Source: Escherichia coli (GTDB taxonomy: Bacteria > Pseudomonadota > Gammaproteobacteria > Enterobacterales > Enterobacteriaceae). From it: a stretch of DNA of 64,000 nt. Positions 1-64,000 of this stretch are shown here, one piece after another. Position 1 is the first letter of the stretch; the number at the start of each line of letters is the position of its first letter. The notes under the pieces are model-generated. The model searched no databases. It was not told the origin of the DNA and saw only the letters and a list, made by a program, of their open reading frames with translations. The position numbers and the translations under genes were made by a program. The stretch is from assembly GCF_030013595.1 (NCBI RefSeq), contig NZ_CP122768.1. One strand, given 5' to 3'.

Positions 1-1506
1 AGCGGTTTTCTTACCCAAAAACCGGGGATCTGCCTGACAGTTTCTGCGCCAGGATTCCTCAATGGTTTGACCGCATTGGCCAACGCAACGGTAAATGGTT
101 TTCCGATGATCATGATTAGCGGCTCCAGCGACCGCGCGATCGTCGACCTACAGCAAGGTGATTATGAAGAGCTGGACCAAATGAATGCGGCAAAACCGTA
201 TGCCAAAGCAGCATTCCGCGTTAATCAGCCGCAGGATCTTGGCATTGCATTGGCACGCGCTATCCGGGTCTCAGTATCGGGTCGCCCTGGCGGAGTTTAT
301 CTTGATTTACCAGCAAATGTCCTGGCCGCGACGATGGAAAAAGACGAAGCGTTAACCACGATTGTAAAAGTTGAAAATCCGTCGCCAGCATTATTGCCAT
401 GCCCGAAGTCAGTCACTAGCGCAATTTCGCTTTTAGCAAAAGCTGAACGTCCATTAGTTATCCTTGGCAAAGGCGCGGCGTATTCACAAGCGGATGAACA
501 GCTTCGTGAATTTATTGAAAGTGCCCAGATTCCATTCCTGCCAATGTCTATGGCGAAAGGGATCCTCGAAGATACACATCCACTTTCTGCGGCAACTGCG
601 CGTTCGTTTGCCCTGGCAAATGCTGACGTTGTCATGCTTGTTGGTGCACGACTGAATTGGTTACTGGCACACGGTAAAAAAGGATGGGCGGCAGATACAC
701 AGTTTATTCAACTGGATATTGAACCGCAGGAAATTGACAGCAACCGCCCCATTGCTGTGCCAGTCGTTGGCGATATTGCATCCAGTATGCAAGGTATGCT
801 GGCAGAACTGAAACAAAACACATTTACGACTCCACTGGTATGGCGCGATATTTTAAATATCCACAAGCAGCAAAATGCACAAAAAATGCATGAAAAATTA
901 AGTACAGATACTCAACCATTAAATTACTTTAATGCATTAAGTGCTGTGCGCGATGTATTGCGCGAGAACCAGGATATTTATTTAGTTAATGAAGGTGCAA
1001 ATACCCTGGATAATGCACGAAATATTATTGATATGTATAAACCACGTCGCCGTCTGGATTGTGGTACCTGGGGTGTCATGGGCATCGGTATGGGCTATGC
1101 CATCGGTGCTAGCGTGACCTCTGGTTCTCCGGTTGTCGCCATTGAAGGTGATAGTGCTTTTGGTTTCAGTGGGATGGAGATTGAAACGATTTGTCGATAT
1201 AACCTGCCGGTGACGATCGTTATTTTTAATAATGGCGGCATCTACAGAGGAGACGGTGTTGATCTCAGTGGCGCTGGTGCACCATCACCAACAGATCTAT
1301 TGCACCATGCAAGGTATGACAAATTAATGGATGCGTTTCGTGGCGTTGGCTATAACGTCACTACGACAGATGAACTTCGTCATGCTTTAACCACCGGTAT
1401 TCAGTCGCGCAAACCGACCATTATTAATGTGGTCATCGACCCTGCAGCAGGAACTGAAAGTGGCCATATTACCAAACTTAACCCAAAACAAGTCGCTGGT
1501 AATTAA
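1..1506 (+). CDS. oxc: oxalyl-CoA decarboxylase (TPP enzyme), 5'-truncated by window edge
   Basis: Reading frame is open from position 1; translation has TPP-enzyme character; conserved position upstream of yfdV-yfdE as in E. coli K-12. Confidence 0.85.
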   Translation, partial: SGFLTQKPGICLTVSAPGFLNGLTALANATVNGFPMIMISGSSDRAIVDLQQGDYEELDQMNAAKPYAKAAFRVNQPQDLGIALARAIRVSVSGRPGGVYLDLPANVLAATMEKDEALTTIVKVENPSPALLPCPKSVTSAISLLAKAERPLVILGKGAAYSQADEQLREFIESAQIPFLPMSMAKGILEDTHPLSAATARSFALANADVVMLVGARLNWLLAHGKKGWAADTQFIQLDIEPQEIDSNRPIAVPVVGDIASSMQGMLAELKQNTFTTPLVWRDILNIHKQQNAQKMHEKLSTDTQPLNYFNALSAVRDVLRENQDIYLVNEGANTLDNARNIIDMYKPRRRLDCGTWGVMGIGMGYAIGASVTSGSPVVAIEGDSAFGFSGMEIETICRYNLPVTIVIFNNGGIYRGDGVDLSGAGAPSPTDLLHHARYDKLMDAFRGVGYNVTTTDELRHALTTGIQSRKPTIINVVIDPAAGTESGHITKLNPKQVAGN

Positions 1507-1575
1507 ATACTGACATCGTCTCCTCTTGCCAACTCATTATGCGATGGTGAGGGGACCCTTATCGGAAATACTATT

Positions 1576-2520
1576 ATGCTAACATTTTTTATTGGCGATT
1601 TATTGCCTATTATCGTAATCATGCTGTTGGGTTATTTTAGCGGCAGACGAGAAACTTTTTCAGAAGATCAAGCCCGGGCATTTAATAAACTGGTATTAAA
1701 CTACGCTCTTCCTGCGGCTCTATTTGTATCTATTACCCGAGCAAACAGGGAAATGATTTTTGCGGACACTCGTCTGACCCTTGTATCACTTGTGGTTATT
1801 GTCGGATGTTTCTTTTTCTCCTGGTTCGGTTGCTACAAATTTTTTAAACGTACTCATGCAGAAGCAGCAGTATGTGCATTAATTGCAGGTTCACCTACCA
1901 TTGGATTCCTGGGATTTGCAGTTCTCGATCCTATTTATGGTGATTCCGTATCAACAGGTTTAGTGGTAGCAATTATTTCAATTATCGTTAACGCAATTAC
2001 TATTCCTATTGGTCTGTATTTGCTGAATCCCTCCTCAGGAGCGGATGGTAAGAAGAATAGTAATCTGAGCGCATTAATTTCTGCGGCAAAGGAGCCAGTA
2101 GTATGGGCACCTGTTCTGGCAACGATCCTGGTGTTGGTTGGGGTAAAAATTCCGGCAGCATGGGACCCAACCTTTAATCTGATTGCGAAGGCTAACTCAG
2201 GGGTAGCGGTATTCGCTGCGGGGTTGACTCTGGCTGCACATAAATTCGAGTTCAGTGCCGAAATTGCTTATAACACCTTCCTGAAGCTAATTCTGATGCC
2301 ACTGGCGCTGCTTCTCGTTGGTATGGCATGTCATTTGAACAGCGAACATTTGCAGATGATGGTACTGGCAGGCGCCTTACCGCCGGCATTCTCCGGAATC
2401 ATTATTGCCAGCCGGTTTAATGTCTACACCCGCACTGGTACAGCGTCACTGGCTGTGAGCGTACTGGGCTTTGTCGTCACGGCTCCTTTGTGGATTTATG
2501 TCAGTCGACTGGTTTCATAA
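1576..2520 (+). CDS. yfdV: AEC-family membrane transporter YfdV
   Basis: 314-aa highly hydrophobic multi-helix ORF; synteny oxc-yfdV-yfdE. Confidence 0.8.
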
Positions 2521-2522
2521 TT

Positions 2523-2531
2523 AATCATGTT
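2523..2531. repeat. IS1 target-site duplication, left copy (aatcatgtt)
   Basis: Identical 9-mer immediately flanks both IS1 ends. Confidence 0.85.
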
Positions 2532-2546
2532 GGTAATGACTCCAAC

Positions 2547-3050
2547 TTACTGATAGTGTTTTATGTTCAGATAATGCCCGATGACCTTGTCATGCAGCTC
2601 CACCGATTTTGAGAACGACAGTGACTTCCGTCCCAGCCTTGCCAGATGTTGTCTCAGATTCAGGTTATGCCGCTCAATGCGCTGAGTATAACGCTTGCTG
2701 ATAACGTGCAGCTTTCCCTTCAGGCGTGATTCATACAGCGGCCAGCCATCCGTCATCCATACCACGACCTCAAAGGCCGACAGCAGGCTCAGAAGACGCT
2801 CCAGTGTGGCCAGAGTGCGTTCACCGAAGACGTGCGCCACAACCGTCCTCCGCATCCTGTCATACGCGTAAAACAGCCAGCGCTGACGTGATTTAGCACC
2901 GACGTAGCCCCACTGTTCGTCCATTTCAGCGCAGACAATCACATCACTGCCCGGTTGTATGCGCGAGGTTACCGACTGCGGCCTGAGTTTTTTAAGTGGC
3001 GGAAAATCGTGTTGAGGCCAACGCCAATAATGCGTGCACTGGCGCGACAT
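2547..3050 (-). CDS. insB: IS1 transposase InsB
   Basis: 167-aa ORF matching IS1 InsB, -1 frame relative to insA (InsAB' frameshift arrangement). Confidence 0.9.
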
Positions 3051-3244
3051 CCGACGCCATTCATGGCCATATCAATGATTTTCTGGTGCGTACCGGGCTG
3101 AGAGGCGGCGTAAGTGAACTGTAGTTGCCATGTTTTACGGCAGTGAGAGCAGAGATAGCGCTGATGTCCGGCGGTGCTTTTGCCGTTACGCACCACCCCG
3201 TCAGTAGCTGAACAGGAGGGACAGCTGATAGAAACAGAAGCCAC
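2969..3244 (-). CDS. insA: IS1 InsA (zinc-finger transposition inhibitor)
   Basis: 91-aa [43 protein letters not shown]... Confidence 0.9.
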
Positions 3245-3299
3245 TGGAGCACCTCAAAAACACCATCATACACTAAATCAGTAAGTTGGCAGCATCACC

Positions 3300-3308
3300 A
3301 ATCATGTT
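3300..3308. repeat. IS1 target-site duplication, right copy (aatcatgtt)
   Basis: Identical 9-mer to 2523..2531. Confidence 0.85.
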
Positions 3309-3370
3309 ATTGATTTTACATAAATGCCGAAGTGTCTTTTCACCTTCGGCTTTTTTCAAGGCATAAGCAA

Positions 3371-4516
3371 ATGACAAATAATGAATGCAAAGGGCCGTTT
3401 GAAGGCTTATTAGTTATCGATATGACACATGTCCTTAATGGACCTTTCGGAACTCAACTTCTTTGTAATATGGGCGCAAGGGTAATTAAAGTTGAGCCGC
3501 CGGGTCATGGTGATGATACCCGCACATTTGGTCCCTATGTGGATGGACAGTCACTCTATTACAGTTTTATTAATCATGGCAAAGAGAGTGTGGTTCTTGA
3601 TTTAAAGAATGATCACGATAAAAGTATATTTATAAATATGCTTAAACAAGCTGATGTATTAGCTGAGAATTTTCGCCCAGGTACAATGGAAAAACTGGGG
3701 TTTTCATGGGAAACGCTACAAGAAATCAACCCGCGTCTCATCTATGCTTCATCGTCAGGTTTTGGGCATACCGGCCCGCTAAAAGATGCTCCAGCCTACG
3801 ATACCATCATTCAGGCAATGAGCGGGATAATGATGGAAACAGGGTACCCTGATGCTCCGCCAGTGCGCGTGGGTACCTCTCTTGCGGATTTATGTGGCGG
3901 TGTCTATTTATTCAGTGGAATAGTGAGTGCACTTTATGGCCGCGAAAAGAGCCAGAGAGGGGCGCATGTCGATATAGCGATGTTTGATGCCACGCTGAGT
4001 TTTCTGGAGCATGGTCTGATGGCATATATTGCGACAGGGAAGTCACCACAACGCCTGGGAAATCGCCATCCCTACATGGCACCTTTTGATGTTTTTGATA
4101 CTCAGGATAAGCCGATTACTATTTGTTGTGGTAATGACAAGCTTTTTTCTGCGTTATGCCAGGCACTGGATCTGACGGAGCTGGTTGATGATCCCCGATT
4201 TATCAGCAATATTTTACGCGTACAAAACCAGGCTATTCTTAAACAATATATTGAGCGAACGTTAAAAACGCAGGCAGCTGAAGTTTGGTTAGCCAAAATA
4301 CATGAAGTTGGTGTGCCCGTCGCGCCGTTATTAAGTGTGGCTGAGGCCATTAATTTGCCACAAACTCAGGCGAGAAATATGTTGATTGAAGCCGGAGGAA
4401 TAATGATGCCAGGTAATCCGATAAAAATCAGCGGCTGCGCGGACCCGCATGTTATGCCGGGAGCGGCAACGCTCGACCAGCATGGGGAACAAATTCGCCA
4501 GGAGTTCTCATCATAA
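3371..4516 (+). CDS. yfdE: Family III CoA-transferase (acetyl-CoA:oxalate CoA-transferase YfdE)
   Basis: Translation MTNNECKGPFEGLLVIDMTHVLNGPFGTQLLCNMGARVIKVEPPG... is CaiB/BaiF family; start chosen at internal ATG of the 394-aa ORF. Confidence 0.8.
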   Translation: MTNNECKGPFEGLLVIDMTHVLNGPFGTQLLCNMGARVIKVEPPGHGDDTRTFGPYVDGQSLYYSFINHGKESVVLDLKNDHDKSIFINMLKQADVLAENFRPGTMEKLGFSWETLQEINPRLIYASSSGFGHTGPLKDAPAYDTIIQAMSGIMMETGYPDAPPVRVGTSLADLCGGVYLFSGIVSALYGREKSQRGAHVDIAMFDATLSFLEHGLMAYIATGKSPQRLGNRHPYMAPFDVFDTQDKPITICCGNDKLFSALCQALDLTELVDDPRFISNILRVQNQAILKQYIERTLKTQAAEVWLAKIHEVGVPVAPLLSVAEAINLPQTQARNMLIEAGGIMMPGNPIKISGCADPHVMPGAATLDQHGEQIRQEFSS

Positions 4517-4571
4517 ATGTAAGATGTGCTGGTAAATAGCTCCCACATTTGAATATTGTGGGAGCCGCTAT

Positions 4572-7500
4572 TTAGTCATTTTGTTGACAGAAAACAGCTA
4601 TCTCCTGGTCCAGCTCTGCAATGTGTTCTTTAACAGAGTTCAGCAGCTGAAGAATTTCAGGCTTACTGTCATCTGAAACAGGTGTTATTTCTAACTGATG
4701 GCTAATATTAATCAACTTTTGCAAATTCAGGATGTTAGCCGCACCGTGGATGCGATGAATACACTGATGGAAAGTTCTGTTGTCGCCAGCTTCTAGTGCA
4801 TGAAACGCAGCGGGTAGATCTTTATGCGTTTCATGCTGGAAAGTCATGAGAATCTCCTGCATCAGTTGTAGATCGTTCGCCGTATTATTTTTCAGGGCCT
4901 CGATATCAAGGTGGCGATACTGAGGTGCAATAGGCGCAACCTGGTGTAACTGACTTAAATGTGTTTTCAGTACATCCAGGGTCAACGGTTTGAACAAACA
5001 TAAGTTCATGCCGCAATTTAACCCTTTTTCACGTTCGTTAGCCTGTGCGTTGGCTGTAAGCCCCCAGATGGGTAAGGCCGAATTTTGCTCACGGAGTTTG
5101 CGAGTCAACTCAAAACCATCCATATTCGGCATATTAACGTCAGTAATAAGCAGATCATAATGTTGCATACTGACTTTGTGTAGCGCTTGCACACCATCAG
5201 TGGCTTCATCAACATCATATCCTAATAGATTTAGCTGGCGTTTGAGTAATAGCCTGTTGGTCGGATGATCATCCGCGATTAATATGCTCAACTTTTCAGG
5301 GAGTGTCATAGGTTGTTCTGCTTTTGCCTCGACAGTCGCCACTTGTTGGGTAATTTCTACCGGGATTGTGATCGTAAATGTCGTTCCTATGCCTGGATGA
5401 CTTTCTAATGACAAATCGCCCTGCATGTTTTTAATTAATTCTTTGCAGATCATTAAGCCTAAACCAGAACCTGTTTGCTGACGACCTGCACTTGTTTGGC
5501 TATAGCGTTTAAACAGTTGTTGTTGTTCTTCCTGCGATAATCCACTTCCAGAATCCATAATCGTCATTTTGATTACAGCGTGGTTGTCATCAATGTTAAC
5601 CAGGGAGGTCGTAATTTTTACTGCCCCCTCGGTGGTAAATTTGAGAGCATTGCTCAGTAAATTAGATAAGACCTGCTTAAACGCCTGAGGGTCGATCTTA
5701 ACCAGGTAATGTTCAGGAAACGTACTGCTGCAACTTAATGCGATGGATTTGCTTGCAGCAATCGCACCGAAAGAGTGACAAGTGTTCTGGACTAAAGTAG
5801 GGATATCGACCCATTGTGGTTGAAGTTGATAGTTACCCGACTCAATTTTGTCGACATCAAGGATTTCACCAATTAAGCCGAGGAGTGATTGTCCGGTGGC
5901 GTAGGCAAGTGAAATCGCCTCCACCCGTTGTTCCTTGCTAAGACCAGAACCCGACAGAAGTTCCAGGAAGCCCATAATGGAGCTTATTGGTGTTCTTATT
6001 TCGTGACTCATTGTTGCCAGAAACTGACTTTTTGCGACAGTTGCATTGATCGCTTTATTTCTCTCTACTTCGAGAGCGTGAATTAAATCACGTGTCTCGG
6101 TAATATCTTGCCAACCACAAATATAAACAGCATGATCGCTGGCTGGCAGATTGCATAATGTATGCCAGTGATTAATGCATCTTTTCTCGATGCCATTATC
6201 AATTTCAAATACCTGTGTGTATATTGTTCGATTTTCTTTCGTTTCTGCTGTGACTTCATGCGCATTAGAAAAAACATCTTTAAAGGGTGAGTCACTGTTT
6301 TCTAATGGTAACATTGCATTTTTGTAGTAATCCGCAGTGAAATAATGTTCAAAAGCACTATTATGACTAATGACATTACCTTGCCAGTTTACAACATAAG
6401 TTGGATTCGGTAAGGAATCCGAGAGTGCTTTTCGGAATGATATTTGGTTTTCTAAATCACCCTGAATGACTTTACGACGACGAACTGAGCGTAACAGGTA
6501 GAATCCCCATAAAAGGCTACTGCCAACTAATAAAACGGATAATGTCGTGACAATATAAAATTGCTCGCTATAGAGGTCCCATGTGTCAATGGTCACATTG
6601 GGCATTTTAATCCATTTTTCCGTCAGGCGCAGAACTTCGCTTGGGGGAATTGCATTCAGAGCTTTATTAATAATATCCTTAAGTTCCGGTTCTCCGCGAG
6701 GAAAAGCGAACGAAAGCGATGCATTCTGAACGCCGGGAATAAGAAAATGATAAAGTTCATTAGGATAGTAATGGTCGATCATGTAACGCGAATTTAGCTG
6801 TGTCGCGACCAGAGCATCAAGTTCACCTTCCTTGACCTTGTGAAATGCAGCGCTGGCGTTATCGACTTTTATCCACTCTACCTCCGGATACATCTCTTTT
6901 AATTGCGAATGCAGCTCATAATAATATGGAATGGCAACTTTCATTCCTTTTTTTAATGTTTGTTCACTGTCAGGCGCTTTTTGCATGACAAAAACGTAAG
7001 GCGTTGTTATGAAGGCTTCAGCAAATAAAACATTATTTTCTCTATCTTCACTATAAATAGCACCGGGTAATATATCCCATCCGCCGGGATTCAGCTGTGT
7101 TCCAGCATGGATATTGTGTGAAACGGTGATCGGAGAAAAATTTAAACCTGTTTGCAAGGTAATAATATTAAGAATATCCCCCATAACGCCCCGAACCGAG
7201 CCATTTTCATCCGTCATAGAATAGGGAGGGGAGTAAGGATTTTCCAACACCTTTAAATCGGGATGCTGCTTAATCCACTGTTTTTCATGTTCAGTGAGTT
7301 CTAATGGTTTGTTCAGAAAGGCCAGGTTTCCTGTATCAAGCCAATTTTGTGATACTTCATAGCGAACTTCGTTTGTCAAAGCATCAACAAATCGATTGAG
7401 TACTTCATTAAGAACGACAGATTCTTTTCTGGTCAAGAAAAAATTATATTGACGCGGTGAGTTATAATATTTCACTACATTTAAGGAGTGAGTGAAATAG

Positions 7501-8165
7501 CGGGAAATCATACTGCTGGTAATAATGTTACTACCAATAAAGTAATCATTCTGTCCGGCTGAGACGGATGCTAATGCCTGATATAAATTTGTAAAAGAGA
7601 TAATTGTTGCTTTTGGAAATGATTGATGAATTACCTCATCTGGAGGGTAATTTGCTACCCGAGCAATATTTACTGGTTTTGATGAGGTAAGCGGTCTCAT
7701 TGAATCGTGAAGGGTGGTGACCAGCGCCGGAAAGGTAATTATCAGCGGTTTGGTTGCAGCAATGTCATCATTAAGAGGCGGCGAAGCAACTAAATGTGAT
7801 AACACTATATCGACTTCCCCTTCTGTAAGCGCGTCCATTGCTTTTTGATGATCTGCGTATTCCCGGAGTGTTAATTTGATATTTAACGCTCTTTTTAAAA
7901 GATTTAAATAATCAGCATTAATACCACGAACCCGTTGCTGCGAATCGGTACGCAACAAAGTAGCCGTTTGGGACTTGTGTACTGCAATCACAAGATTTTT
8001 TTTGCTCGCTAACCAACGTAATTCCTTGTTGCTCAGACGTAGTGGATCAAGCGTGACACGGTTGTTACTACTGATGCCACGATATTCGATGTAATCTTCG
8101 TCTGCGAAACTTATAGTCGACCAAAGACCACAACAGAGAAGAATAATATAGGGTAAAAACTTCAT
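4572..8165 (-). CDS. evgS: Hybrid sensor histidine kinase EvgS (periplasmic solute-binding-like domains, HisKA/HATPase, receiver, HPt)
   Basis: 1197-aa ORF with SHEIRTP H-box, receiver domain and C-terminal HPt; immediately downstream of evgA. Confidence 0.9.
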   Translation of the reverse strand: MKFLPYIILLCCGLWSTISFADEDYIEYRGISSNNRVTLDPLRLSNKELRWLASKKNLVIAVHKSQTATLLRTDSQQRVRGINADYLNLLKRALNIKLTLREYADHQKAMDALTEGEVDIVLSHLVASPPLNDDIAATKPLIITFPALVTTLHDSMRPLTSSKPVNIARVANYPPDEVIHQSFPKATIISFTNLYQALASVSAGQNDYFIGSNIITSSMISRYFTHSLNVVKYYNSPRQYNFFLTRKESVVLNEVLNRFVDALTNEVRYEVSQNWLDTGNLAFLNKPLELTEHEKQWIKQHPDLKVLENPYSPPYSMTDENGSVRGVMGDILNIITLQTGLNFSPITVSHNIHAGTQLNPGGWDILPGAIYSEDRENNVLFAEAFITTPYVFVMQKAPDSEQTLKKGMKVAIPYYYELHSQLKEMYPEVEWIKVDNASAAFHKVKEGELDALVATQLNSRYMIDHYYPNELYHFLIPGVQNASLSFAFPRGEPELKDIINKALNAIPPSEVLRLTEKWIKMPNVTIDTWDLYSEQFYIVTTLSVLLVGSSLLWGFYLLRSVRRRKVIQGDLENQISFRKALSDSLPNPTYVVNWQGNVISHNSAFEHYFTADYYKNAMLPLENSDSPFKDVFSNAHEVTAETKENRTIYTQVFEIDNGIEKRCINHWHTLCNLPASDHAVYICGWQDITETRDLIHALEVERNKAINATVAKSQFLATMSHEIRTPISSIMGFLELLSGSGLSKEQRVEAISLAYATGQSLLGLIGEILDVDKIESGNYQLQPQWVDIPTLVQNTCHSFGAIAASKSIALSCSSTFPEHYLVKIDPQAFKQVLSNLLSNALKFTTEGAVKITTSLVNIDDNHAVIKMTIMDSGSGLSQEEQQQLFKRYSQTSAGRQQTGSGLGLMICKELIKNMQGDLSLESHPGIGTTFTITIPVEITQQVATVEAKAEQPMTLPEKLSILIADDHPTNRLLLKRQLNLLGYDVDEATDGVQALHKVSMQHYDLLITDVNMPNMDGFELTRKLREQNSALPIWGLTANAQANEREKGLNCGMNLCLFKPLTLDVLKTHLSQLHQVAPIAPQYRHLDIEALKNNTANDLQLMQEILMTFQHETHKDLPAAFHALEAGDNRTFHQCIHRIHGAANILNLQKLINISHQLEITPVSDDSKPEILQLLNSVKEHIAELDQEIAVFCQQND

Positions 8166-8169
8166 GTGG

Positions 8170-8784
8170 TTAGCCGATTTTGTTACGTTGTGCGAATGTG
8201 TAAAGATCCATCAGTGATTTACATTCTAATTTTTCCATCAGGCGACTTTTATAAGTGCTGACAGTTTTGTTGCTGATGAACATTTTTTCCGCAATGTCAT
8301 TATTATCCTTGCCATCAAGAATATATCGCATGACACTAATTTCTTGTTTCGATAAGGAGTCGAGTTTTTGCTGGTCGGACGTTAAACTTCCAACAAACCG
8401 GTTGAGAGAGAAGGGGAAATAGCAGTAGCCATTTTTTGCAGCTTCAATAGCCGCAATGATATTGTTCATGCCTTCTTTTTTACTCACGAATCCATTAGCG
8501 CCAGCATCAGCACAATGTTTCCCGTAAAAATGGTCATTTTTAGCGGAGACGATAATAATAATTCCGCTATATTGGCGCTTCCTCAGCGTTTCTAACACCT
8601 GGATACCGTTAACTCCGGGGATATCGACATCAATGATGACGATATCAGGTTTAAGTGTTTCCACCCGCTGAACGGCACTTCCCCCTTCAGTCAACTCCGC
8701 TAAGATTTCAATATCGTTTTTGATCAATAAATTACGAATTGCTGCGATAGCAAGAGGATGGTCATCAATAATTATTGCGTTCAT
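8170..8784 (-). CDS. evgA: Response regulator EvgA (receiver + LuxR-type HTH)
   Basis: 204-aa ORF MNAIIIDDHPLAIAAIRNLL...; operon with evgS. Confidence 0.9.
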   Translation of the reverse strand: MNAIIIDDHPLAIAAIRNLLIKNDIEILAELTEGGSAVQRVETLKPDIVIIDVDIPGVNGIQVLETLRKRQYSGIIIIVSAKNDHFYGKHCADAGANGFVSKKEGMNNIIAAIEAAKNGYCYFPFSLNRFVGSLTSDQQKLDSLSKQEISVMRYILDGKDNNDIAEKMFISNKTVSTYKSRLMEKLECKSLMDLYTFAQRNKIG

Positions 8785-9008
8785 AGATTATTCCCTTGGC
8801 AATGAAGCATCTCCCTTCTCCCTGTAGTAATACAGACATAAGGCATCATCTCATTTTCTCAATAAAAATAAGAAAATTTGAGCTTCCTTTAAGATAATTC
8901 GACAAGTATACCATATAAATAGTCGGCATAAATGAAATGTCAACAATAAAATCAGGGATTGTACCGATGATTTATAGTTTCACATTAGCACTATAAGTCT
9001 TCTCACTA

Positions 9009-9026
9009 ATCCTACATGCGTAAGAA
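9009..9026. promoter_or_regulatory. Candidate EvgA box (ATCCTACA-TG-CGTAAGAA imperfect inverted repeat) in evgA-emrK divergent region
   Basis: Near-match to the recalled EvgA consensus TTCPyTACA...TGTAPuGAA; sits in the divergent promoter region. Confidence 0.35.
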
Positions 9027-9199
9027 TTGTATTGCAAAAGCTACGGTTTAGTCCTCTGTTGTTTTTTTTGCACCTCATTTAAATTAGGCCTCCAACGTTC
9101 CTGGGACAATGTGCAACACATGCACTGTGTTTGATATGAAGAATGAATACTCTTTTCATTCAATTCATAAATTTCATCTATGCGAAATGAGAGATAATA

Positions 9200-10363
9200 G
9201 TGGAACAGATTAATTCAAATAAAAAACATTCTAACAGAAGAAAATACTTTTCTTTATTGGCGGTAGTTTTATTTATTGCGTTTTCAGGTGCCTATGCCTA
9301 TTGGTCAATGGAATTAGAAGACATGATTAGTACAGATGATGCCTATGTCACGGGGAATGCAGATCCAATTTCTGCACAAGTTTCAGGCAGCGTCACTGTC
9401 GTTAATCATAAAGATACGAACTACGTTCGACAGGGTGACATTTTAGTCTCACTGGATAAGACTGATGCCACTATCGCACTCAATAAAGCTAAAAATAATC
9501 TGGCAAATATTGTTCGGCAAACGAATAAACTGTACTTACAGGATAAACAATACAGTGCCGAAGTCGCTTCAGCACGTATTCAGTATCAACAATCTTTAGA
9601 AGATTATAACCGTCGTGTGCCTTTAGCGAAGCAGGGGGTTATTTCAAAAGAAACGCTGGAGCATACCAAAGATACGTTAATAAGTAGCAAAGCGGCATTG
9701 AATGCCGCTATCCAGGCTTATAAAGCGAATAAAGCTTTAGTAATGAACACACCATTAAACCGTCAGCCACAAGTCGTTGAAGCTGCGGATGCAACCAAAG
9801 AAGCCTGGTTGGCGCTTAAACGTACGGATATTAAGAGTCCGGTTACCGGCTATATTGCCCAGCGAAGTGTTCAGGTCGGCGAAACAGTGAGTCCCGGACA
9901 ATCGTTAATGGCTGTCGTACCGGCACGTCAAATGTGGGTTAATGCTAACTTTAAAGAAACACAACTCACGGATGTACGGATTGGTCAATCGGTCAATATT
10001 ATCAGCGATCTTTATGGTGAAAATGTTGTGTTTCATGGTCGGGTGACAGGGATCAATATGGGAACCGGCAATGCGTTCTCCTTATTACCTGCACAAAATG
10101 CGACAGGGAACTGGATCAAAATCGTTCAGCGTGTACCGGTTGAAGTTTCTCTTGATCCAAAAGAACTCATGGAACATCCCTTACGTATTGGTTTATCGAT
10201 GACAGCAACTATTGATACGAAGAACGAAGACATTGCCGAGATGCCTGAGCTGGCTTCAACCGTGACGTCCATGCCTGCTTATACCAGTAAGGCTTTAGTT
10301 ATCGATACCAGTCCGATAGAAAAAGAAATTAGCAACATTATTTCGCATAATGGACAACTTTAA
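9200..10363 (+). CDS. emrK: Multidrug efflux membrane-fusion protein EmrK (EmrA family)
   Basis: 387-aa ORF with N-terminal membrane anchor and HlyD-like coiled coil; overlaps emrY start. Confidence 0.85.
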   Translation: MEQINSNKKHSNRRKYFSLLAVVLFIAFSGAYAYWSMELEDMISTDDAYVTGNADPISAQVSGSVTVVNHKDTNYVRQGDILVSLDKTDATIALNKAKNNLANIVRQTNKLYLQDKQYSAEVASARIQYQQSLEDYNRRVPLAKQGVISKETLEHTKDTLISSKAALNAAIQAYKANKALVMNTPLNRQPQVVEAADATKEAWLALKRTDIKSPVTGYIAQRSVQVGETVSPGQSLMAVVPARQMWVNANFKETQLTDVRIGQSVNIISDLYGENVVFHGRVTGINMGTGNAFSLLPAQNATGNWIKIVQRVPVEVSLDPKELMEHPLRIGLSMTATIDTKNEDIAEMPELASTVTSMPAYTSKALVIDTSPIEKEISNIISHNGQL

Positions 10364-11901
10364 TGGCAATCACTAAATCAACTCCGGCACCATTAACCGG
10401 TGGGACGTTATGGTGCGTCACTATTGCATTGTCATTAGCGACGTTTATGCAAATGTTGGATTCCACTATTTCTAACGTCGCAATACCGACAATATCTGGC
10501 TTTCTGGGAGCATCAACAGACGAAGGCACCTGGGTTATCACTTCGTTTGGCGTAGCAAATGCCATTGCGATCCCTGTTACCGGCAGGCTGGCACAAAGAA
10601 TAGGCGAATTAAGATTATTTTTACTTTCAGTCACTTTTTTTTCGCTGTCTTCCTTAATGTGTAGCCTATCGACCAATCTTGATGTGCTGATATTTTTTAG
10701 AGTCGTTCAGGGGTTAATGGCGGGGCCGTTAATTCCACTGTCACAGAGTTTATTATTAAGGAATTATCCGCCAGAAAAAAGAACATTTGCTTTGGCATTA
10801 TGGTCAATGACCGTAATTATCGCTCCGATATGTGGGCCGATATTGGGCGGCTATATTTGCGATAACTTTAGCTGGGGTTGGATATTTTTAATCAATGTCC
10901 CTATGGGGATTATCGTCCTGACATTATGCTTAACCTTACTTAAAGGAAGAGAAACTGAGACTTCACCGGTCAAAATGAATCTACCAGGACTGACCCTGTT
11001 AGTGCTCGGTGTTGGTGGCTTGCAAATTATGCTCGATAAAGGGCGCGATCTGGATTGGTTCAACTCGAGTACAATAATAATACTAACAGTAGTGTCAGTT
11101 ATTTCTCTGATCTCTTTAGTCATTTGGGAGTCGACCTCAGAGAATCCGATTCTTGACCTCAGTTTGTTTAAGTCCCGTAATTTCACCATTGGTATTGTGA
11201 GTATCACATGCGCGTATTTATTTTACTCTGGGGCAATAGTCCTTATGCCGCAATTACTCCAGGAAACGATGGGGTATAATGCGATATGGGCCGGACTTGC
11301 CTATGCGCCCATCGGCATCATGCCGCTATTAATATCACCTTTGATAGGACGTTATGGCAACAAAATTGATATGCGGTTATTGGTGACATTTAGTTTTTTA
11401 ATGTATGCGGTTTGCTATTACTGGCGTTCTGTGACATTTATGCCAACGATTGATTTTACAGGCATCATTTTGCCACAGTTTTTCCAGGGATTCGCCGTTG
11501 CCTGTTTCTTTTTACCCTTAACAACGATTTCGTTTTCAGGGTTGCCAGATAATAAATTTGCCAATGCCTCGAGTATGAGTAATTTTTTTCGTACCTTGTC
11601 AGGATCAGTTGGTACGTCGTTGACAATGACGCTGTGGGGACGACGCGAATCGTTACACCATAGTCAGTTGACAGCAACCATCGATCAATTTAACCCCGCG
11701 TTTAATTCATCGTCACAAATTATGGATAAATACTATGGTTCGCTTTCAGGAGTTCTTAATGAAATTAATAGTGAAATAACCCAGCAGTCACTTTCTATTT
11801 CTGCAAATGAGATTTTCCGTATGGCGGCTATTGCTTTTATCTTACTTACGGTTTTGGTTTGGTTTGCGAAACCGCCGTTTACAGCGAAAGGCGTTGGGTG
11901 A
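10363..11901 (+). CDS. emrY: MFS multidrug efflux pump EmrY (EmrB family, 14 TMS)
   Basis: 512-aa polytopic membrane ORF; synteny evgAS-emrKY. Confidence 0.9.
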   Translation: MAITKSTPAPLTGGTLWCVTIALSLATFMQMLDSTISNVAIPTISGFLGASTDEGTWVITSFGVANAIAIPVTGRLAQRIGELRLFLLSVTFFSLSSLMCSLSTNLDVLIFFRVVQGLMAGPLIPLSQSLLLRNYPPEKRTFALALWSMTVIIAPICGPILGGYICDNFSWGWIFLINVPMGIIVLTLCLTLLKGRETETSPVKMNLPGLTLLVLGVGGLQIMLDKGRDLDWFNSSTIIILTVVSVISLISLVIWESTSENPILDLSLFKSRNFTIGIVSITCAYLFYSGAIVLMPQLLQETMGYNAIWAGLAYAPIGIMPLLISPLIGRYGNKIDMRLLVTFSFLMYAVCYYWRSVTFMPTIDFTGIILPQFFQGFAVACFFLPLTTISFSGLPDNKFANASSMSNFFRTLSGSVGTSLTMTLWGRRESLHHSQLTATIDQFNPAFNSSSQIMDKYYGSLSGVLNEINSEITQQSLSISANEIFRMAAIAFILLTVLVWFAKPPFTAKGVG

Positions 11902-12008
11902 TGGTAAAAGCAGGGGGTTATAGCGGGTAAGACCGGGGATCTTAAGTCTGCGCCATCGGCAGCATCGCTCACCCAGGGAAAGGATGGCGATGCTGCATTG
12001 AAAATTAA

Positions 12009-13337
12009 TTAGCGGCCTTTTGCCAGATATTGCTCCATCTCTTCTTCCGGCACCATTCCACCTCCCGTCGCCCACACCAGATGAGTGGCATTACGCAGTT
12101 GTTCTGCGCTGAAACCGTGCATCTGTTGGTAACTTACTGATGCGCACACGCGCTGAGGCCCGGCCATACCCGCCAGTGCCGAAGGTTCAAGACGAATACC
12201 TTCTTCCTGCGCCAGCCAGCCAAGCATGTCATACATGGTTTGATCGCTAAGGGTATAGAAGCCATCCAGTAGACGCTCCATTGCCCGCCCGACAAAGCCT
12301 GATGCGCGACCAACTGCAAGGCCATCCGCTGCGGTAAGGTTGTCGATACCAATATCCTGAACAGAAATCTGATCGTGTAATCCTGTATGGACGCCTAACA
12401 GCATACAAGGGGAGTGCGTTGGTTCGGCAAAAAAGCAGTGAACATGATCGCCAAATGCCAGTTTAAGCCCGAATGCGACGCCACCAGGACCACCGCCAAC
12501 ACCACACGGCAGATAGACAAACAGAGGGTTATCAGCATCGACAATACGACCTTGCTCGGCAAATTGCGCTTTAAGACGCTGGCCTGCGACGGAATACCCA
12601 AGGAACAACGTGCGGGAATTCTCGTCATCAATAAAGAAACAGTTCGGGTCAGACTGCGCTGCTTTACGTCCTTCCTCGACTGCAACACCATAATCTTGCT
12701 CATATTCCACGACCGTAACGCCATGGCTGCGCAGTTTCGCTTTTTTCCATGCCCGGGCATCAGAAGACATATGTACTGTCACCTTAAAGCCAATGCGGGC
12801 GCTCATAATGCCGATTGATAACCCCAGATTTCCGGTTGAGCCCACAGCAATGCTGTATTGGCTAAAGAACTGTTTAAACTCCGGAGAAAGCAGTTTGCTG
12901 TAGTCATCTTCAGGCGTCAGCAACCCCGCTTCCAGAGCCAGTTTTTCTGCATGTGCCAGGACTTCATAAATCCCGCCGCGTGCTTTTATGGAGCCGGAAA
13001 TGGGCAAATGGCTATCTTTTTTCAGTAGCAGTTGCCCGCTGATCGGTTGTTGATATTCCTTTTCCAGCCGTTTTTGCATAGCCGGAATGGCAACCAGTTC
13101 TGATTCAATAATCCCCCCAGTCGCAGCAGTTTCAGGAAATGCTTTTGCCAGATAGGGTGCAAAACGGGATAAGCGCGCATGGGCGTCCTGAACATCCTGT
13201 TCGGTCAGGCCAACATAAGGTAAACCTTCAGCCAATGAGGTCGTGCCAGGATTAAACCAGGTGGTTTCTTTAAGAGCAACCAGATCCTTTACCAACGGAT
13301 ACTGGGCGATGAGCGAGTTCATTTTAGCGTTTTCCAT
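12009..13337 (-). CDS. dsdA: D-serine ammonia-lyase (D-serine dehydratase, PLP-dependent)
   Basis: 442-aa [34 protein letters not shown]... with PLP-lysine motif SGSIKARGG. Confidence 0.9.
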
Positions 13338-13354
13338 AGTACGTCTCTTTGCGC

Positions 13355-13573
13355 TTAGATGATAAATGACAGCAGGAATGTGCCCGCCAGAGCGACGACT
13401 GAAGCGATAAATGTCGCGGTCGTATAGTATTTAAATGTTTCATTGAGCGTAGCGCCGCAATATTGCTTCACCAGCCAGAAAAGCGAGTCCGTAACGATCG
13501 TGCAGCCAATCGCACCTGAACCGATAGCAATCGCAATAATTTCCGGGCTGATGTCGGGATACAGCGGCAGCAC
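13355..13573 (-). pseudogene. dsdX: 3' remnant of D-serine permease gene dsdX (GntP family), truncated by the csc island
   Basis: 72-aa hydrophobic ORF immediately upstream of dsdA with no full-length permease; csc genes begin ~240 bp further on. Confidence 0.55.
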
Positions 13574-13815
13574 AATGATCCATATTTATATTTTCTTCTC
13601 CAGATTGGCGATGCCAGTTGGCATGTTTTACCTACTTGTCTACATGGTTACTCGTTGGCGAGAACAGAGGCGGAATTGGGTACAATTGTCCGGGAATTAT
13701 TGTTATTTTTTATTGTATTGCCGTGTCGGGTGATAGGGCGTCGAGAATATCGTTGGATCTCGCCAGTGACGTCTGTTTCTGCTACAGTGCCCGTTTTACG
13801 GCAAACGGCTTGGGT

Positions 13816-14811
13816 ATGGCTTCATTAAAGGATGTCGCACGCCTGGCGGGAGTGTCGATGATGACAGTCTCCCGGGTGATGCATAATGCAGAATCTGTGC
13901 GTCCTGCAACGCGTAACCGCGTATTGCAGGCAATCCAGACCCTGAATTATGTTCCTGATCTTTCCGCCCGTAAGATGCGCGCTCAAGGACGTAAGCCGTC
14001 GACTCTCGCCGTGCTGGCGCAGGACACGGCCACCACTCCTTTCTCTGTTGATATTCTGCTTGCCATTGAGCAAACCGCCAGCGAGTTTGGCTGGAATAGT
14101 TTTTTAATCAATATTTTTTCTGAAGATGACGCTGCCCGCGCGGCACGTCAGCTGCTTGCCCACCGTCCGGATGGCATTATCTATACTACAATGGGGCTGC
14201 GACATATCACGCTGCCTGAGTCTCTGTATGGTGAAAATATTGTATTGGCGAACTGTGTGGCGGATGACCCAGCGTTACCCAGTTATATCCCTGATGATTA
14301 CACTGCACAATATGAATCAACACAGCATTTGCTCGCGGCGGGCTATCGTCAACCGTTATGCTTCTGGCTACCGGAAAGTGCGTTGGCAACAGGGTATCGT
14401 CGGCAGGGATTTGAGCAGGCCTGGCGTGATGCTGGACGAGATCTGGCTGAGGTGAAACAATTTCACATGGCAACAGGTGATGATCACTACACCGATCTCG
14501 CAAGTTTACTCAATGCCCACTTCAAATCGGGCAAACCAGATTTTGATGTTCTGATATGTGGTAACGATCGCGCAGCCTTTGTGGCTTATCAGGTTCTTTT
14601 GGCGAAGGGGGTACGTATCCCGAAGGATGTCGCCGTAATGGGCTTTGATAATCTGGTTGGCGTCGGGCATCTGTTTTTACCGCCGCTGACCACAATTCAG
14701 CTTCCACATGACATTATCGGGCGGGAAGCTGCATTGCATATTATTGAAGGTCGTGAAGGGGGAAGAGTGACGCGGATCCCTTGCCCGCTGTTGATCCGTT
14801 GTTCCACCTGA
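13816..14811 (+). CDS. cscR: LacI-family sucrose operon repressor CscR
   Basis: N-terminal HTH MASLKDVARLAGVSMMTVSRVMHN... plus periplasmic-binding-protein-like sugar-binding core; start set at internal ATG 13816. Confidence 0.8.
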   Translation: MASLKDVARLAGVSMMTVSRVMHNAESVRPATRNRVLQAIQTLNYVPDLSARKMRAQGRKPSTLAVLAQDTATTPFSVDILLAIEQTASEFGWNSFLINIFSEDDAARAARQLLAHRPDGIIYTTMGLRHITLPESLYGENIVLANCVADDPALPSYIPDDYTAQYESTQHLLAAGYRQPLCFWLPESALATGYRRQGFEQAWRDAGRDLAEVKQFHMATGDDHYTDLASLLNAHFKSGKPDFDVLICGNDRAAFVAYQVLLAKGVRIPKDVAVMGFDNLVGVGHLFLPPLTTIQLPHDIIGREAALHIIEGREGGRVTRIPCPLLIRCST

Positions 14812-14818
14812 TATTATG

Positions 14819-16252
14819 TTAACCCAGTTGCCAGAGTGCTCCATGTTGCAGCACAGCCACTCCGTGGGAGGCATAGAGCGACAGTTCCCGTTCTTCTGGC
14901 TGCGGATATATTCGGCTACTCATCACCGCCTCCCCGTCGTTAATAAATACTTCCACGGATGATGTATCGATAAATATCCTTAGGGCGAGCATGTCACCCT
15001 GCGGGAGGGGAATACTACGGTAGCCATCTAAATTCTCGTGTGGGTAATACCGCCACAAAACAAGTCGCTCAGATTGGTTATCAATATACAGCCGCATTCC
15101 AGCGCCGAGCTGTAATCCGTAATGTTCGGCATCACTGTTCTTCAGCGCCCACTGCAACTGAATCTCAACTGCTTGCGCGTTTTCCTGCAAAACATATTTA
15201 TTGCTGATTGTGCGGGGAGAGATAGATTGATGCTGCTGGCGTAACGACTCAGCTTCGTGTACCGGGCGTTGTAGGAGTTTGCCATTGCTCTCTGATAGCT
15301 CGCGCGCCAGCGTCATGCAGCCTGCCCAGCCTTCACGTTTTGAGGGCATTGGCGATTCCCACATATCCATCCAGCCGATAACAATACGCCGACCATCCTT
15401 CGCTACAAAGCTTTGTGGTGCATAAAAGTCATGCCCGTTATCAAGTTCAGTAAAATGCCCGGATTGTGCAAAAAGTCGTCCTGGCGACCACATTCCGGGT
15501 ATTACGCCACTTTGAAAGCGATTTCGATAACTGTATCCCTCGGCATTCATTCCCTGCGGGGAAAACATCAGATAATGCTGATCGCCAAGGCTGAAAAAGT
15601 CCGGACATTCCCACATATAGCTTTCACCCGCATCAGCGTGGGCCAGTACGCGATCGAAAGTCCATTCACGCAATGAACTGCCGCGATAAAGCAGGATCTG
15701 CCCCGTGTTGCCTGGGTCTTTCGCCCCGACTACCATCCACCATGTGTCGGCTTCACGCCACACTTTAGGATCGCGGAAGTGCATGATGCCTTCTGGTGGA
15801 GTGAGGATCACACCCTGTTTCTCGAAATGAATACCATCCCGACTGGTAGCCAGACATTGTACTTCGCGAATTGCATCGTCATTACCTGCACCATCGAGCC
15901 AGACGTGTCCGGTGTAGATAAGTGAGAGGACACCATTGTCATCGACAGCACTACCTGAAAAACACCCGTCTTTGTCATTCTCGTCTCCTGGCGCTAGCGC
16001 AATAGGCTCATGCTGCCAGTGGATCATATCGTCGCTGGTGGCATGTCCCCAGTGCATTGGCCCCCAGTGTTCGCTCATCGGGTGATGTTGATAAAACGCG
16101 TGATAACGATCGTTAAACCAGATCAGGCCGTTTGGATCGTTCATCCACCCGGCAGGAGGCGCGAGGTGAAAATGGGGATAGAAAGTGTTACCTCGGCGCT
16201 CGTGAAGTTTTGCTAGTGCGTTTTGCGCCGCATGCAATCGAGATTGCGTCAT
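14819..16252 (-). CDS. cscA: Sucrose-6-phosphate hydrolase / invertase CscA (GH32)
   Basis: GH32 signature WMNDPNGL near N-terminus; ~477 aa. Confidence 0.85.
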   Translation of the reverse strand: MTQSRLHAAQNALAKLHERRGNTFYPHFHLAPPAGWMNDPNGLIWFNDRYHAFYQHHPMSEHWGPMHWGHATSDDMIHWQHEPIALAPGDENDKDGCFSGSAVDDNGVLSLIYTGHVWLDGAGNDDAIREVQCLATSRDGIHFEKQGVILTPPEGIMHFRDPKVWREADTWWMVVGAKDPGNTGQILLYRGSSLREWTFDRVLAHADAGESYMWECPDFFSLGDQHYLMFSPQGMNAEGYSYRNRFQSGVIPGMWSPGRLFAQSGHFTELDNGHDFYAPQSFVAKDGRRIVIGWMDMWESPMPSKREGWAGCMTLARELSESNGKLLQRPVHEAESLRQQHQSISPRTISNKYVLQENAQAVEIQLQWALKNSDAEHYGLQLGAGMRLYIDNQSERLVLWRYYPHENLDGYRSIPLPQGDMLALRIFIDTSSVEVFINDGEAVMSSRIYPQPEERELSLYASHGVAVLQHGALWQLG

Positions 16253-16285
16253 TTTAATCATCCTGGTTAAGCAAATTTGGTGAAT

Positions 16286-16298
16286 TGTTAACGTTAAC
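16286..16298. promoter_or_regulatory. Candidate CscR operator copy 1 (TGTTAACGTTAAC, palindromic core GTTAACGTTAAC)
   Basis: Perfect 12-bp palindrome, present twice in the cscA/cscKB divergent intergenic region. Confidence 0.45.
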
Positions 16299-16349
16299 TT
16301 TTATAAAAATAAAGTCCCTTACTTTCATAAATGCGATGAATATCACAAA

Positions 16350-16362
16350 TGTTAACGTTAAC
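16350..16362. promoter_or_regulatory. Candidate CscR operator copy 2 (TGTTAACGTTAAC)
   Basis: Identical 13-mer 64 bp from copy 1. Confidence 0.45.
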
Positions 16363-16467
16363 TATGACGTTTTGTGATCGAATATGCATGTTTTAGTAAA
16401 TCCATGACGATTTTGCGAAAAAGAGGTTTATCACTATGCGTAAGTCAGATGAATTTAAGGGAAAAAA

Positions 16468-17382
16468 ATGTCAGCCAAAGTATGGGTTTTAGGGGATGCG
16501 GTCGTAGATCTCTTGCCAGAATCAGACGGGCGGCTACTGCCTTGTCCTGGCGGCGCGCCAGCTAACGTTGCGGTGGGAATCGCCAGATTAGGCGGAACAA
16601 GTGGGTTTATAGGTCGGGTCGGTGATGATCCTTTTGGTGCGTTAATGCAAAGAACGCTGCTAACTGAGGGTGTCGATATCACGTATCTGAAGCAAGATGA
16701 ATGGCACCGGACATCCACGGTGCTTGTCGATCTGAATGATCAAGGAGAACGTTCATTTACGTTTATGGTCCGCCCCAGTGCCGATCTTTTTTTAGAGACG
16801 ACAGACTTGCCCTGCTGGCGACATGGCGAATGGTTACATCTCTGTTCAATTGCGTTGTCTGCCGAGCCTTCGCGTACCAGCGCATTTACTGCGATGACGG
16901 CGATCCGGCATGCCGGAGGTTTTGTCAGCTTCGATCCCAATATTCGTGAAGATCTATGGCAAGACGAGCATTTGCTCCGCTTGTGTTTGCGGCAGGCGCT
17001 ACAACTGGCGGATGTCGTCAAGCTCTCGGAAGAAGAATGGCGACTTATCAGTGGAAAAACACAGAACGATCGGGATATATGCGCGCTGGCAAAAGAGTAT
17101 GAGATCGCCATGCTGTTGGTGACTAAAGGTGCAGAAGGGGTGGTGGTCTGTTATCGAGGACAAGTTCACCATTTTGCTGGAATGTCTGTGAATTGTGTCG
17201 ATAGTACTGGGGCGGGAGATGCGTTCGTTGCCGGGTTACTCACAGGTCTGTCCTCTACGGGGTTATCTACAGATGAGAGAGAAATGCGACGAATTATTGA
17301 TCTTGCTCAACGTTGCGGAGCGCTTGCAGTAACGGCGAAAGGGGCGATGACAGCGCTGCCATGTCGACAAGAACTGGAATAG
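16468..17382 (+). CDS. cscK: Fructokinase CscK (PfkB/ribokinase family)
   Basis: 304-aa ORF MSAKVWVLGDAVVDLLPE... with C-terminal GAGDAF motif. Confidence 0.85.
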   Translation: MSAKVWVLGDAVVDLLPESDGRLLPCPGGAPANVAVGIARLGGTSGFIGRVGDDPFGALMQRTLLTEGVDITYLKQDEWHRTSTVLVDLNDQGERSFTFMVRPSADLFLETTDLPCWRHGEWLHLCSIALSAEPSRTSAFTAMTAIRHAGGFVSFDPNIREDLWQDEHLLRLCLRQALQLADVVKLSEEEWRLISGKTQNDRDICALAKEYEIAMLLVTKGAEGVVVCYRGQVHHFAGMSVNCVDSTGAGDAFVAGLLTGLSSTGLSTDEREMRRIIDLAQRCGALAVTAKGAMTALPCRQELE

Positions 17383-17453
17383 TGAGAATTAAACGGCGAA
17401 GTCGCTCTTATCTCTAAATAGGACGTGAATTTTTTAACGACAGGCAGGTAATT

Positions 17454-18701
17454 ATGGCACTGAATATTCCATTCAGAAATGCGTACTATCGTTTGGCATC
17501 CAGTTACTCATTTCTCTTTTTTATTTCCTGGTCGCTGTGGTGGTCGTTATACGCTATTTGGCTGAAAGGACATCTAGGATTAACAGGGACGGAATTAGGT
17601 ACACTTTATTCGGTCAACCAGTTTACCAGCATTCTATTTATGATGTTCTACGGCATCGTTCAGGATAAACTCGGTCTGAAGAAACCGCTCATCTGGTGTA
17701 TGAGTTTCATTCTGGTCTTGACCGGACCGTTTATGATTTACGTTTATGAACCGTTACTGCAAAGCAATTTTTCTGTAGGTCTAATTCTGGGGGCGCTCTT
17801 TTTTGGCCTGGGGTATCTGGCGGGATGCGGTTTGCTTGACAGCTTCACCGAAAAAATGGCGCGAAATTTTCATTTCGAATATGGAACAGCGCGCGCCTGG
17901 GGATCTTTTGGCTATGCTATTGGCGCGTTCTTTGCCGGTATATTTTTTAGTATCAGTCCCCATATCAACTTCTGGTTGGTCTCGCTATTTGGCGCTGTAT
18001 TTATGATGATCAACATGCGTTTTAAAGATAAGGATCACCAGTGCATAGCGGCGGATGCGGGAGGGGTAAAAAAAGAGGATTTTATCGCAGTTTTCAAGGA
18101 TCGAAACTTCTGGGTTTTCGTCATATTTATTGTGGGGACGTGGTCTTTCTATAACATTTTTGATCAACAACTCTTTCCTGTCTTTTATGCAGGTTTATTC
18201 GAATCACACGATGTAGGAACGCGCCTGTATGGTTATCTCAACTCATTCCAGGTGGTACTCGAAGCGCTGTGCATGGCGATTATTCCTTTCTTTGTGAATC
18301 GGGTAGGGCCAAAAAATGCATTACTTATCGGTGTTGTGATTATGGCGTTGCGTATCCTTTCCTGCGCGTTGTTCGTTAACCCCTGGATTATTTCATTAGT
18401 GAAGCTGTTACATGCCATTGAGGTTCCACTTTGTGTCATATCCGTCTTCAAATACAGCGTGGCAAACTTTGATAAGCGCCTGTCGTCGACGATCTTTCTG
18501 ATTGGTTTTCAAATTGCCAGTTCGCTTGGGATTGTGCTGCTTTCAACGCCGACTGGGATACTCTTTGACCACGCAGGCTACCAGACAGTTTTCTTCGCAA
18601 TTTCGGGTATTGTCTGCCTGATGTTGCTATTTGGCATTTTCTTCCTGAGTAAAAAACGCGAGCAAATAGTTATGGAAACGCCTGTACCTTCAGCAATATA
18701 G
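17454..18701 (+). CDS. cscB: Sucrose:H+ symporter CscB (LacY-like MFS)
   Basis: 415-aa 12-TMS ORF; downstream of cscK. Confidence 0.85.
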   Translation: MALNIPFRNAYYRLASSYSFLFFISWSLWWSLYAIWLKGHLGLTGTELGTLYSVNQFTSILFMMFYGIVQDKLGLKKPLIWCMSFILVLTGPFMIYVYEPLLQSNFSVGLILGALFFGLGYLAGCGLLDSFTEKMARNFHFEYGTARAWGSFGYAIGAFFAGIFFSISPHINFWLVSLFGAVFMMINMRFKDKDHQCIAADAGGVKKEDFIAVFKDRNFWVFVIFIVGTWSFYNIFDQQLFPVFYAGLFESHDVGTRLYGYLNSFQVVLEALCMAIIPFFVNRVGPKNALLIGVVIMALRILSCALFVNPWIISLVKLLHAIEVPLCVISVFKYSVANFDKRLSSTIFLIGFQIASSLGIVLLSTPTGILFDHAGYQTVFFAISGIVCLMLLFGIFFLSKKREQIVMETPVPSAI

Positions 18702-19142
18702 ACGTAAACTTTTTCCGGTTGTTGTCGATATCTCCATATCCCTCAACCGGAAAATAATAATACAAAAATGCTTAGCCCAACTAATAATCACCTAATCCAA
18801 ACGCCTCATTCATGTTCTGGTACAGTCGCTCAAATGTACTCCGGATACGCGGTTCGCTGATTTCCAGGACATTGTCGTCATTCAGCGACCTGTCCCGAGT
18901 ATCACGGGCCTGCGAATTCATCAAGGAATGCATTGCAGAGTGAAGTATCGAGTCACGCCATATTTCGCTATCAGGATTCTGTATGATGGTTACATCGCCC
19001 GGCCCAGGGCTGTTTAGTCATCAGCGCTTTCTGACAGTGCTGAGATTTCAACCTGTTGCAGTAAAAATGAGTAGATATAGGGCAAGTGTGCTGCCAAACC
19101 CATCTTTTACGGGGTGAAGGTAGATTTGGTTTGAAGGGTATC

Positions 19143-19157
19143 TGGTGTCCCCTGCAG
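19143..19157. repeat. Prophage attL core: 15-bp direct repeat of the argW 3' end (tggtgtcccctgcag)
   Basis: Exact 15-bp copy of the tRNA 3' terminus found at 58665..58679; phage genes lie between the two copies. Confidence 0.7.
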
Positions 19158-19230
19158 ACATCTACTTGAGGCGGCAGGGGATTGATTGGAATGGTGTTTT
19201 TTAGATGTGAAAAATATTTTACCCGCTATT

Positions 19231-19431
19231 TTACCCATTGGCGCGGCTTAAGAGCTTATTTTTGAATTCACAATGGTCACGATATAACCATCTTGCTCGC
19301 CCGTGGATAACTTTGGCTTTTGGCAGGTCGCCGGACTTAATCCGGTCATAGATGAAGGTTTTACCGAATCCAGTATCGGCCATGATGAATTTCAAATCAA
19401 CCAGTGAATCAGGCTGTAGTTCGTGTTGCAT
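19231..19431 (-). CDS. AlpA-family phage transcriptional regulator / putative excisionase
   Basis: 66-aa ORF with small HTH (…LKFIMADTGFGKTFIYDRIKSGDLPKAK…); adjacent to attL. Confidence 0.55.
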   Translation of the reverse strand: MQHELQPDSLVDLKFIMADTGFGKTFIYDRIKSGDLPKAKVIHGRARWLYRDHCEFKNKLLSRANG

Positions 19432-19473
19432 GAGTGCTATCTCCGAATAGGGAATCGAACCTGCAAATCAGGC

Positions 19474-19498
19474 AATAAAAAACCGCCATCAGGCGGCT
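19474..19498 (-). terminator. Rho-independent terminator (minus strand) between the zinc-ribbon gene and the AlpA-like gene
   Basis: GC hairpin aaccgcc/ggcgg followed by a T-run on the minus strand. Confidence 0.5.
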
Positions 19499-19562
19499 TG
19501 GTGTTCTTTCAGTTCTTCAATTCGAATATTGGTTACATTGTTTTAATATATGAATAAATAAA

Positions 19563-19775
19563 TTAGCTTTTTTCGTTGCCTTCGCGTTCTTTATTAATTT
19601 TAACAAACTCGTTTTTACCACGCTCTCCAAATGCGTCTTTAGAGTCGTTGTATCCGCAATCGCAGCACACATAATCACCAGACCATCCACGCATTGTTTT
19701 TTCTTTTGCAATATTTCCAGAACCGCATTTTGGACAAGACATATCACTACCTCCAAAGCATGAGTGAGATGACAA
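19563..19775 (-). CDS. Small zinc-ribbon protein (CPKC...CCDC)
   Basis: 70-aa ORF with two Cys pairs; the overlapping 126-aa ORF in another frame was judged less likely. Confidence 0.4.
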   Translation of the reverse strand: MSSHSCFGGSDMSCPKCGSGNIAKEKTMRGWSGDYVCCDCGYNDSKDAFGERGKNEFVKINKEREGNEKS

Positions 19776-19838
19776 CGTAACATTGATTGGAGATTAACAA
19801 TAGATTGCTGATGTAAAAGATATGTATAAGCTTCGCTT

Positions 19839-20393
19839 TCAAAGTGGAGGCTCTGGTAGCGGCATCCAGTGTGACGGCTCACATACCACCTCAACACCGT
19901 TCATGTAAAAGAATTGAAATAACCCTTTACCTTTGTGAAACCCTACCATCTGCTCTTTTGTGTCTGAACAATAAACCAAAACATCTTCTTCGTTTGGCAT
20001 CCACTCACTACAGCTTATCCAACCATCTGGAATTACCGGAGAGTTGCCCGACATCTCATTCAACTTGTAAGTCTGGCTTACAGGTTTGGCTTCCAGTTCT
20101 GCAATGCGCTTACCTCCATCCGCGATTACTCCCTCGTAATATTCACGCTGCTCGTTGAGTTTTGATTTTGCTTCCTCAAGCTCAACTCTCAGCTTCCCTA
20201 CCGTTAGCGCAATATCCTCGTTCTCCTGGTCACGGCGTTTGATGTATTGCTGGTTTCTTTCCCGTTCATCCAGCAGTTCCAGCACAATCGATGGTGTTAC
20301 CAATTCATGGAAAAGGTCTGCGTCAAATCCCCAGTCGTCATGCATTGCCTGCTCTGCCGCTTCACGCAGTGCCTGAGAGTTAATTTCGCTCAC
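19839..20393 (-). CDS. Prophage early protein, DUF551-like C-terminal domain
   Basis: 184 aa; C-terminal ...PDGWISCSEWMP...HWMPLPEPP resembles the DUF551 family common in lambdoid prophages (recalled). Confidence 0.45.
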   Translation of the reverse strand: MSEINSQALREAAEQAMHDDWGFDADLFHELVTPSIVLELLDERERNQQYIKRRDQENEDIALTVGKLRVELEEAKSKLNEQREYYEGVIADGGKRIAELEAKPVSQTYKLNEMSGNSPVIPDGWISCSEWMPNEEDVLVYCSDTKEQMVGFHKGKGLFQFFYMNGVEVVCEPSHWMPLPEPPL

Positions 20394-20611
20394 TTCGAAC
20401 CTCTCTGTTTACTGATAAGTTCCAGATCCTCCTGGCAACTTGCACAAGTCCGACAACCCTGAACGGCCAAGCGTCTTCGTTCATCTATCGGATCGCCACA
20501 CTCACAACAATGAGTGGCAGATATAGCCTGGTGGTTCAGGCGGCGCATTTTTATTGCTGTGTTGCGCTGTAATTCTTCAATTTCTGATGCTGAATCAATG
20601 ATGTCTGCCAT
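20390..20611 (-). CDS. TraR/DksA-family C4 zinc-finger protein
   Basis: 73 aa with CCECGDPI...CRTCASCQ four-Cys motif. Confidence 0.55.
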   Translation of the reverse strand: MADIIDSASEIEELQRNTAIKMRRLNHQAISATHCCECGDPIDERRRLAVQGCRTCASCQEDLELISKQRGSK

Positions 20612-20709
20612 CTTTCATTAATCCCTGAATTGTTGGTTAATACGCTTGAGGGTGAATGCGAATAATAAAAAAGGAGCCTGTAGCTCCATGATGATTTTGT
20701 TTTTCATGC

Positions 20710-20991
20710 TCACCGTTCCTTAAAGACGCCGTTTAACATGCCGATCGCCAGGCTTAAATGAGTCGGTGTGAATCCCATCAGCGTTACCGTTTCGCGGTGC
20801 TTCTTCAGTACGCTACGGCAAATGTCATCGACGTTTTTATCCGGAAACTGCTGTCTGGCTTTTTTGATTTCATAATTAGCCTGACGGGCAATACTGCGAA
20901 GGGCGTTTTCTTGCTGAGGTGTCATTGAACAAGTCCCATGTCGGCAAGCATAAGCACACAGAATATGAAGCCCGCTGCCAGAAAAATGCAT
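20710..20991 (-). CDS. Hypothetical early protein (start uncertain)
   Basis: ORF in the pL operon, co-oriented with its neighbours. Confidence 0.3.
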   Translation of the reverse strand: MHFSGSGLHILCAYACRHGTCSMTPQQENALRSIARQANYEIKKARQQFPDKNVDDICRSVLKKHRETVTLMGFTPTHLSLAIGMLNGVFKER

Positions 20992-21001
20992 TCAGTGGTT
21001 G

Positions 21002-21193
21002 TCATACCTGGTCTCTCTCATCTGCTTCTGCTTTCGCCACCATCATTTCCAGCTTTTGTGAAAGGGATGTGGCTAACGTATGAAATTCTTCGTCTGTTTC
21101 TACTGGTATTGGCACAAACCTGACTCCAATTTGAGCGAGGCTATGTGCCATCTCGATACTCGTTCTTAACTCAACGGGAGATGCTTTGTGCAT
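21002..21193 (-). CDS. Hypothetical early protein (63 aa), upstream of exo
   Basis: ORF co-oriented in the pL operon; no function assigned. Confidence 0.35.
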   Translation of the reverse strand: MHKASPVELRTSIEMAHSLAQIGVRFVPIPVETDEEFHTLATSLSQKLEMMVAKAEADERDQV

Positions 21194-21344
21194 ACAGCCC
21201 CCCGTTTATTATTTATCTCCTCAGCCAGCCGCTGGGCTTTCAGTGGATTTTGGATAACAGAAAGGCCGGGAAATACCCAGCCTCGCTTTGTAACGGAGTA
21301 GACGAAAGTGATCGCGCCTACCCGGATATTATCGTGAGGATGCG

Positions 21345-22025
21345 TCATCGCCATTGCTCCCCAAATACAAAACCAATTTCAGCCAGTGCCTCGTCCATTT
21401 TTTCGATGAACTCCGGCACCATCTCGTCAAAACTCGCCATGTACTTTTCATCCCGCTCAACCACGACATAATGCAGTCCTTCACGCTTCATACGCGGGTC
21501 ATAGTTGGCAAAGTACCAGGCATCTTTTCGCGTCACCCACATGCTGTACTGCACCTGGGCCATGTAAGCCGACTTTATGGCCTCGAAACCACCGAGCCGG
21601 AACTTCATGAAATCCCGGGAGGTAAACGGGCATTTCAGCTCAAGGCCATTGCCGTCACTGCATAAACCATCGGGAGAGCAGGCGGTGCGCATACTTTCGT
21701 CGCGATAGATGATCGGGGATTCAGTAACATTCACGCCGGAAGTGAATTCAAACAGGGTTCTGGCGTCGTTCTCGTACTGTTTTCCCCAGGCCAGCGCCTT
21801 AGCATTAACTTCCGGAGCCACACCGGTGCAAACCTCAGCCAGCAGGGTGTGGAAGTAGGACATTTTCATGTCAGGCCACTTCTTTCCTGAGCGGGGCTTT
21901 GCTATCACGTTGTGAACTTCTGAAGCGGTGATGACGCCGAGCCGTAATTTGTGCCACGCATCATCCCCCTGTTCGACAGCTCTCACGTCGATCCCGGTAC
22001 GCTGCAGGATAATGTCCGGTGTCAT
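21345..22025 (-). CDS. exo: Lambda-type exonuclease (Red-alpha)
   Basis: 226-aa [43 protein letters not shown]... essentially identical in character to lambda Exo. Confidence 0.9.
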
Positions 22026-22807
22026 GCAGCCACCTTCTGTTCAGAGGCTTTCTGTTTCAGGAATCCAAGAGCTTTCACTGCTTCGGCCTGTGTCAGTTCT
22101 GACGATGCGCGAATGTCGCGGCGAAATATCTGGGAACAGAGCGGCAATAAGTCGTCATCCCATGTTTTATCCAGGGCGATCAGCAGAGTGTTAATCTCCT
22201 GCATGGTTTCATCGTTAACCGGAGTGATGTCGCGTTCCGGCTGGCGTTCTGCAGTGTGTGCAGTATTTTCGACAATGCGCTCGGCTTCATCCTTGTCATA
22301 GATACCAGCAAATCCGAAGGCCAGACGGGCACACTGAATCATGGCTTTATGCCGTAACATCCGTTTGGGATGCGACTGCCACGCCCCCGTGATTTCTCTG
22401 CCTTCGCGAGTTTTGAATGGTTCGCGGCGGCATTCATCCATCCATTCGGTAACGCAGATCGGATGATTACGGTCCTTGCGGTAAATCCGGCATGTACAGG
22501 ATTCATTGTCCTGCTCAAAGTCCATGCCATCAAACTGCTGGTTTTCATTGATGATGCGGGACCAGCCATCAACGCCCACCACCGGAACGATGCCGTTCTG
22601 CTTATCAGGGAAGGCGTAAATTTCTTTCGTCCACGGATTAAGGCCGTACTGGTTGGCGACGATCAACAATGCGATGAACTGCGCATCGCTGGCATCACCT
22701 TTAAATGCCGTCTGGCGAAGAGTGGTGATCAGTTCCTGTGGGTCGACAGAATCCATGCCGACACGTTCAGCCAGCTTCCCTGCCAGCGTTGCGAGTGCTG
22801 TACTCAT
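22022..22807 (-). CDS. bet: Lambda-type recombinase Bet (Red-beta single-strand annealing protein)
   Basis: 261-aa [40 protein letters not shown]...; overlaps exo start. Confidence 0.9.
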
Positions 22808-22812
22808 CCGTT

Positions 22813-23109
22813 TTATACCTCTGAATCAATATCAACCTGGTGGTGAGCAATGGTTTCAACCATGTACCGGATGTGTTCTGCCATGCGCTCCTGAAACTCA
22901 ACATCGTCATCAAACGCACGGGTAATGGCTTTTTTGCTGGCCCCGTGGCGTTGCAAATGATCGATGCATAGCGATTCAAACAGGTGCTGGGGCAGGCCTT
23001 TTTCCATGTCGTCTGCCAGTTCTGCCTCTTTCTCTTCACGAGCGATCTGCTGGTAGTGACGCGCCCAGCTCTGAGCCTCAAGACGATCCTGAATGTAATA
23101 AGCGTTCAT
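22813..23109 (-). CDS. gam: Gam, RecBCD inhibitor (short form; the long form may start upstream)
   Basis: 98-aa [41 protein letters not shown]... Confidence 0.85.
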
Positions 23110-23184
23110 GGCTGAACTCCTGAAAATGGCTGTGAAAATAGCGCCCGCGAAATGCCAGGCTGATTAGGAAAACAGGAAAGGGGG

Positions 23185-23328
23185 TTAGTGAATGCTTTTG
23201 CTTGATCTCAGTTTCAGCATTAATATCCATTTTTTATAAGCGTCGACGGCTTCACGAAACATCTTTTCATCGCCAATAAAAGTGGCGATAGTGAATTTAG
23301 TCTGGATAGCCATAAGTGTTTGATCCAT
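23185..23328 (-). CDS. kil: Kil (host-killing FtsZ inhibitor), 47 aa
   Basis: Internal start of the 89-aa ORF gives [36 protein letters not shown]...SSKSIH, matching lambda Kil. Confidence 0.7.
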
Positions 23329-23461
23329 TTTTTGGGACTCCTGGCTGATTAAGTATGTCGATAAGGCGTTTCCATCCGTCACGTAATTTACGGGTGATTC
23401 GTTCAAGTAAAGATTCGGAAGGGCAGCCAGCAACAGGCCACCCTGCAATGGCATATTGCAT
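23297..23461 (-). CDS. cIII: cIII (FtsH inhibitor), 54 aa; below the ORF-track length cutoff
   Basis: Manual translation of the minus strand: [54 protein letters not shown]. Confidence 0.7.
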   Translation of the reverse strand: MQYAIAGWPVAGCPSESLLERITRKLRDGWKRLIDILNQPGVPKNGSNTYGYPD

Positions 23462-23533
23462 GGTGTGCTCCTTATTTATACATAACGAAAAACGCCTCGA
23501 GTGAAGCGTTATTGGTATGCGGTAAAGCCGCGC

Positions 23534-23845
23534 TTAGGCGGCTGATGTTTCTTCTTTCAGGCTTTCGAGATATTTACGTGGGTCGTCGTAACATTGGCAT
23601 TCGCTGTACCAATCCACCCAGCGATCAGTAAGCCCCACCTCTGATAAATCTTCATCGGTAAGGCTCTCATCCCACATCTCAAGGCCGTTAGCATTGCAGT
23701 AATCAGGCTTGATGTTGTTGTCATACTGAAAGGCGTCATAATCAGCCAGTGCGTCCATCAGGCGAACACCCTCTTCAACACTTGCCACTTCTACAATGAA
23801 CGGCTTCATAGGTACTTGCGGGATATGCCAGACACGTAATTTCAT
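23534..23845 (-). CDS. Hypothetical early protein (position of lambda ea10)
   Basis: 103-aa acidic Cys-containing ORF co-oriented in the pL operon. Confidence 0.45.
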   Translation of the reverse strand: MKLRVWHIPQVPMKPFIVEVASVEEGVRLMDALADYDAFQYDNNIKPDYCNANGLEMWDESLTDEDLSEVGLTDRWVDWYSECQCYDDPRKYLESLKEETSAA

Positions 23846-23989
23846 ATTTCCTCCGTCAAAAAAATGCCCTCACACTGGAGGGCAAAGAAGATTTCCAATA
23901 ATCAGAACAAGTCGGCTCCTGTTTAGTTACGAGCGACATTGCTCCGTGTATTCACTCGTTGGAATGAATACACAGTGCTTATTCGCAGC

Positions 23990-24397
23990 CTACATAATCA
24001 TTCCGGTTATTATTACCATTTCAATATCGCTATCTTTCATAATGATTGGAGTTGAGTTATCAACTTTACTTTTACTCCATTTTCCTGCATCAGTTTTTAC
24101 CGCTCCACAATAAGAAAGCCAATCATCATCACAATGTTCTGGATCACTAATTCTGACAAGAACACGTGATAGTGCTTTTTCGATACTTTCATCACAATTA
24201 GCATTTGTGTAATTGCCGTGAGACAATTTCAAATCGTTAACTTCATCTTCATTGGCATCAAAAATATAGATTTCAGTCGACTCTGGAACATTTTCATAAA
24301 CCATTAAAACTTTCATTTTTACCCCATATTGTTTATGCCAAAAATAAAGGCCACCATTAGGCAGCCTTGTTGTTCTGTTTACCAAGTTCTCTGGCAA
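23990..24397 (-). CDS. AT-rich accessory ORF (moron) of unknown function between ral and the ea10-position gene
   Basis: 135-aa ORF (possibly starting at internal Met MKVLMVYENVPE...); local GC clearly lower than its neighbours. Confidence 0.4.
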   Translation of the reverse strand: MPENLVNRTTRLPNGGLYFWHKQYGVKMKVLMVYENVPESTEIYIFDANEDEVNDLKLSHGNYTNANCDESIEKALSRVLVRISDPEHCDDDWLSYCGAVKTDAGKWSKSKVDNSTPIIMKDSDIEMVIITGMIM

Positions 24398-24557
24398 TCA
24401 TTGCCGTCGTTCGTATTGCCCATTTATCGACATATTTCCCATCTTCCATTACAGGAAACATTTCTTCAGGCTTAACCATGCATTCCGATTGCAGCTTGCA
24501 TCCATTGCATCGTTTGAATTGTCCACACCATTGATTTGTATCAATAGTCGTAGTCAT
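24357..24557 (-). CDS. ral: Ral, restriction alleviation protein
   Basis: 66-aa ORF MTTTIDTNQWCGQFKRCNGCKLQSECMVKPEEMFPVMEDGKYVDKWAIRTTAMIARELGKQNNKAA, matching lambda Ral as recalled. Confidence 0.75.
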   Translation of the reverse strand: MTTTIDTNQWCGQFKRCNGCKLQSECMVKPEEMFPVMEDGKYVDKWAIRTTAMIARELGKQNNKAA

Positions 24558-24685
24558 ACGGATAGTCCTGGTATTGTTCCATCACATCCTGAGGATGCTC
24601 TTCGAACTCTTCAAATTCTTCTTCCATATCTCACCTCAAATAAGTGGTTTGCTGCCTAATTTCATTTTCTGGCGACCAACACAAG

Positions 24686-24958
24686 TCATCTTGCTGTCAG
24701 CTGTTTGGATTTCCTGTAGCCTGCCGCGTAAATGGCTACATTTGGAAGACAAGTTGAGCCTTCATATTTTCTGGTCAACGTTGTCAGTGTTATTACTTCT
24801 GCTCTCATTACTGGTTTGCGTTTGCATTGTAAGACCACTCGTGAAGGGGTTGGCCTGTGTAGCTTGTCAGAGCTGATCGCCTCCTGACTTTGCAGGTTTG
24901 CACGACGAGCTCTACGGCGAGAAGCTGCGGTGCCTTTAAATTCTGTTTTTCTGGACAT
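24686..24958 (-). CDS. N-like transcription antiterminator (arginine-rich motif; P22 gp24-like C-terminus)
   Basis: Arg-rich motif ASRRRARRA near the N-terminus; C-terminus ...VAIYAAGYRKSKQLTAR resembles P22 gp24; start set at internal Met. Confidence 0.65.
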   Translation of the reverse strand: MSRKTEFKGTAASRRRARRANLQSQEAISSDKLHRPTPSRVVLQCKRKPVMRAEVITLTTLTRKYEGSTCLPNVAIYAAGYRKSKQLTAR

Positions 24959-25397
24959 AGATTCCTCCCGAATAAACTTTGGCGATGCAATCTCGAAGCT
25001 CCTCCTGAGACGGTTGCTTCGGCATTGCATCCCACAGCTTATATGGTTGGGTGATCTGGCTTTTCAGCCACGTAGTCGAGTGTTCGACGTTGTTTAAAGA
25101 GCCTGCCAGTCTGCTCCGTTTGGCTTACAGCGTCCTGCTGACGGTTAAATAGTACGATATGTACTTTATTGGGTCAATACAATTTGTTCTAAAATGGGGT
25201 GATTTTTTATAACGCTTTGTATTTAATAGTGTTGTTTTTTAGCGTGGGTGTATCGCCTCGGCGATGTAAGGAGAGATCAGAATTGCGTGGTTTAGTGAGT
25301 TGTATCTATTTATTTTTCAATAAATACATTTGGTTATGTGTCTTTAGGTGGGGGCGTGAGGCAAAGAAAACCCGGCTCGGTGGCCGGGTTGATGGGA

Positions 25398-26255
25398 TTA
25401 TCGTTTATTTCTTTGATGTTTCTTTGCTGACTCAGCTTGAGTGTTTCCATACCTGCGTTTACCGCTATTGTTTTTTCCTCTAGGCTTGCCTTTTTTTCGA
25501 TCTTCCCACCAGTCAGGTGCCGGGTCTGGCTCAACATGTAAAGCATCGGCAAGTCCTGATATCAAGCTGTATGACTGAACTCCATCAATGTGCTCTGACA
25601 GTGATGGGGTAACATTCTGTCTTAGTGGATCAAGAATAAAATCAATACCTTTAATTCTGGCGTGTTTGGCGGCAGGCACAAAGTCTGAGTCCCCAGCAAC
25701 AAGGACAATTACATCAACAAGTTTTTCATAAGCTAAAGTCGTGATATCCATCCCTAGCTTGATATCAACTTGTTTTTGTTTGATGTCATAGTAAAAATCA
25801 TCATTTGTCAGTTCATCCCATTTTTTCGTTCCTTTCATCAGAGCATCAAGGGAGAATGTAGTTAGTTGCCATCGCTTATTATCAACAAGATTCCCTAATC
25901 TTAAGGCTGTTTTTCGAGTTTTTCTTAACTCTTCATGCAGCTCCGTTCTCAGAATATATGATTTTTCGAGTTTGAAATTCTTGCGACCAGGCGTCTTATT
26001 GCCAGGCTCAGGAAGTGGAAGGCGTGTTTGAATGTCGAGTGGTGGACAGTCATAGAAGTAAATTCTATAAAGCTCAAGCGGTTCCCTACGTTCTTGTGAT
26101 TGACGTTTTCCATTAAGATGGGAAAGAACCATTGACCATATTACTTTCATTATGCATTGCGCAGTCAGTTCATGCTCGGCGAAGTGTTTACGATGCGTAG
26201 CATGAACACGCTGCATGAAAAAACCCGCATCAATTAAAATTGCTGCTTTCTTCAT
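25398..26255 (-). CDS. NYN-domain (LabA/PIN-like) putative nuclease, in the position lambda uses for rexAB
   Basis: 285 aa; N-terminal MKKAAILIDAGFF and VIVLVAGDSDFVPAAKHARIKGIDFIL motifs typical of NYN domains; lies between cI and the pL/N region. Confidence 0.65.
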   Translation of the reverse strand: MKKAAILIDAGFFMQRVHATHRKHFAEHELTAQCIMKVIWSMVLSHLNGKRQSQERREPLELYRIYFYDCPPLDIQTRLPLPEPGNKTPGRKNFKLEKSYILRTELHEELRKTRKTALRLGNLVDNKRWQLTTFSLDALMKGTKKWDELTNDDFYYDIKQKQVDIKLGMDITTLAYEKLVDVIVLVAGDSDFVPAAKHARIKGIDFILDPLRQNVTPSLSEHIDGVQSYSLISGLADALHVEPDPAPDWWEDRKKGKPRGKNNSGKRRYGNTQAESAKKHQRNKR

Positions 26256-26263
26256 AAGAGTCC

Positions 26264-26323
26264 CAAAAAAATAGCCCAGAGCCGTTATGCAGATATTAAC
26301 AATTGTCTGCGAACGGGGCTGGG
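26264..26323 (-). terminator. Hairpin + T-run (minus strand) between the cI stop and the NYN gene start
   Basis: Inverted repeat gcccagagccgtt...aacggggctgggc followed on the minus strand by TTTTTTT. Confidence 0.45.
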
Positions 26324-26382
26324 CTTGGTTTAATTAATCTATGCCAAGTTGACTGTGCCGTCAACATAAAACTTACTTCCTA

Positions 26383-27042
26383 TCACCCAAACGTCTCTTC
26401 AGGCCACTGACTAGCGATAACTTTCCCCACAACGGAACAACTCTCATTGCATGGGATCATTGGGTATTGTGGGTTTAGTGGCTGTAGAAACACCTGACCG
26501 CTATCCCTGATCAGTTTCTTGAAGGTAAACTCATCACCACCAAGTCTGGCTATACAGAAATCGCCTGGCTCAACAGCCTGCTCAGGGTCAACCAGAATTA
26601 ACATCCCGTCAGGAAAGCTGGGCTTGGATCCTGTTGGTGCGGTCATGGAATTACCTTCAACCTCAAGCCAGAATGCAGAGCCACTGGCTTTTTTGGTTGT
26701 GCTTACCAATCTCTCCGCATCGCCTTTGGTAAAGGTTCTGAGTTCTGGAGAGAACATCCCAGCCTGAACATGAGAAAATACAGGGTACTCATATTGTTTT
26801 TTAACTGGGGCCGATGAGTATTCGCCAACAGGTGAAAATGTCCCGTCGTGGTTGAATGATATGTTATCAATACCAAGGTATTTAAACACCACACCAATAT
26901 CACTAAGAGATGGATGACGAGATCCGCGCAACCAGTGTCCAATCCCACCCTGCGTCATACCTAGCTCTTCGGCTAACTTCTCTTGAGTTATGCCGAGCTC
27001 TTTCATTCTGGATCTAGCCAGTTCATACCATTTCATTTTCAT
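26383..27042 (-). CDS. cI: cI-type prophage repressor (HTH_XRE + S24 LexA-like autopeptidase)
   Basis: N-terminal HTH (…[25 protein letters not shown]…) and C-terminal S24 peptidase-like domain; start could also be 27084 or 27036. Confidence 0.85.
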
Positions 27043-27152
27043 GTCCTTATTATTACGCTCTGTACTGGAACCATCAATGCACAATGTGTATTTTTGCTTG
27101 TATTTGGAAAGTACATATTGTATTTTTTATTCGAGGTTACTATGGAGGGCAT

Positions 27153-27368
27153 ATGAGCAACCTACGAAAATATCGAGAGTCACTGAATATCTCTCAAACA
27201 ACACTTGCTAAGGCAGTTGGATGCACACAGGGAGCTATCGGACATTGGGAATCTGGTCGTCGCTTCCCAGACCTTAAAACATGCCGTGCTCTTGTTGCGT
27301 GCCTAAATAAGTTAGGCGCAAAAGTAAGTCTTGATGACGTGTTCCCGCCGGAACACAAAGCCGCTTAA
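27153..27368 (+). CDS. cro: Cro-like HTH repressor
   Basis: 71 aa MSNLRKYRESLNISQTTLAKAVGCTQGAIGHWESGRR...; SD GGAGGG 4 nt upstream; divergent from cI. Confidence 0.8.
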   Translation: MSNLRKYRESLNISQTTLAKAVGCTQGAIGHWESGRRFPDLKTCRALVACLNKLGAKVSLDDVFPPEHKAA

Positions 27369-27509
27369 TAAGCGGAGCCGCTCTTTGTAACAACGGACAT
27401 TCGTCCTACGTCGCTGAAAAGCGAGTCCCAAGATATCTGACCAACTAAGGCCATATGCGTTTCCACGCATACCTTTCAACTAACTATTCACTATTGGAAA
27501 TCTTAAGAA

Positions 27510-27806
27510 ATGGAACGAACAAGTTACAGCAAACTATCACAGCGTGACGTTGATCGCGCAGAAACAGATTTACTCATCAACCTATCAACGCTTACCCAGC
27601 GCGGTCTGGCAAAGATGATTGGCTGTCATGAATCGAAGATAAGCAGAACGGACTGGAGATTTATTGCTTCGGTCTTGTGTGCTTTCGGAATGGCATCAGA
27701 CATCAGTCCGATTAGCAGGGCTTTTAAGTATGCGCTTGATGAAATCACAAAGAAAAAATCCCCGGCCGCCACCGAGGATTTTAAGCAAATTGATATGCAA
27801 TTCTGA
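27510..27806 (+). CDS. cII: cII-like transcriptional activator
   Basis: 98 aa; C-terminal ...KKKSPAATEDFKQIDMQF resembles the lambda cII tail; position after cro. Confidence 0.65.
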   Translation: MERTSYSKLSQRDVDRAETDLLINLSTLTQRGLAKMIGCHESKISRTDWRFIASVLCAFGMASDISPISRAFKYALDEITKKKSPAATEDFKQIDMQF

Positions 27807-27838
27807 GGGAATTACTGGATCAATCTACAGGGGTCATT

Positions 27839-28738
27839 ATGACAAATACAGCAAAAATACTCAACTTCTGCAGAGGTAACTTTGCCGAACAGGAGCGTAA
27901 TGTGGCAGATCTCGATGATGGTTACGCCAGACTATCAAATATGCTGCTTGAGGCTTATTCAGGCGCAGATCTGACCAAGCGACAGTTTAAAGTGCTGCTT
28001 GCCATTCTGCGTAAAACCTATGGGTGGAATAAACCAATGGACAGAATCACCGATTCTCAACTTAGCGAGATTACAAAGTTACCTGTCAAACGGTGCAATG
28101 AAGCCAAGTTAGAGCTCGTCAGAATGAATATTATCAAGCAGCAAGGCGGCATGTTTGGACCAAATAAAAACATCTCAGAATGGTGTATCCCTCAAAACGA
28201 GGGAAAATCCCCTAAAACGAGGGATAAAACATCCCTCAAATTGGGGGATTGCTATCCCTCAAAACAGGGGAACACAAAAGACACTAATACAAAAGAAAAA
28301 AGAAAAGATTATTCGTCAGAGAATTCTGGCGAATCCTCTGACCAGCCAGAAAACGATCTTTCTGTGGTTAAACCGGATGCTGCAATTCAGAGCGGCAGCA
28401 AGTGGGGAACAGCAGAAGACCTGACCGCCGCAGAGTGGATGTTTGACATGGTGAAGACCATCGCGCCATCAGCCAGAAAACCGAATTTTGCTGGGTGGGC
28501 TAACGATATCCGCCTGATGCGTGAACGTGACGGACGTAACCACCGCGATATGTGTGTGCTTTTCCGCTGGGCCTGCCAGGACAACTTCTGGTCCGGTAAC
28601 GTGCTGAGTCCGGCCAAACTCCGCGACAAGTGGACCCAGCTCGAAATCAACCGTAACAAGCAACAGGCAGGCGTGACAGCCAGCAAACCAAAACTCGACC
28701 TGACAAACACTGACTGGATTTACGGGGTGGATTTATGA
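27839..28738 (+). CDS. O: Replication initiator O (lambda-type)
   Basis: 299 aa; four iterons and an AT-rich tract embedded mid-gene; followed by P. Confidence 0.85.
   Translation: MTNTAKILNFCRGNFAEQERNVADLDDGYARLSNMLLEAYSGADLTKRQFKVLLAILRKTYGWNKPMDRITDSQLSEITKLPVKRCNEAKLELVRMNIIKQQGGMFGPNKNISEWCIPQNEGKSPKTRDKTSLKLGDCYPSKQGNTKDTNTKEKRKDYSSENSGESSDQPENDLSVVKPDAAIQSGSKWGTAEDLTAAEWMFDMVKTIAPSARKPNFAGWANDIRLMRERDGRNHRDMCVLFRWACQDNFWSGNVLSPAKLRDKWTQLEINRNKQQAGVTASKPKLDLTNTDWIYGVDL
28187..28310. other. Lambda-type origin of replication: four ~18-bp iterons (ATCCCTCAAAACGAGGGA-like) plus AT-rich tract
   Basis: Iterons at 28187, 28208, 28231 and 28254, followed by an A-rich segment 28272..28310. 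Confidence 0.75.
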
Positions 28739-29436
28739 AAAACATCGCCGCACAGATGGTTAACTTTGACCGTGAGCAGATGCGTCGGATCGCCAACAAC
28801 ATGCCGGAACAGTACGACGAAAAGCCGCAGGTACAACAGGTAGCGCAGATCATCAATGGTGTGTTCAGCCAGTTACTGGCAACTTTCCCGGCGAGCCAGG
28901 CTAACCGGGACCAGAACGAACTGAACGAAATCCGCCGCCAGTGGGTGCTGGCTTTCCGGGAAAACGGGATCACCACGATGGAACAGGTTAACGCAGGAAT
29001 GCGCGTAGCCCGTCGGCAGAATCGACCATTTCTGCCATCACCCGGGCAGTTTGTTGCATGGTGCCGGGAAGAAGCATCCGTTACCGCCGGACTGCCAAAC
29101 GTCAGCGAGCTGGTTGATATGGTTTACGAGTATTGCCGGAAGCGAGGCCTGTATCCGGATGCGGAGTCTTATCCGTGGAAATCAAACGCGCACTACTGGC
29201 TGGTTACCAACCTGTATCAGAACATGCGGGCCAATGCGCTTACTGATGCGGAATTACGCCGTAAGGCCGCAGATGAGCTTGTCCATATGACTGCGAGAAT
29301 TAACCGTGGTGAGGCGATCCCTGAACCAGTAAAACAACTTCCTGTCATGGGCGGTAGACCTCTAAATCGTGCACAGGCTCTGGCGAAGATCGCAGAAATC
29401 AAAGCTAAGTTCGGACTGAAAGGAGCAAGTGTATGA
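28735..29436 (+). CDS. P: Replication protein P (DnaB helicase loader)
   Basis: 233-aa ORF MKNIAAQMVNFDREQMRRIANNMPEQYDEKPQVQQ...; overlaps O stop. Confidence 0.85.
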   Translation: MKNIAAQMVNFDREQMRRIANNMPEQYDEKPQVQQVAQIINGVFSQLLATFPASQANRDQNELNEIRRQWVLAFRENGITTMEQVNAGMRVARRQNRPFLPSPGQFVAWCREEASVTAGLPNVSELVDMVYEYCRKRGLYPDAESYPWKSNAHYWLVTNLYQNMRANALTDAELRRKAADELVHMTARINRGEAIPEPVKQLPVMGGRPLNRAQALAKIAEIKAKFGLKGASV

Positions 29437-29723
29437 CGGGCAAAGAGGCAATTATTCATTACCTGGGGACGCATAATAGCTTCTGTGCGCCGGACGTTGC
29501 CGCGCTAACAGGCGCAACAGTAACCAGCATAAATCAGGCCGCGGCTAAAATGGCACGGGCAGGTCTTCTGGTTATCGAAGGTAAGGTCTGGCGAACGGTG
29601 TATTACCGGTTTGCTACCAGGGAAGAACGGGAAGGAAAGATGAGCACGAACCTGATTTTTAAGGAGTGTCGCCAGAGTGCCGCGATGAAACGGGTATTGG
29701 CGGTATATGGAGTTAAAAGATGA
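29433..29723 (+). CDS. ren: Ren (protection from Rex exclusion)
   Basis: 96-aa ORF MTGKEAIIHYLGTHNSFCAPDVAALTGATVTSINQAAAKMARAGLLVIEGK..., matching lambda Ren as recalled. Confidence 0.8.
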   Translation: MTGKEAIIHYLGTHNSFCAPDVAALTGATVTSINQAAAKMARAGLLVIEGKVWRTVYYRFATREEREGKMSTNLIFKECRQSAAMKRVLAVYGVKR

Positions 29724-29778
29724 CCATCTACATTACTGAGCTAATAACAGGCCTGCTGGTAATCGCAGGCCTTTTTAT

Positions 29779-30237
29779 TTGGGGGAGAGGGAAGTCATGA
29801 AAAAACTAACCTTTGAAATTCGATCTCCAGCACATCAGCAAAACGCTATTCACGCAGTACAGCAAATCCTTCCAGACCCAACCAAACCAATCGTAGTAAC
29901 CATTCAGGAGCGCAACCGCAGCTTAGACCAAAATCGGAAGCTTTGGGCTTGCCTTGGTGACGTTTCGCGTCAGGTTGAATGGCATGGTCGCTGGCTGGAT
30001 GCAGAAAGCTGGAAGTGTGTGTTTACCGCAGCATTAAAGCAGCAGGATGTTGTTCCTAACCTTGCCGGGAATGGCTTTGTGGTAATAGGCCAGTCAACCA
30101 GCAGGATGCGTGTAAACGAATTTGCGGAGCTATTAGAGCTTATACAGGCATTCGGTACAGAGCGTGGCGTTAAGTGGTCAGACGAAGCGAGACTGGCTCT
30201 GGAGTGGAAAGCGAGATGGGGAGATCGGGCTGCATGA
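29779..30237 (+). CDS. ninB: NinB (Orf-family recombination mediator)
   Basis: 152-aa ORF MKKLTFEIRSPAHQQNAIHAVQQILPDPTKPIVVTIQERNRSLDQNRKLWA... Confidence 0.85.
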   Translation: MGEREVMKKLTFEIRSPAHQQNAIHAVQQILPDPTKPIVVTIQERNRSLDQNRKLWACLGDVSRQVEWHGRWLDAESWKCVFTAALKQQDVVPNLAGNGFVVIGQSTSRMRVNEFAELLELIQAFGTERGVKWSDEARLALEWKARWGDRAA

Positions 30238-30761
30238 CTATCAAATCAAATACGCCAGCACACGACAAGGACTGCTGGCAAACGCCGCTTTGGCTTTTTG
30301 ATGCACTGGATATTGAGTTTGGATTCTGGCTGGATTCGGCAGCGAGCGACAAAAATGCTCTGTGTGCTCACTGGCTAACTGAGGCCGACGACGCGCTCAA
30401 TTCTGAGTGGGTAAGCCACGGTGCAATCTGGAATAACCCACCGTACAGCAATATCAGGCCGTGGGTGGAAAAAGCCGCTGAGCAGTGCATACAACAGCGA
30501 CAGACGGTAGTGATGCTTGTGCCAGAGGATATGTCAGTCGGATGGTTCAGCAAGGCTCTGGAGAGTGTCGACGAAGTTCGCATTATCACTGATGGACGGA
30601 TTAATTTTATCGAACCATCGACGGGGCTGGAGAAGAAGGGAAACAGCAAAGGCTCCATGCTGCTGATTTGGCGACCGTTCATCAGTCCTCGACGGATGTT
30701 TACTACCGTATCCAAAGCGGCATTGATAGCGATCGGGCAGGGCGTCAGGAGGGCGGCATGA
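30234..30761 (+). CDS. Phage DNA N6-adenine methyltransferase (Dam-like, NPPY motif), orphan
   Basis: 176 aa from internal ATG overlapping the ninB stop (ATGA); contains NPPY catalytic motif and an SAM-binding-like segment. Confidence 0.7.
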
Positions 30762-30934
30762 GGCGACAGCGACGAAGTTTCACCGACATCATCTGCGAAA
30801 ACTGCAAATACCTTCCAACGAAACGCTCCAGAAATAAACGCAAGCCAATCCCAAAAGAATCTGACGTAAAAACCTTCAACTACACGGCTCACCTGTGGGA
30901 TATCCGGTGGCTAAGACATCGTGCGAGGAAATGA
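30758..30934 (+). CDS. ninE: NinE-like protein
   Basis: [58 protein letters not shown]; start overlaps the Dam stop. Confidence 0.55.
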
Positions 30935-30984
30935 CAATGCTTTTAATTCAACCTGGATTTGGCCTTAGCATCAAAAAAGGACAC

Positions 30985-31338
30985 ATGTTTGGCGAGAAAG
31001 AGTCACAACGAAAAATGGTGTCTATCCGGTTGCCATTTATCAGTATTTATTGGCTAAACAGGGAGGCAACAAATTATTGGTATACATGCGCCAGAGCAGC
31101 ATTTAACGACCCTGACTGGTTTGTGAAAAACCACCATGCGGTTCGTCAGGCAAAGAGAAAGGCCAATACGACATACATGAAGGCGTATCGAAAAGCATGG
31201 AAAGAACACCGCGATCGATACCAGCAAGACATGGAAAAGCTTGAATCAGAAAACATGGAATTAAGACGAAAGCTTGGTGAAGCAAAACGAGACATTGATG
31301 CTTACAAGCGACTTTTTAATGGTGAAAGCCATGCTTAG
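30985..31338 (+). CDS. Hypothetical nin-region protein (start uncertain)
   Basis: ORF 30895..31338; basic coiled-coil C-terminus; overlaps ninE in another frame, so the start is unclear. Confidence 0.3.
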   Translation: MFGEKESQRKMVSIRLPFISIYWLNREATNYWYTCARAAFNDPDWFVKNHHAVRQAKRKANTTYMKAYRKAWKEHRDRYQQDMEKLESENMELRRKLGEAKRDIDAYKRLFNGESHA

Positions 31339-31507
31339 CCCATCCCAAACCCTTCAATACCAGAAAGAAAGCGTCGAGCGAGCTTTAACGTGCGCTAACT
31401 GCGGTCAGAAGCTGCATGTGCTTGAAGTTCATGTGTGTGAGCACTGCTGCGCAGAACTGATGAGCGATCCGAATAGCTCAATGTACGAGGAAGAAGACGA
31501 TGAATGA
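31331..31507 (+). CDS. ninF: NinF-like zinc-binding protein
   Basis: MLSPSQTLQYQKESVERALTCANCGQKLHVLEVHVCEHCCAELMSDPNSSMYEEEDDE. Confidence 0.6.
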   Translation: MLSPSQTLQYQKESVERALTCANCGQKLHVLEVHVCEHCCAELMSDPNSSMYEEEDDE

Positions 31508-32222
31508 GTTAATAAATGGCAATGCCATCAAAATGACAAGCATTGAAATCGCTGAGTTGGTGGGTAAGCGTCATGACAATGTGAAACGTACCATCGAAAC
31601 GCTGGCTAAAAATGGTGTTATCCGGCTTCCTCAAATTGAGGTTTCCGAAAGAATCAATAACTTAGGGTTCAATGTTCAGTACGAGCATTACGTCTTCGAA
31701 GGCGAACAAGGTAAGCGAGATAGTATTGTTGTTGTTGCCCAGTTGTCGCCAGAGTTCACCGCTCGCCTTGTTGACCGCTGGCGAGAGCTTGAAGAAACTG
31801 CGGCTAATATCCCCAAAACGCTACCAGAAGCGTTGCGCCTTGCTGCTGATCTTGCTGAGCAGAAAATGCAACTGGAAAACCAGCTCGCAATTGCCGCACC
31901 TAAAGTTGAGTTTGCCGATCGTGTTGGCGAGGCCAGCGGAATTTTGATTGGAAACTTTGCAAAGGTTGTTGGAATTGGTCAAAACAAACTGTTTGCGTGG
32001 ATGCGCGATCACAAAATCCTTATTGCTTCAGGTTCCCGGCGCAATGTGCCAATGCAGGAATATATGGATCGCGGCTATTTCACAGTGAAAGAAACAGCGG
32101 TCAATACAAATCACGGAATACAGATATCGTTCACCACAAAAATCACCGGGCGTGGCCAACAGTGGCTGACCAGAAAGCTGCTCGATAACGGAATGCTGAA
32201 AGTAACAGGGGAGGCTGCTTAA
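31500..32222 (+). CDS. Rha-family / KilA-C domain phage regulatory protein (antirepressor-like)
   Basis: 240 aa; N-terminal MNELINGNAIKMTSIEIAELVGKRHDNVKRTIETLAKNGVI (Rha-like) and a KilA-C-like C-terminal half. Confidence 0.6.
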   Translation: MNELINGNAIKMTSIEIAELVGKRHDNVKRTIETLAKNGVIRLPQIEVSERINNLGFNVQYEHYVFEGEQGKRDSIVVVAQLSPEFTARLVDRWRELEETAANIPKTLPEALRLAADLAEQKMQLENQLAIAAPKVEFADRVGEASGILIGNFAKVVGIGQNKLFAWMRDHKILIASGSRRNVPMQEYMDRGYFTVKETAVNTNHGIQISFTTKITGRGQQWLTRKLLDNGMLKVTGEAA

Positions 32223-32512
32223 TGGCCAATCTACGCAAAGAAGCACGCGGCAGAGAATGTCAGGTACGTATTTACGGCGTATGCAATGGCAATCCTGAAA
32301 CTACAGTTCTGGCACATTACCGGATGGCTGGAATTTGCGGAACGGGAATGAAGCCTGACGACCTGATCGGCGCATGGGCTTGTAGCGCGTGTCACGATGA
32401 AATCGACCGACGCACCCATAATCTCGACAACAAAGACGCCAGACTTTACCACCTCGAAGGTGTGATCAGGACGCAGGCGATACTGCTGAAGGAGGGGAAG
32501 ATTAAGCCATGA
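32222..32512 (+). CDS. DUF1364-like nin-region protein (Cys/His-rich, putative nuclease-associated)
   Basis: 96-aa ORF with CxxC...CxxCH pattern, typically found beside rusA. Confidence 0.45.
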   Translation: MANLRKEARGRECQVRIYGVCNGNPETTVLAHYRMAGICGTGMKPDDLIGAWACSACHDEIDRRTHNLDNKDARLYHLEGVIRTQAILLKEGKIKP

Positions 32513-32871
32513 ACGAATATCAGTTTGTGCTTCCTTACCCGCCGTCGGTGAATACCTACTGGCGAAGACGGGGAAGCCAATACTACATCAGCGATAAAGG
32601 CCAGAAATACCGAAAAGACGTTCAGCAAATCATTCGCCAACTCAAGTTAGACATTTTCACCAAATCACGACTCCGTATCAAAGTCATCGCAGACGTTCCA
32701 GACTCCCGCCGCCGCGACCTCGACAACATCCTGAAAGGTTTACTCGACTCCCTTATCCACGCCGGATTTGCGGAAGACGACGAGCAATTCGATGACATTC
32801 GCGTAATTCGTGGTGTGAAAGTACCAGGCGGAAGGCTTGGAATAAAAATCACCGAACTGGAGAACGTATGA
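32509..32871 (+). CDS. rusA: RusA Holliday-junction resolvase
   Basis: 120-aa ORF MNEYQFVLPYPPSVNTYWRRRG... with catalytic Asp cluster. Confidence 0.8.
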   Translation: MNEYQFVLPYPPSVNTYWRRRGSQYYISDKGQKYRKDVQQIIRQLKLDIFTKSRLRIKVIADVPDSRRRDLDNILKGLLDSLIHAGFAEDDEQFDDIRVIRGVKVPGGRLGIKITELENV

Positions 32872-33056
32872 ACGCCACAATTCAAACGATACCAGAACTT
32901 CTTATCCAGACACGAGGCAATCAGACCGAAGTGGCGAGGAGGCTTTCCTGTGCAAGAGGAACAGTGCTCAAGTACAACAGAGACAGCAAAGGCGAGCGTC
33001 ACGCAATAGTTAACGGCGTCCTGATGGTCAAACAGGGCAAGAGGGGAAGACGATGA
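32868..33056 (+). CDS. ninH: NinH-like small HTH protein
   Basis: 62 aa ...GNQTEVARRLSCARGTVLKY...; immediately precedes Q. Confidence 0.55.
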   Translation: MNATIQTIPELLIQTRGNQTEVARRLSCARGTVLKYNRDSKGERHAIVNGVLMVKQGKRGRR

Positions 33057-33676
33057 GACTCGAAAGCGTAGCTAAATTTCATTCTCCAAAAAGCCCGATG
33101 ATGAGCGACTCACCACGGGCTACAGCTTCTGACTCTCTTTCCGGTACTGATGTGATGGCTGCTATGGGGATGGCGCAATCACAAGCCGGATTCGGTATGG
33201 CTGCATTCTGCGGTAAGCATGAACTCAGCCAGAACGACAAACAAAAGGCTATCAACTATCTGATGCAATTTGCACACAAGGTATCGGGGAAATACTGTGG
33301 TGTGGCAAAGCTTGAAGGAAATACTAAGGCAAAGGTACTGCAAGTGCTCGCAACATTCGCTTATGCGGATTATTGCCGTAGTGCCGCGACGCCGGGCGCA
33401 AGATGCAGAGATTGCCACGGTACAGGCCGTGCGGTTGATATAGCCAAAACAGAGCAGTGGGGGAGAGTTGTTGAGAAAGAGTGCGGAAGATGCAAAGGTG
33501 TCGGCTATTCAAGAATGCCAGCAAGCGCCGCATATCGCGCTGTAACGATGCTAATCCCAAACCTTACTCAACCCACCTGGTCACGCACTGTTAAGCCGCT
33601 GTATGACGCTCTGGTGGTGCAATGCCACAAAGAAGAGTCAATCGCAGACAACATTTTGAATGCGGTCACACGTTAG
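33053..33676 (+). CDS. Q: Late-gene antiterminator Q (lambda-type)
   Basis: 207-aa ORF MRLESVAKFHSPKSPMMSDSPRATASDSLSGTDVMAAMGMAQSQAGFG...; followed by PR' and tR'. Confidence 0.9.
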   Translation: MRLESVAKFHSPKSPMMSDSPRATASDSLSGTDVMAAMGMAQSQAGFGMAAFCGKHELSQNDKQKAINYLMQFAHKVSGKYCGVAKLEGNTKAKVLQVLATFAYADYCRSAATPGARCRDCHGTGRAVDIAKTEQWGRVVEKECGRCKGVGYSRMPASAAYRAVTMLIPNLTQPTWSRTVKPLYDALVVQCHKEESIADNILNAVTR

Positions 33677-33718
33677 CAGCATGATTGCCACGGATGGCAA
33701 CATATTAACGGCATGATA

Positions 33719-33747
33719 TTGACTTTTTGAATAAAGTTGGGTAAATT
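33719..33747 (+). promoter_or_regulatory. Late promoter PR' (TTGACT-N17-TAAATT) with downstream qut region
   Basis: -35/-10 hexamers with 17-bp spacing immediately downstream of Q, as in lambda. Confidence 0.65.
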
Positions 33748-33888
33748 TGACCCAACGATGGGTTAATTCGCTCGTTGTGGTAGTGAGATGAAAAGAGGCG
33801 GCGCTTACTACCGATTCCGCCTAGTTGGTCACTTCGACGTATCGTCTGGAACTCCAACCATAGCAGGCTGAGAGGTCTGCAAAATGCA

Positions 33889-33948
33889 ATCCCGAAACAG
33901 TTCGCAGGTAATAGTTAGAGCCTGCACAACGGTTTCGGGATTTTTTAT
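33889..33948 (+). terminator. tR' terminator (end of 6S-RNA-like late leader)
   Basis: Inverted repeat aatcccgaaac...gtttcgggatt followed by TTTTTT, about 190 nt downstream of PR'. Confidence 0.7.
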
Positions 33949-33950
33949 TT

Positions 33951-34025
33951 GGGTCAGTCGTATAAAGGTCATTACGGAAGGCTGTTAACCTTCTTATCGT
34001 GGTTCGAGTCCACGCTGTCCCGCCA
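33951..34025 (+). tRNA. Candidate phage-encoded tRNA (anticodon GTT, Asn-like); atypical D-arm and one acceptor-stem mismatch
   Basis: Manual fold: acceptor GGGTCAG/CTGTCCC, anticodon stem GAAGG/CCTTC with loop CTGTTAA, T-arm CGTGG-TTCGAGT-CCACG, 3' GCCA. Confidence 0.45.
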
Positions 34026-34030
34026 AATAT

Positions 34031-34106
34031 GCTGGTTTAGCTCCAATGGTAGAGCGGTCGCCTTGTAAGCGAATGGGTAGCGGTTCAAGTCCGTTAACCA
34101 GCACCA
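34031..34106 (+). tRNA. Candidate phage-encoded tRNA (anticodon TGT, Thr-like)
   Basis: Manual fold: acceptor GCTGGTT/AACCAGC, D-arm GCTC-CAATGGTA-GAGC, anticodon loop CTTGTAA, T-arm AGCGG-TTCAAGT-CCGTT, 3' ACCA. Confidence 0.5.
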
Positions 34107-34348
34107 TAACTGAGCCGTAGCCACTGGCTATCCTGAATTCATGAGTGATAGTTACGCTGCGGCCTTCTACACATGATCTTCGTGAAAGCGGGTGACAGGA
34201 GGTCGCGCTAACAACCTCCTGCCGTTTTGCCCGTGCATATCGGTCACGAACAAATCTGATTACTAAACACAGTAGCCTGGATTTGTTCTATCAGTAATCG
34301 ACCTTATTCCTAATTAAATAGAGCAAATCCCCTTATTGGGGGTAAGAC

Positions 34349-34672
34349 ATGAAGATGCCAGAAAAACATGACCTGTTAGCCGCCATTCTCGCGGCAAAGG
34401 AACAAGGCATCGGGGCAATCCTTGCGTTTGCAATGGCGTACCTTCGCGGCAGATATAATGGCGGTGCGTTTACAAAAACAGTAATCGACGCAACGATGTG
34501 CGCCATTATCGCCTGGTTCATTCGTGACCTTCTCGACTTCGCCGGACTAAGTAGCAATCTCGCTTATATAACGAGCGTGTTTATCGGCTACATCGGTACT
34601 GACTCGATTGGTTCGCTTATCAAACGCTTCGCTGCTAAAAAAGCCGGAGTAGAAGATGGTGGAAATCAATAA
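34349..34672 (+). CDS. S: Holin S (class I, lambda-type)
   Basis: 107-aa [44 protein letters not shown]... with TM segments and dual start MKM. Confidence 0.9.
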
Positions 34673-35132
34673 TCAACGTAAGGCGTTCCTCGATATGCTG
34701 GCGTGGTCAGAGGGAACTGATAACGGACGGCAGAAAACCAGAAATCATGGTTATGACGTCATTGTAGGCGGAGAGCTATTCACTGATTACTCCGATCATC
34801 CTTGCAAACTTGTCACGCTAAACCCCAAACTCAAATCAACAGCAGCCGGACGTTACCAGCTTCTTTCCCGTTGGTGGGATGCCTATCGTAAGCAGCTTGG
34901 CTTGAAAGATTTCTCTCCGAAAAGCCAGGACGCAGTTGCACTGCAGCAGATTAAAGAGCGTGGCGCTTTACCTATGATTGATCGCGGTGATATCCGTCAG
35001 GCAATCGACCGTTGCAGCAATATCTGGGCTTCACTGCCGGGCGCTGGTTATGGTCAGTTCGAGCATAAGGCTGACAGCCTGATTGCAAAATTCAAAGAAG
35101 CAGGCGGAGCGGTCAGAGAGATTGAGGTATGA
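34656..35132 (+). CDS. R: Endolysin R (lytic transglycosylase, lambda-type)
   Basis: 158-aa [42 protein letters not shown]... Confidence 0.9.
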
Positions 35133-35596
35133 GCAGAGTAACCGCGATTATCTCCGCTCTGGTTATTTGCATCATCGTCTGCCTGTCATGGGCTGTTAAT
35201 CATTACCGTGATAACGCCATCGCCTACAAAGAACAGCGAGATAAAAAAGTCAGTGAGCTGAAGCAGGCGACCGCCACCATTACTGACATGCAGCAGCGCC
35301 AGCGTTCTGCTGATGCGCTCGATGCTAAATACACGAAGGAGTTAGCTGATGCGAAAGCTGAAAATGATGCTCTTCGGCGCAAGCTTGATAATGGTGGTCG
35401 GGTGTTCGTCAAAGGAAAATGCCCTGTGCCATCCTCAGCCGAAACCTCCGGCGCCTCCGGCATGGGCAATGATGCCACCGTCGAACTCTCTCCAGTTGCT
35501 GGACGAAACGTTCTCGGTGTCCGGGACGGAATTATCCGCGACCAAACAGCACTGAGAACGCTTCAGGAATACATCAGGACGCAATGCCTTCGATGA
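35129..35596 (+). CDS. Rz: Spanin inner-membrane subunit Rz
   Basis: 155 aa with N-terminal TM segment and coiled coil; overlaps R stop. Confidence 0.85.
35349..35555 (+). CDS. Rz1: Spanin outer-membrane lipoprotein Rz1 (embedded in Rz, +1 frame)
   Basis: [21 protein letters not shown]... lipobox-like signal and proline-rich body, nested within Rz. Confidence 0.6.
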
Positions 35597-35941
35597 TAGC
35601 GATAATTTTACTCATCATCCTTCACATCTGGCTCTGTAGACAGGGTGGTGATCACTTCTGGAGTGAATCCAGATTAAACATCTCATTGCTGATGCTTGAA
35701 GTTGAGCATCTGGCGCGCGGTAAGGGGCTGCGTTGAGATAAGAGCCAGTCATTACAAATACCAGGATTTAGCCTCGCATTCGCGGGGCTTTTTTATATCT
35801 GCAACAAACGCGCTTCACACGCGCGACTTATGAACACAGAACCTTTCAGGATGACCCTTGAGGATGCCGGTTTGGTGATCGGTGCCTTTCTGTGGGCCGG
35901 AATCCTGTGTGACAAGGTTCATCACTAAAAGGTGAGCACTG

Positions 35942-36484
35942 ATGAATTATCCAACTATCGTTAACGGCATCGATTTCCGAGAACTGATTTTTGTGGCAAA
36001 CAACGATCCGGTTACAGATTCTTTTATGGTGGCAAAAGCATTTGGAAAGCTGCCGAAGAACGTGGTTCGTGACATTGAGCGAACCATAGAAGCTTGCCCT
36101 CCTGAGTTTGATACAAAGCTCAACTTTGAGCTTTGCTATAAAAACAATGAGTTACAGAATGGTAAGCCGCAAAAATTCTACCGTCTACGCAAGGATGGGT
36201 TGATGCTTTTGGTTATGTCCTACACCAAAAAAGAAGCAATGCGTATCAAAATTGCTTACATCAACGCATTTAACTGGATGTACGCCATGCTTCAGGTTGG
36301 TCATCGTCAATTTGAAGAAGAGAGAAATGCCGTAATGCTGGAGTACATGAAAGAGAAGGATGTTGCCAGCATGTCAGGTCGCCTGCTAAATCGCTGGGGC
36401 AAAATTAAGAAGCCACAGTTGCTGGCTAGAATTGAACGCCTTGAACAGCACGGGCAAACCGTAATCCCCGGACTCATCAATTAA
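35942..36484 (+). CDS. Rha-family phage regulatory protein (second copy of the fold in this prophage)
   Basis: 180 aa MNYPTIVNGIDFRELIFVANNDPVTDSFMVAKAFGKLPKNVVRDIERTIE...; between the lysis cassette and terminase, as in P22. Confidence 0.6.
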   Translation: MNYPTIVNGIDFRELIFVANNDPVTDSFMVAKAFGKLPKNVVRDIERTIEACPPEFDTKLNFELCYKNNELQNGKPQKFYRLRKDGLMLLVMSYTKKEAMRIKIAYINAFNWMYAMLQVGHRQFEEERNAVMLEYMKEKDVASMSGRLLNRWGKIKKPQLLARIERLEQHGQTVIPGLIN

Positions 36485-36691
36485 CGGCAGTACCGCGAAA
36501 CAACCCAAGCCAGTAAGTGGGGAAATAACTGAAAGATGAACCTCCAGCCTTATGGCAAAAAAGATTCTTTGTGGTGGCGGACTGATGGAAAGACATCGGA
36601 TAGAATAAAACAGTGGCTAGGGTAGCTCCCGAAAAGCGGAATCGTCACCGCCAGCCACTGAATCTATGACGAACAACTAGACGAGGTTGAT

Positions 36692-36934
36692 ATGAGTGAA
36701 ATTGATAAAATAATAAATGGTACATGTAACTTTCAATCAATGCCGCCAGGTAGTTATGTAAAACAATGTAGTGAAATAGTTAATGGTCAGCTTGTAATGT
36801 CAAATGCAGGACGTGGAGTTTCTACGGATGAAAAAAAATCAATAAATGAAGCCCTATTAAGCATCAATGTTTTTGACTTGTTTCGCCCATCTTGGGTTAT
36901 TTTGCAAAATAGTAGTCAATTCCCACATTATTGA
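36692..36934 (+). CDS. AT-rich moron ORF (80 aa) of unknown function with its own terminator
   Basis: Low-GC ORF preceded by GAGGT SD; hairpin + T-run terminator 36953..36977. Confidence 0.4.
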   Translation: MSEIDKIINGTCNFQSMPPGSYVKQCSEIVNGQLVMSNAGRGVSTDEKKSINEALLSINVFDLFRPSWVILQNSSQFPHY

Positions 36935-36952
36935 TAAATTAATTAATAAATT

Positions 36953-36977
36953 GGTCGCTCAGGCGGCCTTTTTTATT
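36953..36977 (+). terminator. Rho-independent terminator after the moron ORF
   Basis: ggtcgc-tcag-gcggcc hairpin followed by TTTTTTATT. Confidence 0.55.
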
Positions 36978-37081
36978 GCCATCACAAAAGCCATTCCCTA
37001 CAGAGTGGCTTTGATAATGGCTTATACCCTACACGGGATAACTTAACTGATATCCCTTTTAACGGATAAACGGAGCCAACA

Positions 37082-37324
37082 ATGGCAGAGATTATTCCCA
37101 TGACTGAAGAACAGAAATTCCAGTTAGAGATTTACAAGCTGGTCATGAACCAGAACGCAGCCGCAGAAGAAGCATTTCAATTCATTGGCACTGACGAACT
37201 GAAGCTTGAGCTATTCAAAATTCACTTCCAGTCAGGTGGCGCTAATTCAGATATCACGACCCGAACTATCGAAGCGGTGCGTAAATCGAAGGAAGCGTTA
37301 GACCTGTTCACTACCGGAGCATAA
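37082..37324 (+). CDS. Hypothetical protein (80 aa) upstream of the small terminase gene
   Basis: ORF co-oriented with the late operon. Confidence 0.4.
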   Translation: MAEIIPMTEEQKFQLEIYKLVMNQNAAAEEAFQFIGTDELKLELFKIHFQSGGANSDITTRTIEAVRKSKEALDLFTTGA

Positions 37325-37403
37325 ACATGGCAACTCAAGGTTTCGACAACCCATCCAAATTCCGCGATGAATGGGATAAGCAAGCAGAAGGGAAATAATC
37401 AAT

Positions 37404-37892
37404 ATGGCAGCACCAAAGGGCAACCGATTTTGGGAGGCCCGCAGTAGTCATGGGCGAAATCCTAAATTCGAATCGCCTGAGGCGCTGTGGGCTGCTTGTT
37501 GTGAATACTTCGAGTGGGTAGAAGCTAACCCGCTATGGGAGATGAAGGCGTTCTCGTATCAGGGTGAAGTGATACAAGAGCCTATCGCCAAGATGCGAGC
37601 GATGACCATTACCGGACTCACTCTGTTCATTGATGTGACGCTTGAAACATGGCGCACATATCGCCTGCGAGAAGATTTATCTGAAGTCGTTACGCGAGCA
37701 GAGCAGGTCATCTACGACCAGAAATTCTCTGGCGCAGCCGCTGACCTTCTCAACGCTAACATCATCGCCCGTGATTTGGGCCTCAAAGAGCAGTCGCAAG
37801 TTGAAGACGTGACACCTGATAAGGGAGATCGCGATAAGCGACGCTCTCGTATCAAGGAGCTATTCAACCGTGGAACTGGACGCGATTCTTGA
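37404..37892 (+). CDS. Terminase small subunit (P22 gp3-like)
   Basis: 162-aa [53 protein letters not shown]...; precedes the large terminase. Confidence 0.8.
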
Positions 37893-39369
37893 TAACCTGA
37901 GCGACGAAGAGCAAATCGAGTTGCTCGAGCTACTCGAAGAAGAAGAGAACTACCGGAACACACACCTGCTATATGAATTTACGCCATACAGCAAACAGCG
38001 TGAGTTCATCGACGCCGGGCATGACTATCCAGAGCGCTGTTTTATGGCTGGTAACCAGCTTGGTAAGTCATTTACTGGTGCTGCTGAAGTCGCGTTTCAC
38101 CTTACCGGGCGTTATCCGGGCACAAAAGGCTATCCGGCTGATGGTAAATATGGTGGGGAGTGGAAAGGTAAGCGTTTCTATGAGCCTGTTGTCTTCTGGA
38201 TTGGCGGCGAGACAAACGAGACTGTAACCAAAACGACTCAACGCATCCTGTGCGGTCGTATCGAAGAGAATGATGAGCCTGGCTACGGCTCCATACCGAA
38301 AGAGGACATCATTAGCTGGAAGAAGTCTCCTTTCTTTCCGAACCTTGTTGATCACCTTCTGGTTAAGCATCACACGGCTGATGGCGTTGAAGATGGCATT
38401 TCAATCTGCTACTTCAAGCCATACTCGCAAGGTCGTGCTCGCTGGCAGGGTGACACAATCCACGGAGTGTGGTTTGACGAAGAACCACCATACAGCATTT
38501 ATGGCGAAGGGCTTACCCGTACCAACAAATACGGGCAATTCTCAATCCTGACGTTTACCCCGCTGATGGGGATGTCTGACGTTGTTACCAAGTTCCTGAA
38601 GAATCCCAGCAAGTCGCAGAAAGTGGTCAACATGACCATCTATGACGCTGAGCACTATACCGACGAGCAGAAAGAGCAAATCATCGCATCCTATCCAGAG
38701 CATGAGAGAGAGGCTCGAGCTCGCGGTATTCCTACGATGGGTAGTGGTCGAATCTTCCAGATACCGGAAGAGACGATTAAGTGTCAGCCGTTCGAGTGTC
38801 CTGATCACTTCTACGTAATTGGCGGGATGGATTTCGGATGGGATCACCCTCAGGCGCAGGTTCAGCTTTGGTGGGATAAGGACGCAGACACAATCTACGT
38901 TTCGCGCGTGTGGAAGGCGAAAGAAAAGACAGCTGTTCAGGCGTGGGGAGCCGTTAAACCATGGGCGCATAAAGTGCCAACCGCATGGCCCCATGACGGA
39001 AACCAGCACGAGAAGGGCGGCGGTGAGCAGCTTAAAGGGCAGTACGCGGACGCTGGTTTTATGATGTTGCAGGAGCATGCGACATGGCCTGATGGCGGTA
39101 ACGCTGTGGAGCCTGGAATCACTGAATTGCGCGACATGATGCTTGATGGTCGCTTCAAAGTATTCAACACCTGTGAGCCATTCTTTGAGGAGTTCCGCCT
39201 CTATCACCGTGATGAAAACGGGAAGATCGTCAAGCTTAACGACGACGTGCTATCCGCCGTTCGCTATGCATACATGATGCGCCGCTTCGCAAAAATGATG
39301 CGCGACATCAAAAAACCAAAAGAGAAAAAGATACCAGCCCCAATCAGGCCCATCGCACGGAGAACTTAA
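37870..39369 (+). CDS. Terminase large subunit (P22 gp2-like)
   Basis: 499-aa ORF with ATPase and nuclease regions; overlaps the small subunit end. Confidence 0.85.
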
Positions 39370-41535
39370 ATGGCCGACGAAAACAGACTCAATTCCATTC
39401 TGTGTAAGTTTGACGCAGACTGGATGGCGAGCGATGAAGCCAGAACCGAGGCGACAAATGACCTGTATTTTAGCCGAGTGTCGCAATGGGATGACTGGCT
39501 ATCAAACTACACCACCCTGCAATATCGCGGACAATTCGATGTTGTCCGCCCGGTTGTCAGGAAGTTGGTCGCAGAGATGCGCCGGAACCCTATCGACGTT
39601 CTCTTCCGACCAAAAGACGGTGCTAATCCTGATGCTGCCGATGTGCTGATGGGGATGTATCGTACTGATATGCGCCATAACACGGCAAAAATTGCCGTTA
39701 ATGTTGGCGTTCGTGAGCAGATAGAGTCAGGCGTTGGTGCATGGCGTCTGGTCACGCAGTACGAAGACAACGACCCAACAAGCAACAATCAGGTAATCCG
39801 ACGCCTGCCAATCCATGAAGCCTGCTCACACGTCATATGGGACGCCAACAGCAAGCAGATGGATAAGAGCGACGCTAAGCACTGCACGGTGATTAACGCC
39901 TTGTCACGCAATGGCTGGAAAGAGTTCGCAGAGGATTACGGTATTGATCCTGACACCTTGCCATCTTTCCAGAATCCGAACGATACATGGCTGTTTCCGT
40001 GGGTATCGAATGATGTCGTCTACGTCGCTGAGTATTACGAGGTCGAAGAGAAGAAGGAGAAGGTCTTCATCTACCGCGACCCGCTGACAGGTGAGCCGGT
40101 CAGCTATTACCAGCAGGATATCAAAGACGTCATCGACGACCTGGCTAATCGTGGATTCATTAAGGTAGCAGAGCGCAAGGTGAAGCGTCGGCGTGTGTAT
40201 AAGTCGATCATCACCTGCACGCAGATACTGAAAGACCGAGAAAAGATAGCCGGAGAGCATATCCCAATCGTTCCAGTGTATGGAGAATGGTCATTCGCTG
40301 GTGACAAGGAGTGCTACGAAGGAGTGGTAAGGCTGACGAAAGACGGTCAACGCCTTCGTAACATGATCATGTCATTCAACGCCGATATTGTTGCTCGTTC
40401 ACCGAAGAAGAAACCGACCTTCTTCCCTGAGCAAATCGAAGGCTACGAATACATGTACGGTGGAAATGATGACTATCCGTACTATCTGCAGAACAGGACC
40501 GATGAAAACGGTAACGACCTGCCGATTGGTCCAATCTCCTACATGGAAAACCCTGAAGTGCCGCAAGCCAACGCTTATATGCTTGAGGCTGCCACCAACG
40601 CAGTGAAAGAGGTGGCTAGTCTTGGTGTGGATGCGCAGGCAGCAAACTCTCAGGTCGCTTTCGATACCGTCAATCAACTGAACATGCGGGCAGACCTTGA
40701 GACATACGTGTTTCAGGATAACCTGGCTACCGCAATGCGACGTGATGGCGAGATTTATGCCTCAATGGTCAACGATATTTATGACGTTCCTCGTCATGTA
40801 ACGCTGACACTTGAAGATGGAAGCGAGAAAGACGTTCAACTCTATGCGCAAGTTGTCGATTACCAGTCCGGCAATGTGGTCACACTCAACGACATTCGTG
40901 GTCGCTATGAGTGCTATACAGACGTTGGACCATCCTTCCAGAGTATGAAGGAACAGAACCGCGCAGAGATTCAGGAGTTACTCACCAAGGTTCCGCAAGG
41001 TACTCCAGAGTTCCAGATGCTGATGCTGCAATACTTCACGCTCCTTGACGGTAAAGGCGTCGAGATGATGCGAGAGTACGCGAACAAGCAACTGGTGATG
41101 ATGGGGCTGAAGAAACCAGAAACACCTGAAGAGATGGAGATGGTACAACAGGCACAACAACAGCCGCAGCAGCCATCAGCAGAGCAAATTCAGGCGCAGG
41201 GTATCCTTCTGCAAGGTCAGGCTGAATTGCTCAAGGCAGAGAACCAACAGGCACAGATTCAGGTTGAAGCCGCCAAGGTTGAAGCCCAAAACCAACTCAA
41301 CGCCGCGAAGATTGCAGAAATCTTCAACAATATGGACCTCGACAAGCAGGCAGAACTGCGTGAGTACCTCAAGCTAGTAGGTCAATTCCAGCAACAGCGC
41401 AGCAAAGATGCTCGTGCTAACGCTGAGCTGCTTCTTAAAGATGCAGACCAGAATCATTCACAACGCATGGATTTCGCGAATCTTATGCGTCAAGTTCAAA
41501 TCCCCTCCGGCGGAGTAGCCGAGACACCTCAATAA
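39370..41535 (+). CDS. Portal protein (P22 gp1-like)
   Basis: 721-aa ORF with Gln-rich C-terminal coiled-coil barrel region typical of P22-like portals. Confidence 0.85.
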
Positions 41536-41548
41536 GAGAGAGTTAATC

Positions 41549-42460
41549 ATGGACCAAACCACCGACATTCAGGCTTCTGAAGAATTAACCCTGCCCGGCA
41601 ATCATGCAGCGGCATCTGCTGATGGCTTAGTTGTCGATAATGCCAACGACAACGCAGGTCAGGAAGAAGGCTTTGAGATTGTCCTGAAAGACGATGAGAA
41701 ACCAAAACAAGACCCGGCAACTAATGCTGAATTTGCCCGTCGCCGCATCGAACGCAAACGCCAGCGTGAGCTTGAGCAGCAGATGGAAGCGGTTAAGCGT
41801 GGAGAGTTGCCGGAGCACCTGCGGGTGAACCCTGAGTTACCAAAACAACCAGACCCTAACGATTATCTTTCCGAAGATGCACTGGCTAAGTACGACTATG
41901 ACCAGAGCCGCGCACTGGCTGCCTTCCAGCAGGCAAACAGTGAATGGCAGATCAAGGCTATGGACGCACGAAGCCAGGCTGTCGCCGAGCAGGGCCGCAA
42001 AACTCAGGAGTTCACCCAGCAATCAGCGCAATACGTCGAGGCCGCCCGTAAGCACTACGATGCAGCGGAAAAGCTTAATATCCCTGACTATCAGGAGAAA
42101 GAGGATGCATTCATGCAACTGGTGCCGCCAGCAGTCGGTGCCGACATCATGCGCCTCTTCCCGGAGAAATCCGCCGCTCTCATGTATCACCTTGGTGCTA
42201 ATCCTGAGAAAACACGCCAGTTGCTGGCGATGGACGGGCAATCCGCGCTGATTGAACTCACTCGACTGTCAGAACGTTTAACTCTCAAGCCTCGAGCAAA
42301 GCCTGTTTCAGAAGCCCCGTTACCTGATGAACCCATTCAGGGACACGCTGTTGCTGCAAATATCTCTGCGATTGAAAAGCAGATGGAAGCGGCAGCAAAC
42401 AAAGGGGATGTAGAGACGTACCGCAAGCTCAAGGCGCAACTGAATAAAGGAATTCGATAA
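41549..42460 (+). CDS. Scaffolding protein (P22 gp8-like)
   Basis: 303-aa acidic alpha-helical protein between portal and coat. Confidence 0.75.
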
Positions 42461-43755
42461 TGGCATTAAATGAAGGTCAACTGGTCACGTATGCTCTGGA
42501 TGAAATCATCGAAACCGTCCAGAACCTGACGCCAATGGCGTCCAAAGTGACAAAATACACCCCTCCGGCAGAATCCATGCAGCGTTCAAGCAACACCGTG
42601 TGGATGCCTGTTGAGCAGGAAGCGCCAACCCAGACTGGCTGGGATTTAACTGGCAACGCAACCGGGATTCTGGAACTCTCCGTGAAATGCAACATGGGCG
42701 ATCCGGATAACGATTTCTTCGAGCTTCGTGCAGATGACCTGCGTGATGAGCGTTCTTACCGTCGCCGCATCCAGGCATCCGCCAAAAAACTGGCGAATAA
42801 CATTGAGTCAGCGATTGCCAAACAGGCAACTGAAATGGGCTCGCTTGTTGTTCACGATACCCGCGCAATTGGTCCATCTACTGGCCTTTCTGGCTGGGAT
42901 TTTGTGTCTGATGCAGAGCGCCTGATGTTCTCCCGTGAGCTAAACCGCGATATGGGCATCAGTTACTTCCTGAACCCTGACGATTACCGCAAAGCAGGCC
43001 GCAACCTGGTAGATGGTGACATCTTCGGGCGCGTTACTGAAGACGCGTATCACAACGGTACTATTCAGCGTCAGATTGCTGGCTTTGATGAAATTCTTCG
43101 CTCACCGAAACTTCCCGCAGTTACCAAGTCAACCGCTACTGGTGTAACTGTTTCTGGTGCGCAGAAGTTTAAGCCGCAGGCATACACCCTTGATACCGAT
43201 GGTAACAAAGAGAACGTCGATAACCGTGTTGCAACGGTGACCGTATCCTCCACCACCGGATTTAAGCGCGGCGACAAAATCAGCTTCACTGGTGTGAAAT
43301 TCCTGTCTCAGATGGCGAAGAACGTGCTGACTGATGATGCGACTTTCTCAATCACCCGTGTGATCGATGGTACTCACATCGAAATCACGCCGAAGCCGAT
43401 TGCGCTGGATGACGCGTCACTGACAAAAGAAGAGAAGGCTTACGCTAACGTAAACACCTCTCTTGCTGATACCACTCCGGTAAACGTTCTGAACGTGGCA
43501 ACAACCACCGCTAACGTGTTCTGGGCTGATGACTCAATCCGTCTGCTGTCTCAGCCGATCCCGGTAACCCATGAACTGTTTGCTGGCATGAAAACGTCTT
43601 CCTTCAGCATTCCTGGTATTGGTGTTAACGGCATCTTCGCAACGCAGGGGGATATCAACACTCTGTCTGGCAAGTGCCGTATTGCTGTGTGGTATTCAGC
43701 ATGTGCTGTACGACCAGAGGCAATTGGTGTTGGTCTGCCTAACCAGACCGCGTGA
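42460..43755 (+). CDS. Major coat protein (P22 gp5-like, HK97 fold)
   Basis: 431-aa [36 protein letters not shown]...; followed by a strong terminator. Confidence 0.85.
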
Positions 43756-43761
43756 TAACCA

Positions 43762-43790
43762 GAGGGAGCTTCGGCTCCCTTTTTTATCTG
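43762..43790 (+). terminator. Rho-independent terminator after the coat gene
   Basis: gggagc-ttcg-gctccc hairpin followed by TTTTTTAT. Confidence 0.7.
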
Positions 43791-43799
43791 GAGACAAGC

Positions 43800-44054
43800 A
43801 TGACACACATGATCTTTCGTCATGGAGACATGAAGAAGTGGAAAGGCGTTGGATACGACTTTGAAATCGTGAAAGCCGAAGAGCTTCAGGAATATCTGGA
43901 TGCTGGCTGGTTTGCACATCCCGATGACCTTCTGAAGGATGTTGCAGAGTCAGAGCCAGAGCTAGAACCAGAGTCAGAGCCAGAAGAAAAACAGCGTAAA
44001 AAGCCTGGTCGAAAACCTAAGGCGGTAGCAGATGAACCTGACAACGAAGGGTGA
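43800..44054 (+). CDS. Hypothetical acidic protein between coat and gp4
   Basis: ATG 43800 preceded by GGAGA SD; C-terminus [24 protein letters not shown]. Confidence 0.4.
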
Positions 44055-44532
44055 TTTAGTTCTTGCGGCATTACGTAAGCTCGGTGTGGCATCAAATGCC
44101 ACGTTAACCGATGTCGAACCGCAGTCTATGGAAGATGGCGTCAACGACCTTGAAATGATGATGGCTGAATGGCTTGGCGGTGATGCGTCACCTGGGATCA
44201 ACGTTGGCTACATTTTCGCTGATGCAGATGTCGCTCCAGATCCGGGCGATGAGCACGGCTTATCAAATAACGCTATAAATGCCGTCATTTTCAACCTTGC
44301 CTGCCGCATTGCTCCAGATTATGCGCTGGAAGCGCCAGCAAAACTTATAACCACTGCCAGATACGGGAAAGAGCGACTCGTCAAACCGTCTGCAATGGAC
44401 AGAGCAAAAGCCGCTAAATGTAAGTCCGGTTATCCAAACCGTATGCCTGTTGGTAGCGGTAACCAGTTGGCGAAGTGGAATGGTTGGAATTACTTCCACC
44501 GAAAGGAACCTTGCGATAACGGGAGCGAATAA
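44032..44532 (+). CDS. Head-completion / tail-adaptor protein (P22 gp4-like)
   Basis: 166 aa, first ORF after the coat module in P22-like order. Confidence 0.65.
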
Positions 44533-45951
44533 ATGCCGATTCAGCAACTTCCGCTTATGAAAGGTGTCGGCAAAGACTTTCGAAACGCCGACTATATCGA
44601 CTATCTGCCAGTGAATATGCTGGCTACACCCAAAGAAATCCTGAACAGCAGCGGATATCTTCGCTCATTCCCTGGCATTGCCAAACGCTCTGATGTGAAC
44701 GGTGTATCTCGCGGCGTCGAGTACAACATGGCGCAGAATGCTGTTTATCGTGTGTGTGGTGGCAAGCTGTACAAAGGAGAAAGTGAAGTCGGTGACGTCG
44801 CCGGAAGTGGTCGCGTATCAATGGCGCATGGTCGTACATCTCAGGCGATAGGTGTTAATGGTCAACTGGTCGAGTATCGCTATGATGGCACGATTAAAAC
44901 CGTCTCAAACTGGCCTACAGATAGTGGATTCACTCAGTATGAGCTAGGTTCGGTTCGTGACATTACGCGCTTACGTGGGCGTTATGCGTGGTCAAAAGAC
45001 GGCACTGATTCATGGTTTATCACTGATCTTGAAGACGAATCGCATCCTGACCGCTACAGCGCACAATATCGTGCCGAGTCTCAGCCGGACGGCATCATCG
45101 GCATCGGCACATGGAGAGACTTCATCGTCTGCTTTGGTTCATCGACGATTGAATATTTCTCCCTGACTGGTGCAACCACCGTTGGTGCTGCTTTGTATGT
45201 CGCACAGCCATCACTGATGGTGCAGAAAGGCATTGCCGGGACTTACTGCAAAACGCCGTTTGCTGACTCGTATGCGTTCATCAGCAATCCGGCAACAGGT
45301 GCGCCGTCTGTATACATCATCGGCTCCGGTCAGGTATCACCAATCGCCAGCGCGAGCATTGAGAAAATACTACGCTCCTACACTGCTGATGAACTGGCTG
45401 AAGGCGTGATGGAATCGCTGCGGTTTGATGCGCATGAGTTGCTGATTATCCATCTTCCGCGCCATGTTCTCGTATACGACGCATCTTCAAGCGCCAATGG
45501 TCCGCAATGGTGTGTATTGAAAACAGGCCTGTATGACGATGTGTACCGCGCTATCGACTTCATTTACGAAGGCAATCAGATAACGTGCGGCGATAAGCTG
45601 GAATCGGTGATCGGGAAATTGCAGTTCGATATCAGCAGCCAGTACGACAAGCAACAGGAACACCTGCTGTTTACTCCGTTGTTCAAAGCGGATAACGCCA
45701 GATGCTTTGATCTGGAGGTGGAATCATCGACTGGTGTTGCGCAGTATGCTGACCGCCTGTTCCTCTCTGCAACCACTGACGGCATCAATTACGGTCGTGA
45801 GCAGATGATTGAGCAGAATGAACCGTTCGTTTACGACAAACGCGTTTTGTGGAAGCGAGTTGGGCGCATCAGGAAAAATGTCGGCTTCAAATTGCGCGTT
45901 ATCACTAAGTCACCTGTCACTCTGTCAGGCTGCCAGATAAGGATTGAGTAA
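44533..45951 (+). CDS. Tail hub protein (P22 gp10-like)
   Basis: 472 aa; position between gp4-like and the needle. Confidence 0.65.
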
Positions 45952-46799
45952 TGGCTGATTCGAATCTCAATGTGCCGGTAATCATTCAGGCTACACGGCT
46001 CGACACATCAGTCCTTCCACGCAATATCTTCTCGCAGTCGTATCTGCTTTACGTTATCGCACAGGGTACTGATGTTGGTAACGTGGCGAACAAAGCCAAC
46101 GAGGCCGGACAGGGTGCTTATGACGCACAAGTCAGGAACGATGAGCAGGATGTGATTCTCGCTGACCATGAGCAGCGAATTTCTGCTGCGGAAGCAACGC
46201 TTGTTAATCATGAGGAGCGAATCAGCCAGGCAGAATCAACTCTTCAGGAACATGAAACGCGAATCGCTCAGAATGAAAGCGATATTGCGTCGCTTGATAC
46301 CAGAGTTCAGTCGCTGGAGTCGCAGGTTTCAGACCATGAATCGCGCATCGATTCTCTGGAGTATGCCACTACTCGCAAAAAGTCAGAGGTTGTTTACTCT
46401 GGCGTATCTGTAACCATTCCGACAGCGCCGACCAACCTTGTTAGCCTGCTGAAAACGCTCACGCCGTCATCAGGCTCGTTGGCACCATTCTTCGACACCG
46501 TTAACAACAAGATGATTGTGTTCAACGAGAACAAAACCTTGTTCTTCAAGCTGTCGATCGTCGGGACGTGGCCCAGCGGAACAGCCAACAGGTCAATGCA
46601 GCTAACCTTTTCCGGCTCTGTTCCTGACACACTGGTAAGCAGTCGCAACTCGGCTACAACAACCGATAACATCCTGTTAGCTACGTTCTTCAGCGTGGAT
46701 AAAGACGGCTTTCTTGCCACAAATGGCAGCACGTTAACCATCCAGTCAAATGGTGCGGCGTTTACTGCCACAACTATCAAAATCATTGCGGAGCAGTGA
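45951..46799 (+). CDS. Tail needle protein (P22 gp26-like) with extended C-terminal knob
   Basis: N-terminus [43 protein letters not shown] resembles P22 gp26; heptad-repeat coiled coil; longer C-terminus. Confidence 0.75.
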
Positions 46800-47266
46800 T
46801 GGAAATAAAGCTCATCGATAATCCGGTGAAGCTTGCAGAATTCCTCAACAACCCGGCAAACACGGGAAATATCGTAGATAGTGGAGATAAATACTACATC
46901 AAGCCTGATGCGGTATACCTCGGCATCTACGAAGGATTAGTGCTGGCTGGCGTTCATGAAGTGCGTAACTTCTGGCATAGCGTTGTTGAATGCCATGCGG
47001 TGTACGACCCCGGATTCCGTGGTGAATATGCACTGCAAGGGCATCGATTATTCTGCAAGTGGCTTCTCGAAAACTCACCATTCCTTAACAGCATTACCAT
47101 GGTTCCTGACACCACGAAATACGGACGGGCAATTATCCGTTTGCTTGGCGCTACCCGTGTTGGTCACCTTGATGATGCGTACATGAGTAACGGAAAACCG
47201 GTTGGAATCACCCTCTATCAATTACCTCGTTCAAAATATGAGGAGCTATTAAATGTTAGTACTTAG
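46796..47266 (+). CDS. Head assembly protein (P22 gp14-like)
   Basis: 156 aa, positional. Confidence 0.5.
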
Positions 47267-47933
47267 CGAAAGCTTCAAGAATAAATTGCTTCCCATGAAT
47301 GGGTATATGAAAGGCGGCAGCGACTCCGGATCTAAAGCCCAGGCACGCGCAACTGAAAAGGGCATCGAACTGCAGCGTGAAATGTGGCAAACGAACATGC
47401 AGAACCTTGCACCGTTCACGCCACTCGCTAAGCAGTACGTATCACAGTTGCAGAATCTTTCCTCTCTTCAGGGGCAAGGTCAGGCGCTTAACCAGTATTA
47501 CAACTCTCAGCAGTATAAAGACCTTGCAGGGCAGGCACGCTATCAGAGTCTGGCAGCAGCAGAGGCAACGGGTGGATTAGGCTCTACAGCAACAGGAAAC
47601 CAGTTAGCAGCAATCGCACCTACACTCGGTCAAAACTGGCTGTCAGGTCAGATGAACAACTACAACAATCTGGCAAACATTGGCCTTGGTGCTCTTACAG
47701 GTCAGGCAAACGCTGGGCAGAACTACGCTAACAACGTCAGCCAATTGTATCAACAGCAGGCGGCAGCATCTGCGGCGAATGCTAACCGACCATCAGGACT
47801 GCAATCAGCCTTGGGAGGTGCCATGAGCGGTGCGGCATCAGGGGCGATGATTGGCTCTGTGGTGCCAGGAATAGGTACAGCTGTTGGCGCTATTGGTGGC
47901 GGTATTATCGGTGGTCTTGGATCATTGTTTTAA
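47253..47933 (+). CDS. Ejection protein (P22 gp7-like)
   Basis: 226 aa, Gln/Ala/Gly-rich with glycine-zipper C-terminus; positional. Confidence 0.55.
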   Translation: MLVLSESFKNKLLPMNGYMKGGSDSGSKAQARATEKGIELQREMWQTNMQNLAPFTPLAKQYVSQLQNLSSLQGQGQALNQYYNSQQYKDLAGQARYQSLAAAEATGGLGSTATGNQLAAIAPTLGQNWLSGQMNNYNNLANIGLGALTGQANAGQNYANNVSQLYQQQAAASAANANRPSGLQSALGGAMSGAASGAMIGSVVPGIGTAVGAIGGGIIGGLGSLF

Positions 47934-47942
47934 GGTGGGAAT

Positions 47943-49325
47943 ATGGCTAGTTGGCAACAAGGAATCAACTCAGGCGGCTTTCTTGCTGGTATCGGTGGGC
48001 AAAACTCAAATGCGCCAAAGGCAAGTGATGTAAGTGAGGCGTTGGCCTATATTCGCCAGAACAACGAAATGGAGCGCTCAGGTCGCAATAACATCGGCCT
48101 TCAGGCGTTGCAGGGGCTTGGTAGTGTCGCTCAAACATATCAAGCCGCAAAGCAACAGGAATTCCAAAAAGAATATGCGGCAGCCATCCAGTCAGGTGAT
48201 CGGCAGCAGGTGCGAGATCTGATGACCAAATATCCTGGTCAATTAGAGAAGATTCAGTCTGGTATGAAGTGGGCAGACGAAGACCAGCGCAATTCTATCG
48301 GCACCTTAGCGGCTGGCGCACGCCTTGCGTCATCGTCTCCAGAAGCAATGCAATCATGGCTGCAAAACAACGCCAAGGAACTGGCGCGCGTCGGTGTTGA
48401 CCCTAACAGCGTTGCTCAGATGTATCAGCAAAACCCTTCAGGATTTGGTGAGTTTGTTGATCACCTTGGAATGGCTGCTCTTGGTCCGATTGATTACTTC
48501 AATGTTCAGGACAAGATGGCTGGTCGTGAAATTGACCGAGGCAAACTGGCAGAGACAATCCGCAGCAATCAGGCTGGCGAGGCGCTAACAGCACGAGGCC
48601 AGAACATCACGATGCGCGGTCAGGACTTATCTGCTTCTACTGCGCGACGAGGTCAGGATTTGGCAATGCAGCGAGCGTCAACAAGACGAATCGCTGGGAA
48701 TGATGAGCGTACAGTTCAGTTATCAGATGGCAGAACTGTAACGGTAGGCGGGAAGCTTCACGGCGCTGGGGCTAATGCGTTCTACGAAGGCATCGACAAC
48801 GAGGGGAATATGGTTCGCGTCCCTGCTGGCTCTATTGCCGCTCCGGCTACATCGGCAGCAAGCGCGCAGAATTACGCAATGAAGAAAGATCTTGATGCAA
48901 TTTCTGGTGCATCAATTGACGATCTTGGCTTCATGACTGGCATTACAGGCTCTTCAGGTTCTCCTGCTCTTGGTGCAGATATTCGTAGCCGTGCATCTGG
49001 TGGTGATCAGAGGAAACTATACAACGCTGCACAGCGAATCCAAGGAAAGATGCAGAATCAGGGCATTGCAGCAGCCAGAGACATGGGGGCATCCGGTATC
49101 AACACCGTTGCAGAAGCAAAGATGTATTTTCAAGGTATGCCACAGGTTGATTTCTCAAGCCCTGAAGCACTGCAACAATCAATGCGCGACATTCAGCAAT
49201 ATACCGACAATTACAACCAGCAATATAACGTTAATGTTGGTAAATCTCAGCGGCAGCAATCTCAACCTGCACAGGTATCACAGCCAGCAGCCAGCAGTAA
49301 CTTTTCTTCACTATGGGGTGATTAA
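47943..49325 (+). CDS. Ejection protein (P22 gp20-like)
   Basis: 460 aa, positional. Confidence 0.55.
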
Positions 49326-51430
49326 TGGCTAAAGCATGGAAAGATGTTATCGCTTCTCCACAGTATCAGGCGTTAGCACCAGAACAAAAAGCGCAGGCTC
49401 AGGAGCAATACTTCAATGAAGTCGTGGCCCCGCAAGCCGGAGAAAGTGTAGAGCAGGCTAAGCAGGCTTTTTATGCTGCCTATCCACTACCATCAACGAA
49501 TGAAATAGACCGATACCAATCAGCAACTCAAAATATTCAACATACATCATCTGATAATTCTCTTGCGTCAGGGTATGCAAAGTTAGCTACTCAGCAAAGA
49601 GAGGGGCTTGAGCGTTCAGCAGAACAGGGAGCCAGTCTTGGGGCTGCGATGCGCGATGCTATAACAGGCGAAAGCCGAATGACTCCAGAGATGGAGAGAC
49701 TGCAAAATGTCGACCTTGCCCCAGAGTTAACCTCACTCAGCATGGATGCTCTAAAAGCTCGATGGTCTCAACTTTTCGGCTCTGACGCATCTCAGGAAAA
49801 GATTCTTCAGAGCATGGGAGCGAAATTAAGGCAGGATGAGAAGGGGAACACTATCGTTTCCCTGCCATCCGGTGATTATGCTCTGAACAAGCCGGGTTTA
49901 TCGCCGCAAGACGTGGCATCGTTTCTGGCTAATGCGCTGGCGTTTACACCAGCGGGCAGGGCTGGAACGGTGCTTGGTGCCATAGGAAAATCAGCAGCTA
50001 CAGATTTAGCACTACAGGGAGCCACCAGCCTTGCTGGTGGAGAAGATATTGATCCGTTACAAACGGTAATTTCTGCTGGCATTGGTGGTATTGGTAAGGG
50101 GCTGGAAAATACAGCGAGTGCGGTTTCGAGGGCTGTTCGTGGTGATATGTCGCCTGAAGCAAAGGCTGCTGTCGACTTTGCATCGGAAAGAAATCTGCCG
50201 TTAATGACCAGTGACATGCTGAAAGATAAAACCTTTATGCAGAGTCAGGCTCAGACATTAGGCGAAAGAGTTCCTTTTTTTGGAACCGGTAAGAATCGGC
50301 TGAATCAACAACAAGCACGAGAAAATTTAGTCAGAACATTTAGCGATGGTCTGGGTGGTATTTCTGATAAACAGCTTTATGAATCTGCGACTAAAGGGCA
50401 ACAAAAATTCATTGAGGCAGCAGGAAAGCGATATAACCGCATAATTGACGCTATGGGGGATACCCCTGTCGATCTCTCAAACACGGTAAAAGCTATCGAC
50501 AATCAGATTGCCGTGTTAAGCCGCCCGGGCAAATCTCAGGATAGAGCCGCGGTAAAAGTCTTGCAGCAATTTAAAGACGATATCACCAGCGGGCCAAATG
50601 ACCTGCGTCTGGCGAGGGAAAACAGAACCGATCTTCGAAAGCGATTTATGGCGTCATCTGACACTGTTGATAAAGATACGCTCCAGAAAGCCAGCGATAT
50701 TATCTACAAGGCATATACGGCGGATATGAAAAAAGCCGTAGCCAAAAATCTTGGAGCAGACGAAGCCATTAATATGGCAAGGGTTGATCGCTCATGGTCT
50801 AAATTCAATGACATGATGGGAAGAACGCGCGTTCAAAAGGCAATAGCCAGCGGCAAGGCCACGCCTGAGGATGTAACAAAACTCGTTTTTAGCCAAAGCC
50901 CATCAGAACGTTCTCAGCTTTACAGGCTTCTGGATGACAATGGTAGGCAAAACGCACGAGCAGCCATAGTTCAGAATGCTGTAGATAAGGCGACTGATCC
51001 GTCTGGAAATATCAGTGTTGAGAAGTTTATTAATGCGTTACACCGGAACAGGAAGCAATCAGCAACTTTCTTTAAAGGCGTACATGGAAAGGAACTGGAC
51101 GGCGTTATTAAATACCTCAACGATACAAGACACGCGGCAAAAGCGAACGTTCAAAACTTAAATGGTCAGCAGCTTTATGGATTGTTAGTTGGTGGTGGCA
51201 TCATAAACGCAGCAGTATTAGCGGGGATGCTAAAAACGGCTGCGTTTGTTGTTCCTGCTGCTGGTGCCGTAGGCGGAGCAGCGAAGGCATACGAAAGCCC
51301 TGTTATACGAAATGCCTTGTTACGTCTGGCAAATACGCCAAAAGGTAGCACAGCATATGACAGAGCGATCAGTACGGTCACACAATCGCTCACCAGAGTC
51401 GCACAGGCATCACAAAAAGAAGCTCAATAA
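49325..51430 (+). CDS. Ejection protein (P22 gp16-like)
   Basis: 701 aa with hydrophobic C-terminal segments; last gene of the ejection-protein block. Confidence 0.6.
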   Translation: MAKAWKDVIASPQYQALAPEQKAQAQEQYFNEVVAPQAGESVEQAKQAFYAAYPLPSTNEIDRYQSATQNIQHTSSDNSLASGYAKLATQQREGLERSAEQGASLGAAMRDAITGESRMTPEMERLQNVDLAPELTSLSMDALKARWSQLFGSDASQEKILQSMGAKLRQDEKGNTIVSLPSGDYALNKPGLSPQDVASFLANALAFTPAGRAGTVLGAIGKSAATDLALQGATSLAGGEDIDPLQTVISAGIGGIGKGLENTASAVSRAVRGDMSPEAKAAVDFASERNLPLMTSDMLKDKTFMQSQAQTLGERVPFFGTGKNRLNQQQARENLVRTFSDGLGGISDKQLYESATKGQQKFIEAAGKRYNRIIDAMGDTPVDLSNTVKAIDNQIAVLSRPGKSQDRAAVKVLQQFKDDITSGPNDLRLARENRTDLRKRFMASSDTVDKDTLQKASDIIYKAYTADMKKAVAKNLGADEAINMARVDRSWSKFNDMMGRTRVQKAIASGKATPEDVTKLVFSQSPSERSQLYRLLDDNGRQNARAAIVQNAVDKATDPSGNISVEKFINALHRNRKQSATFFKGVHGKELDGVIKYLNDTRHAAKANVQNLNGQQLYGLLVGGGIINAAVLAGMLKTAAFVVPAAGAVGGAAKAYESPVIRNALLRLANTPKGSTAYDRAISTVTQSLTRVAQASQKEAQ

Positions 51431-51448
51431 CTGGTTAGCCATGGATGG

Positions 51449-51637
51449 TTATTTCCTTAGCACATGAAACAATGTTTGCTTTAATTCCACCCATACAATT
51501 ATGACCACTATAGACAGACAAAAGAAACTGAATGCATTGGCATCACGATCGAAACCTTCTCCGGCACTAAATCCGTAAAAGGTCATAAAAAATATAAAAA
51601 TTGCGCACTTTGCAACGTTTACAAATTTTTTCTTCAC
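51449..51637 (-). CDS. Small hydrophobic membrane protein (62 aa, two predicted TM helices), antisense to the tail operon
   Basis: GTG start 5 nt after a perfect AAGGAGG SD on the minus strand; strongly hydrophobic translation. Confidence 0.5.
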   Translation of the reverse strand: MKKKFVNVAKCAIFIFFMTFYGFSAGEGFDRDANAFSFFCLSIVVIIVWVELKQTLFHVLRK

Positions 51638-52011
51638 ACCAACCTCCTTAGTTTTGCTCAGGATACCAGATGATACTTTATTGGTGGAGTGGTGTGTGAA
51701 AACGTGTCAACGACAAACCATCCACAACTTGGACGAATGATTTAGCAAAAAGTGCTATTTTTGGTGTTTAGTGTCATAGAAAAGTGAATAGCTCACTTTT
51801 CAACATTGCATGAAACTTGCAGGAAATGTGACATTACCTTATAGGTAATTTCGGCGAAAATGCAGTAAATGTGAAACGTAATGGTTTAAACATGTCGCTA
51901 AAGTGGTTGTAAGTTAGCCTCCGAAGGATTGCTGATAGCTTTGTTATAGTATTAAATGACATTTGACATAGTTGGATACTTAGCTGTGGCTATCAAGATG
52001 GAGGTGTGTTC

Positions 52012-52455
52012 ATGCTTACTTGTTTTGATGTCGCCGACTACTTCCTGTCGCGGTGTGACGAGGATAGCGGTGACACAATCTCTAATTTAAAATTACAAAA
52101 GCTTGTTTACTATGCTCAGGGGTTTTCATTGGCGTTGCTTGGTGAGCCTCTTTTTCAGAATAAGATGGAAGCTTGGATGCATGGCCCTGTTGTCCCTGAG
52201 CTTTATCGCCGTTATAAACAATATGGTAATGGAGCTATCCCTTCTCCAGAGTCTTTTGATGCTGAAAAATTCAGCGAAGAACAGTTAGAGCTATTAGAAG
52301 AAGTCTGGGATGTTTTTGGGCAATTTTCTGCCTGGAAACTGAGGAACATGACACACGAAGAGTCACCATGGAGATCAAACTATATTGAGGGTGTTGGTGG
52401 TTCTGAAATTAGCTCTAAGGAGATGGCAGAGTACTTTGCAACTCGGATTAACTAA
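52012..52455 (+). CDS. Panacea/DUF4065-like (SocA/GepA-type) protein, putative antitoxin-type component
   Basis: MLTCFDVADYFLSRC...NLKLQKLVYYAQGFSLALLGEPLF...AWMHGPVVPELY matches the recalled DUF4065 signature; GAGGTG SD upstream. Confidence 0.55.
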   Translation: MLTCFDVADYFLSRCDEDSGDTISNLKLQKLVYYAQGFSLALLGEPLFQNKMEAWMHGPVVPELYRRYKQYGNGAIPSPESFDAEKFSEEQLELLEEVWDVFGQFSAWKLRNMTHEESPWRSNYIEGVGGSEISSKEMAEYFATRIN

Positions 52456-52459
52456 CGAG

Positions 52460-52879
52460 ATGGCAAGAAAATCTAAAAGGATTATCCCCCCTGCTGAATC
52501 TACAGGTAAGTTAAAGTTAGGGCCGCAGTCAGGGGGGAATTCAGATCAAAAGAAACCGAAATTTTCATTCTGTTACATCCAAAGCTCTCACTGCATAACG
52601 AAATGCCAAAAAGATGAGAAAGCTGGCTTAGCTGATAAATTATACAGATTAAGTCAACTAACATGGGCAGAGATTAAGCAGCAAGGTAGGCATAAGCTTG
52701 GATTTGAGAAGATTGCAAGGGGTGCAATTAAAGCTGGTATCCCCGGTCATATAACGGAAGACGTAGATCATTTCTTGGCTTTTAGATTTGATGATTTGAA
52801 AGCCATGGTTGGTTATCGTCTTGGATCGACATTTTTTGTTATATGGCTTGATAGAGAGTTCAACCTATACAAGCACTAA
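52460..52879 (+). CDS. Unknown partner protein (139 aa), translationally coupled to the Panacea-like gene; candidate toxin/effector
   Basis: ATG 4 bp after the upstream stop; basic N-terminus, Cys/His cluster, C-terminal ...GYRLGSTFFVIWLDREFNLYKH; strong terminator follows. Confidence 0.5.
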   Translation: MARKSKRIIPPAESTGKLKLGPQSGGNSDQKKPKFSFCYIQSSHCITKCQKDEKAGLADKLYRLSQLTWAEIKQQGRHKLGFEKIARGAIKAGIPGHITEDVDHFLAFRFDDLKAMVGYRLGSTFFVIWLDREFNLYKH

Positions 52880-52881
52880 TA

Positions 52882-52908
52882 AAACCCACCGTCAGGTGGG
52901 TTTTTTTG
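52882..52908 (+). terminator. Rho-independent terminator ending the two-gene operon
   Basis: cccacc-gtca-ggtggg hairpin followed by TTTTTTT. Confidence 0.75.
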
Positions 52909-52923
52909 TTGGAGATAAAATGG

Positions 52924-53127
52924 TTAACCAAATCGATCCTTAAAGCGTCTATCGCTGTTGCGTCTCTCCATTTTACTGTTGCAGTACGGACAAAGATGCT
53001 GTTTCTTTCCATCGATAGTCCATGTGAAGTACTTTTTCTTAAATCCAGCACCACAGATATCGCAACTTCTTGGTTTAAACATACTGGCTATGAAGATAAG
53101 AACAACAAATCCTATGATCCATTCCAT
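52924..53127 (-). CDS. Small membrane-anchored zinc-ribbon protein (67 aa)
   Basis: N-terminal TM helix MEWIIGFVVLIFIASMF followed by CDICG...CPYC zinc-ribbon pattern. Confidence 0.35.
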   Translation of the reverse strand: MEWIIGFVVLIFIASMFKPRSCDICGAGFKKKYFTWTIDGKKQHLCPYCNSKMERRNSDRRFKDRFG

Positions 53128-53268
53128 ATCATGTACCTGTTTTAACTTTATTTTTTGATTTTTAGGGATTAATCAGAAACTTTATCTTGCGATTAAGCAA
53201 AGCTACTAGCTAACAAAAGAGTGCGTATACAATCAATCGTTTCACATCAACCTCAACAAGGAGAAATC

Positions 53269-53454
53269 ATGACCATAGAAGAACGCCTGAACAACATTGA
53301 GTTGAACCAAACCCTGCTTGACCAGCGACTTTCAGATCTTGAGCTTAAAGATCTGGATGCGCAAATATCAGAAGCAGAAGCCAAGCTCTCCAGCTTAAAC
53401 CACCGCAAGAAGCAAATCCGCAACAGAATTACTCAGGGACGCGGAAGCCGTTGA
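53269..53454 (+). CDS. Small coiled-coil protein (61 aa)
   Basis: ATG preceded by AAGGAG SD at ideal spacing; heptad-like MTIEERLNNIELNQTLLDQRLSDLELKDLDAQISEAEAKL. Confidence 0.4.
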   Translation: MTIEERLNNIELNQTLLDQRLSDLELKDLDAQISEAEAKLSSLNHRKKQIRNRITQGRGSR

Positions 53455-53463
53455 AATCCTAGT

Positions 53464-53781
53464 CTATTTTTTCTCAGAGCTCATATTGTAATAGGTGGTA
53501 TAAATAGAGATTGATTTCTGACATGCTTCAAGAAATTGCTGCGGAGTCATCCCGAGCCTTGCTTGCTCTGTAGTAAGGAATCTCTGTAAGAATTCATTCC
53601 CACCTGGCATGTTTGTAGATTCTTGGAATATTGCCATTTGTTTGATTGCACCACACATACCAGCCATTTTAGAAGCTATCATGAGGCCTTGTATTTCATC
53701 AAAACTGCTATCGTCTGATTTTGTTTCTGCGTTAGCTATGCTCGAGAGACACAGGAGCAATAGGATAGCGATACGTTTCAT
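53464..53781 (-). CDS. Secreted/periplasmic protein (105 aa, cleavable signal peptide), co-transcribed with the mnt-like gene
   Basis: MKRIAILLLLCLSSIANA signal sequence; start overlaps the mnt-like stop (ATGA). Confidence 0.5.
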   Translation of the reverse strand: MKRIAILLLLCLSSIANAETKSDDSSFDEIQGLMIASKMAGMCGAIKQMAIFQESTNMPGGNEFLQRFLTTEQARLGMTPQQFLEACQKSISIYTTYYNMSSEKK

Positions 53782-54029
53782 TTTTCACCATTGCCATGCA
53801 TACATTTTAACTTCTCAACATCATGCTCAAGCTCTATCAGTCGCGATGCTATAGTTGCAAGATCTAGTGCTTGAATGTGTTTGTTTTTTTCGGTCCATGC
53901 TTCAAGTGCTGCGACCATCTCAGCATTTAATGAACGAGAATTAGCCTCAGCCAGTTCAATAAGACGTTCCTTTATCTCTACAGGAAGCCTCAGATTCACT
54001 TGAGGGTTTTTGTACTTACGATCAGACAT
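53778..54029 (-). CDS. Mnt-like ribbon-helix-helix repressor (Arc/MetJ family)
   Basis: 83 aa; N-terminal ...NLRLPVEIKERLIELAEANSRSLNAEMVAALEAW RHH fold; divergent from the arc/ant pair as in P22 immI. Confidence 0.7.
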   Translation of the reverse strand: MSDRKYKNPQVNLRLPVEIKERLIELAEANSRSLNAEMVAALEAWTEKNKHIQALDLATIASRLIELEHDVEKLKCMHGNGEK

Positions 54030-54104
54030 CGGCGCATCCTGAATAATTTTTTACCACAGGATATGTAGGTATCTATTGACTATCAATGCGTACCTAAATA
54101 CTAT

Positions 54105-54121
54105 GTATGCGTACCACATAC
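54105..54121. promoter_or_regulatory. Candidate operator: imperfect palindrome GTATGCGTACCACATAC with ATGCGTACC repeated 21 bp upstream
   Basis: In the divergent mnt-like/arc-like intergenic region, just upstream of the arc-like start. Confidence 0.4.
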
Positions 54122-54133
54122 AAAGGAGCAAAA

Positions 54134-54280
54134 ATGAAAGTTAAGACATTAAGGATGCCAGAATGGCTGGAAAAGGCTTTGGAGCAGTCCGCGAAAAAGG
54201 ATGATCGGTCGTTCAGTAATGAGGTATTGAGGAGACTAAAGGAGTCAGTAGCTAAGGATGGAATTGTTTGTCCAGAATGA
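54134..54280 (+). CDS. Arc-like ribbon-helix-helix repressor (48 aa; below ORF-track cutoff)
   Basis: Manual translation MKVKTLRMPEWLEKALEQSAKKDDRSFSNEVLRRLKESVAKDGIVCPE; GGAG SD upstream; precedes the ant-like gene. Confidence 0.55.
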   Translation: MKVKTLRMPEWLEKALEQSAKKDDRSFSNEVLRRLKESVAKDGIVCPE

Positions 54281-54346
54281 GTAAAGCCCAAGCTATTGCG
54301 AGTAGCTCGGGCTTAAATCGCCAGTAAATTTTGAGGAAAAACTGAC

Positions 54347-55276
54347 ATGAAAAGTATAGCAACAGCAGTATCTACTATCAACGTGCCATTCCACGGCGCA
54401 GAGCTTTATGTCGTCAATCACAACGGTGAGCCGTACACCCCAATGAAACCTATCGTTGAAGGTATGGGTATGGATTGGGCTTCACAGTTTACGAAAATAA
54501 AGCAACGGTTTAAAACCTCCATTGTGAAAATCACAATGCAGCTTCCTGGTGATGAACAGTGCCGTGAGATTATTTGTTTGGCACTTCGCAAACTTGCTGG
54601 CTGGCTGCAAACCATCAGTCCAAACAAAGTCCGCCCTGAAATCCGCGACAAGGTAATCCAGTATCAGGAAGAGTGTGACGATGTGCTATACGAGTACTGG
54701 ACTAAAGGCCATGTAGTTAACCCACGCAAAGCTAAAAAGGCGTTGCCGGGTAAAATCACCACTGAACAGCAGGAAGCCATTAAACAACTCGTCATGAGTC
54801 GCGGTCAGTCTCTGCCAAAAGAAAAACAGGCTAAGGCGATGATCACCATGTGGTCGTCACTGAAATCCCATTTTGGATGTTCGTACAAAGAAATCAGTGA
54901 GGAGCAGTTTACCGAAGCACTGTCACTTGCTGCTCGAGTTCCACTTGAAGGTGAGTTCATTGGCAAACAAGAGAAGAAAACCAACGAGCTTTCTGCAAAA
55001 GAAGCAAACAGCCTTGTATGGCTCTGGGATTATGCTAACCGTTCACAGGCATTATTCCGCGAATTGTATCCGGCGCTAAAACAAATTCAATCGAACTATT
55101 CCGGCAGATGCTACGACTACGGTCATGAATTCTCGTATGTTATCGGAATGGCGAGAGACGTTTTAATCAATCACACACGAGATGTTGATATTAATGAGCC
55201 AGACGGACCAACGAATCTTTCCGCATGGATGAGACTTAAGAATAAAGAATTACCTCCTTCAGTACATAACTACTGA
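54347..55276 (+). CDS. Antirepressor (Ant-like)
   Basis: 309-aa ORF following the arc-like gene, in the position of P22 ant. Confidence 0.6.
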
Positions 55277-55376
55277 CAGATAACCAACGCAACGACCCAG
55301 CTTCGGCTGGGTTTTTTTATGCCCAAAATTCACCGTGGCCACGCTGCGGCGATTCATTGTATCTGGAGCAAATTAA

Positions 55377-57272
55377 ATGACAGACATTACAGCCAATGTG
55401 ATCGTATCGATGCCTTCGCAACTCTTCACTATGGCGCGTTCTTTTAAAGCCGTAGCCAATGGCAAAATTTATATAGGGAAAATTGACACTGACCCGGTAA
55501 ATCCTGAAAACCAGATTCAGGTTTATGTGGAGAATGAAGATGGCTCTCACGTTCCTGTTTCGCAACCAATAATCATTAACGCTGCCGGATATCCGGTATA
55601 TAACGGACAGATTGCCAAGTTCGTAACTGTGCAAGGCCATTCTATGGCTGTTTATGATGCGTATGGGGCGCAGCAGTTCTATTTTCCTAATGTGCTGAAG
55701 TATGACCCTGACCAATTAAGACAGGAGCTATCTAAGCAGACTGATGGTTATTTTTTTAACCTTCCTCAAGGTGGTGTACTACATGATGCAATAAAGTATG
55801 TAACACCAGAAATGTATATCAATACATCTTCAGATATTACATCTGCTATACAAAGTGCATTTGACAATGGAAATGTGATTGATATGTCAGGTAGAGACTG
55901 GACTCTTGAGAGAACAATCCATGTCGGTGATGGCACTGAAATAAAGTTAGGCGCATCAACAATTACATGTCAACTTGGTTCTAAACCTGCTTTTGACTTT
56001 AGAGGAACAGATAAAGGACTCCTGGTCACAGGAGGTAAGTTTATTGGTAATTGCTCTGCAGTATTTTATTTCCAAGGGACTACTGCTTTCCCTTCTCAAT
56101 CAGGTCACTATGCAAGAAAAATAAGAATATACGGCACAGATGCTACTTCAGATACGGATGAGATAATTGATTTCATCTATATGAAGGACGCTGTAAGGCA
56201 AGTTTTTATTGATTCATGTTATGCATATGTAAAAAACGGCATTACTGCAAGCGGGAAATGTGTGGAGGTGAAAGTCCAAAAAAGCATATTCAACTCAGGA
56301 ACTTCCGATCAAAGTTCTTCTAGGATAAGTCTAAATTCACCGTCAGGAGCAAGTTATTACAACGAAGGTTGGCATTTTAGTGATTGTACAATTGATGGAG
56401 TTGGAAAATCATTTAATGTTACCGATATATATTCGTTAACCATCAATGGAGGATTTATCGGTGGTGAGGTTGCGTTTGGACAGCCAATAACAACACATTG
56501 CCGTGAGATCGTACTCGGTGGTGGATTAATCATGAAAGGGCGTGTTACTTTCACGCCAACCGTACAATATGACTACAGGGCCAACATATCTCCTTCTCTT
56601 ATGTTTGGTAATGGTGGAGTTGGAAACGTGGTCCTTAATGCAGGTGCTTCAGGCATCAACGTTAGCACAAAACTTGAAAGTTCTGGTGTTTCAGGAGGAA
56701 CTGGCGTTATTGTTAATGAAGGATGTTCTAATGTTAACGTTGACCTGAGCGCTGATAATACGTATGAAAGACTGGCGTCATTCAATGGTTACGGACCAAG
56801 GTGTTCCGCTTTGATACGTAACTACATGGGAAGCTCTCACCCAATTTATACAGAGCGACCATTAAAGATTATATCATCGCCTGTCACTGACGACGCTGGT
56901 TCTCTGCAGGTTATGAGTTTTGTAAATATACCAGCAGGAAGCTATATTGTTGGTTCTGTTATGTCTGAGGTGAAAGTGACTGCACCAAAAGGTTCTAGAG
57001 GGAAAATTTCTCTTACCATTTCACTGAGTGGATTAACAGGCACATCTTCACAGGCGCTTATTGTAAATATTCCTGCCGGAATGGTTACCCCATCCGGTTT
57101 AGGTTGGGCTTCAAATGTTATTAGACCTCAGTTTGCGGCTGGAATAATGAGTATTGAAATACCATTTTATACAACCACAGACATTGCAGAATCCTCATTA
57201 TCTGTATCTAATTTCTCAGGAAATACAGCAATTGTTGGACTAAACTCTTACATTGGATATTTTTTGATATGA
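55377..57272 (+). CDS. Tailspike protein: conserved P22/Sf6/HK620-type head-binding domain + divergent beta-helix receptor-binding domain
   Basis: N-terminal ~113 aa [60 protein letters not shown]...VLKYDPDQ; remainder Gly/Ser/Thr/Asn-rich and repetitive. Confidence 0.85.
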
Positions 57273-57348
57273 TAGGAAATATCGTGTGAGAAAAATTATC
57301 GCAAAGCATCTAAACATGTGAAGATGGTGAGATACTTTGCGATATCAA

Positions 57349-58539
57349 TTATTCATTTTCATCAAGCCAGTCCGCCCACCACTGCATCATTTCTCTGCGC
57401 TTGTCTAGATACTGAGCATGGTTGTAAATCCCACGCACAGATCCGCCGTTGGCATGTGCCAGTTGCACTTCAATAGCGTCAGCAGGCCATTCGTGCTCGT
57501 TCATAATTGTGCTGAATTCATGCCTGAATCCGTGACCGCTTTCCAGACCCTCATAGCCGATTTGTTTGATCACAAGCAATACCGCGTTCTCGCAGATTGG
57601 CTTCTTCTTATCGTTGCGCCCTGCAAAAACAAACTCTGATACTGGTTTGGTGATGGAGCTTAACGTAGTGAGAAGTTCAACCACCTGGTCTGACATCGGG
57701 ACCACATGAATTTTGCGTCCCTTCATCACGCTGGCGTCGATGGTGATAATCCTGTTTTCAAAATCGACGTTCTTCCATTGCATGGAGCGAAGCTCTTTCG
57801 TTCTTAGGGCTGTATAACGTAAAACTTTTGTCGCAATAAGCGATACGATACTTCCTGAAAATGTTGCCAGTGCTTTGTTGAATGCCGGGATCTGGTCTGC
57901 AGGAAGAAACGGGAAGTTCTTCTTGCGGTATCCTTTCATGGCGTCTGCAAGGTCAGGTGCCGGGTTATATTTAGCCCTTCCGGTGACAATAGCGTAACGG
58001 AAAACCTCTCCGCATCTTCTGCGGGCTTTGTTGGCTCGCTCCATTGCACCGCGATCTTCAAACCTGCGGATTACTTCAAGAAGTTGCATCGGCTCAATAT
58101 CCTGAATTTCAAGACCGCCGATGATGGGTAAAATGTCGTCATCAAACATTTTGGCAAGTTCAGTCGCATACCCTACAGACCAGACTTGCTTCTTGTGCTC
58201 GTACCATTCCTTGTAAATGGCGCTAAAGGAATTGTTGTTAGACGAAGCCTTTTTCGCTTTTACCGGATCGATGCCAACCGAGATGTCTTTCCTCGCAGTC
58301 CATGCTTTATCCCTTGCCTCTTGCAAAGTCATAAGCGGATATTTTCCGACGGTCAGGATTTTCTCCTTACCGTCAATCTTGTAGCGAAGCTGCCATACCT
58401 TTTTCCCGGATACAGGGACATAAAGGTACAATCCATTACCATCGAGAAGGCGGTATGGTTTTTCTTTCGGCTTTGCTGCTTCAATCTGCTTAACGGTGAG
58501 CATGGGTAAAAATCCGGTGGGTAAAATTATTTTATCCAC
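57349..58539 (-). CDS. intS: Tyrosine integrase, P4-type (IntS-like); start possibly at internal Met 58503
   Basis: ...MLTVKQIEAAKPKEKPYRLLDGNGLYLYV... with C-terminal catalytic region (HGFRH ... Y); directly adjacent to argW. Confidence 0.9.
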   Translation of the reverse strand: MDKIILPTGFLPMLTVKQIEAAKPKEKPYRLLDGNGLYLYVPVSGKKVWQLRYKIDGKEKILTVGKYPLMTLQEARDKAWTARKDISVGIDPVKAKKASSNNNSFSAIYKEWYEHKKQVWSVGYATELAKMFDDDILPIIGGLEIQDIEPMQLLEVIRRFEDRGAMERANKARRRCGEVFRYAIVTGRAKYNPAPDLADAMKGYRKKNFPFLPADQIPAFNKALATFSGSIVSLIATKVLRYTALRTKELRSMQWKNVDFENRIITIDASVMKGRKIHVVPMSDQVVELLTTLSSITKPVSEFVFAGRNDKKKPICENAVLLVIKQIGYEGLESGHGFRHEFSTIMNEHEWPADAIEVQLAHANGGSVRGIYNHAQYLDKRREMMQWWADWLDENE

Positions 58540-58664
58540 TTTTTACCCGTCATGGAGTGCGGCTGTCAACGATCTGACGCGAACCATTACGAACTGTGAA
58601 TCTACGGAAGGCTTGATATTCAGGGGATTTTGCGGACTGGTACGGATGGGAGCGAACTGATAAA

Positions 58665-58679
58665 TGGTGTCCCCTGCAG
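58665..58679. repeat. Prophage attR core: 15-bp direct repeat (tggtgtcccctgcag) within the argW 3' end
   Basis: Exact copy of 19143..19157. Confidence 0.7.
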
Positions 58680-58739
58680 GAATCGAACCTGCAATTAGCC
58701 CTTAGGAGGGGCTCGTTATATCCATTTAACTAAGAGGAC
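58665..58739 (-). tRNA. argW: tRNA-Arg (anticodon CCU), argW; prophage attR at its 3' end
   Basis: Reverse complement reads GTCCTCTTAGTTAAATGGATATAACGAGCCCCTCCTAAGGGCTAATTGCAGGTTCGATTCCTGCAGGGGACACCA. Confidence 0.9.
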
Positions 58740-58814
58740 AATGCGGCATGAGTATACCCGCTAATGGACTGCGGGGTAAGTACGCTGCCGCTCGATTGCT
58801 TAAACCCTCGCCAT

Positions 58815-59747
58815 TTATGCCGGGTTTTTATCATTTTTCTTAATGTTTTCCGCACGTTCTGCTTTTTGGCGTGCTTCTGCTTTGCGCTTGTTGCTCATGT
58901 CGTTGCGGATCTGTGCATGACTCATTAACGCGAAGATAAAGGTGCCGCCGCAGATGTTCCCCGCTAAAGTAGGTAGTGCGAAGGGCCAGATGAAATCGCT
59001 CCAGTGCAGCGTACCGTTAAACACCAGATAGAGGATTTCAACAGAACCGACAACGATGTGAGTGGTGTCACCCAGGGCAATAAGCCAGGTCATCAATATA
59101 ATCACCACAATCTTTGCCGCACCCGCTGCAGGAAACATCCATACCATAGTGGCGATCAGCCAGCCGGAAATGATCGCGTTGGCAAACATCTCGCTGGGGG
59201 TGTTCTTCATCACATCCATGCCGATTTTGACAAATGCATCGCGAGTTTCTTCATTGAAGATTGGCATATATTCAAATGCCCACGCCGCAATACCTGTCCC
59301 GAGAATATTACCCAGCAGCACGACGCCCCATAACCGCATAAGTAAGCCAACGTTGCTCATTGTCGGTTTTTGCATGACGGGTAGTACCGCAGTCACGGTG
59401 TTTTCGGTAAATAATTGCTGGCGGGCCATAATGACGATAATAAAACCAAAGGTATAACCGAGATTCTCCAGCAAGAAGCTGCCCGGCACGCCTTCCAGTT
59501 CGACATGAAATATCCCTTTTGCCAGTAATGAAGCGCCCATCGACAGACCCGCCGCAATGGCTGACCACAGTAGTGCCATTGCGTCGCGTTCCAGCTCTTT
59601 TTCACCATCCTGGCGGATATGCTCATGAATTGCCATCGCCCGGGAGGGGAGTCGGTCTTCATCTATTTCTATTTTTTTGCCGCGCTCTTTTTCTTCGCTC
59701 TCAACTTCAATTTCGTCGCTGTGTTGATCAATTTTGTCGTTGTCCAT
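58815..59747 (-). CDS. yfdC: Formate/nitrite transporter-family inner membrane protein YfdC
   Basis: Polytopic membrane ORF; start set at internal Met MDNDKIDQHSDEIE... of the 349-aa ORF. Confidence 0.8.
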   Translation of the reverse strand: MDNDKIDQHSDEIEVESEEKERGKKIEIDEDRLPSRAMAIHEHIRQDGEKELERDAMALLWSAIAAGLSMGASLLAKGIFHVELEGVPGSFLLENLGYTFGFIIVIMARQQLFTENTVTAVLPVMQKPTMSNVGLLMRLWGVVLLGNILGTGIAAWAFEYMPIFNEETRDAFVKIGMDVMKNTPSEMFANAIISGWLIATMVWMFPAAGAAKIVVIILMTWLIALGDTTHIVVGSVEILYLVFNGTLHWSDFIWPFALPTLAGNICGGTFIFALMSHAQIRNDMSNKRKAEARQKAERAENIKKNDKNPA

Positions 59748-60040
59748 GGTCTCTTCTCTTGAATTAGCACGTATAGCTAAAGCGTAGCGGCTTTTTTGCT
59801 CGCAACTGGCGGGAGTTACTCTGAAAATGTAGAAAAGGCCGCGTTTGCCTTTTTCTGTTTCCATAGAATCAAGTAGCCTACAGGGCGGCGATTACCAGGC
59901 TATGATCAAATCAGCAAATCAGGGCGTCTGGACATCAGTTGACGTGCTGTTACAATCGCCCACACCTAAACAGGCGGATACGGTATCGTTCCGTCATGGA
60001 TGGCAAACTGCATAAGCCATAAAAAAACAGGGAGACATTT

Positions 60041-60796
60041 ATGAAGCTTCGCCTGTCGGCGCTTGCTCTGGGAACTACGCTTCTGGTGGGGTGTGCGAGT
60101 TCCGGTACAGATCAGCAAGGGCGTTCTGACCCGTTAGAAGGGTTCAACCGCACCATGTACAACTTTAACTTCAATGTATTAGACCCGTATATTGTTCGAC
60201 CGGTCGCTGTCGCCTGGCGTGATTATGTTCCGCAACCGGCGCGTAACGGTTTGAGCAATTTTACCGGCAACCTTGAAGAACCTGCGGTGATGGTTAACTA
60301 CTTCTTGCAGGGCGACCCTTATCAGGGGATGGTCCACTTTACCCGCTTTTTCCTGAACACCATTTTGGGGATGGGCGGCTTTATTGATGTTGCAGGGATG
60401 GCGAACCCGAAACTGCAACGGACTGAACCTCACCGCTTCGGTAGTACGCTTGGTCATTATGGCGTGGGTTATGGCCCGTACGTTCAATTACCGTTCTACG
60501 GTAGCTTCACGCTGCGTGATGACGGTGGTGATATGGTGGATGGTCTTTACCCGGTTCTTTCCTGGTTGACCTGGCCGATGTCTGTGGGTAAATGGACGCT
60601 TGAAGGTATCGAAACCCGCGCACAGCTGCTGGATTCCGACGGTCTGCTGCGTCAGTCGTCCGATCCTTACATTATGGTGCGCGAAGCGTACTTCCAGCGT
60701 CATGATTTCATCGCTAATGGCGGCGAACTCAAACCGCAGGAAAATCCGAACGCGCAAGCGATTCAGGATGATTTAAAAGATATCGATTCTGAATAA
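60041..60796 (+). CDS. mlaA: Outer-membrane lipoprotein MlaA (VacJ)
   Basis: 251 aa with lipoprotein signal MKLRLSALALGTTLLVGCASS. Confidence 0.9.
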   Translation: MKLRLSALALGTTLLVGCASSGTDQQGRSDPLEGFNRTMYNFNFNVLDPYIVRPVAVAWRDYVPQPARNGLSNFTGNLEEPAVMVNYFLQGDPYQGMVHFTRFFLNTILGMGGFIDVAGMANPKLQRTEPHRFGSTLGHYGVGYGPYVQLPFYGSFTLRDDGGDMVDGLYPVLSWLTWPMSVGKWTLEGIETRAQLLDSDGLLRQSSDPYIMVREAYFQRHDFIANGGELKPQENPNAQAIQDDLKDIDSE

Positions 60797-60804
60797 GAAA
60801 CAAA

Positions 60805-60840
60805 TAAAAAAGGTGAGTCGCAAAACTCACCTTTTTTGTT
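60805..60840 (+). terminator. Rho-independent terminator after mlaA (A-run/T-run flanked)
   Basis: aggtgagt-cgcaaa-actcacct hairpin followed by TTTTTT. Confidence 0.75.
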
Positions 60841-60977
60841 GTTATCCCTCAATTACCACAAGTAAAAGGAGATAAACCGACAATGACCCGGACGTAATGA
60901 TGTAAAAATACTGATGTTCGTCATTGACTATTTCCGATATTCAGTCGTTGAAAAATCAAAAAACTGGAAAAATAATT

Positions 60978-64000: not shown

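Follow-up and report, generated by a model that had tools for sequence, protein, structure and literature searches.

Two adjacent sequences with the appearance of tRNA genes lie directly behind the late terminator tR' of a lambda-type prophage in Escherichia coli, ahead of the lysis genes. The question raised by this locus is whether they are working genes and, if so, what a temperate phage would gain from carrying this particular pair, an Asn(GUU) and a Thr(UGU) tRNA, at this particular place. The window (i.e., the whole stretch of DNA analysed, 64 kb in length) is a segment of an E. coli chromosome with a mosaic prophage, in which the exo-bet-gam-kil-cIII, O, P, Q, S and R modules are of the lambda type while the virion genes are P22-like. 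As argued below, the two genes are real and probably functional, and their main value may lie in replacing host tRNAs that are destroyed by defence nucleases.

The late leader and its two tRNA genes

The features on which the argument depends are as follows.

33053..33676, + strand: Q, lambda-type late antiterminator of 207 aa (ORF; inside the block 33043-33948, which matches lambda 43875-44781)
33719..33747, + strand: late promoter pR', with TTGACT, a 17-nt spacer and TAAATT (promoter scan; column-for-column alignment with lambda pR')
33888..33950, + strand: tR', terminator of the 6S-type leader, a long hairpin followed by the tract UUUUUUAUUU (fold; homology to lambda tR')
33949..34107, + strand: the tRNA cassette, 159 bp, standing in place of lambda 44782-44944 (BLAST junctions and alignment)
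33951..34025, + strand: tRNA-Asn, anticodon GUU, with discriminator G73 and encoded CCA (ARAGORN and Rfam)
34026..34030, + strand: spacer between the two tRNA genes, 5 nt, AATAT (read from the sequence)
34031..34106, + strand: tRNA-Thr, anticodon UGU, with G1-C72, C2-G71, A73 and encoded CCA (ARAGORN and Rfam)
34108..34348, + strand: leader between the cassette and the holin gene, common to lambda, Sf6 and phage 21 (in phage 21, the first ~90 nt only)
34349..35596, + strand: lysis genes S (34349-34672), R (34656-35132) and Rz (35129-35596) (ORFs; lambda homology)
58665-58739: argW, tRNA-Arg with anticodon CCU, at the prophage junction beside the integrase gene; intact, 63.4 bits in Rfam over the full model length

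Both tRNA genes are called by ARAGORN (Asn gtt at 33951-34025, Thr tgt at 34031-34106, both on the + strand) with unambiguous anticodons. Rfam RF00005, which has a gathering score of 29, matches them over the full model length (1-71) at 55.3 bits for Asn and 61.2 bits for Thr; with the whole 64-kb window searched against 4227 families, the E-values of these matches are 3e-9 and 8e-11, respectively. The two programs thus agree with the initial annotation, which had proposed an Asn-like (GTT) and a Thr-like (TGT) gene in these positions. The structural details it had pointed out are likewise borne out: the Asn acceptor stem has the mismatch U4-U69, the weak Asn D-arm consists of a 3-bp stem plus a U13-U22 non-pair, and both tRNAs have canonical T-arms and a 3' CCA behind their G73 or A73 discriminators. 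The Thr tRNA has a peculiarity of its own in the anticodon stem, which is shortened by a G27-A43 non-pair and in which U28-A42 replaces the host C28-G42. As read from the sequence, the conserved tertiary nucleotides are all present in the Asn tRNA (U8, A14, G18-G19, U33, a purine at 37, T54-T55-C56 and A58), and the same set is found in the Thr tRNA except for C14 in place of A14. The identity elements of the E. coli synthetases are G34, U35, U36 and G73 for AsnRS, and G1-C72, C2-G71, G35 and U36 for ThrRS. The former set is complete in the cassette Asn and the latter in the cassette Thr.

Comparison with lambda delimits the cassette closely. The block that contains Q is 97.4% identical to lambda in BLAST, and lambda 44945-46213 matches window 34108-35376 at 95.4%; the replaced part of lambda is only 44782-44944, i.e., 163 bp of unrelated sequence, exchanged for 159 bp that are essentially the two tRNAs. 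The initial annotation had the segment from tR' to S replaced relative to lambda. The exchange itself stands, but it ends with the tRNAs, and from there to the S start codon, over 241 bp, identity to lambda is 95%. The 163-bp lambda segment was also considered as a decayed tRNA pair and ruled out, a permissive Rfam scan of the lambda locus having given no tRNA-like match at E-values up to 10.

The position of the cassette bears on its expression. The record of phage HK446 annotates the pR' site as a lambda-like PR'. The tR' hairpin has a folding energy of -26.9 kcal/mol (z = -5.57), a value that none of 200 shuffles equalled; a simple terminator scan missed it owing to the long stem-loop, and direct folding confirmed it. 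The U-tract ends 3 nt upstream of tRNA-Asn, where a separate promoter would not fit, and since there is no room for one, read-through under the control of Q is the sole reading that the anatomy allows. Q-dependent expression, as initially proposed, therefore fits the position of the genes, from which it is deduced. Downstream, S, R and Rz are the first protein genes of the late operon, and the cassette ends 243 nt upstream of the lambda-type holin gene. [quoted passage not shown]

Relatives of the cassette and selection on its cloverleaves

The cassette is already known from phage 21/Sf6-type prophages, with dozens of annotated records and several papers. Its tRNAs are treated in the genome papers of SfI, phage L and phage 21, which for phage 21 cite Guo, Kainz and Roberts (1991); going by that citation, the cassette was described for phage 21 in 1991, and it was described for Sf6 in 2004. 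Both tRNAs are annotated in the records of phage 21, Sf6, SfI, BTP1, Kapi1 and others. Over 161 nt, the window's cassette is 100% identical to that of SfI, 99.4% to HK446 and 98.8% to phage 21; it is 1-2 nt away from phage 21, HK446 and Sf6, the figure for Sf6 being similar to that for phage 21. The spacer reads AACAT in Sf6 and phage 21 as against AATAT in the window. The tRNA-Asn is identical in HK446, JLK-2012 and phage L, while the sole difference between the window's tRNA-Thr and that of phage 21 and HK446 is at position 26, G in the former and A in the latter; the G26 allele is in the minority, with 10 loci as against 55 for the commonest A26 sequence. Altogether, 70 phage records contain the cassette, as do a few phage-plasmid records, and 730 of 5,426 complete E. 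coli genomes (~13%) have it in a prophage.

A wider set of 120 viral contigs was gathered by means of the Asn D-arm signature. Asn-Thr is the arrangement in 90 of them, and the others carry Asn alone or Asn together with Phe(GAA), Arg(UCU), Gly(UCC) or a non-initiator CAU tRNA. The last of these, a ‘Met(CAU)’ tRNA of one cassette variant, was considered as an initiator and hence as an fMet target of Old, which its G1-C72 pair rules out. Upstream of the cassette, at least two kinds of Q/tR' module are found, and the lambda-type junction seen in the window accounts for 10 of 116 viral loci.

Distinct variants from these contigs (n = 18 for Asn and n = 19 for Thr) support both cloverleaves by covariation. 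In the Asn tRNA 6 pairs, and in the Thr tRNA 8 pairs, have changed on both sides, and for each tRNA none of 500 shuffles reached the observed value; controls with slid partners gave 0-2 pairs. Compensatory changes lie at 5-68, 6-67, 7-66, 28-42 and 29-41 in Asn, whose D-arm was fixed by the search pattern that gathered the loci, and at 3-70, 5-68, 6-67, 28-42, 29-41, 31-39, 49-65 and 50-64 in Thr. The irregular positions are themselves maintained: U4-U69 is unpaired in 16 of the 18 Asn variant types and G27-A43 in 18 of the 19 Thr variant types, and the U13-U22 non-pair of Asn is likewise conserved. Furthermore, in 65 loci the cassette is conserved at 98.75%, as against 95.5% for its own downstream flank.

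Anticodon stems, defence nucleases and rival explanations

Why Asn(GUU) and Thr(UGU) should be the chosen pair is best approached from the host tRNAs. The cassette tRNAs have diverged from host asnT and thrU by ~40% overall. Their anticodon loops (7/7) and discriminators are identical to those of the host, whereas in each anticodon stem 4 pairs out of 5 depart from it. In Thr, the host CUG(28-30)/CAG(40-42) has become UCG/CGA, accompanied by the changes U39 to G, A41 to G and U16 to A; in Asn, the host CGG(28-30)/CCG(40-42) has become AAG/CUU, with U39 changed to C, C41 to U and U16 to A. The loss of U39 extends to 7 of 7 phage Thr(UGU) tRNAs and 5 of 6 phage Asn(GUU) tRNAs compared.

These positions have been studied in connection with two defence nucleases. 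In cells exposed to P2-OLD plus Gam, the tRNA-Thr of phage 21 (tRNA-Thr21) is protective, and it withstands the purified nuclease by virtue of the shortening of its anticodon stem and of substitutions such as C28U/G42A; host thrU is not protective, and phage Thr(UGU) tRNAs rescue by replacing the host tRNA-Thr(UGU) (PMC12445682, NAR 2025). In the same work, the cleavage kinetics of host Asn(GUU), Lys(UUU) and Val(UAC) were compared with those of thrU, the primary P2-OLD target, which was cut fastest. Similarly, with HK446 Thr(UGU) present, HK97, HK542 and Bas34 regain the ability to plate on OLD+ cells (bioRxiv 10.64898/2026.07.10.737580). Supplied on plasmids, the phage 21 and HK446 Thr alleles bring back ACA decoding as well as phage plating. 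For PARIS AriB, the targets are Lys(UUU) (primary), Thr(UGU) (major) and Asn(GUU) (minor), with U39 and position 41 as cleavage determinants (PMC12409363). On the other side, one study found that Thr(UGU) alone rescued neither lambda nor OLD toxicity in recB cells; the same study ascribes the escape of HK446 mainly to the protein inhibitor Oad2, and its authors doubted an anti-defence role of the HK446 tRNA.

A P2 Old-resistant replacement for host thrU is thus the published explanation of the Thr tRNA, one that the initial annotation did not contain. The window's Thr tRNA has the resistance features of tRNA-Thr21, namely G27-A43 and U28-A42; relative to the host, the paired CNG motifs are gone, as is one base pair of the stem. 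Resistance and rescue were shown experimentally for the A26 allele (tRNA-Thr21 and HK446), from which the window's G26 allele is one base away, and by analogy they would be expected of the latter. The cassette Asn tRNA is without both CNG motifs and without U39, and is predicted to be nuclease-insensitive in turn. In tRNAs that have diverged this far (~40%) from those of the host, some change at nuclease determinants is to be expected by chance.

We consider it rather likely that the cassette consists of working tRNAs of phage lineage, as opposed to copied host genes, in an untranslated late leader, the main value of which is to provide nuclease-insensitive spares for host tRNAs destroyed by OLD-family Toprim tRNases. 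In such a scheme, pR' would fire constitutively, with RNA polymerase halting at tR' unless modified by Q, and abundant transcription of the cassette, with which the late transcript begins, would have to await the synthesis of Q. The tRNAs, with their encoded CCA, would be cut out by host RNase P and 3'-processing enzymes and, judging from their identity elements, charged by AsnRS and ThrRS; they would then decode AAC/AAU and ACA/ACG during the mass synthesis of virion proteins. P2 Old cuts host Thr(UGU) fastest, and Asn(GUU) as well, and AriB cuts Lys(UUU), Thr(UGU) and Asn(GUU); during abortive infection, cassette tRNAs with the host anticodon loop on a changed anticodon stem would escape cleavage and replace the lost host tRNAs. 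An extra supply for ACA, which is served by the single-copy thrU, would be a secondary benefit.

Given that both host tRNAs are shared substrates of the OLD-family Toprim tRNases, a further step can be put forward tentatively: Asn(GUU) and Thr(UGU) could form a conserved two-tRNA counter-defence module against P2 Old, PARIS AriB and their relatives, the pairing having come together or been kept on several occasions (lambdoid late leaders, P1-like phages, N4 and Cyrano). If so, the cassette Asn should resist Old and AriB, and its addition to tRNA-Thr21 should remove the residual small-colony defect seen with Thr alone. As the cassette has no tRNA-Lys(UUU), it could not by itself defeat PARIS of the B185 type. 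Timing sets a second limit. There are 5 ACA codons and 6 Asn codons in Q itself, with more in N and O, so that a strictly Q-dependent cassette would be of no help if the host tRNA were gone before Q is made. Supply under the control of Q would come late unless read-through at tR' gives a basal level.

The genes are of little weight as a discovery, since they stand in many public records and the role of the Thr tRNA against P2 Old is published; to see Asn as the second half of a matched pair extends that work and does not amount to a new kind of system. The prophage nevertheless gives the question some point. It carries lambda exo-bet-gam instead of the Erf/Abc2-type genes of HK446, and homologues of HK446 Oad2, gp33, gp31, Erf and Abc2 were not found in the window (tblastn E above 0.9). 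Since it lacks Oad2 and has in lambda Gam a trigger of P2 Old, the prophage may have in the cassette its only known protection from P2-lambda interference; lambda is without such protection at exactly this site. If the Asn part holds, temperate phages would carry minimal, target-matched sets of tRNAs as anti-defence genes and not as adaptations of codon usage.

Codon usage is the principal competitor of the spare-tRNA explanation. It would have functional, late-expressed tRNAs raise the level of Thr(UGU) and Asn(GUU) for the making of virion proteins with a codon usage unlike that of the host, any nuclease resistance being incidental, and we regard it as possible but somewhat unlikely. With 42 annotated core K-12 genes as the baseline, ACA is 2.8-fold enriched in the prophage (15.1 as against 5.4 per 1000 codons; p = 3e-15), and Asn codons rise from 37.6 to 48.3 per 1000 (1.3-fold) and to 51.8 in the late genes (1.4-fold). 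The host flanks within the window were unusable as a baseline, as their genes are atypical, with ACA making up 26% of the Thr codons; against them, ACA shows no difference. The coat gene (42460-43755) has 22 AAC and 2 AAT codons, biases are published for ACA in SfI and for AAC in the phage L capsid (24 of 25 Asn codons), and some cassette variants add Arg(UCU), for a rare codon, and the non-initiator CAU tRNA, of unconfirmed identity. Still, codons that are more enriched than ACA are served by none of the cassette's tRNAs (AGA 7.7-fold, AGG 6.6, ATA 3.4, TCA 3.2 and CGA 3.1), and the enrichment for Asn is small, in a host with four asn genes, the SfI authors having found no Asn bias in their phage. 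Codon supply accounts partly for Thr and poorly for Asn, as the SfI authors also concluded; the supplementation of host tRNAs suggested by the initial annotation thus retains moderate support for ACA and barely any for Asn. Cells or phages under challenge by OLD are rescued by the phage allele but not by over-expressed host thrU, which indicates that sequence matters and not dose. Nor does codon supply give any reason for keeping the G27-A43 non-pair in nearly all Thr variant types.

It is quite improbable that the cassette is primarily an element of RNA processing, in which entry sites for RNase P and RNase E sever the 6S-type leader and determine at which 5' position the lysis message begins and how stable it is, with decoding as a secondary matter. 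It is true that the tRNAs, with the terminator before them and the S leader behind, are found at the far 5' end of an operon of great length, and from what is known of tRNA maturation, their processing there would have to sever the leader. Against this, lambda manages without tRNAs at the same site; a mere processing signal has no need of anticodon loops, discriminators or synthetase identity elements, yet all of these are strictly conserved; and the Thr tRNA decodes ACA in vivo in the published rescue assays (PMC12445682).

Decay, which the initial annotation had allowed for in calling the genes possible relics, is contradicted by several results. Pseudogenes inherited by recombination and without present function might be suspected from the odd features of the tRNAs (U4-U69 and U13-U22 in Asn; G27-A43 and C14 in Thr) and from the second tRNA no longer being called by ARAGORN in JLK-2012 and phage L/ST64T. 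Single-sequence folding is likewise unremarkable (z = -1.7 and -1.5 for the two tRNAs), and the minimum-energy fold of the Thr sequence is not a cloverleaf, although for single tRNA sequences such folding is usually uninformative. However, both cloverleaves are supported by covariation and the non-pairs are conserved instead of random, the cassette is better conserved than its flank with the 3' CCA and identity elements intact, both tRNAs are annotated by RefSeq/PGAP in near-identical E. coli prophages without a pseudogene flag, and near-identical Thr tRNAs, those of phage 21 and HK446, are functional in vivo. Relic status is very unlikely in view of the covariation, the conservation above that of the flank and this published function.

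Scarcely credible, and rejected here, is compensation for a host tRNA gene disrupted by integration, as suggested for HK446 in the OLD preprint: the prophage does lie at argW, and HK446, SfI and P22 integrate at thrW, but argW at the junction is intact, the GUU and UGU anticodons match neither argW (CCU) nor thrW (CGU), and phages that differ in their integration site have the cassette in common.

Comparison with known systems

The closest systems are the cassettes of phage 21, Sf6, SfI, HK446, BTP1 and Kapi1, with the same genes in the same order, a 5-nt spacer and the same site after tR' and before the lysis genes. They differ in what lies upstream, the window having a lambda-type Q/pR'/tR' module and phage 21 and Sf6 a 21-type module; HK446, mEp506, Kapi1 and phiv205-1 share with the window the combination of the lambda-type module and the cassette.

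The initial annotation had also placed the genes in the tRNA slot of Stx phages, and rightly so, for phage 933W carries ileZ-argN-argO there, between Q/pR'/terminators and the first late genes and ahead of stx2, with the same presumed dependence on read-through by Q. The 933W tRNAs are nevertheless other isoacceptors, for the rare codons AUA and AGA/AGG, and their sequences are unrelated to the cassette. Furthermore, the 933W record has a putative dedicated promoter, pT, and stx2AB downstream of the tRNAs, whereas the tRNAs of the window abut tR' without room for a promoter.

In function, the nearest likeness is to the virulent phages. The Lys/Thr/Asn tRNAs of T5 (against PARIS AriB) and the Thr(UGU) tRNAs of T4, T5 and Bas32 (against P2 Old) have, like the cassette, anticodons that coincide with the nuclease targets, and the nuclease-resistant tRNAs of T4, T5 and Bas32 share with it a host-identical anticodon loop, an altered anticodon stem and the loss of U39. 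The cassette tRNAs are only 65-80% identical to the T5 versions, and they form a set of two genes without tRNA-Lys under the late promoter of a temperate phage, in contrast to the array of 20-plus genes expressed earlier in virulent phages. Finally, a neighbouring pair of Asn(GUU) followed by Thr(UGU), as in the cassette, recurs in the P1-like RCS47, in N4 and in Cyrano, phages with only 2-4 tRNAs. The Thr tRNAs of these pairs are 81-85% identical to that of the window, but the genomic context is another one, without a Q-controlled late leader, and the P1-like Asn keeps the host-type A31-U39 pair, unlike the cassette Asn.

Variation of the second tRNA gene

The second gene of the tRNA-Asn(GUU)/tRNA-Thr(UGU) cassette occurs in chimeric, possibly decayed and unrelated forms among phages. 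The Thr gene of phage JLK-2012 (L007 1584-1659) is chimeric, with a cassette-type 5' part joined to a 3' part resembling thrU, the host tRNA-Thr(UGU) gene whose product is cut by the P2 Old nuclease; this copy is no longer called by ARAGORN. One IMG/VR variant likewise harbours a chimeric Thr gene, the final 59 nt of which are identical to thrU, and from its sequence this gene looks like the outcome of gene conversion by host thrU. In the chimeric Thr genes, the host anticodon stem, which is Old-sensitive, is restored.

In Salmonella phage L / ST64T (L008 1584-1655), the corresponding gene is annotated as tRNA-Leu(TAA). Its acceptor, D and T arms align with those of the cassette Thr gene, whereas the anticodon arm is rearranged; since ARAGORN returns no call for it, this may be a decayed Thr gene and not a Leu tRNA.

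A Thr(UGU) gene of a second, unrelated lineage (GCCGGTCTAGTTCAGTGGCAGAAC...) lies 3' of the same Asn gene in five IMG/VR loci (among the viral-contig loci L011-L130). Three kinds of anticodon stem are found in this lineage (GCAGC/GCTGC, GCAGA/TCTGC and ATTGC/GCAAT), all fully compensated. Fast turnover of precisely the anticodon stem would be consistent with selection imposed by nucleases that cut this stem.

The slot in lambda and its boundary

In lambda, the tRNA slot (L001 983-1145, equivalent to lambda 44782-44944) is occupied by 163 bp of nearly equal length and unrelated to the cassette, in which neither a tRNA signal nor any other Rfam signal was found. A recombination boundary at the conserved sequence AACTGAGCCGTAGCC... 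is suggested, because this same sequence comes after the slot in the window as well as in lambda, phage 21 and Sf6.

Within the leader that separates the cassette from the holin gene S, and which is homologous to lambda, lies a hairpin rich in G+C, ACAGGAGGT ... ACCTCCTGC, with GTTTTG after it (34194-34230, plus strand); a simple terminator scan did not pick out this hairpin.

Make-up and ends of the prophage

Features of the prophage in the window
20091-23542, minus strand: lambda exo-bet-gam-kil-cIII block, 97.5% identity to lambda 30093-33544
35942-36484: Rha-like ORF
36610-36672, plus strand: int-alpA RNA motif, Rfam match (42.0 bits, E = 2.6e-5; gathering score 35.8)
36692-36934: small ORF
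57349-58503, minus strand: 384-aa ORF adjoining argW, probably the integrase
58665-58739, minus strand: intact tRNA-Arg(CCU) gene argW, 63.4 bits

Besides the exo-bet-gam-kil-cIII block, the prophage comprises lambda O, P, Q, S and R along with P22-like virion genes. Gam is known to trigger P2 Old. Homologues of the HK446 Old inhibitor Oad2 and of the HK446 trigger gp33 are both absent from the prophage. The int-alpA motif is located 3' of the lysis genes, in the gap flanked by the Rha-like ORF and the small ORF. One prophage end is marked by argW and the adjoining 384-aa ORF, while a torI-like excisionase would be expected at the other, beside dsdC, by analogy with strain HH97.

Follow-up and report, generated by a model that had tools for sequence, protein, structure and literature searches.

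Morons of lambdoid phages, a term defined for HK97 and HK022, are extra genes that each bring a promoter and a terminator. A separate known system is that of the antisense RNAs c4 of P1/P7 and CI of P4 (Rfam C4), in which a structured RNA in the leader of the controlled operon has loops complementary to downstream ribosome-binding sites. Also, the int-alpA RNA (Rfam RF02996) is a candidate structured RNA that emerged from comparative genomics. The locus described here resembles each of these systems in some respects and departs from each in others.

In the window, by which we mean the whole 64,000-nt stretch of Escherichia coli DNA analyzed in this study (contig NZ_CP122768.1), a sequence-only reading had singled out an AT-rich 80-aa ORF with its own ribosome-binding site and terminator as a self-contained unit. 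We found, however, that the unit starts about 80 nt before the Shine–Dalgarno (SD) sequence with a structured RNA leader, which that reading had missed. We lean, by a small measure, toward the view that the segment 36603–37002 is a promoterless cargo cassette of the late operon and that its translation is gated by the int-alpA leader.

The 80-aa gene and its setting

The gene, its boundaries, and its neighbors are as follows.

35942–36484, plus strand: upstream flank, gene of a Rha-family regulator (Pfam PF09669, PF10549)
36603–37002, plus strand: whole cassette (leader, ORF, and terminator), absent from the unoccupied site of CUS-3
36692–36934, plus strand: cargo ORF; 80 aa, 8.9 kDa, pI 5.6, soluble, with three predicted helices and a conserved C-terminal tail, RPSW..N..QFP.Y, of low confidence
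36831–36838, plus strand: A8 homopolymer inside the ORF
36953–36979, plus strand: intrinsic-terminator-like hairpin and T6, a 3' boundary element common to many cassettes
37082–37324, plus strand: downstream flank, DUF2560 gene (hkbM-like, by the CUS-3 annotation; Pfam PF10834 and PF16677 matched on this downstream side)
37404–37892: gp3 small terminase, after DUF2560
37870–39369: TerL, after gp3, with the portal gene next along

The ORF at 36692–36934 starts with ATG, and the SD motif GAGG (36683–36686) is situated 5 nt before it, as the sequence-only reading had proposed. The stretch had also been described as low in GC; indeed, the GC content is 0.335 over 36700–36899 and 0.44–0.52 on both sides, and a GC and codon-bias profile showed that the ORF is atypical (GC 0.329, GC3 0.198) when compared with the genes of Rha, DUF2560, gp3, TerL, and portal (GC 0.43–0.52). 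The expected terminator was found as well: the stem-loop GGTCGCTCAGGCGGCC at 36953–36968 is followed by TTTTTT (to 36974), and this predicted terminator, which has a 6-bp stem with 5 GC pairs and a 4-nt loop before the T6, folds at −13 kcal/mol (z = −2.8). Regarding the proposed location between the Rha gene and the terminase block, Rha is upstream, but the next gene downstream is that of DUF2560, and the terminase comes only after it. With Rha, DUF2560, gp3, TerL, and portal as neighbors, therefore, the setting is a P22-like late region.

The ORF is present in 14 out of 5426 complete E. coli genomes and is annotated as a hypothetical protein in RefSeq. When the 80-aa form was compared with the 79-aa form of its homologues, dN/dS was 0.17–0.22 (dS 0.64–0.88, dN 0.14–0.15), and the sole indel between the two forms was 3 nt long and in frame; the ORF is hence more than a chance reading frame and, judged from these substitutions, is a real gene under purifying selection. 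We also considered that the ORF might not be a gene and that the AT-rich stretch might be non-coding filler or RNA, given that homologues are very few, that none of them has a known function, and that the A8 tract is associated with frameshifted variants. Indeed, the truncated 52-aa forms (P0005, P0006, and L111) arise near this tract, and P0005 and P0006 fit a +1 A frameshift there. Nonetheless, the low dN/dS at dS up to 0.88 and the in-frame indel argue against such a non-coding stretch, as do the conserved start codon and SD, the intact ORF in 17 of the 18 copies among the fetched loci (one, L111, being truncated), and the RNA folding of the whole unit, which was no better than that of shuffled sequences (z = −0.9). 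A non-coding stretch is thus extremely improbable.

As to the product, the sequence-only reading recognized neither a transmembrane segment nor a family, and both of these points held. The maximum Kyte–Doolittle mean over 19 residues is 1.1 with GRAVY of −0.19, and a type I toxin or small membrane protein was rejected as a candidate on these values for want of a hydrophobic transmembrane segment. Searches of the 80-aa protein against Pfam, PHROGs, NCBIfam, and PADLOC gave no match, and neither did tblastn against 50,697 phage records. Among about 5.8 billion clustered proteins, a word-indexed search hit six clusters, all belonging to the same family; an exhaustive HMM search of 1.84 billion representatives returned 38 proteins, in which the only cluster of real relatives was P0004. 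The other HMM matches were giant repeat proteins with 5–15 bits per domain, and their E-values are artefactual because these are summed over the repeats. The best-looking HMM lead, Big_12 Ig-like repeats (35% identity), was similarly at 5–15 bits per domain with no Pfam match, and it was rejected because both of our AlphaFold models were all-helical and not a β-sandwich. The models of the 80-aa and 79-aa forms, of low to moderate confidence (pLDDT 65 and 73), agreed with each other in having three helices and a low-confidence C-terminal tail, and fold searches with these models retrieved generic helical bundles only. Remote-homology searches and structure prediction, both of which had been suggested as checks, hence leave us with a tiny family and a generic three-helix bundle. 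The 80-aa gene is almost an orphan, and its product would be a small cytoplasmic helical protein.

An int-alpA RNA at the head of the cassette

Upstream of the SD, the Rfam int-alpA RNA (RF02996) was matched at 36610–36672 on the plus strand with 42.0 bits, as compared with the gathering score of 35.8, and the match was full length (model positions 1–71 of 71; E from 6.5e-08 to 2.6e-05). The elements of the leader are listed below.

36610–36661, plus strand: three-way junction of the int-alpA-type leader (RF02996 match; MFE fold)
36610–36617 with 36654–36661, plus strand: P1, helix of the leader junction
36620–36622 with 36628–36630, plus strand: P2, helix of the leader junction
36636–36639 with 36648–36651, plus strand: P3, helix of the leader junction
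36640–36647, plus strand: loop L3 (AAUCGUCA) of hairpin P3, a proposed pairing element complementary to box 1 and box 2
36667–36672, plus strand: box 1 (UGACGA), a putative pseudoknot partner of L3, 5 nt after P1
36674–36689, plus strand: hairpin P4 (CAACU/GGUUG), which holds box 2 and the SD GAGG; weak, −3.5 kcal/mol
36680–36684, plus strand: box 2 (GACGA), which abuts or overlaps GAGG (36683–36686) in the loop of P4

The MFE fold reproduced the three-way junction (z = −3.3), the helices of which are joined by the conserved strands UA, GAAAA, and CA. The same junction was obtained with RNAalifold on 36 distinct sequences; compensatory changes were found in 12 of 15 pairs, and 97.4% of the cells in the leader alignment were paired by pair count. 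The covariation score was 0.655, while shuffles gave 0.153 (none of 500 reached the observed score) and slid partners about 0.07–0.09; in this score, the support for P1 and P3 is inflated because the set had been pre-selected for at least 7 of 8 P1 pairs and the canonical search pattern fixed P3, whereas P2 and the loop–box pairings were unselected. By this covariation, the leader is a functional RNA as well.

The motif precedes not only the 80-aa ORF in three other loci (L001–L003) but also different cargo, namely a DUF551 gene in L006 and a gene for an 89-aa hypothetical protein in L012. When IMG/VR was scanned with a pattern of the P22-type motif, at least 120 stretches of DNA matched, and at least 133 matches were counted across all the loci collected, including the window and the E. 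coli loci. Among the matches listed, 75 had a perfect 5-bp outer stem, and 73 of those were also followed by an ORF; these 73 ORFs of 52–158 aa fall into at least 24 unrelated families. The cargo ATG is placed at a fixed distance, 42–47 nt after the loop of hairpin 3, across the 24 families among the matches listed, of which the 80-aa family is the largest and the most AT-rich. One 58-aa cargo family (starting with MDSQKQRDL) has a degraded leader, and the leader structure is therefore not indispensable.

In isolated phages, the leader was detected in 21 of 50,697 records with 75–88% identity over about 82 nt, and the hosts include Salmonella, Klebsiella, Enterobacter, Edwardsiella, Pantoea, Vibrio, Shewanella, and Pseudomonas. 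Close copies of the leader subtype were present in 46 of the 5426 complete E. coli genomes when the leader alone was searched; a 481-nt query gave matches in 2547 E. coli genomes, a figure that reflects parts of the query other than the leader, most likely the right-hand flank.

A scan for the canonical int-alpA RNA yielded 47 matches, 35 of them distinct. In one of these loci (L143), the order is a P4-type integrase, the motif, a cargo gene for a 268-aa DUF6387 protein, and an AlpA-like gene; the window copy is not between integrase and alpA but lies in the late operon, flanked by Rha and DUF2560. In other canonical loci, the ORF after the motif varies widely from 109 to 515 aa, and because it does so, the canonical position is also a cargo slot headed by an int-alpA RNA. 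Pfam searches of eight canonical cargo proteins found nothing except DUF6387 and one HNH. Taken together with 10 P22-type proteins searched in Pfam and six cargo proteins searched in PHROGs, the sample gave only DUF6387, one HNH, and PHROGs of unknown function, and PADLOC had no match for 10 cargo proteins.

Complementarity of the leader loop to two boxes

In the window, UCGUCA of L3 (36642–36647) is complementary to UGACGA of box 1 over 6 bp. In canonical members, the loop of hairpin 3 varies, and a box at 5–10 nt after P1 varies as its complement; examples of the loop/box combinations are CCCUA/UAGGG, ACCUAC/GUAGGU, UCUCGG/CCGAGA, CAUCCA/UGGAUG, and CCCGAUU/AAUCGGG. With 22 distinct loops, pairing of each loop with its own box 1 scored 126 in run sum and −162 kcal/mol in duplex energy, as compared with 97.1 ± 4.2 and −98 ± 8 kcal/mol, respectively, for swapped boxes (0 of 5000 permutations in both). 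For box 2, the own and swapped values were 113 and 98.2 ± 4.1 in run sum (2 of 5000) and −146 and −109 ± 7.7 kcal/mol in duplex energy (0 of 5000), part of this signal being generic anti-SD complementarity, since most L3 loops are CCUU-like and the permutation test controls for it only partly. P4, which holds box 2, is no better in energy than shuffled sequences. The two alternative partners of the loop, a decoy box and an SD box, suggest control of translation initiation and possibly of mRNA stability. Apart from this, the sequences ATCGTCA and TGACGA were tried as −35 and −10 elements, and this reading was rejected because the box positions covary as complements in canonical members.

Similar complementarity would arise if the junction were cut out as a small antisense RNA, in the manner of the c4 and CI RNAs, and acted both in cis and in trans on the two boxes; cassettes having the same loop would then share an immunity-like repression, with the ORF as a regulated target. 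Int-alpA is typed in Rfam as an sRNA; one of the two boxes complementary to the loop is at the ribosome-binding site, the loop–box pairs differ between elements as specificities do, and in phages that have two cassettes (L006 and L066), one loop sequence is common to the pair. The fixed spacing of 42–47 nt to the start codon and the location of box 1 only 5–10 nt from P1, however, fit an intramolecular pseudoknot better, and no Rfam C4 match was obtained either at the gathering score or in a scan at E up to 1. We therefore consider an excised antisense RNA quite unlikely.

No promoter is found with the cassette

The sequence-only reading called the unit a classic moron. Much of this description stands: the cassette is an accessory insertion that can be separated from its flanks, which adjoin each other in CUS-3, its base composition is atypical, and it has its own ribosome-binding site and a predicted terminator of its own. 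A promoter of its own, however, was not found. No sigma-70-like site was detected upstream of the ORF in the window, and the one strong match to sigma-70 in its vicinity (36687–36714, 10/12) overlaps the start codon. Among 39 distinct 60-nt contexts upstream of the leader, none scored 8/12 or better, the same as at control positions; the scans used the sigma-70 consensus, and a weak or non-sigma-70 promoter would escape them. These upstream contexts (Rz end, terminators, and spacers) are unrelated to each other, and hence nothing promoter-like travels with the cassette.

The main rival to our interpretation is a classic moron with a promoter that evades the scans, transcribed in the lysogen to produce a protein for lysogenic conversion or superinfection defence, with the terminator shielding the terminase genes. 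The atypical GC, the SD, the terminator, and the insertion polymorphism all accord with such a moron, and intrinsic terminators within an antiterminated operon are best suited to transcripts made outside lytic growth. In addition to the promoter scans, nonetheless, PADLOC finds nothing, and in the lysogen of Gally, a P22-like prophage, only the repressor was expressed above background (PMC9928086). Gally shares the terminator of the window slot. Considering these results, we judge a classic moron to be unlikely.

Movement between slots and exchange of cargo

The presence or absence of the unit in related prophages had been suggested as a check. When compared with CUS-3 (L010) by blastn, homology ended at 36602 and resumed at 37003; CUS-3 has 18 bp in place of 36603–37002, and its Rha-like gene runs straight to hkbM/DUF2560. 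Other relatives have different cargo in the same slot: genes for DUF551, Gp49-family, HNH or GIY-YIG nuclease, and other hypothetical proteins. Tandem cassettes were also seen (L002, L003, and L007).

While P0002 is in the same slot as the window copy, the 79-aa homologue P0004 is located in another slot, between a Q/gp23-type antiterminator and the holin. Homologues in this antiterminator–holin slot are about 74% identical at the protein level and have both the leader and the terminator; the DNA common to the two slots ranges from about 36618/36630 to 36979, that is, about 75 nt of the leader, the ORF, and the terminator, the last of which thus moves with the ORF. In the window itself, the antiterminator–holin slot is taken by tRNA-Asn and tRNA-Thr. 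In terms of location, cassettes sit either in the Q–holin slot or in the Rz/Rha–DUF2560 slot and are always co-directional with the late genes. These alignments show that the cassette is gained or missing as a whole and that two slots of the late operon have exchanged it.

The 27-nt terminator sequence occurs once in the window and also in 10 related loci, and the same sequence follows 11 of the 24 cargo families among the matches listed. In relatives with the same leader and terminator but other cargo, the junctions fall at 36689–36695, just before the ATG, and at 36953; because the exchanges are joined there, the conserved ends are probably recombination handles, and homologous recombination within the leader and the terminator is the probable means by which cargo is swapped.

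It might then be supposed that the leader and terminator are nothing but boundary sequences for recombinase-mediated swaps, with no regulation, and that the ORF is a nearly neutral passenger. Junctions that coincide exactly with where the conserved leader and terminator end, the tandem cassettes, and the truncated ORF variants would all be expected of such boundaries, and lambdoid phages have been proposed to possess short conserved sequences of this kind (cited in PMC3029335). A pure patch of homology, however, would keep neither base pairing through compensatory changes nor loop–box complementarity with sequences differing across elements; moreover, the leader keeps 75–88% identity across phages of Vibrio, Pseudomonas, Shewanella, and enterobacteria, and the ORF is under purifying selection. 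Boundary sequences without any regulatory role are thus very unlikely.

Proposed role of the cassette

In our preferred interpretation, the cassette is composed of the leader of the int-alpA family (about 80 nt), the orphan 80-aa gene, and the intrinsic terminator, and occupies a cargo slot of a P22-like prophage. Its transcription would come with the late transcript, under antitermination, and not from the repressed prophage; we infer this late-only expression from the position and from the lack of a sigma-70 consensus in the scans. The leader would act in cis on translation or mRNA stability: pairing of L3 with box 1 would leave the ribosome-binding site free, and pairing with box 2 would mask it. 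The terminator would insulate the downstream packaging genes from stray transcription and would also give the message a stable 3' end. As for the 80-aa protein, our guess is that it most likely binds a protein of the host or of a rival phage late in infection. The classification of int-alpA in Rfam as an sRNA gene is a point against the leader as a cis element.

A broader and rather doubtful proposal is that the int-alpA leader is a general expression socket for the cargo of mobile elements, namely a pseudoknotted riboregulator that switches between the decoy box and the SD box. If this is true, the leader possibly senses a ligand or a protein through the invariant nucleotides of the junction, and would gate a large pool of interchangeable orphan genes in phage late operons and, in satellite-like islands, in the integrase–alpA slot. 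In that case, the 80-aa protein would be an effector in phage–host or phage–phage conflict, which is released only under the condition sensed by the leader.

The gene alone would be one more small ORF of a phage, and the useful result is its link to the leader. An uncharacterised but curated RNA family appears as a common 5' leader of at least 24 unrelated orphan genes in P22-like and other phages, and the pairing of its loop, both to the ribosome-binding region and to a box close by, offers a concrete hypothesis for the role of the int-alpA RNA. By its sequence, the leader also makes it simple to search genomes of phages and satellites for accessory-gene cassettes, which, judging from the cargo proteins sampled, are almost all functional dark matter. 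Furthermore, the concept of the moron can be refined: the mobile unit here is leader, ORF, and terminator without a promoter, swapped at conserved ends.

The ORF was already in RefSeq as a hypothetical gene, and the RNA motif was in Rfam. In the literature on boundary sequences, DUF2560, and PICI/alpA hotspots, we found nothing specific to this leader; int-alpA goes unmentioned in the main text of the original description of the motif class, and one paper mentioning the int-alpA motif merely lists its presence. In the literature available, therefore, we did not find any account of a leader that heads swappable cassettes of orphan genes in the late operons of phages, of a loop complementary to both a decoy and an SD box, or of the place of this ORF in such a system. 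The pseudoknot may already be known to the discoverers of the motif.

Comparison with known systems

Like morons, the cassette places an accessory gene between two genes that adjoin each other in relatives, and it has an atypical composition, its own ribosome-binding site, and a downstream terminator. It differs from them in that no promoter was detected, that it is co-directional inside the late operon, and that it is headed by an RNA leader common to other cargo.

With the canonical int-alpA RNA, the leader shares the three-way junction, in which CUAG and CGAAAAG are conserved as joining strands, and the complementarity of the loop to the 3' tail. The window copy, however, is placed in a P22-like late operon, whereas the canonical one is in the integrase–alpA region of islands; its loop/box is AUCGUCA/UGACGA as opposed to the canonical CCUU-like/AAGG-like. 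Also, while Rfam lists an sRNA gene, the RNA is here consistently the 5' leader of small ORFs. In comparison with the c4 and CI RNAs, the logic of a leader RNA having a loop complementary to a ribosome-binding site is similar, but there is no similarity in sequence or structure, and the targets in the window are within 10–45 nt, which suggests intramolecular pairing.

The late-antiterminator position of lambdoid phages, where stx genes and tRNAs are carried as cargo, is exactly the place of the 79-aa homologues (Q/gp23–holin); the window copy differs in occupying a second slot, Rz/Rha–DUF2560, ahead of the packaging genes. A comparison can also be drawn with lambdoid boundary sequences and, more loosely, with integron cassettes, in which promoterless, swappable ORFs are likewise bracketed by short conserved elements and the exchange junctions coincide with these elements. 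In the cassette described here, in contrast, there is no dedicated recombinase or attC site, and the 5' element is an RNA structure with covariation that includes the pairing to the SD region.

Relatives of the 80-aa protein

In the whole-library HMM search with the 80-aa protein, the giant repeat proteins P0007-P0043 were hit with E-values down to 2e-20. We have rejected these proteins as relatives of the 80-aa protein, given that no one repeat scored more than 15 bits; the E-values reached despite such low scores indicate that summation over repeats can yield false relatives for short queries.

Surroundings of the cassette

The non-coding spacer between the Rha gene and the cassette (window 36485-36602) was found to be conserved in many P22-like phages, including CUS-3, in which the cassette site is empty. 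In this spacer begins a 29-codon ORF, MNLQPYGKKDSLWWRTDGKTSDRIKQWLG (36536-36625), which extends into helices P1/P2 of the RNA leader; its C-terminus differs according to how the cassette is joined, and two loci have a frameshifted version of it. We noticed, furthermore, that the window is missing 12 nt (cactggcagcca) which most relatives have shortly upstream of the 29-codon ORF. Two terminator-like hairpins, at 35770-35789 (+) and 35825-35809 (-), face each other between the Rz gene and Rha.

Two promoter-like hexamer pairs were also seen in the AT-rich start of the 80-aa ORF:

36687-36714, + strand: promoter-like hexamer pair, 10/12, overlapping the ATG
36736-36707, - strand: promoter-like hexamer pair, 9/12

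Because the + strand pair overlaps the ATG, it is unable to drive the full 80-aa ORF, and both pairs are probably chance matches, given the 33% GC of this DNA.

As for other RNAs, the lambda cIII thermoregulator (Rfam RF01804) was matched over its full length (88.5 bits) at window 23416-23474 (-), namely in the prophage's early-left region, and tRNA-Arg(CCT), located at 58665-58739 (-), may mark the end of the prophage as its site of integration. Among the related loci, L004, which carries the ORF homologue P0002, has a match to isrJ (Rfam, 44.2 bits versus a gathering score of 37) at 2807-2885, downstream of the antiterminator Q gene.

Variation and turnover at the cargo slots

Some cassette leaders are apparently in decay: in the leader preceding a 58-aa cargo (MDSQKQRDL...), helix P1 is broken and box 1 is weakened (CGACAA), as observed in L099, L103, L108, and about 10 more loci. 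Relatives were also found in which a single slot holds two tandem cargo genes or both slots hold one leader cassette each, and these loci are as follows:

L002, 467-1174
L003, 3093-3576
L007, 4480-5110
L006, 6001-6240 and 8296-8511
L066

The two cargo genes of L003 have between them a 29-nt copy of left-spacer sequence (window 36568-36596).

The other cargo slot of the window is occupied by tRNA genes:

33053-33676: Q/gp23-like antiterminator gene
33951-34106: tRNA-Asn(GTT) and tRNA-Thr(TGT), between the antiterminator and holin genes
34349-34672: holin gene

This antiterminator-holin interval is the slot that homologues of the 80-aa ORF occupy in other phages. Free-standing HNH endonuclease genes adjoin cassettes in this slot (L004 3266-3742 and L005 6533-7060), and the Rz-DUF2560 slot in other phages also houses HNH and GIY-YIG genes; turnover at both cargo slots might be helped by homing nucleases.

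Follow-up and report, generated by a model that had tools for sequence, protein, structure and literature searches.

A short open reading frame that faces the late genes of a prophage raises two questions, namely whether it is a gene at all and, if so, what its product does in the lysogen. We addressed both for such a frame, here called orf62, in the window, a stretch of 64,000 nucleotides of Escherichia coli DNA. The window contains a P22-like prophage at roughly 18.7–58.7 kb, the integrase gene of which (57349–58539, minus strand) adjoins tRNA-Arg(CCT). The late operon of this prophage encodes a homologue of the ejection/DNA-transfer protein gp16 (49325–51430, plus strand; 701 aa), which shares 30% identity with P22 gp16 over 482 aa (E = 4e-53), and homologues of gp7 (PF25688) and gp20 (PF16928) are encoded immediately upstream. 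On the opposite strand, orf62 occupies positions 51449–51637, where its 62 codons run from a GTG start (51637–51635) to a TAA stop (51451–51449) and encode the 62-aa product MKKKFVNVAKCAIFIFFMTFYGFSAGEGFDRDANAFSFFCLSIVVIIVWVELKQTLFHVLRK. The two genes are convergent, and their stop codons are 18 nt apart. A sequence-only reading of the window had described a 62-aa minus-strand frame directly after gp16, in agreement with these coordinates. Its reference to a "tail operon" was loose wording, since the ejection protein gp16 belongs to the late operon.

The start of orf62 is preceded by the Shine-Dalgarno sequence AAGGAGG (51643–51649, minus strand), 5 nt (ttggt) upstream of the GTG codon. The same reading had placed this motif at the same distance from the start, correctly, and had left the GTG codon unmentioned. 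AAGGAGG occurs three times in the 64-kb window, against 5.1 expected copies, so that its significance at orf62 lies in its placement alone. Among the homologues the start codon is either GTG or ATG, and an SD-like purine run is kept 5' of it in varying sequence (GGAGG, AGGAG, AAGGA or AGAGG).

Since spurious open reading frames of 40–110 aa are numerous around orf62, its length alone is uninformative. Its pattern of conservation, on the other hand, sets it above chance. Against homologues of 77–81% identity, dN/dS is 0.12–0.42, third codon positions account for 22 of the 43 variable sites, and the replacements among homologues are conservative. The orf62 frame is the sole frame open across all of the compared copies. 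A profile search further recovered homologues of 61–66 aa with 32–52% identity, which retain both the length and the two hydrophobic stretches of the protein. Residues K10, F14, M18, G22, S37, F38, I43, I46, I47, W49, E51 and K53 are invariant or nearly so in the family, and K10, F14, M18, G22 and W49 are fully invariant in the alignment of the distant homologues. At the DNA level, a conserved block extends from ~20–45 nt 5' of the start codon, taking in the Shine-Dalgarno sequence, to 11 nt past the stop, and the sequences flanking it are unrelated. Rfam gave no match at orf62 (E ≤ 1), and the predicted folding energy of the region was no better than that of shuffled sequence (z = 0.25); orf62 was assigned on these grounds neither to the type I toxin-antitoxin systems nor to the known sRNAs. 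The low dN/dS, the single open frame and the distant homologues bear out the earlier view of a real small gene, and the conservation makes it almost certain that orf62 is translated.

The family to which orf62 belongs is small and already catalogued. The protein matches phrog_21338, a family of 62-aa phage proteins without an assigned function, over its full length (residues 1–62 on profile positions 1–62 of 62; E = 5.3e-45, 152.6 bits). Of 1.84 billion representative proteins searched exhaustively with a profile, only 12 matched. In a word-indexed search of 5.8 billion proteins, 62-aa homologues with 77–81% identity were found in Salmonella, Serratia fonticola and metagenomes, along with nearly identical copies to which gene callers had given an upstream extension. 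Two of the members, E0U80_15875 of Salmonella Newport and RCH46_04005 of Serratia fonticola (both within the same identity range), are entered at NCBI as "hypothetical protein", without functional annotation. At ≥95% identity, orf62 is carried by 88 of 5,426 complete E. coli genomes, and many Salmonella carry it too. Most of the 20 matches listed among these 88 carriers lack an annotation for it, as do the phages phiv205-1, JEP4 and UPF_BP1, in line with the earlier remark that such genes are easily missed. No family in Pfam or NCBIfam matched orf62, none in PADLOC-DB 2.0 did so at E ≤ 1, and no PHROG family other than phrog_21338 was matched. The gene is absent from P22, Sf6, Emek, BTP1 and HS1, and most P22-like phages lack it.

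To describe the genomic setting of the family, we compared 57 loci with measurable context and five further loci for the most distant members, covering all 12 sequence clusters. In every locus examined, orf62 sits in the interval from the gp16 homologue to the tailspike homologue, reading leftward and thus antisense to the late operon, and no member of the family was found outside this interval of P22-like prophages. The gap between the orf62 and gp16 stop codons is 17–20 nt in 45 of the 57 loci and between -4 and 57 nt in ten, and it reaches 351 nt in the remaining two, where an extra gene intervenes. In the loci L025–L027, L060, L066 and L067, orf62 is the sole gene between gp16 and the tailspike. 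Because many of the loci are near-identical copies, they amount to some 12–15 independent observations rather than 57. A conservation search at the same position, which the sequence-only reading had proposed as a check, was thus strongly positive.

The surroundings of orf62 are far less constant than its position. Its upstream neighbours are of at least a dozen different kinds, including a 161-aa lipoprotein, a Rap1a-like secreted protein, a C2/S24-type repressor, Arc-like proteins, a Fic protein, a tail-anchored 149-aa protein, a 77-aa protein with two transmembrane (TM) segments, divergent genes and the tailspike itself. The co-oriented genes among them often encode envelope proteins, namely the lipoprotein, the Rap1a-like, the tail-anchored and the 2-TM proteins. 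By their C-termini, the adjacent gp16 homologues form 13 clusters, which belong to two or more unrelated superfamilies, and a single orf62 allele is found beside four of these clusters. No co-variation was detected between the orf62 alleles and either the C-terminal or the body type of gp16. As both the neighbours and the gp16 types vary around it, orf62 is tied to a position rather than to a partner allele. A dedicated partnership with its own gp16 allele was accordingly rejected, and a specific interaction with gp16 is not indicated.

Morons are independently transcribed accessory units in phage genomes (Juhala 2000; Cumby 2012). The presence or absence of orf62 from one phage to another, its sharp mosaic boundaries and its GC content (~37.5%, as compared to ~47% in gp16) are the features of such a unit, and orf62 is a protein-coding accessory gene of the moron type in a P22-like prophage.

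A 5' leader travels with the gene (51638–51675, minus strand; …ATCATCTGGTATCCTGnGCAAAACTAAGGAGGTTGGT), as revealed by megablast and alignment. By megablast, the block in common with JEP4 extends to 51675 and that in common with UPF_BP1 to 51655. Within this leader, TGGTATCCT (51660–51668, minus strand) is a possible extended -10 element. A scan for consensus sigma-70 promoters found none on the orf62 strand in the window, and a terminator scan found none for orf62 in the window, including the space between its stop codon and gp16. The same scans returned nothing usable in L025 and L027, where orf62 is alone in the interval. Weak promoter candidates could be picked by hand, namely TTGGAA-17-TAAGAT in L025, TTGCAT-15-TATAAT in L027 and the TGGTATCCT element in the window. 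In many loci, orf62 looks co-transcribed with the genes upstream of it. The intergenic region upstream of the leader (51676–52005) contains inverted repeats at 51780–51800 and 51833–51849, and presumably holds divergent promoters or operators for orf62 (leftward) and for a Panacea-domain gene (rightward). The consensus scan detected no promoter in it.

Both edges of the orf62 cassette are shared with other cassettes. On the downstream side, the motif CCATCCATGGC lies between the orf62 and gp16 stop codons (51438–51448, minus strand); it is unique in the window, where 0.05 copies would be expected. In most of the orf62 loci, including that of the distant homologue orf66, CCATCC(A/T)TGGC occurs once, directly past the orf62 stop. 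The motif or a one-base variant of it also follows the stop codon of P22 sieA (CCGTCCTTGGC), that of the gene for the 77-aa membrane protein in L024 and, in E. coli 582, that of a different gene, encoding a 129-aa multi-TM protein, next to a gp16 3' end that is the same as the one in the window. On the upstream side, the region 51676–52005 is common to phage Emek at 99% identity, in a shared block that takes in the Shine-Dalgarno sequence, the start and the first codons of orf62. After the shared start, Emek carries a different leftward cassette, orf129, which encodes a secreted protein of 129 aa. Given the shared gp16 3' end and junction motif in E. coli 582 and the shared upstream region, Shine-Dalgarno sequence and start in Emek, the site adjacent to gp16 behaves as a slot for interchangeable leftward cassettes directed at the envelope, SieA types A and B and orf62 among them.

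The orf62 protein has a GRAVY of 0.78, and hydropathy analysis revealed two hydrophobic stretches, at about residues 5–25 and 34–50. AlphaFold2, run on the family alignment, predicted helices at residues 2–25 and 29–61 with a mean pLDDT of 71. Two transmembrane helices had been proposed from the sequence alone, and as a prediction this agrees with both analyses. The accompanying description of the product as almost entirely hydrophobic was right about the two stretches and overstated with respect to the whole, in view of the GRAVY value, the polar loop and the charged ends. The loop, EGFDRDAN, is polar and acidic with a net negative charge, whereas the N-terminus is basic (MKKK) and the C-terminal tail, ELKQTLFHVLRK, is amphipathic, basic and net positive. 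The protein is therefore predicted to form a two-helix hairpin in the inner membrane. According to the positive-inside rule, the basic ends and the acidic loop indicate that both termini probably face the cytoplasm (N-in/C-in), with a very short periplasmic loop. A cleavable signal peptide is unlikely, since the candidate site after S-A-G26 is not conserved in the distant homologues and the hydrophobic stretch is ~20 residues long.

The conserved residues are arranged in faces along both helices. In helix 1, K10, F14, M18 and G22 lie on one helical face, since they are spaced at i, i+4, i+8 and i+12. In helix 2, the conserved stripe comprises S37/F38, I43, I46/I47, W49, E51 and K53, and it ends in W-x-E-[IL]-K at the predicted cytoplasmic interface. 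In the modelled hairpin, these faces would suit helix–helix contacts within the membrane. A Foldseek search against viral structures returned generic helical hairpins only, the best match being a holin at a non-significant E of 1.3.

What such a hairpin might do is suggested by the other occupants of the same junction. To our knowledge, SieA is the sole characterised blocker of the P22-type trans-envelope DNA conduit, and the mechanism by which it acts is still unclear. It shares with orf62 the slot and the orientation, each being the first gene read leftward against gp16 in the interval from gene 16 to gene 9, and a closely similar junction motif past the stop codon. Each is restricted to P22-like prophages and belongs to the inner membrane, in the case of orf62 by prediction. 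SieA (types A, B and C; phrog_7745) is a superinfection-exclusion protein of the inner membrane; it blocks DNA injection, and phages escape it through mutations in the C-terminal parts of gp16 and of gp20 (Leavitt et al. 2024, PMC10883804). It has 164–212 aa, several TM segments and a conserved cytoplasmic motif, FxRYPxEAxxFNK (PMC10883804). With its 62 aa and two helices, orf62 is much smaller and has fewer predicted TM segments, and the FxRYPxEAxxFNK motif is absent from its sequence. The SieA profile phrog_7745, which does match the SieA proteins of P22 and HS1, was not among the matches of orf62 at E ≤ 1, and the comparison of the orf62 family alignment with P22 SieA by hhalign yielded a probability of 0.2%. 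Membership of orf62 in the SieA family was rejected on the strength of the hhalign and profile results, the missing motif, and the size and number of TM segments. The two genes do not overlap in distribution: no SieA of type A or B was present in any of the 57 orf62 loci, and orf62 is missing from the SieA carriers P22 and HS1. This mutual absence may reflect only competition for one physical slot.

The junction is also the site of an exclusion determinant in phage BTP1. In lysogens, STnc6030, a leftward antisense RNA at the gp16–tailspike junction, is abundant and confers exclusion of BTP1. The mutations that allow escape alter the C-terminus of gp16, and STnc6030 leaves induction of the prophage unaffected (Owen et al. 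2020, PMC7067206). It shares with orf62 the junction and the leftward orientation in a P22-like prophage, but has been described as non-coding. We considered whether STnc6030 hides an orf62 homologue and rejected this, as the BTP1 gap at the junction, 155 nt with at most one hydrophobic ORF of 23 codons, is too short and tblastn found no orf62 homologue in BTP1. Small inner-membrane proteins that stop DNA entry are also encoded by other phages. HK97 gp15, a moron product of the YebO family encoded within a virion-gene operon (PMC3594210), and T4 Imm (PMC11436027) both prevent entry of the genome and leave the receptor unblocked. They resemble orf62 in being small, phage-encoded proteins of the inner membrane (again a prediction for orf62). 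However, they come from other phage groups and show no detectable homology to orf62, which matches no family in Pfam and only phrog_21338 among the PHROGs.

The shared slot and orientation with sieA, the lack of overlap with SieA, the restriction to P22-like prophages and the STnc6030 precedent together make orf62 a candidate for superinfection exclusion. The reading that we favour, tentatively and with somewhat less than even confidence, is that orf62 is an exclusion factor of the inner membrane, directed at the gp7/gp20/gp16 conduit or at a host factor that the conduit needs. A role in exclusion or in blocking injection, which the sequence-only reading had proposed, is plausible and is suggested here by the combination of position and architecture. 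In this scheme, orf62 would be expressed from the repressed prophage, and convergent late transcription would silence it during lytic growth. In P22, the leftward genes between 16 and 9 (sieA and mnt) are prophage-expressed (PMC10883804; PMC2629481), and they are crossed in antisense by late transcription. The hairpin would sit in the inner membrane with its basic termini in the cytoplasm and its short acidic loop in the periplasm, where it would interfere with the DNA-delivery conduit that gp7, gp20 and gp16 of an incoming P22-like phage form, or with a host inner-membrane factor. Superinfecting DNA would then be stopped from crossing the inner membrane, and the lysogen would be protected. 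Because one orf62 allele adjoins many unrelated gp16 types, the target would be a generic feature or a host factor, rather than the gp16 allele of its own phage.

A broader version of this proposal, which we hold to be possible but doubtful, is that orf62 founds a class of two-helix "mini-SieA" blockers of P22-like phages, which would act inside the inner membrane on a feature shared by widely differing types of gp16, gp20 and gp7 or on a host factor (e.g. YajC), and would occupy an exchange slot for exclusion cassettes marked by CCATCCWTGGC. By extension, STnc6030 of BTP1 might act through its 23-residue hydrophobic peptide, rather than by RNA pairing.

The main rival to exclusion is plausible in itself, and we consider it rather unlikely. 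It holds that orf62 is a small membrane protein of lysogenic conversion with a target other than phage entry, either as an orphan immunity protein that counters a membrane-acting toxin or bacteriocin, or as a modulator of a host transporter or sensor (cf. AcrZ and MgrB). Such a role would fit a small, hydrophobic hairpin whose intramembrane faces are conserved, and likewise the independence of the orf62 alleles from the gp16 type. The neighbourhood is also consistent with it, in that the Serratia neighbour is Rap1a-like, of the T6SS-immunity type, and a lipoprotein and other envelope proteins are encoded nearby. The distribution argues the other way: morons of generic benefit to the host are usually found across phage types, whereas the orf62 family has been found nowhere but in P22-like prophages, next to gp16. 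Moreover, the protein matches no known immunity or small-protein family.

Class II holins have two TM segments, an N-in/C-in topology and charged termini, and the predicted topology of orf62 is the same. This likeness raises the reading of orf62 as a membrane-permeabilising peptide, holin-like or of the abortive-infection or toxin type, which would be harmless in lysogens and, when triggered on infection, would kill the cell or collapse the membrane potential. The holin at the top of the Foldseek list, non-significant as it was, points in this direction, and convergent late transcription could provide antisense control. Against this, there was no significant match to a holin or lysis PHROG at E ≤ 1 and none to a holin family in Pfam. 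The prophage also has a separate lysis region at ~34.6–35.6 kb (judged from ORF positions only), and orf62 is antisense to the late operon. With no holin family match and a location outside the lysis region, orf62 was not classed among the class II holins or pinholins. As for a toxin, the strong, unstructured translation start is unlike those of type I toxin mRNAs, and the gene is stably carried by the 88 complete E. coli genomes and by many Salmonella. A permeabilising function is improbable on this evidence.

We attach a similarly low probability to a role in the phage cycle itself, in which orf62 would shield the inner membrane of the producing cell from newly made gp16, or would prevent re-infection late in the cycle. 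The invariant linkage to gp16 across very divergent phages would be expected of such a function, and sieA has been reported to be up-regulated during induction (PMC10883804). However, orf62 is antisense to the late operon, and since P22, Sf6, Emek, BTP1 and most other P22-like phages do without it, it is not needed for the basic phage cycle.

It is very improbable that the functional product is a leftward RNA antisense to the 3' end of gp16, as reported for STnc6030, with the reading frame incidental. Read-through into gp16 antisense is likely, since no terminator separates the orf62 stop codon from gp16, and STnc6030 offers a precedent at the same junction. The constraint, however, is at the level of the protein, with dN/dS below 0.45 and the third-position bias, and both the length and the hydrophobic pattern persist at 32–44% identity despite diverged nucleotides. 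A conserved antisense target is ruled out because one orf62 allele adjoins unrelated gp16 3' ends. Since neither an Rfam match nor excess folding energy was found at orf62, an explanation by an RNA element was rejected. Finally, a functionless chance ORF kept by recent common descent could draw on the >95% identity of most orf62 copies and on the lack of PGAP annotation, but diverged homologues of the same length in several genera and in metagenomes, purifying selection and the retained Shine-Dalgarno sequence and start leave it scarcely credible, the dN/dS values, the frame conservation and the distant homologues having effectively refuted it.

orf62 is thus plausibly a candidate exclusion protein within a family that is already catalogued but uncharacterised. 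Should it have no effect on phage entry, it would still exemplify the conserved small membrane proteins that are overlooked because of length cut-offs. If the exclusion reading is true, orf62 would be a defence gene that both current annotation and the defence-finder pipelines overlook, as illustrated by the lack of a PADLOC match. If it blocks entry, it would also offer a far simpler probe than SieA of how gp7, gp20 and gp16 bring DNA across the inner membrane. The fixed slot and its conserved junction motif, meanwhile, provide a handle on the exchange of accessory cassettes among P22-like prophages.

Different leftward genes that abut the homologue of the ejection protein gene gp16 carry, directly 3' of the stop codon, the same 11-nt motif, CCATCC(A/T)TGGC, in some cases with one base changed. 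In the window, this motif lies at 51438-51448 (-), next to orf62, the gene for the 62-aa predicted two-helix membrane protein, and further copies lie at 2323-2333 of locus L029, 4975-4985 of L024, 235-245 of L063 and about 3039-3049 of L068. The genes that it follows comprise orf62, P22 sieA, a gene of E. coli strain 582 whose product is a membrane protein of 129 aa, and the gene for a 77-aa two-TM protein in L024. The motif is kept even at loci where the protein identity falls to about 32%. At several loci, the next element is GGAGGTTGnTnTG, the Shine-Dalgarno sequence and start of the following cassette. The motif may serve as a linker in recombination, as a site of processing or termination, or as a binding site.

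At the other end of orf62, phage Emek (L004) shares with the window (51629-52000) the upstream intergenic region, the Shine-Dalgarno sequence, the GTG and the first codons, beyond which its reading frame encodes a secreted protein of 129 aa that is unrelated to the orf62 product (phrog_2651; L004 3620-4009, -). This places the mosaic joint among the first few codons of the gene.

In other prophages, the genes that share the orientation of orf62 encode envelope proteins for the most part. One of them, inserted between orf62 and gp16, specifies a single-TM coiled-coil protein of 106 aa that is weakly similar to Rz (phrog_5962; L018 5216-5536, +). The products of the others are the 77-aa two-TM protein (L024 4741-4974, +), a tail-anchored protein of 149 aa (L003 4270-4719, -), a lipoprotein of 161 aa (phrog_6067; L005 5483-5968, +) and a secreted Rap1a-like protein (PF18602; L010 5644-5991, +). 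In strain 582, the 129-aa product is the multi-TM protein WP_000560496.1 (L068 3050-3439, -), and the adjoining gp16 3' end and junction motif are the same as those of the window. This protein has no PHROG match and shows no similarity to the type B SieA of HS1, and it may be one more uncharacterised protein encoded in the SieA slot. The matching gp16 3' end and junction apparently recur in many of the ~290 E. coli genomes in which the flanks of orf62, but not the gene, are matched.

Divergently from orf62, the window encodes a Panacea-domain protein (SocA-like antitoxin, PF13274, E = 2e-24; 52006-52455, +), followed 3' by a gene for a 139-aa protein (phrog_8366; weak PADLOC NsnC match, E = 9e-6; 52460-52879, +). 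Emek has the same pair, as orf149/orf161. The two genes probably constitute a PanA-type toxin-antitoxin or defence pair within the 'ant moron'. The intergenic region between orf62 and the Panacea-domain gene contains two inverted repeats, AAAAGTGA-5-TCACTTTT (51780-51800) and ATTACCT-3-AGGTAAT (51833-51849), both operator-like or hairpin-like in form.

Further along, the interval 54280-54346 (-), which separates the arc-like gene (54107-54280) from ant (54347-55276), matches sar RNA (RF00262) below threshold, at 29.3 bits where the gathering score is 43 (E = 0.006). P22 sar occupies the same position between arc and ant, and thus the immI regulatory circuit of this prophage is probably intact. 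The same region harbors small leftward genes (52924-53127, 53464-53781 and 53778-54029, all -). Among their products, a 67-aa protein combines an N-terminal TM helix with a C-terminal zinc-ribbon-like CxxC…CxxC, and a 105-aa protein (phrog_19844) bears a signal peptide; the gene for the latter lies directly downstream of, and overlaps, an Mnt/Arc-like repressor gene (PF03869). The prophage also carries its own tRNA-Asn(GTT) and tRNA-Thr(TGT) genes (33951-34106, +), and the tRNA-Arg(CCT) gene adjoining the integrase (58665-58739, -) is presumably its attachment site.

In phage BTP1 (L062, LT714109), the gap between gp16 and the tailspike gene is 155 nt long and lies inside STnc6030, the leftward transcript published as an exclusion-conferring antisense RNA. 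No orf62 homology was detected in this gap, which holds a TATAAT box, a GGAGGG Shine-Dalgarno sequence and a 23-codon hydrophobic ORF, MERDLLNFVFLIFGLVVGKLLFA (about 5012-5083, -), that ends across the gp16 stop codon. Escape from STnc6030 exclusion occurs via non-synonymous changes in gp16, and induction is unaffected (Owen et al. 2020, PMC7067206). These traits might be better explained by a candidate membrane micropeptide than by RNA pairing.

Follow-up and report, generated by a model that had tools for sequence, protein, structure and literature searches.

Gene content of the locus

The 64,000 nucleotides of DNA analysed here (the window, to whose positions all coordinates refer) derive from a P22-like (Lederbergvirus) phage or prophage. 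The ejection-protein genes (47943-51430, plus strand) are followed by a 62-aa two-helix membrane ORF on the minus strand (51449-51637, with a GTG start at 51637-51635), then by the interval that is the subject of this report and a two-gene cassette. The first cassette gene, panA (52012-52455, plus), encodes a 147-aa Panacea/DUF4065 antitoxin in which the Panacea domain (PF13274, SocA_Panacea, E = 1.8e-24) is the sole Pfam match, no DNA-binding domain being detected. The second (52460-52879, plus) encodes a putative toxin of 139 aa that falls in no Pfam family and has weak matches to NCBIfam MAG6450 (E = 0.03) and, in its C-terminal part, to PADLOC NsnC (E = 9e-6). A strong intrinsic terminator made up of a 10-bp stem and a T-run (52881-52904, plus) closes the cassette, and beyond it lie an mnt-like gene, arc (54107-54280), a sar-like match, ant (54347-55276) and the tailspike gene.

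The interval between the membrane ORF and panA is non-coding

The initial annotation had described the interval as lacking a credible ORF, AT-rich and carrying short GTGAA/AATGTGA-type repeats, and each of these descriptions was borne out. The region 51638-52011 is non-coding. It is present in 84 of 5426 complete E. coli genomes and unannotated in all 84, as it is in all matching phage records. The only ORFs are one of 42 aa on the minus strand (51834-51962) and one of 44 aa on the plus strand (51956-52090), and the differences between two close leader classes in both of these are almost all non-synonymous. As, in addition, no 3-nt periodicity of column variability was found in any frame among 26 diverged homologues (0.70/0.63/0.67 by codon phase, with similar values in all frames), the interval was classed as non-coding. 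Coding tests in all six frames were negative, and the small reading frames are not conserved between lineages.

The leader has a GC content of 37.9 %, lower than that of the window (46.4 %) or of the upstream gp16-like gene (47.4 %). Repeats of the AAAWGTG type are more frequent than chance, with four copies of AAAGTG observed against 0.28 expected in the leader and two of AATGTGA against 0.08, counts reached by only 0-1 of 2000 mononucleotide shuffles; the motifs were chosen post hoc and these P values are therefore indicative only. A 14-nt direct repeat, TGCAG[G/T]AAATGTGA, occurs at 51818 and 51861, and five AAA[A/T]GTG-type sites in the same orientation form an array (51749-51905, plus) with GTG at 51752, 51784, 51828, 51871 and 51903, hence a spacing of 32, 44, 43 and 32 nt. 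The array is specific to the lineage of the window, and other lineages match it in part only.

Two divergent expression modules

The interval is made up of two divergent expression modules placed back to back. Its description as a leader of approximately 370 bp upstream of the Panacea-like operon is correct for most of its length, but the first 50 nt or so (51638-51690) belong to the small leftward gene. This part is a leftward expression module of the P22-like backbone (minus strand) that includes a predicted -10, TATCAT (51675-51670, minus), a 5'UTR, and a Shine-Dalgarno sequence, AAGGAGG (complement of 51643-51649), which feeds the GTG of the 62-aa membrane ORF. When aligned, TATCATCTGGTATCCTG..CAAAACTAAGGAGGTTGGTGTG is invariant before four unrelated leftward ORFs (the 62-aa ORF, sieA, Emek gp14 and a YobH-like gene) and the sequences upstream differ. 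BLAST breakpoints likewise define 51633-51690 as common to many P22-like prophages with quite different genes on either side. In a position-weight scan TTCACA-19-TATCAT gave the best score of the interval, 9.0, yet one within the range expected by chance. We read 51638-51690 as the constant leftward start module (-10, 5'UTR and ribosome-binding site) of the P22-like sieA locus. The sieA position (51449-51690, minus) is a second site of gene swapping, with an invariant start module and different ORFs in each phage. The genes found at the cassette locus in other P22-like phages are sieA, a P63C-domain gene, or a c2-like repressor gene together with Rha and KilA genes.

A mobile cassette with the architecture of a moron

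The remainder of the interval forms part of a mobile cassette (51690-52906, plus). This cassette recurs, 99.3 % identical over 1217 bp, in a prophage that is not P22-like and has baseplate and tail-fibre genes (L007/L018), and the leader therefore travels with panA, the toxin gene and the terminator. The breakpoints fall at 51690 and 52906, the terminator being the right-hand end of the mobile unit.

Morons are promoter-gene-terminator units inserted in late operons, reportedly first described in HK97 and HK022, and their promoters are normally treated as short and specific to the individual element. The architecture of 51690-52906 is that of a moron, and the ordinary kind of feature to which the leader belongs is a moron promoter region. 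Like known morons, the cassette is inserted between conserved phage genes, varies in presence among relatives, moves between unrelated phages, is lower in GC, and has its own factor-independent terminator (52881-52904) and a predicted promoter of its own; for the last, the comparative -35/-10 signature is strong across the family and the hexamers of the window itself score poorly. It differs from known morons in that an upstream region of approximately 290 nt is conserved and common to at least six unrelated cargoes. 'The moron comes of age' (PMC3594210) presents phage morons as independent transcriptional units.

A leader family shared by unrelated cargo genes

The closest relatives of the window leader fall into two classes, A and B, and class-specific differences between them begin only at 51884. 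The near-identity of the two classes over 51690-51884 could reflect recent recombination rather than selection. At class B loci the leader is 94 % identical and the PanA protein only 71 %, so that conservation is higher in the leader than in the cargo. No gene is annotated after panA in the RefSeq class B loci L005 and L006; a 140-aa ORF is seen in this position in class B loci from viral contigs, for example L172. Two further loci, L042 and L069, encode PanA homologues that are 67-68 % identical, and their leaders have diverged but keep a few islands of identity; in L042, a long ORF ends approximately 400 nt upstream. The leader of L069, but not its ribosome-binding site or panA, matches sequences in phage HK639 (76.5 %) and Salmonella phage SW-37 (85.6 %). 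In HK639 the leader is followed by genes for a 190-aa protein and a YafO toxin, within the tail gene cluster.

Further members were sought in a collection of viral contigs using three pattern scans. A search pattern that required island i (see below) and TATTAA was followed by two without the island i requirement, one of them also without the promoter island, which largely removes the bias towards island i. A separate viral pattern scan recovered only classes A and B and the L042 and L069 contigs that were already known, a metagenome scan yielded only class A and B copies, and a scan of genome contigs found only PanA homologues of no more than 71 % identity, none with the leader. Altogether, the three pattern scans brought the count to more than 40 distinct leaders before at least six two-gene cargoes, namely PanA (147 aa) with a 139/140-aa protein, a 190-aa protein with YafO (phage HK639), a 59-aa protein with Doc (TIGR01550; phage SW-37), PanA (190 aa) with a 133/150-aa protein, a 72-aa protein with a 267-aa membrane protein, and a 113-aa protein with a 241-aa protein. 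Every cassette closes with its own terminator. Most lie in lambdoid tail clusters just upstream of a gene which, from its N-terminal sequence examined by eye, we take to be a lambda gpM-like minor tail gene.

The long upstream part of the leader belongs to a conserved, cargo-independent family that is reused by several unrelated toxin-antitoxin-like cassettes. A hidden Markov model of the leader found it in none of the distant PanA loci of other bacteria, and hence it is an element of enterobacterial temperate phages rather than a feature of Panacea systems. Neither the leader motif nor the HK639 moron nor any native regulation of PanAT was found described in a limited literature search, and native regulation is not described in the Panacea paper (PMC8832971).

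The predicted promoter and the cargo-specific 5'UTR

In every lineage, homology between leaders stops just after GTATTAA(AT) or its equivalent, and the cargo-specific 5'UTR begins. The end of homology follows a -35 (TTGCTN), an 18-nt spacer and a -10 (TAnnnT) and marks the predicted promoter of the cassette at 51929-51958 (plus), which in the window consists of -35 TTGCTG (51929-34) and -10 TAAATG (51953-58) separated by 18 nt. TTGCT[C/T/G] and TAnnnT are kept 18 nt apart despite unrelated spacer sequences between leader classes; conserved hexamers held a constant distance apart by an unconstrained spacer are typical of a sigma-70 promoter, and the pair was assigned accordingly. The -10 varies with the cargo and is TAAATT before Doc, TAAGAT before YafO, TAAAAT or TAGAAT in the 190-aa PanA class and TAAATA or TAAATG in the 147-aa PanA class. 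Alternative -10 readings in the window are TATTAA (51950-55) and an extended -10, TGtTATAGT (51942-50), and transcription is predicted to start at approximately 51957-51966.

The hexamers of the window are weak, TTGCTG-18-TAAATG having a G at -7, and neither consensus nor position-weight scans returned a plus-strand site in the leader above shuffled sequence. Promoter prediction, one of the checks proposed originally, did not lift the -35/-10 of the window above shuffle expectation on the plus strand, and the hexamers at 51929-51958, which we infer to be those of the cassette promoter, were placed by comparison only. The earlier proposal that the interval holds the operon promoter is very probably right, given the conserved -35/-10; as to the operator proposed with it, only nearby candidate operator-like dyads were found. 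Two other promoters considered by eye were rejected. One, just downstream of island i (TTGAAC/TTGACC), has no -10 at a workable distance, and the other, using TTGACA at 51963-68 as the -35, has no -10 and is absent from L042 and L069.

The 5'UTR (51959-52011, plus), with a Shine-Dalgarno sequence GGAGG at 52000-52004 before the ATG at 52012, is conserved only among lineages with the 147-aa PanA cargo. It includes a dyad, TTAGCTGTGGCTAT (51980-51993, plus), replaced by ATAGCTGCGGCTAT in relatives, that is a candidate operator, and ATAGCTGCGGCTATCAAGATGGAGGT, which is common to class B, L042 and L069. With each of the other cargoes, a different dyad occupies this position. An alternative class of promoter was seen in L256, L259-L264, L268 and L269, where a dyad, TTATAGCTGGCTATAA, lies between the -35 and the -10; its core, TAGC-N2-GCTA, resembles the SlyA consensus TTAGCAAGCTAA.

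Conserved islands upstream of the predicted promoter

Overall, the window leader is approximately 46 % identical to the majority consensus but identity is uneven, falling to 29-40 % outside a small number of islands. Island i, GCAAAAAGTGCTATT (51745-51759, plus), agrees with the majority consensus at 15 of 15 positions (100 %), against 29-36 % in its flanks, and its core, GCAAAAAGTGC, is kept in all lineages. In the scan that did not require it, island i was exact in 29 of 33 leaders and the variants alter only the 3' CTATT. A reading of this island as an extended -10 promoter (TGcTATTTT) was rejected, as it is destroyed in the natural variants TGCGGTTTT, TGCGATCGG and TGCTTTTTA.

Island ii (51830-51875, plus) consists of a small dyad, ATTACCT-TAT-AGGTAAT (51833-51849), followed by TTCGGCGAAAATG, and matches the majority consensus at 32 of 46 positions (70 %). 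The TTACC...GGTAA arms and a TCnnCGAAA block are kept in all lineages, and the island contains a -10-like TAAnnT at 51846-51851. A smaller conserved block, GTCGCTAAAGTGG (51894-51906, plus; TCGTCGAACnTG in other lineages), corresponds to the nearly invariant columns 225-236 of alignment A4. The promoter itself forms island iii, with 20 of 31 positions (65 %) as in the majority consensus. Between islands i and ii, at 51779-51801, the window has a perfect 9-bp dyad, GAAAAGTGA-ATAGC-TCACTTTTC, with a loop of 5 nt; in other lineages CAT[A/C]G-N7-CTATC is found at the same place, with one fully compensatory variant. Pairing of this dyad in DNA and in RNA would look alike here, since there is no strand asymmetry (G-U versus A-C).

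Island ii lies 106-107 nt from the promoter in all lineages. Islands i and ii are 103-105 nt apart, except in one group of lineages where the distance is 94 nt, one helical turn less, and the argument for helical phasing rests on what is essentially a single indel event of 10-11 bp. From the conservation of these islands we infer that they bind protein. Since they are conserved independently of the cargo, they cannot be antitoxin operators, and since the phages that carry them are unrelated, a host factor is the likeliest binding protein. Comparison by eye with consensus sequences gave no fit in spacing to CRP, LexA, FNR, IHF, Fis or marbox sites, nor to an OxyR/LysR-type box, sigma-32, sigma-54 or Arc/Mnt operators, and no island was matched to a known regulator.

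Some of the prophages with the leader carry the 15-mer of island i a second time, directly before the -35 of a dinI promoter with a LexA box, which suggests that the 15-mer is a portable protein-binding or promoter-upstream element. In L243 (3703-3790), and likewise in L222, L236, L245 and L246, this second copy of GCAAAAAGTGCTATT lies 6 nt upstream of the -35 TTGAAT of a promoter with a LexA box, TACTGTGTTTATATACAGTA, that drives the gene directly after the Doc cassette; the product of this gene we take, from its sequence alone, to be DinI-like.

The lineage of the window lacks the leftmost conserved block of the other lineages. In these, the block ATATTACAGCAAT repeats the promoter -35 region, ATTGCTCAAATAT, in inverted orientation at a distance of 211-220 nt (3374-3387 and 3608-3621 in L216; 4914-4926 and 5138-5150 in L255), and the two could be paired operators that form a DNA loop. 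In L257 (5368-5430) and L258 the leftmost block, GGGGCGAAATATTACAGCAAT, occurs alone with approximately 40 nt of upstream sequence and has unrelated sequence downstream, then a terminator and a small coiled-coil-like ORF. The leftmost block may be an independent module.

The leader is not a sar-like RNA locus

It had been suggested that the leader encodes a small regulatory RNA, by analogy with the sar antisense RNA said to occupy the equivalent region of P22 immI. The P22 immI region (mnt/arc/ant and sar, RF00262) is found in the same phage family and in the same neighbourhood, between gene 16 and the tailspike gene, but sar lies between arc and ant, and the leader lacks sar-like sequence, structure and terminator. 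The analogy fails because the window has a sar-like element at the canonical place: a match to RF00262 at 54280-54346 (minus; 29.3 bits, E = 0.007, below the gathering score of 43) sits exactly between arc and ant, the true sar-equivalent position. The leader, between the small membrane ORF and panA, is approximately 2.3 kb upstream of arc/ant and does not have the location of sar, between these genes and antisense to the ant ribosome-binding site. An Rfam search of 50500-55500 of the window and of four majority-lineage loci returned nothing for the leader, with no match at E<=10 in 51640-52011.

The structure and covariation analysis that had been proposed as a check revealed no consensus structure on either strand across 27 homologues. 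RNAalifold on these 27 sequences (300 columns) gave -4.6 kcal/mol for the plus strand and -3.2 kcal/mol for the minus strand, with a covariation term near 0. The plus-strand fold is no more stable than those of shuffled sequences (z = -0.9), and the whole-leader minus-strand z of -2.05 is driven by two dyads. The signals in whole-leader and sliding-window analyses are local and come from these two dyads, with local z-scores reaching about -2.4 at 51740-51880. No plus-strand terminator was found inside the leader, and neither a covarying structure nor a terminator/anti-terminator or ribosome-binding-site sequestration arrangement of the type found in structured cis-regulatory RNA leaders was seen. 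A regulatory RNA role for the leader is not supported, although a leader that is transcribed from a start farther upstream yet lacks structure would be compatible with these results.

What the leader may do

The reading that we prefer, to which we assign a probability of roughly 55 %, is that of the two modules the rightward one, 51690-52011, is a moron leader that acts as DNA and contains a promoter and protein-binding islands. The leader would work as DNA rather than as a structured RNA. The sigma-70 promoter at 51929-51958 would drive expression of panA and the toxin gene in the lysogen, and the approximately 240 bp upstream of it would hold three or four conserved protein-binding islands spaced at about 10 helical turns. 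These islands would give the cassette a regulatory input that is independent of the toxin-antitoxin pair that follows, and the short 5'UTR (51959-52011) would add a cargo-specific dyad and the ribosome-binding site. A more far-reaching version, which we regard as speculative and, on present evidence, unlikely to be right, makes the leader a portable cis-regulatory socket, namely a nucleoprotein switch that combines a weak promoter with three or four sites in helical phase and provides one common input to any toxin-antitoxin or defence cassette placed behind it. Such an input might be lysogen-specific expression or expression that responds to infection or stress through a host factor, and cargo would be exchanged by recombination at the -10.

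The mosaic pattern of the leaders could also be explained if only the promoter and ribosome-binding site were functional and the rest were a hitch-hiking homology arm for cassette swapping. Consistent with this, one middle segment is common to L187 (PanA) and L244 (YafO), another to L194 (PanA) and the Doc-type loci, and there is a sharp step in identity at 51884 between classes A and B. However, islands i and ii and the 106-107-nt spacing survive at approximately 46 % overall identity between the lineage of the window and the others, a divergence at which neutral DNA should have kept neither its sequence nor its length; we therefore consider this explanation tenable but somewhat improbable. 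We rate as rather less plausible still a promoter near island i or ii (e.g. TAATTT at 51846-51851) and a transcribed leader of 150-250 nt with post-transcriptional control of the operon by local hairpins such as 51779-51801 and 51833-51849. Potential hairpin-forming dyads do recur at matching places of the alignment in every lineage, differing in sequence and with one change that is compensatory, the TAnnnT of island ii is kept in most lineages, and local folding z-scores reach about -2.4 at 51740-51880. Yet consensus structure and covariation are lacking over the whole leader, local stability is equal on both strands with no G-U versus A-C asymmetry, the island i variants TGCGGTTTT and TGCGATCGG lose the -10-like reading, L217 and L238 break the TAnnnT of island ii, and a segment that was simply part of an RNA leader would not readily account for the -35/-10 pattern seen in island iii.

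Finally, a small sar-like regulatory RNA, a small protein or a type I toxin, for example one encoded by the 42-aa minus-strand ORF, has very little to commend it. Many lineages do have minus-strand open frames of some 42 codons and the minus-strand z for the whole leader (-2.05) points the same way, but these frames are not homologous between lineages, stop codons interrupt them in L216 and L242, and there is no third-position bias. Thus, no conserved frame with a codon-position bias, as would be expected of a small protein or type I toxin, was found, nor was there an Rfam match, a convincing terminator or a conserved structure, and the sar-like match of the window lies elsewhere.

Toxin-antitoxin and defence cassettes of prophages are usually studied from artificial promoters. 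If the leader is indeed cargo-independent, the logic of their expression would be that of the platform and not of each system. The leader would also offer a handle for finding new cassettes, by searching for it and reading what follows, and is a testable regulatory element with islands that can be deleted, re-phased or used as bait. Even if only the promoter matters, the boundaries of the cassette are fixed and the region is shown not to be a sar-like RNA locus.

Comparison with known systems

In type II toxin-antitoxin autoregulation the antitoxin binds an operator that overlaps the promoter. The cassette resembles such systems in being a two-gene operon with a promoter immediately followed by a cargo-specific dyad, but differs in that the PanA found here has no recognisable DNA-binding domain of the kind with which an antitoxin binds its operator. 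Integrons have a conserved promoter-bearing platform, Pc/attI, before interchangeable cassettes. The likeness to the leader is one of functional analogy only, as a promoter platform before exchangeable cassettes; here, neither an integrase nor attC-like sites are present, and each cassette has its own copy of the platform. Cassettes appear to be exchanged through general recombination close to the -10.

The defence hotspots of P2-like phages and P4-like satellites are defined by conserved flanking core genes (PMC9122126). They too have variable anti-phage or toxin-antitoxin cargo at fixed prophage positions, but it is not a conserved non-coding leader travelling with the cargo, as seen here, that defines them. 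One further copy of the leader, 99.1 % identical, lies at 895-1216 of NZ_CP148433.1 (match H82), a record of 4,122 bp that bears the label of an E. coli plasmid and may be an assembly fragment of the prophage.

Follow-up and report, generated by a model that had tools for sequence, protein, structure and literature searches.

The Panacea domain, formerly DUF4065, was renamed by Kurata et al. (2022, PNAS 119:e2102212119; PMC8832971), who predicted 1,268 toxin-antitoxin pairs of a Panacea antitoxin and a toxin (PanAT), with 88 toxin clusters. Complexes of PanA and PanT exist for other pairs than the one studied here (PMC8832971; PMC10440598), and the stand-alone Panacea PanAs of other PanATs neutralise their toxins directly (PMC10440598). 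Kurata et al. (2022, PMC8832971) also showed that neutralisation of non-cognate toxins by PanA can be evolved, and Ernits et al. (2023; PMC10440598) proposed that Panacea acts primarily as a sensor regulating activation. One of the catalogued pairs, YP_006560565.1/YP_006560566.1 of Salmonella phage vB_SemP_Emek, was listed as a PanAT of toxin cluster T1 (PMC8832971, Dataset S1). A second described system with a related effector is the anti-phage system Menshen. Its third protein is the effector NsnC, and the C-terminal region of the archetypal NsnC was termed 'PB-BECR1' and described as an RNase domain that resembles RelE and YafQ and has an H-R-H triad (Li et al. 2025, NAR gkaf357; PMC12065111).

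Here we analysed a two-gene locus in a 64,000-nucleotide stretch of Escherichia coli DNA (the window). The Emek pair is 99% identical to the window in nucleotide sequence over the whole cassette, including the terminator, and the two PanT proteins fall in the same 90% protein cluster. Gene order, the stand-alone Panacea antitoxin and the position between the ejection genes and mnt/arc/ant are also the same, and the differences amount to a few substitutions (e.g., G96S and E71D). The module is therefore a catalogued PanAT of toxin cluster T1 and already known. An earlier note, made from the sequence alone, had considered the second gene a possibly undescribed effector, which does not hold, since the Emek pair is listed as T1 with the predicted mode 'mRNase' (PMC8832971). 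The Panacea domain, the toxin-antitoxin-like architecture, the RelE-like fold and the variable locus proposed in that note stood, whereas the undescribed partner and a Cys/His cluster did not. The supplements of the NetFlax paper do not list the Emek or PanT accessions. What the locus adds to the record is a flaw in the published toxicity test, a homology with the Menshen effector and a candidate active site.

The panA-panT cassette and its distribution

The module is a cargo cassette carried in a P22-like E. coli prophage, where the panA-panT pair is placed between the ejection-protein gene 16 and the mnt/arc/ant genes (Table 1). The two genes are co-oriented with a gap of 4 bp (CGAG) from the stop codon of panA to the start codon of panT, and the PGAP annotation of E. 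coli strain W4 contains the identical two coding sequences of 147 and 139 aa. Because panT shows no good Shine-Dalgarno sequence of its own on sequence reading and starts 4 bp past the panA stop, the two genes are probably translationally coupled. A terminator scan placed one plus-strand site directly behind panT, a GC-rich stem of 10 pairs (52881-52904) followed by a T-run. This hairpin is the sole inverted repeat within 51430-53300, and its RNA fold reaches -18.2 kcal/mol (z = -4.5), with 0 of 200 shuffles folding as well. The earlier note had described a compact pair with a 4-bp stop-to-start gap, set in the interval between gp16 and mnt and closed by a strong intrinsic terminator, and the open reading frame listing, the sequence reading, the positions of gene 16 and the Mnt-like gene, and the terminator scan agree with it on each point.

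Table 1. Features of the panA-panT cassette and flanking prophage genes (window coordinates)
Feature	Position	Strand	Basis or remark
Promoter-like block TTGCTG ... TGtTATAGTATTAAAT	51929-51957	+	Read by eye; putative, weak
Shine-Dalgarno GGAGG of panA	52000-52004	+	Sequence; 7 nt before ATG; invariant in upstream alignment
panA, stand-alone Panacea (DUF4065) protein, presumed antitoxin/regulator	52012-52455	+	ATG to TAA, 147 aa (ORF listing, sequence reading); Pfam, PHROG, PGAP
panT, Kurata cluster T1, RelE-superfamily putative RNase with ~30-residue basic, low-confidence N-terminal tail	52460-52879	+	ATG to TAA, 139 aa (ORF listing, sequence reading)
Rho-independent terminator, end of operon and cassette	52881-52908	+	Terminator scan, RNA fold; annotated in phage Emek
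Cassette (promoter region, panA, panT, terminator)	51629-52906		Homology breakpoints
Gene-16 homologue (ejection protein)	49325-51430		
Mnt-like	53778-54029	-	
Arc-like	54107-54280		
Ant	54347-55276		
Tailspike	55377-57272		
Integrase	57349-58539	-	
tRNA-Arg	58665-58739		

In Megablast searches, phage Emek and many E. coli prophages matched only the interval ~51629-52906, at 99% identity, with homology ending right after the terminator. Phages JEP4 and UPF_BP1 matched only to the left of ~51675 and carry different genes in the interval. These breakpoints, the terminator and the alternative gene content argue that panA-panT is a self-contained, terminator-bounded cargo cassette (a 'moron') in a variable region, in line with the hotspot suggested earlier. 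At ~1.3 kb the cassette is a clean unit that can readily be transferred and assayed for phage defence. It is found in roughly 1% of the complete E. coli genomes; each gene occurred in 47 of 5,426 complete genomes, at 50 places each and always at full length.

In P22-like phages, the position between gene 16 and mnt is also that of SieA of P22, likewise the product of a cargo gene that benefits the lysogen. However, SieA differs from PanA and PanT in fold and family. No hydrophobic segment was seen in PanA or PanT on reading both translations, and the SieA paper mentions neither Panacea nor alternative cargo at the locus.

The survey of PanT relatives covered 89 loci, of which 80 were on viral contigs. 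In 86 of the 89, the PanT gene is directly preceded by a Panacea gene in the same orientation, and the two are closely spaced, supporting the toxin-antitoxin-like architecture of a Panacea gene and a RelE-like partner that had been proposed for the pair. The pair occurs in P22-like phages, Pseudomonas phages, a P2-like Aeromonas prophage and a Solidesulfovibrio prophage, as well as on the chromosomes of one Acidobacterium and one metagenomic bacterium. Pairing was kept in all four distant bacterial contexts, including Acidobacteria and the Solidesulfovibrio prophage, so that the locus has the two genes within 100 nt of each other and the conservation across species by which Kurata et al. define a PanAT. 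The three exceptions are decay products. Two related viral contigs hold 76-aa C-terminal PanT remnants with no PanA nearby (L051:4076-4306 and L056:4058-4288), which are decayed copies of the cassette. In the third, a defective prophage (L029:3688-4423), an intact PanT of 143 aa directly follows a 100-aa fusion ORF, in which the N-terminus of a lambda-like tail-assembly gene I runs into what is left of PanA, its final ~24 residues (...IEGVGYQVISHNELKDYFLTRIN). This arrangement suggests either that unopposed PanT is tolerated or that the C-terminal tail of PanA is the part that matters.

A consensus promoter scan upstream of panA returned zero plus-strand sites, and no operator-like palindrome was found there. 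By eye, the block TTGCTG ... TATTAAAT is overlapped by TGtTATAGT, and ATTGnT together with TATTAAAT is invariant in an upstream alignment of four cassettes that otherwise diverge in this region. The promoter call is based on this conservation in four cassettes, and the cassette probably has a weak extended -10 promoter of its own, with a predicted transcription start at ~51957-51963. Since it lies downstream of the late operon and the scan found no plus-strand terminator-like site between gene 16 and panA, read-through from the late operon is possible, so that transcripts of the cassette may arise in the lysogen as well as during late lytic growth. It should be noted that a small hairpin just 5' of the panA Shine-Dalgarno sequence (51981-51992, TAGC-TGTG-GCTA; ATAGC-TGCG-GCTAT in related cassettes) is kept in the four cassettes despite their divergent upstream DNA, which makes it a candidate mRNA element or binding site.

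An orientation shared with the late operon directly upstream, the absence of an intervening terminator-like site and the lack of a strong consensus promoter would also suit a pair that serves the lytic programme of the phage, for example by controlled cleavage of host or phage mRNA or with PanA as a counter-defence against a host toxin, a role for which the evolvability of PanA shown in PMC8832971 could be cited. However, the same pair resides in the non-phage chromosomes named above and takes different positions in unrelated phage types, as is typical of autonomous cargo; it is dispensable for phage growth, being absent from most P22-like phages, and the conserved upstream block suggests its own promoter. 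We therefore consider a lytic role improbable and retain the reading of the pair as a prophage cargo module.

Families and predicted structures of PanA and PanT

PanA matched the Pfam family SocA_Panacea (PF13274) with E = 3.2e-24 over residues 28-120, covering model positions 1-112 of 113, and PHROG 1281 with E = 6e-60; PGAP names its product 'Panacea domain-containing protein'. The first gene thus passes the Pfam threshold in the HMM check against DUF4065/Panacea that the earlier note had suggested, and the segments KLQKLVYYAQG and AWMHGPV are a genuine Panacea signature. An HTH, PAD1 and a zinc-binding accessory domain were all absent from PanA, and a PADLOC search with the protein gave zero matches.

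The type VI toxin-antitoxin system SocAB of Caulobacter is related in that SocA is the founding Panacea-domain protein and PanA matches the NCBIfam SocA model (SocA_antitoxin, NF047745). SocA acts as an adaptor for ClpXP and not by sequestering its toxin (PMC8832971). However, PanA scored 71.4 bits against this model, below the equivalog cut-off of 190, and its partner has a RelE-like fold and is not SocB; membership in SocAB was rejected on these two grounds. The near full-length PF13274 match and the low SocA score indicate that PanA is a stand-alone Panacea protein and not SocA itself.

For PanT, Pfam gave no match even at E ≤ 10, and the NCBIfam 'MAG6450 family' was matched by 10 of the 11 PanT-T1 proteins tested, below cut-off; a literature search found no functional information on 'MAG6450'. 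PanT belongs to PHROG 8366 (E = 7e-66; function unknown). When the PDB sequences were all searched with a profile, a single chance match was the outcome. When the PanT family alignment was compared by hhalign with the single sequences of YafQ and YoeB, or with a 32-member YafQ family alignment, the probability stayed below 1%. By sequence, PanT is thus outside the named RelE/ParE, YafQ, HigB, YoeB and Gp49 families. Its own family is large and uniform, with 1,506 representatives (50% identity, E ≤ 1e-3) of 135-145 aa, all of which are 'uncharacterized' in UniProt/AFDB.

An AlphaFold2 model of PanT built with 48 relatives had a pLDDT of 88 and a pTM of 0.75. In this predicted structure, the core (residues ~33-139) adopts the RelE/YoeB/YafQ/HigB fold of two helices packed on an antiparallel sheet, and RelE, HigB, YoeB and YafQ all rank above ParE as fold relatives. 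Residues 1-30 had a pLDDT of 57-70, consistent with the basic, probably disordered N-terminus noted earlier, and the faint RelE/ParE resemblance noted with it is borne out in the predicted core. On the predicted structure and a published HHpred label, we consider PanT a putative RNase of the RelE superfamily.

Among 259 aligned relatives, E83 is conserved in 259, D131 in 256, R109 in 255, Y137 in 254 and the C-terminal H139 in 253, followed by R120 (234) and H78 (224); E83, R109, Y137 and H139 are thus each at least 97% conserved. Judging from strand order, the conserved residues would fall at E46, R65, H83 and Y84 of YoeB and at the His/Asp/His set of YafQ. The earlier note had pointed to a Cys/His cluster; a zinc-binding cluster of this kind was rejected, as its residues are not conserved across the 259 relatives. 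The C38 and H44 of PanT are minority residues (H44 in 42 of 259), and C45 and C49 are found in 168 and 188, respectively.

PanT differs from the BECR type II toxins RelE, YoeB, YafQ and HigB in several respects. It lacks a Pfam or PDB sequence match, it has a basic N-terminal tail of ~30 residues with a conserved motif of its own and an insertion of ~18 residues (87-103) between strands, and it is paired with a globular Panacea protein instead of an antitoxin of the RelB, YefM, DinJ or HigA type. The motif in the tail (residues 1-30, window 52460-52549) is moderately conserved (I/L5, K/R6, P10, G15, I/L/V18, P21) and continues into the near-invariant P33 and F35. RelE-type toxins normally have no such tail, for which PanA binding, ribosome or RNA contact, and autoinhibition are candidate roles.

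The sole PADLOC match of PanT was to the C-terminal ~100 positions of NsnC (PDLC03891; E = 9e-6). All 11 PanT-T1 members matched NsnC positions ~175-284 of 284, with E values from 2e-10 to 2e-3, so that PanT carries an NsnC-type effector domain, and its H78-R109-H139 fits the published NsnC triad. We take the C-terminus of the PADLOC model to be PB-BECR1, because the Menshen paper calls PB-BECR1 archetypal and the majority type. By these profile matches, the core of PanT is homologous to the C-terminal effector region of NsnC. This homology connects a toxin family of toxin-antitoxin pairs with a system dedicated to defence, and H/E-R-Y-H is the active site that it suggests. However, PanT lacks the N-terminal inactive-PIN (inPIN) domain of NsnC, and no NsnA (ParB-DUF262) or NsnB (ABC ATPase) genes lie near panA-panT, whose neighbours are phage genes. 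Membership of the locus in Menshen was rejected for want of these partner genes and the inPIN domain. Menshen and PanAT T1 have the effector domain in common but not the system; Panacea partners are not mentioned by Li et al. (2025; PMC12065111).

The ranking of fold relatives, the conserved residues and the NsnC match also bear on whether the product of the second gene, instead of being an RNase, poisons gyrase as ParE does or is a binding protein with a RelE fold but no catalytic activity. The fold relatives that rank above ParE are RNases, the near-invariant Glu, Arg, Tyr and C-terminal His are kept although ParE has no need of them, and the closest sequence relative is a predicted RNase domain with an H-R-H triad. 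We regard such a non-RNase function as very improbable, and treat PanT below as a putative RNase.

Toxicity record and proposed mode of action

We infer the function of this particular pair from its Panacea domain, the pairing in 86 of 89 loci, the conserved residues, the link to NsnC, the literature and the autonomy of the cassette. The reading we favour, with a probability of about 0.6, is a cargo module of the PanAT T1 type in which PanA restrains the RNase PanT, and release of PanT leads to an arrest that benefits the prophage. As in other PanATs with stand-alone Panacea antitoxins, PanA would bind PanT directly and keep it inactive. PanT would act as an endoribonuclease using E83, R109 (and/or R120), Y137 and the C-terminal H139, a predicted active-site set that resembles the Glu-Arg-His-Tyr of YoeB and the 'H-R-H' triad of NsnC. 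If PanA were inactivated, degraded or triggered, as might happen on superinfection by a phage or when the prophage is lost, PanT would be free to cleave RNA and stop translation, with abortive infection or post-segregational arrest as the outcome, to the benefit of the prophage.

Several observations speak against this mechanism or fail to support it. In a linker-fused AlphaFold model, PanA-(GGGGS)5-PanT with 23 paired sequences, both domains were predicted confidently and the tail of PanT still had a pLDDT of ~50. Since this model reached a pTM of just 0.58 and left the tail unordered, the modelling does not support a PanA-PanT complex. PanT has no sequence-level link to the named RelE-type families. 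In L029, PanT has survived intact although all but the final ~24 residues of PanA are gone, which argues for tolerance of unopposed PanT. Finally, with pBAD33 as the expression vector and E. coli BW25113 as the host, both the near-identical PanT of Emek and the T1 member of E. coli MOD1 were scored 'not toxic' (PMC8832971, Table S1). The T1 member of Clostridium cadaveris was toxic in E. coli and was not rescued by its PanA (PMC8832971).

The start codons of the tested genes affect how these results can be read. Database starts of PanT vary (entries P0001, P0271 and P0277; window 52385-52462), giving proteins of 139, 147, 160 or 161 aa, and the longer forms begin at TTG codons inside panA. The Emek entry YP_006560566.1 is a 161-aa annotation with 22 extra N-terminal residues, beginning MVVLKLVLRRWQSTLQLGLTNE before the conserved Met of the family, and its ORF overlaps panA by 62 nt, which is the '-62' gap in Dataset S1. 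Judging from its overlap, the E. coli MOD1 entry (-20 nt gap) is probably the common 147-aa annotation with 8 extra residues. The family alignment of PanT starts at ATG 52460, and PGAP agrees, which points to the 139-aa form. The methods imply synthesis of the ORFs according to their accessions, in which case both 'not toxic' tests used non-native N-termini. The published result is thus weak evidence, because the accessions point to N-terminally extended, mis-annotated ORFs. The earlier note had held that a non-toxic second gene would count against its proposal; the Emek assay formally gives that outcome, with the caveat that the construct corresponds to the 161-aa, N-extended form.

Taken at face value, the two negative results from enterobacterial T1 PanTs fit a sensor-effector pair for abortive infection, in which PanT is inactive or weak alone and PanA is the sensor of a trigger that switches PanT on or releases its active form. 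PanT over-expressed alone is predicted to be harmless under such an arrangement, which also matches the survival of intact PanT beside the deleted PanA in L029, the proposal of Ernits et al. (2023; PMC10440598) that Panacea is mainly a sensor, and the use of the same effector domain in Menshen behind dedicated sensor and transducer proteins. However, the negatives may be an artefact of the extended constructs (22 aa in Emek and probably 8 aa in MOD1), L029 is just one prophage, a defective one whose panT may be silent, the C. cadaveris member is toxic on its own, and the stand-alone Panacea PanAs characterised so far neutralise directly. We therefore hold a sensor-effector pair to be a possible but rather unlikely alternative to the restraint of PanT by PanA. 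In the same tentative vein, we speculate that in Enterobacteria T1, the most abundant Panacea partner family, may not be a free-standing toxin but an RNase of the RelE fold, homologous to the Menshen effector domain, whose activation is conditional and requires PanA, either to sense the phage or to activate the RNase. If so, the cassette would be a minimal two-protein abortive-infection system of P22-like prophages, and the published 'not toxic' result would be real biology and not a start-codon artefact.

Other features of the prophage

The prophage carries two tRNA genes at 33951-34106 (plus strand), one for Asn(GTT) and one for Thr(TGT). Two Rfam matches exceed the gathering score: the Lambda cIII thermoregulator element at 23416-23474 (minus strand), with 88.5 bits, and the int-alpA sRNA at 36610-36672 (plus strand), with 42 bits.

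Small minus-strand ORFs flank the cassette on both sides. Between gene 16 and the cassette lies a hydrophobic ORF of 62 aa (51449-51637; PHROG 21338, function unknown), and the left breakpoint of the cassette (~51629) coincides with its 5' end. Directly past the cassette terminator, on the opposite strand, a 67-aa ORF (52924-53127) encodes an N-terminal hydrophobic segment followed by a zinc-ribbon-like CDIC...CPYC; a PHROG search with this protein gave zero matches. Further downstream, a 105-aa protein (53464-53781, minus strand; PHROG 19844, function unknown) has a signal-peptide-like N-terminus. Its start overlaps the stop of mnt, which makes a joint transcript with mnt in the lysogen probable, and it is another candidate gene for lysogenic conversion or exclusion.
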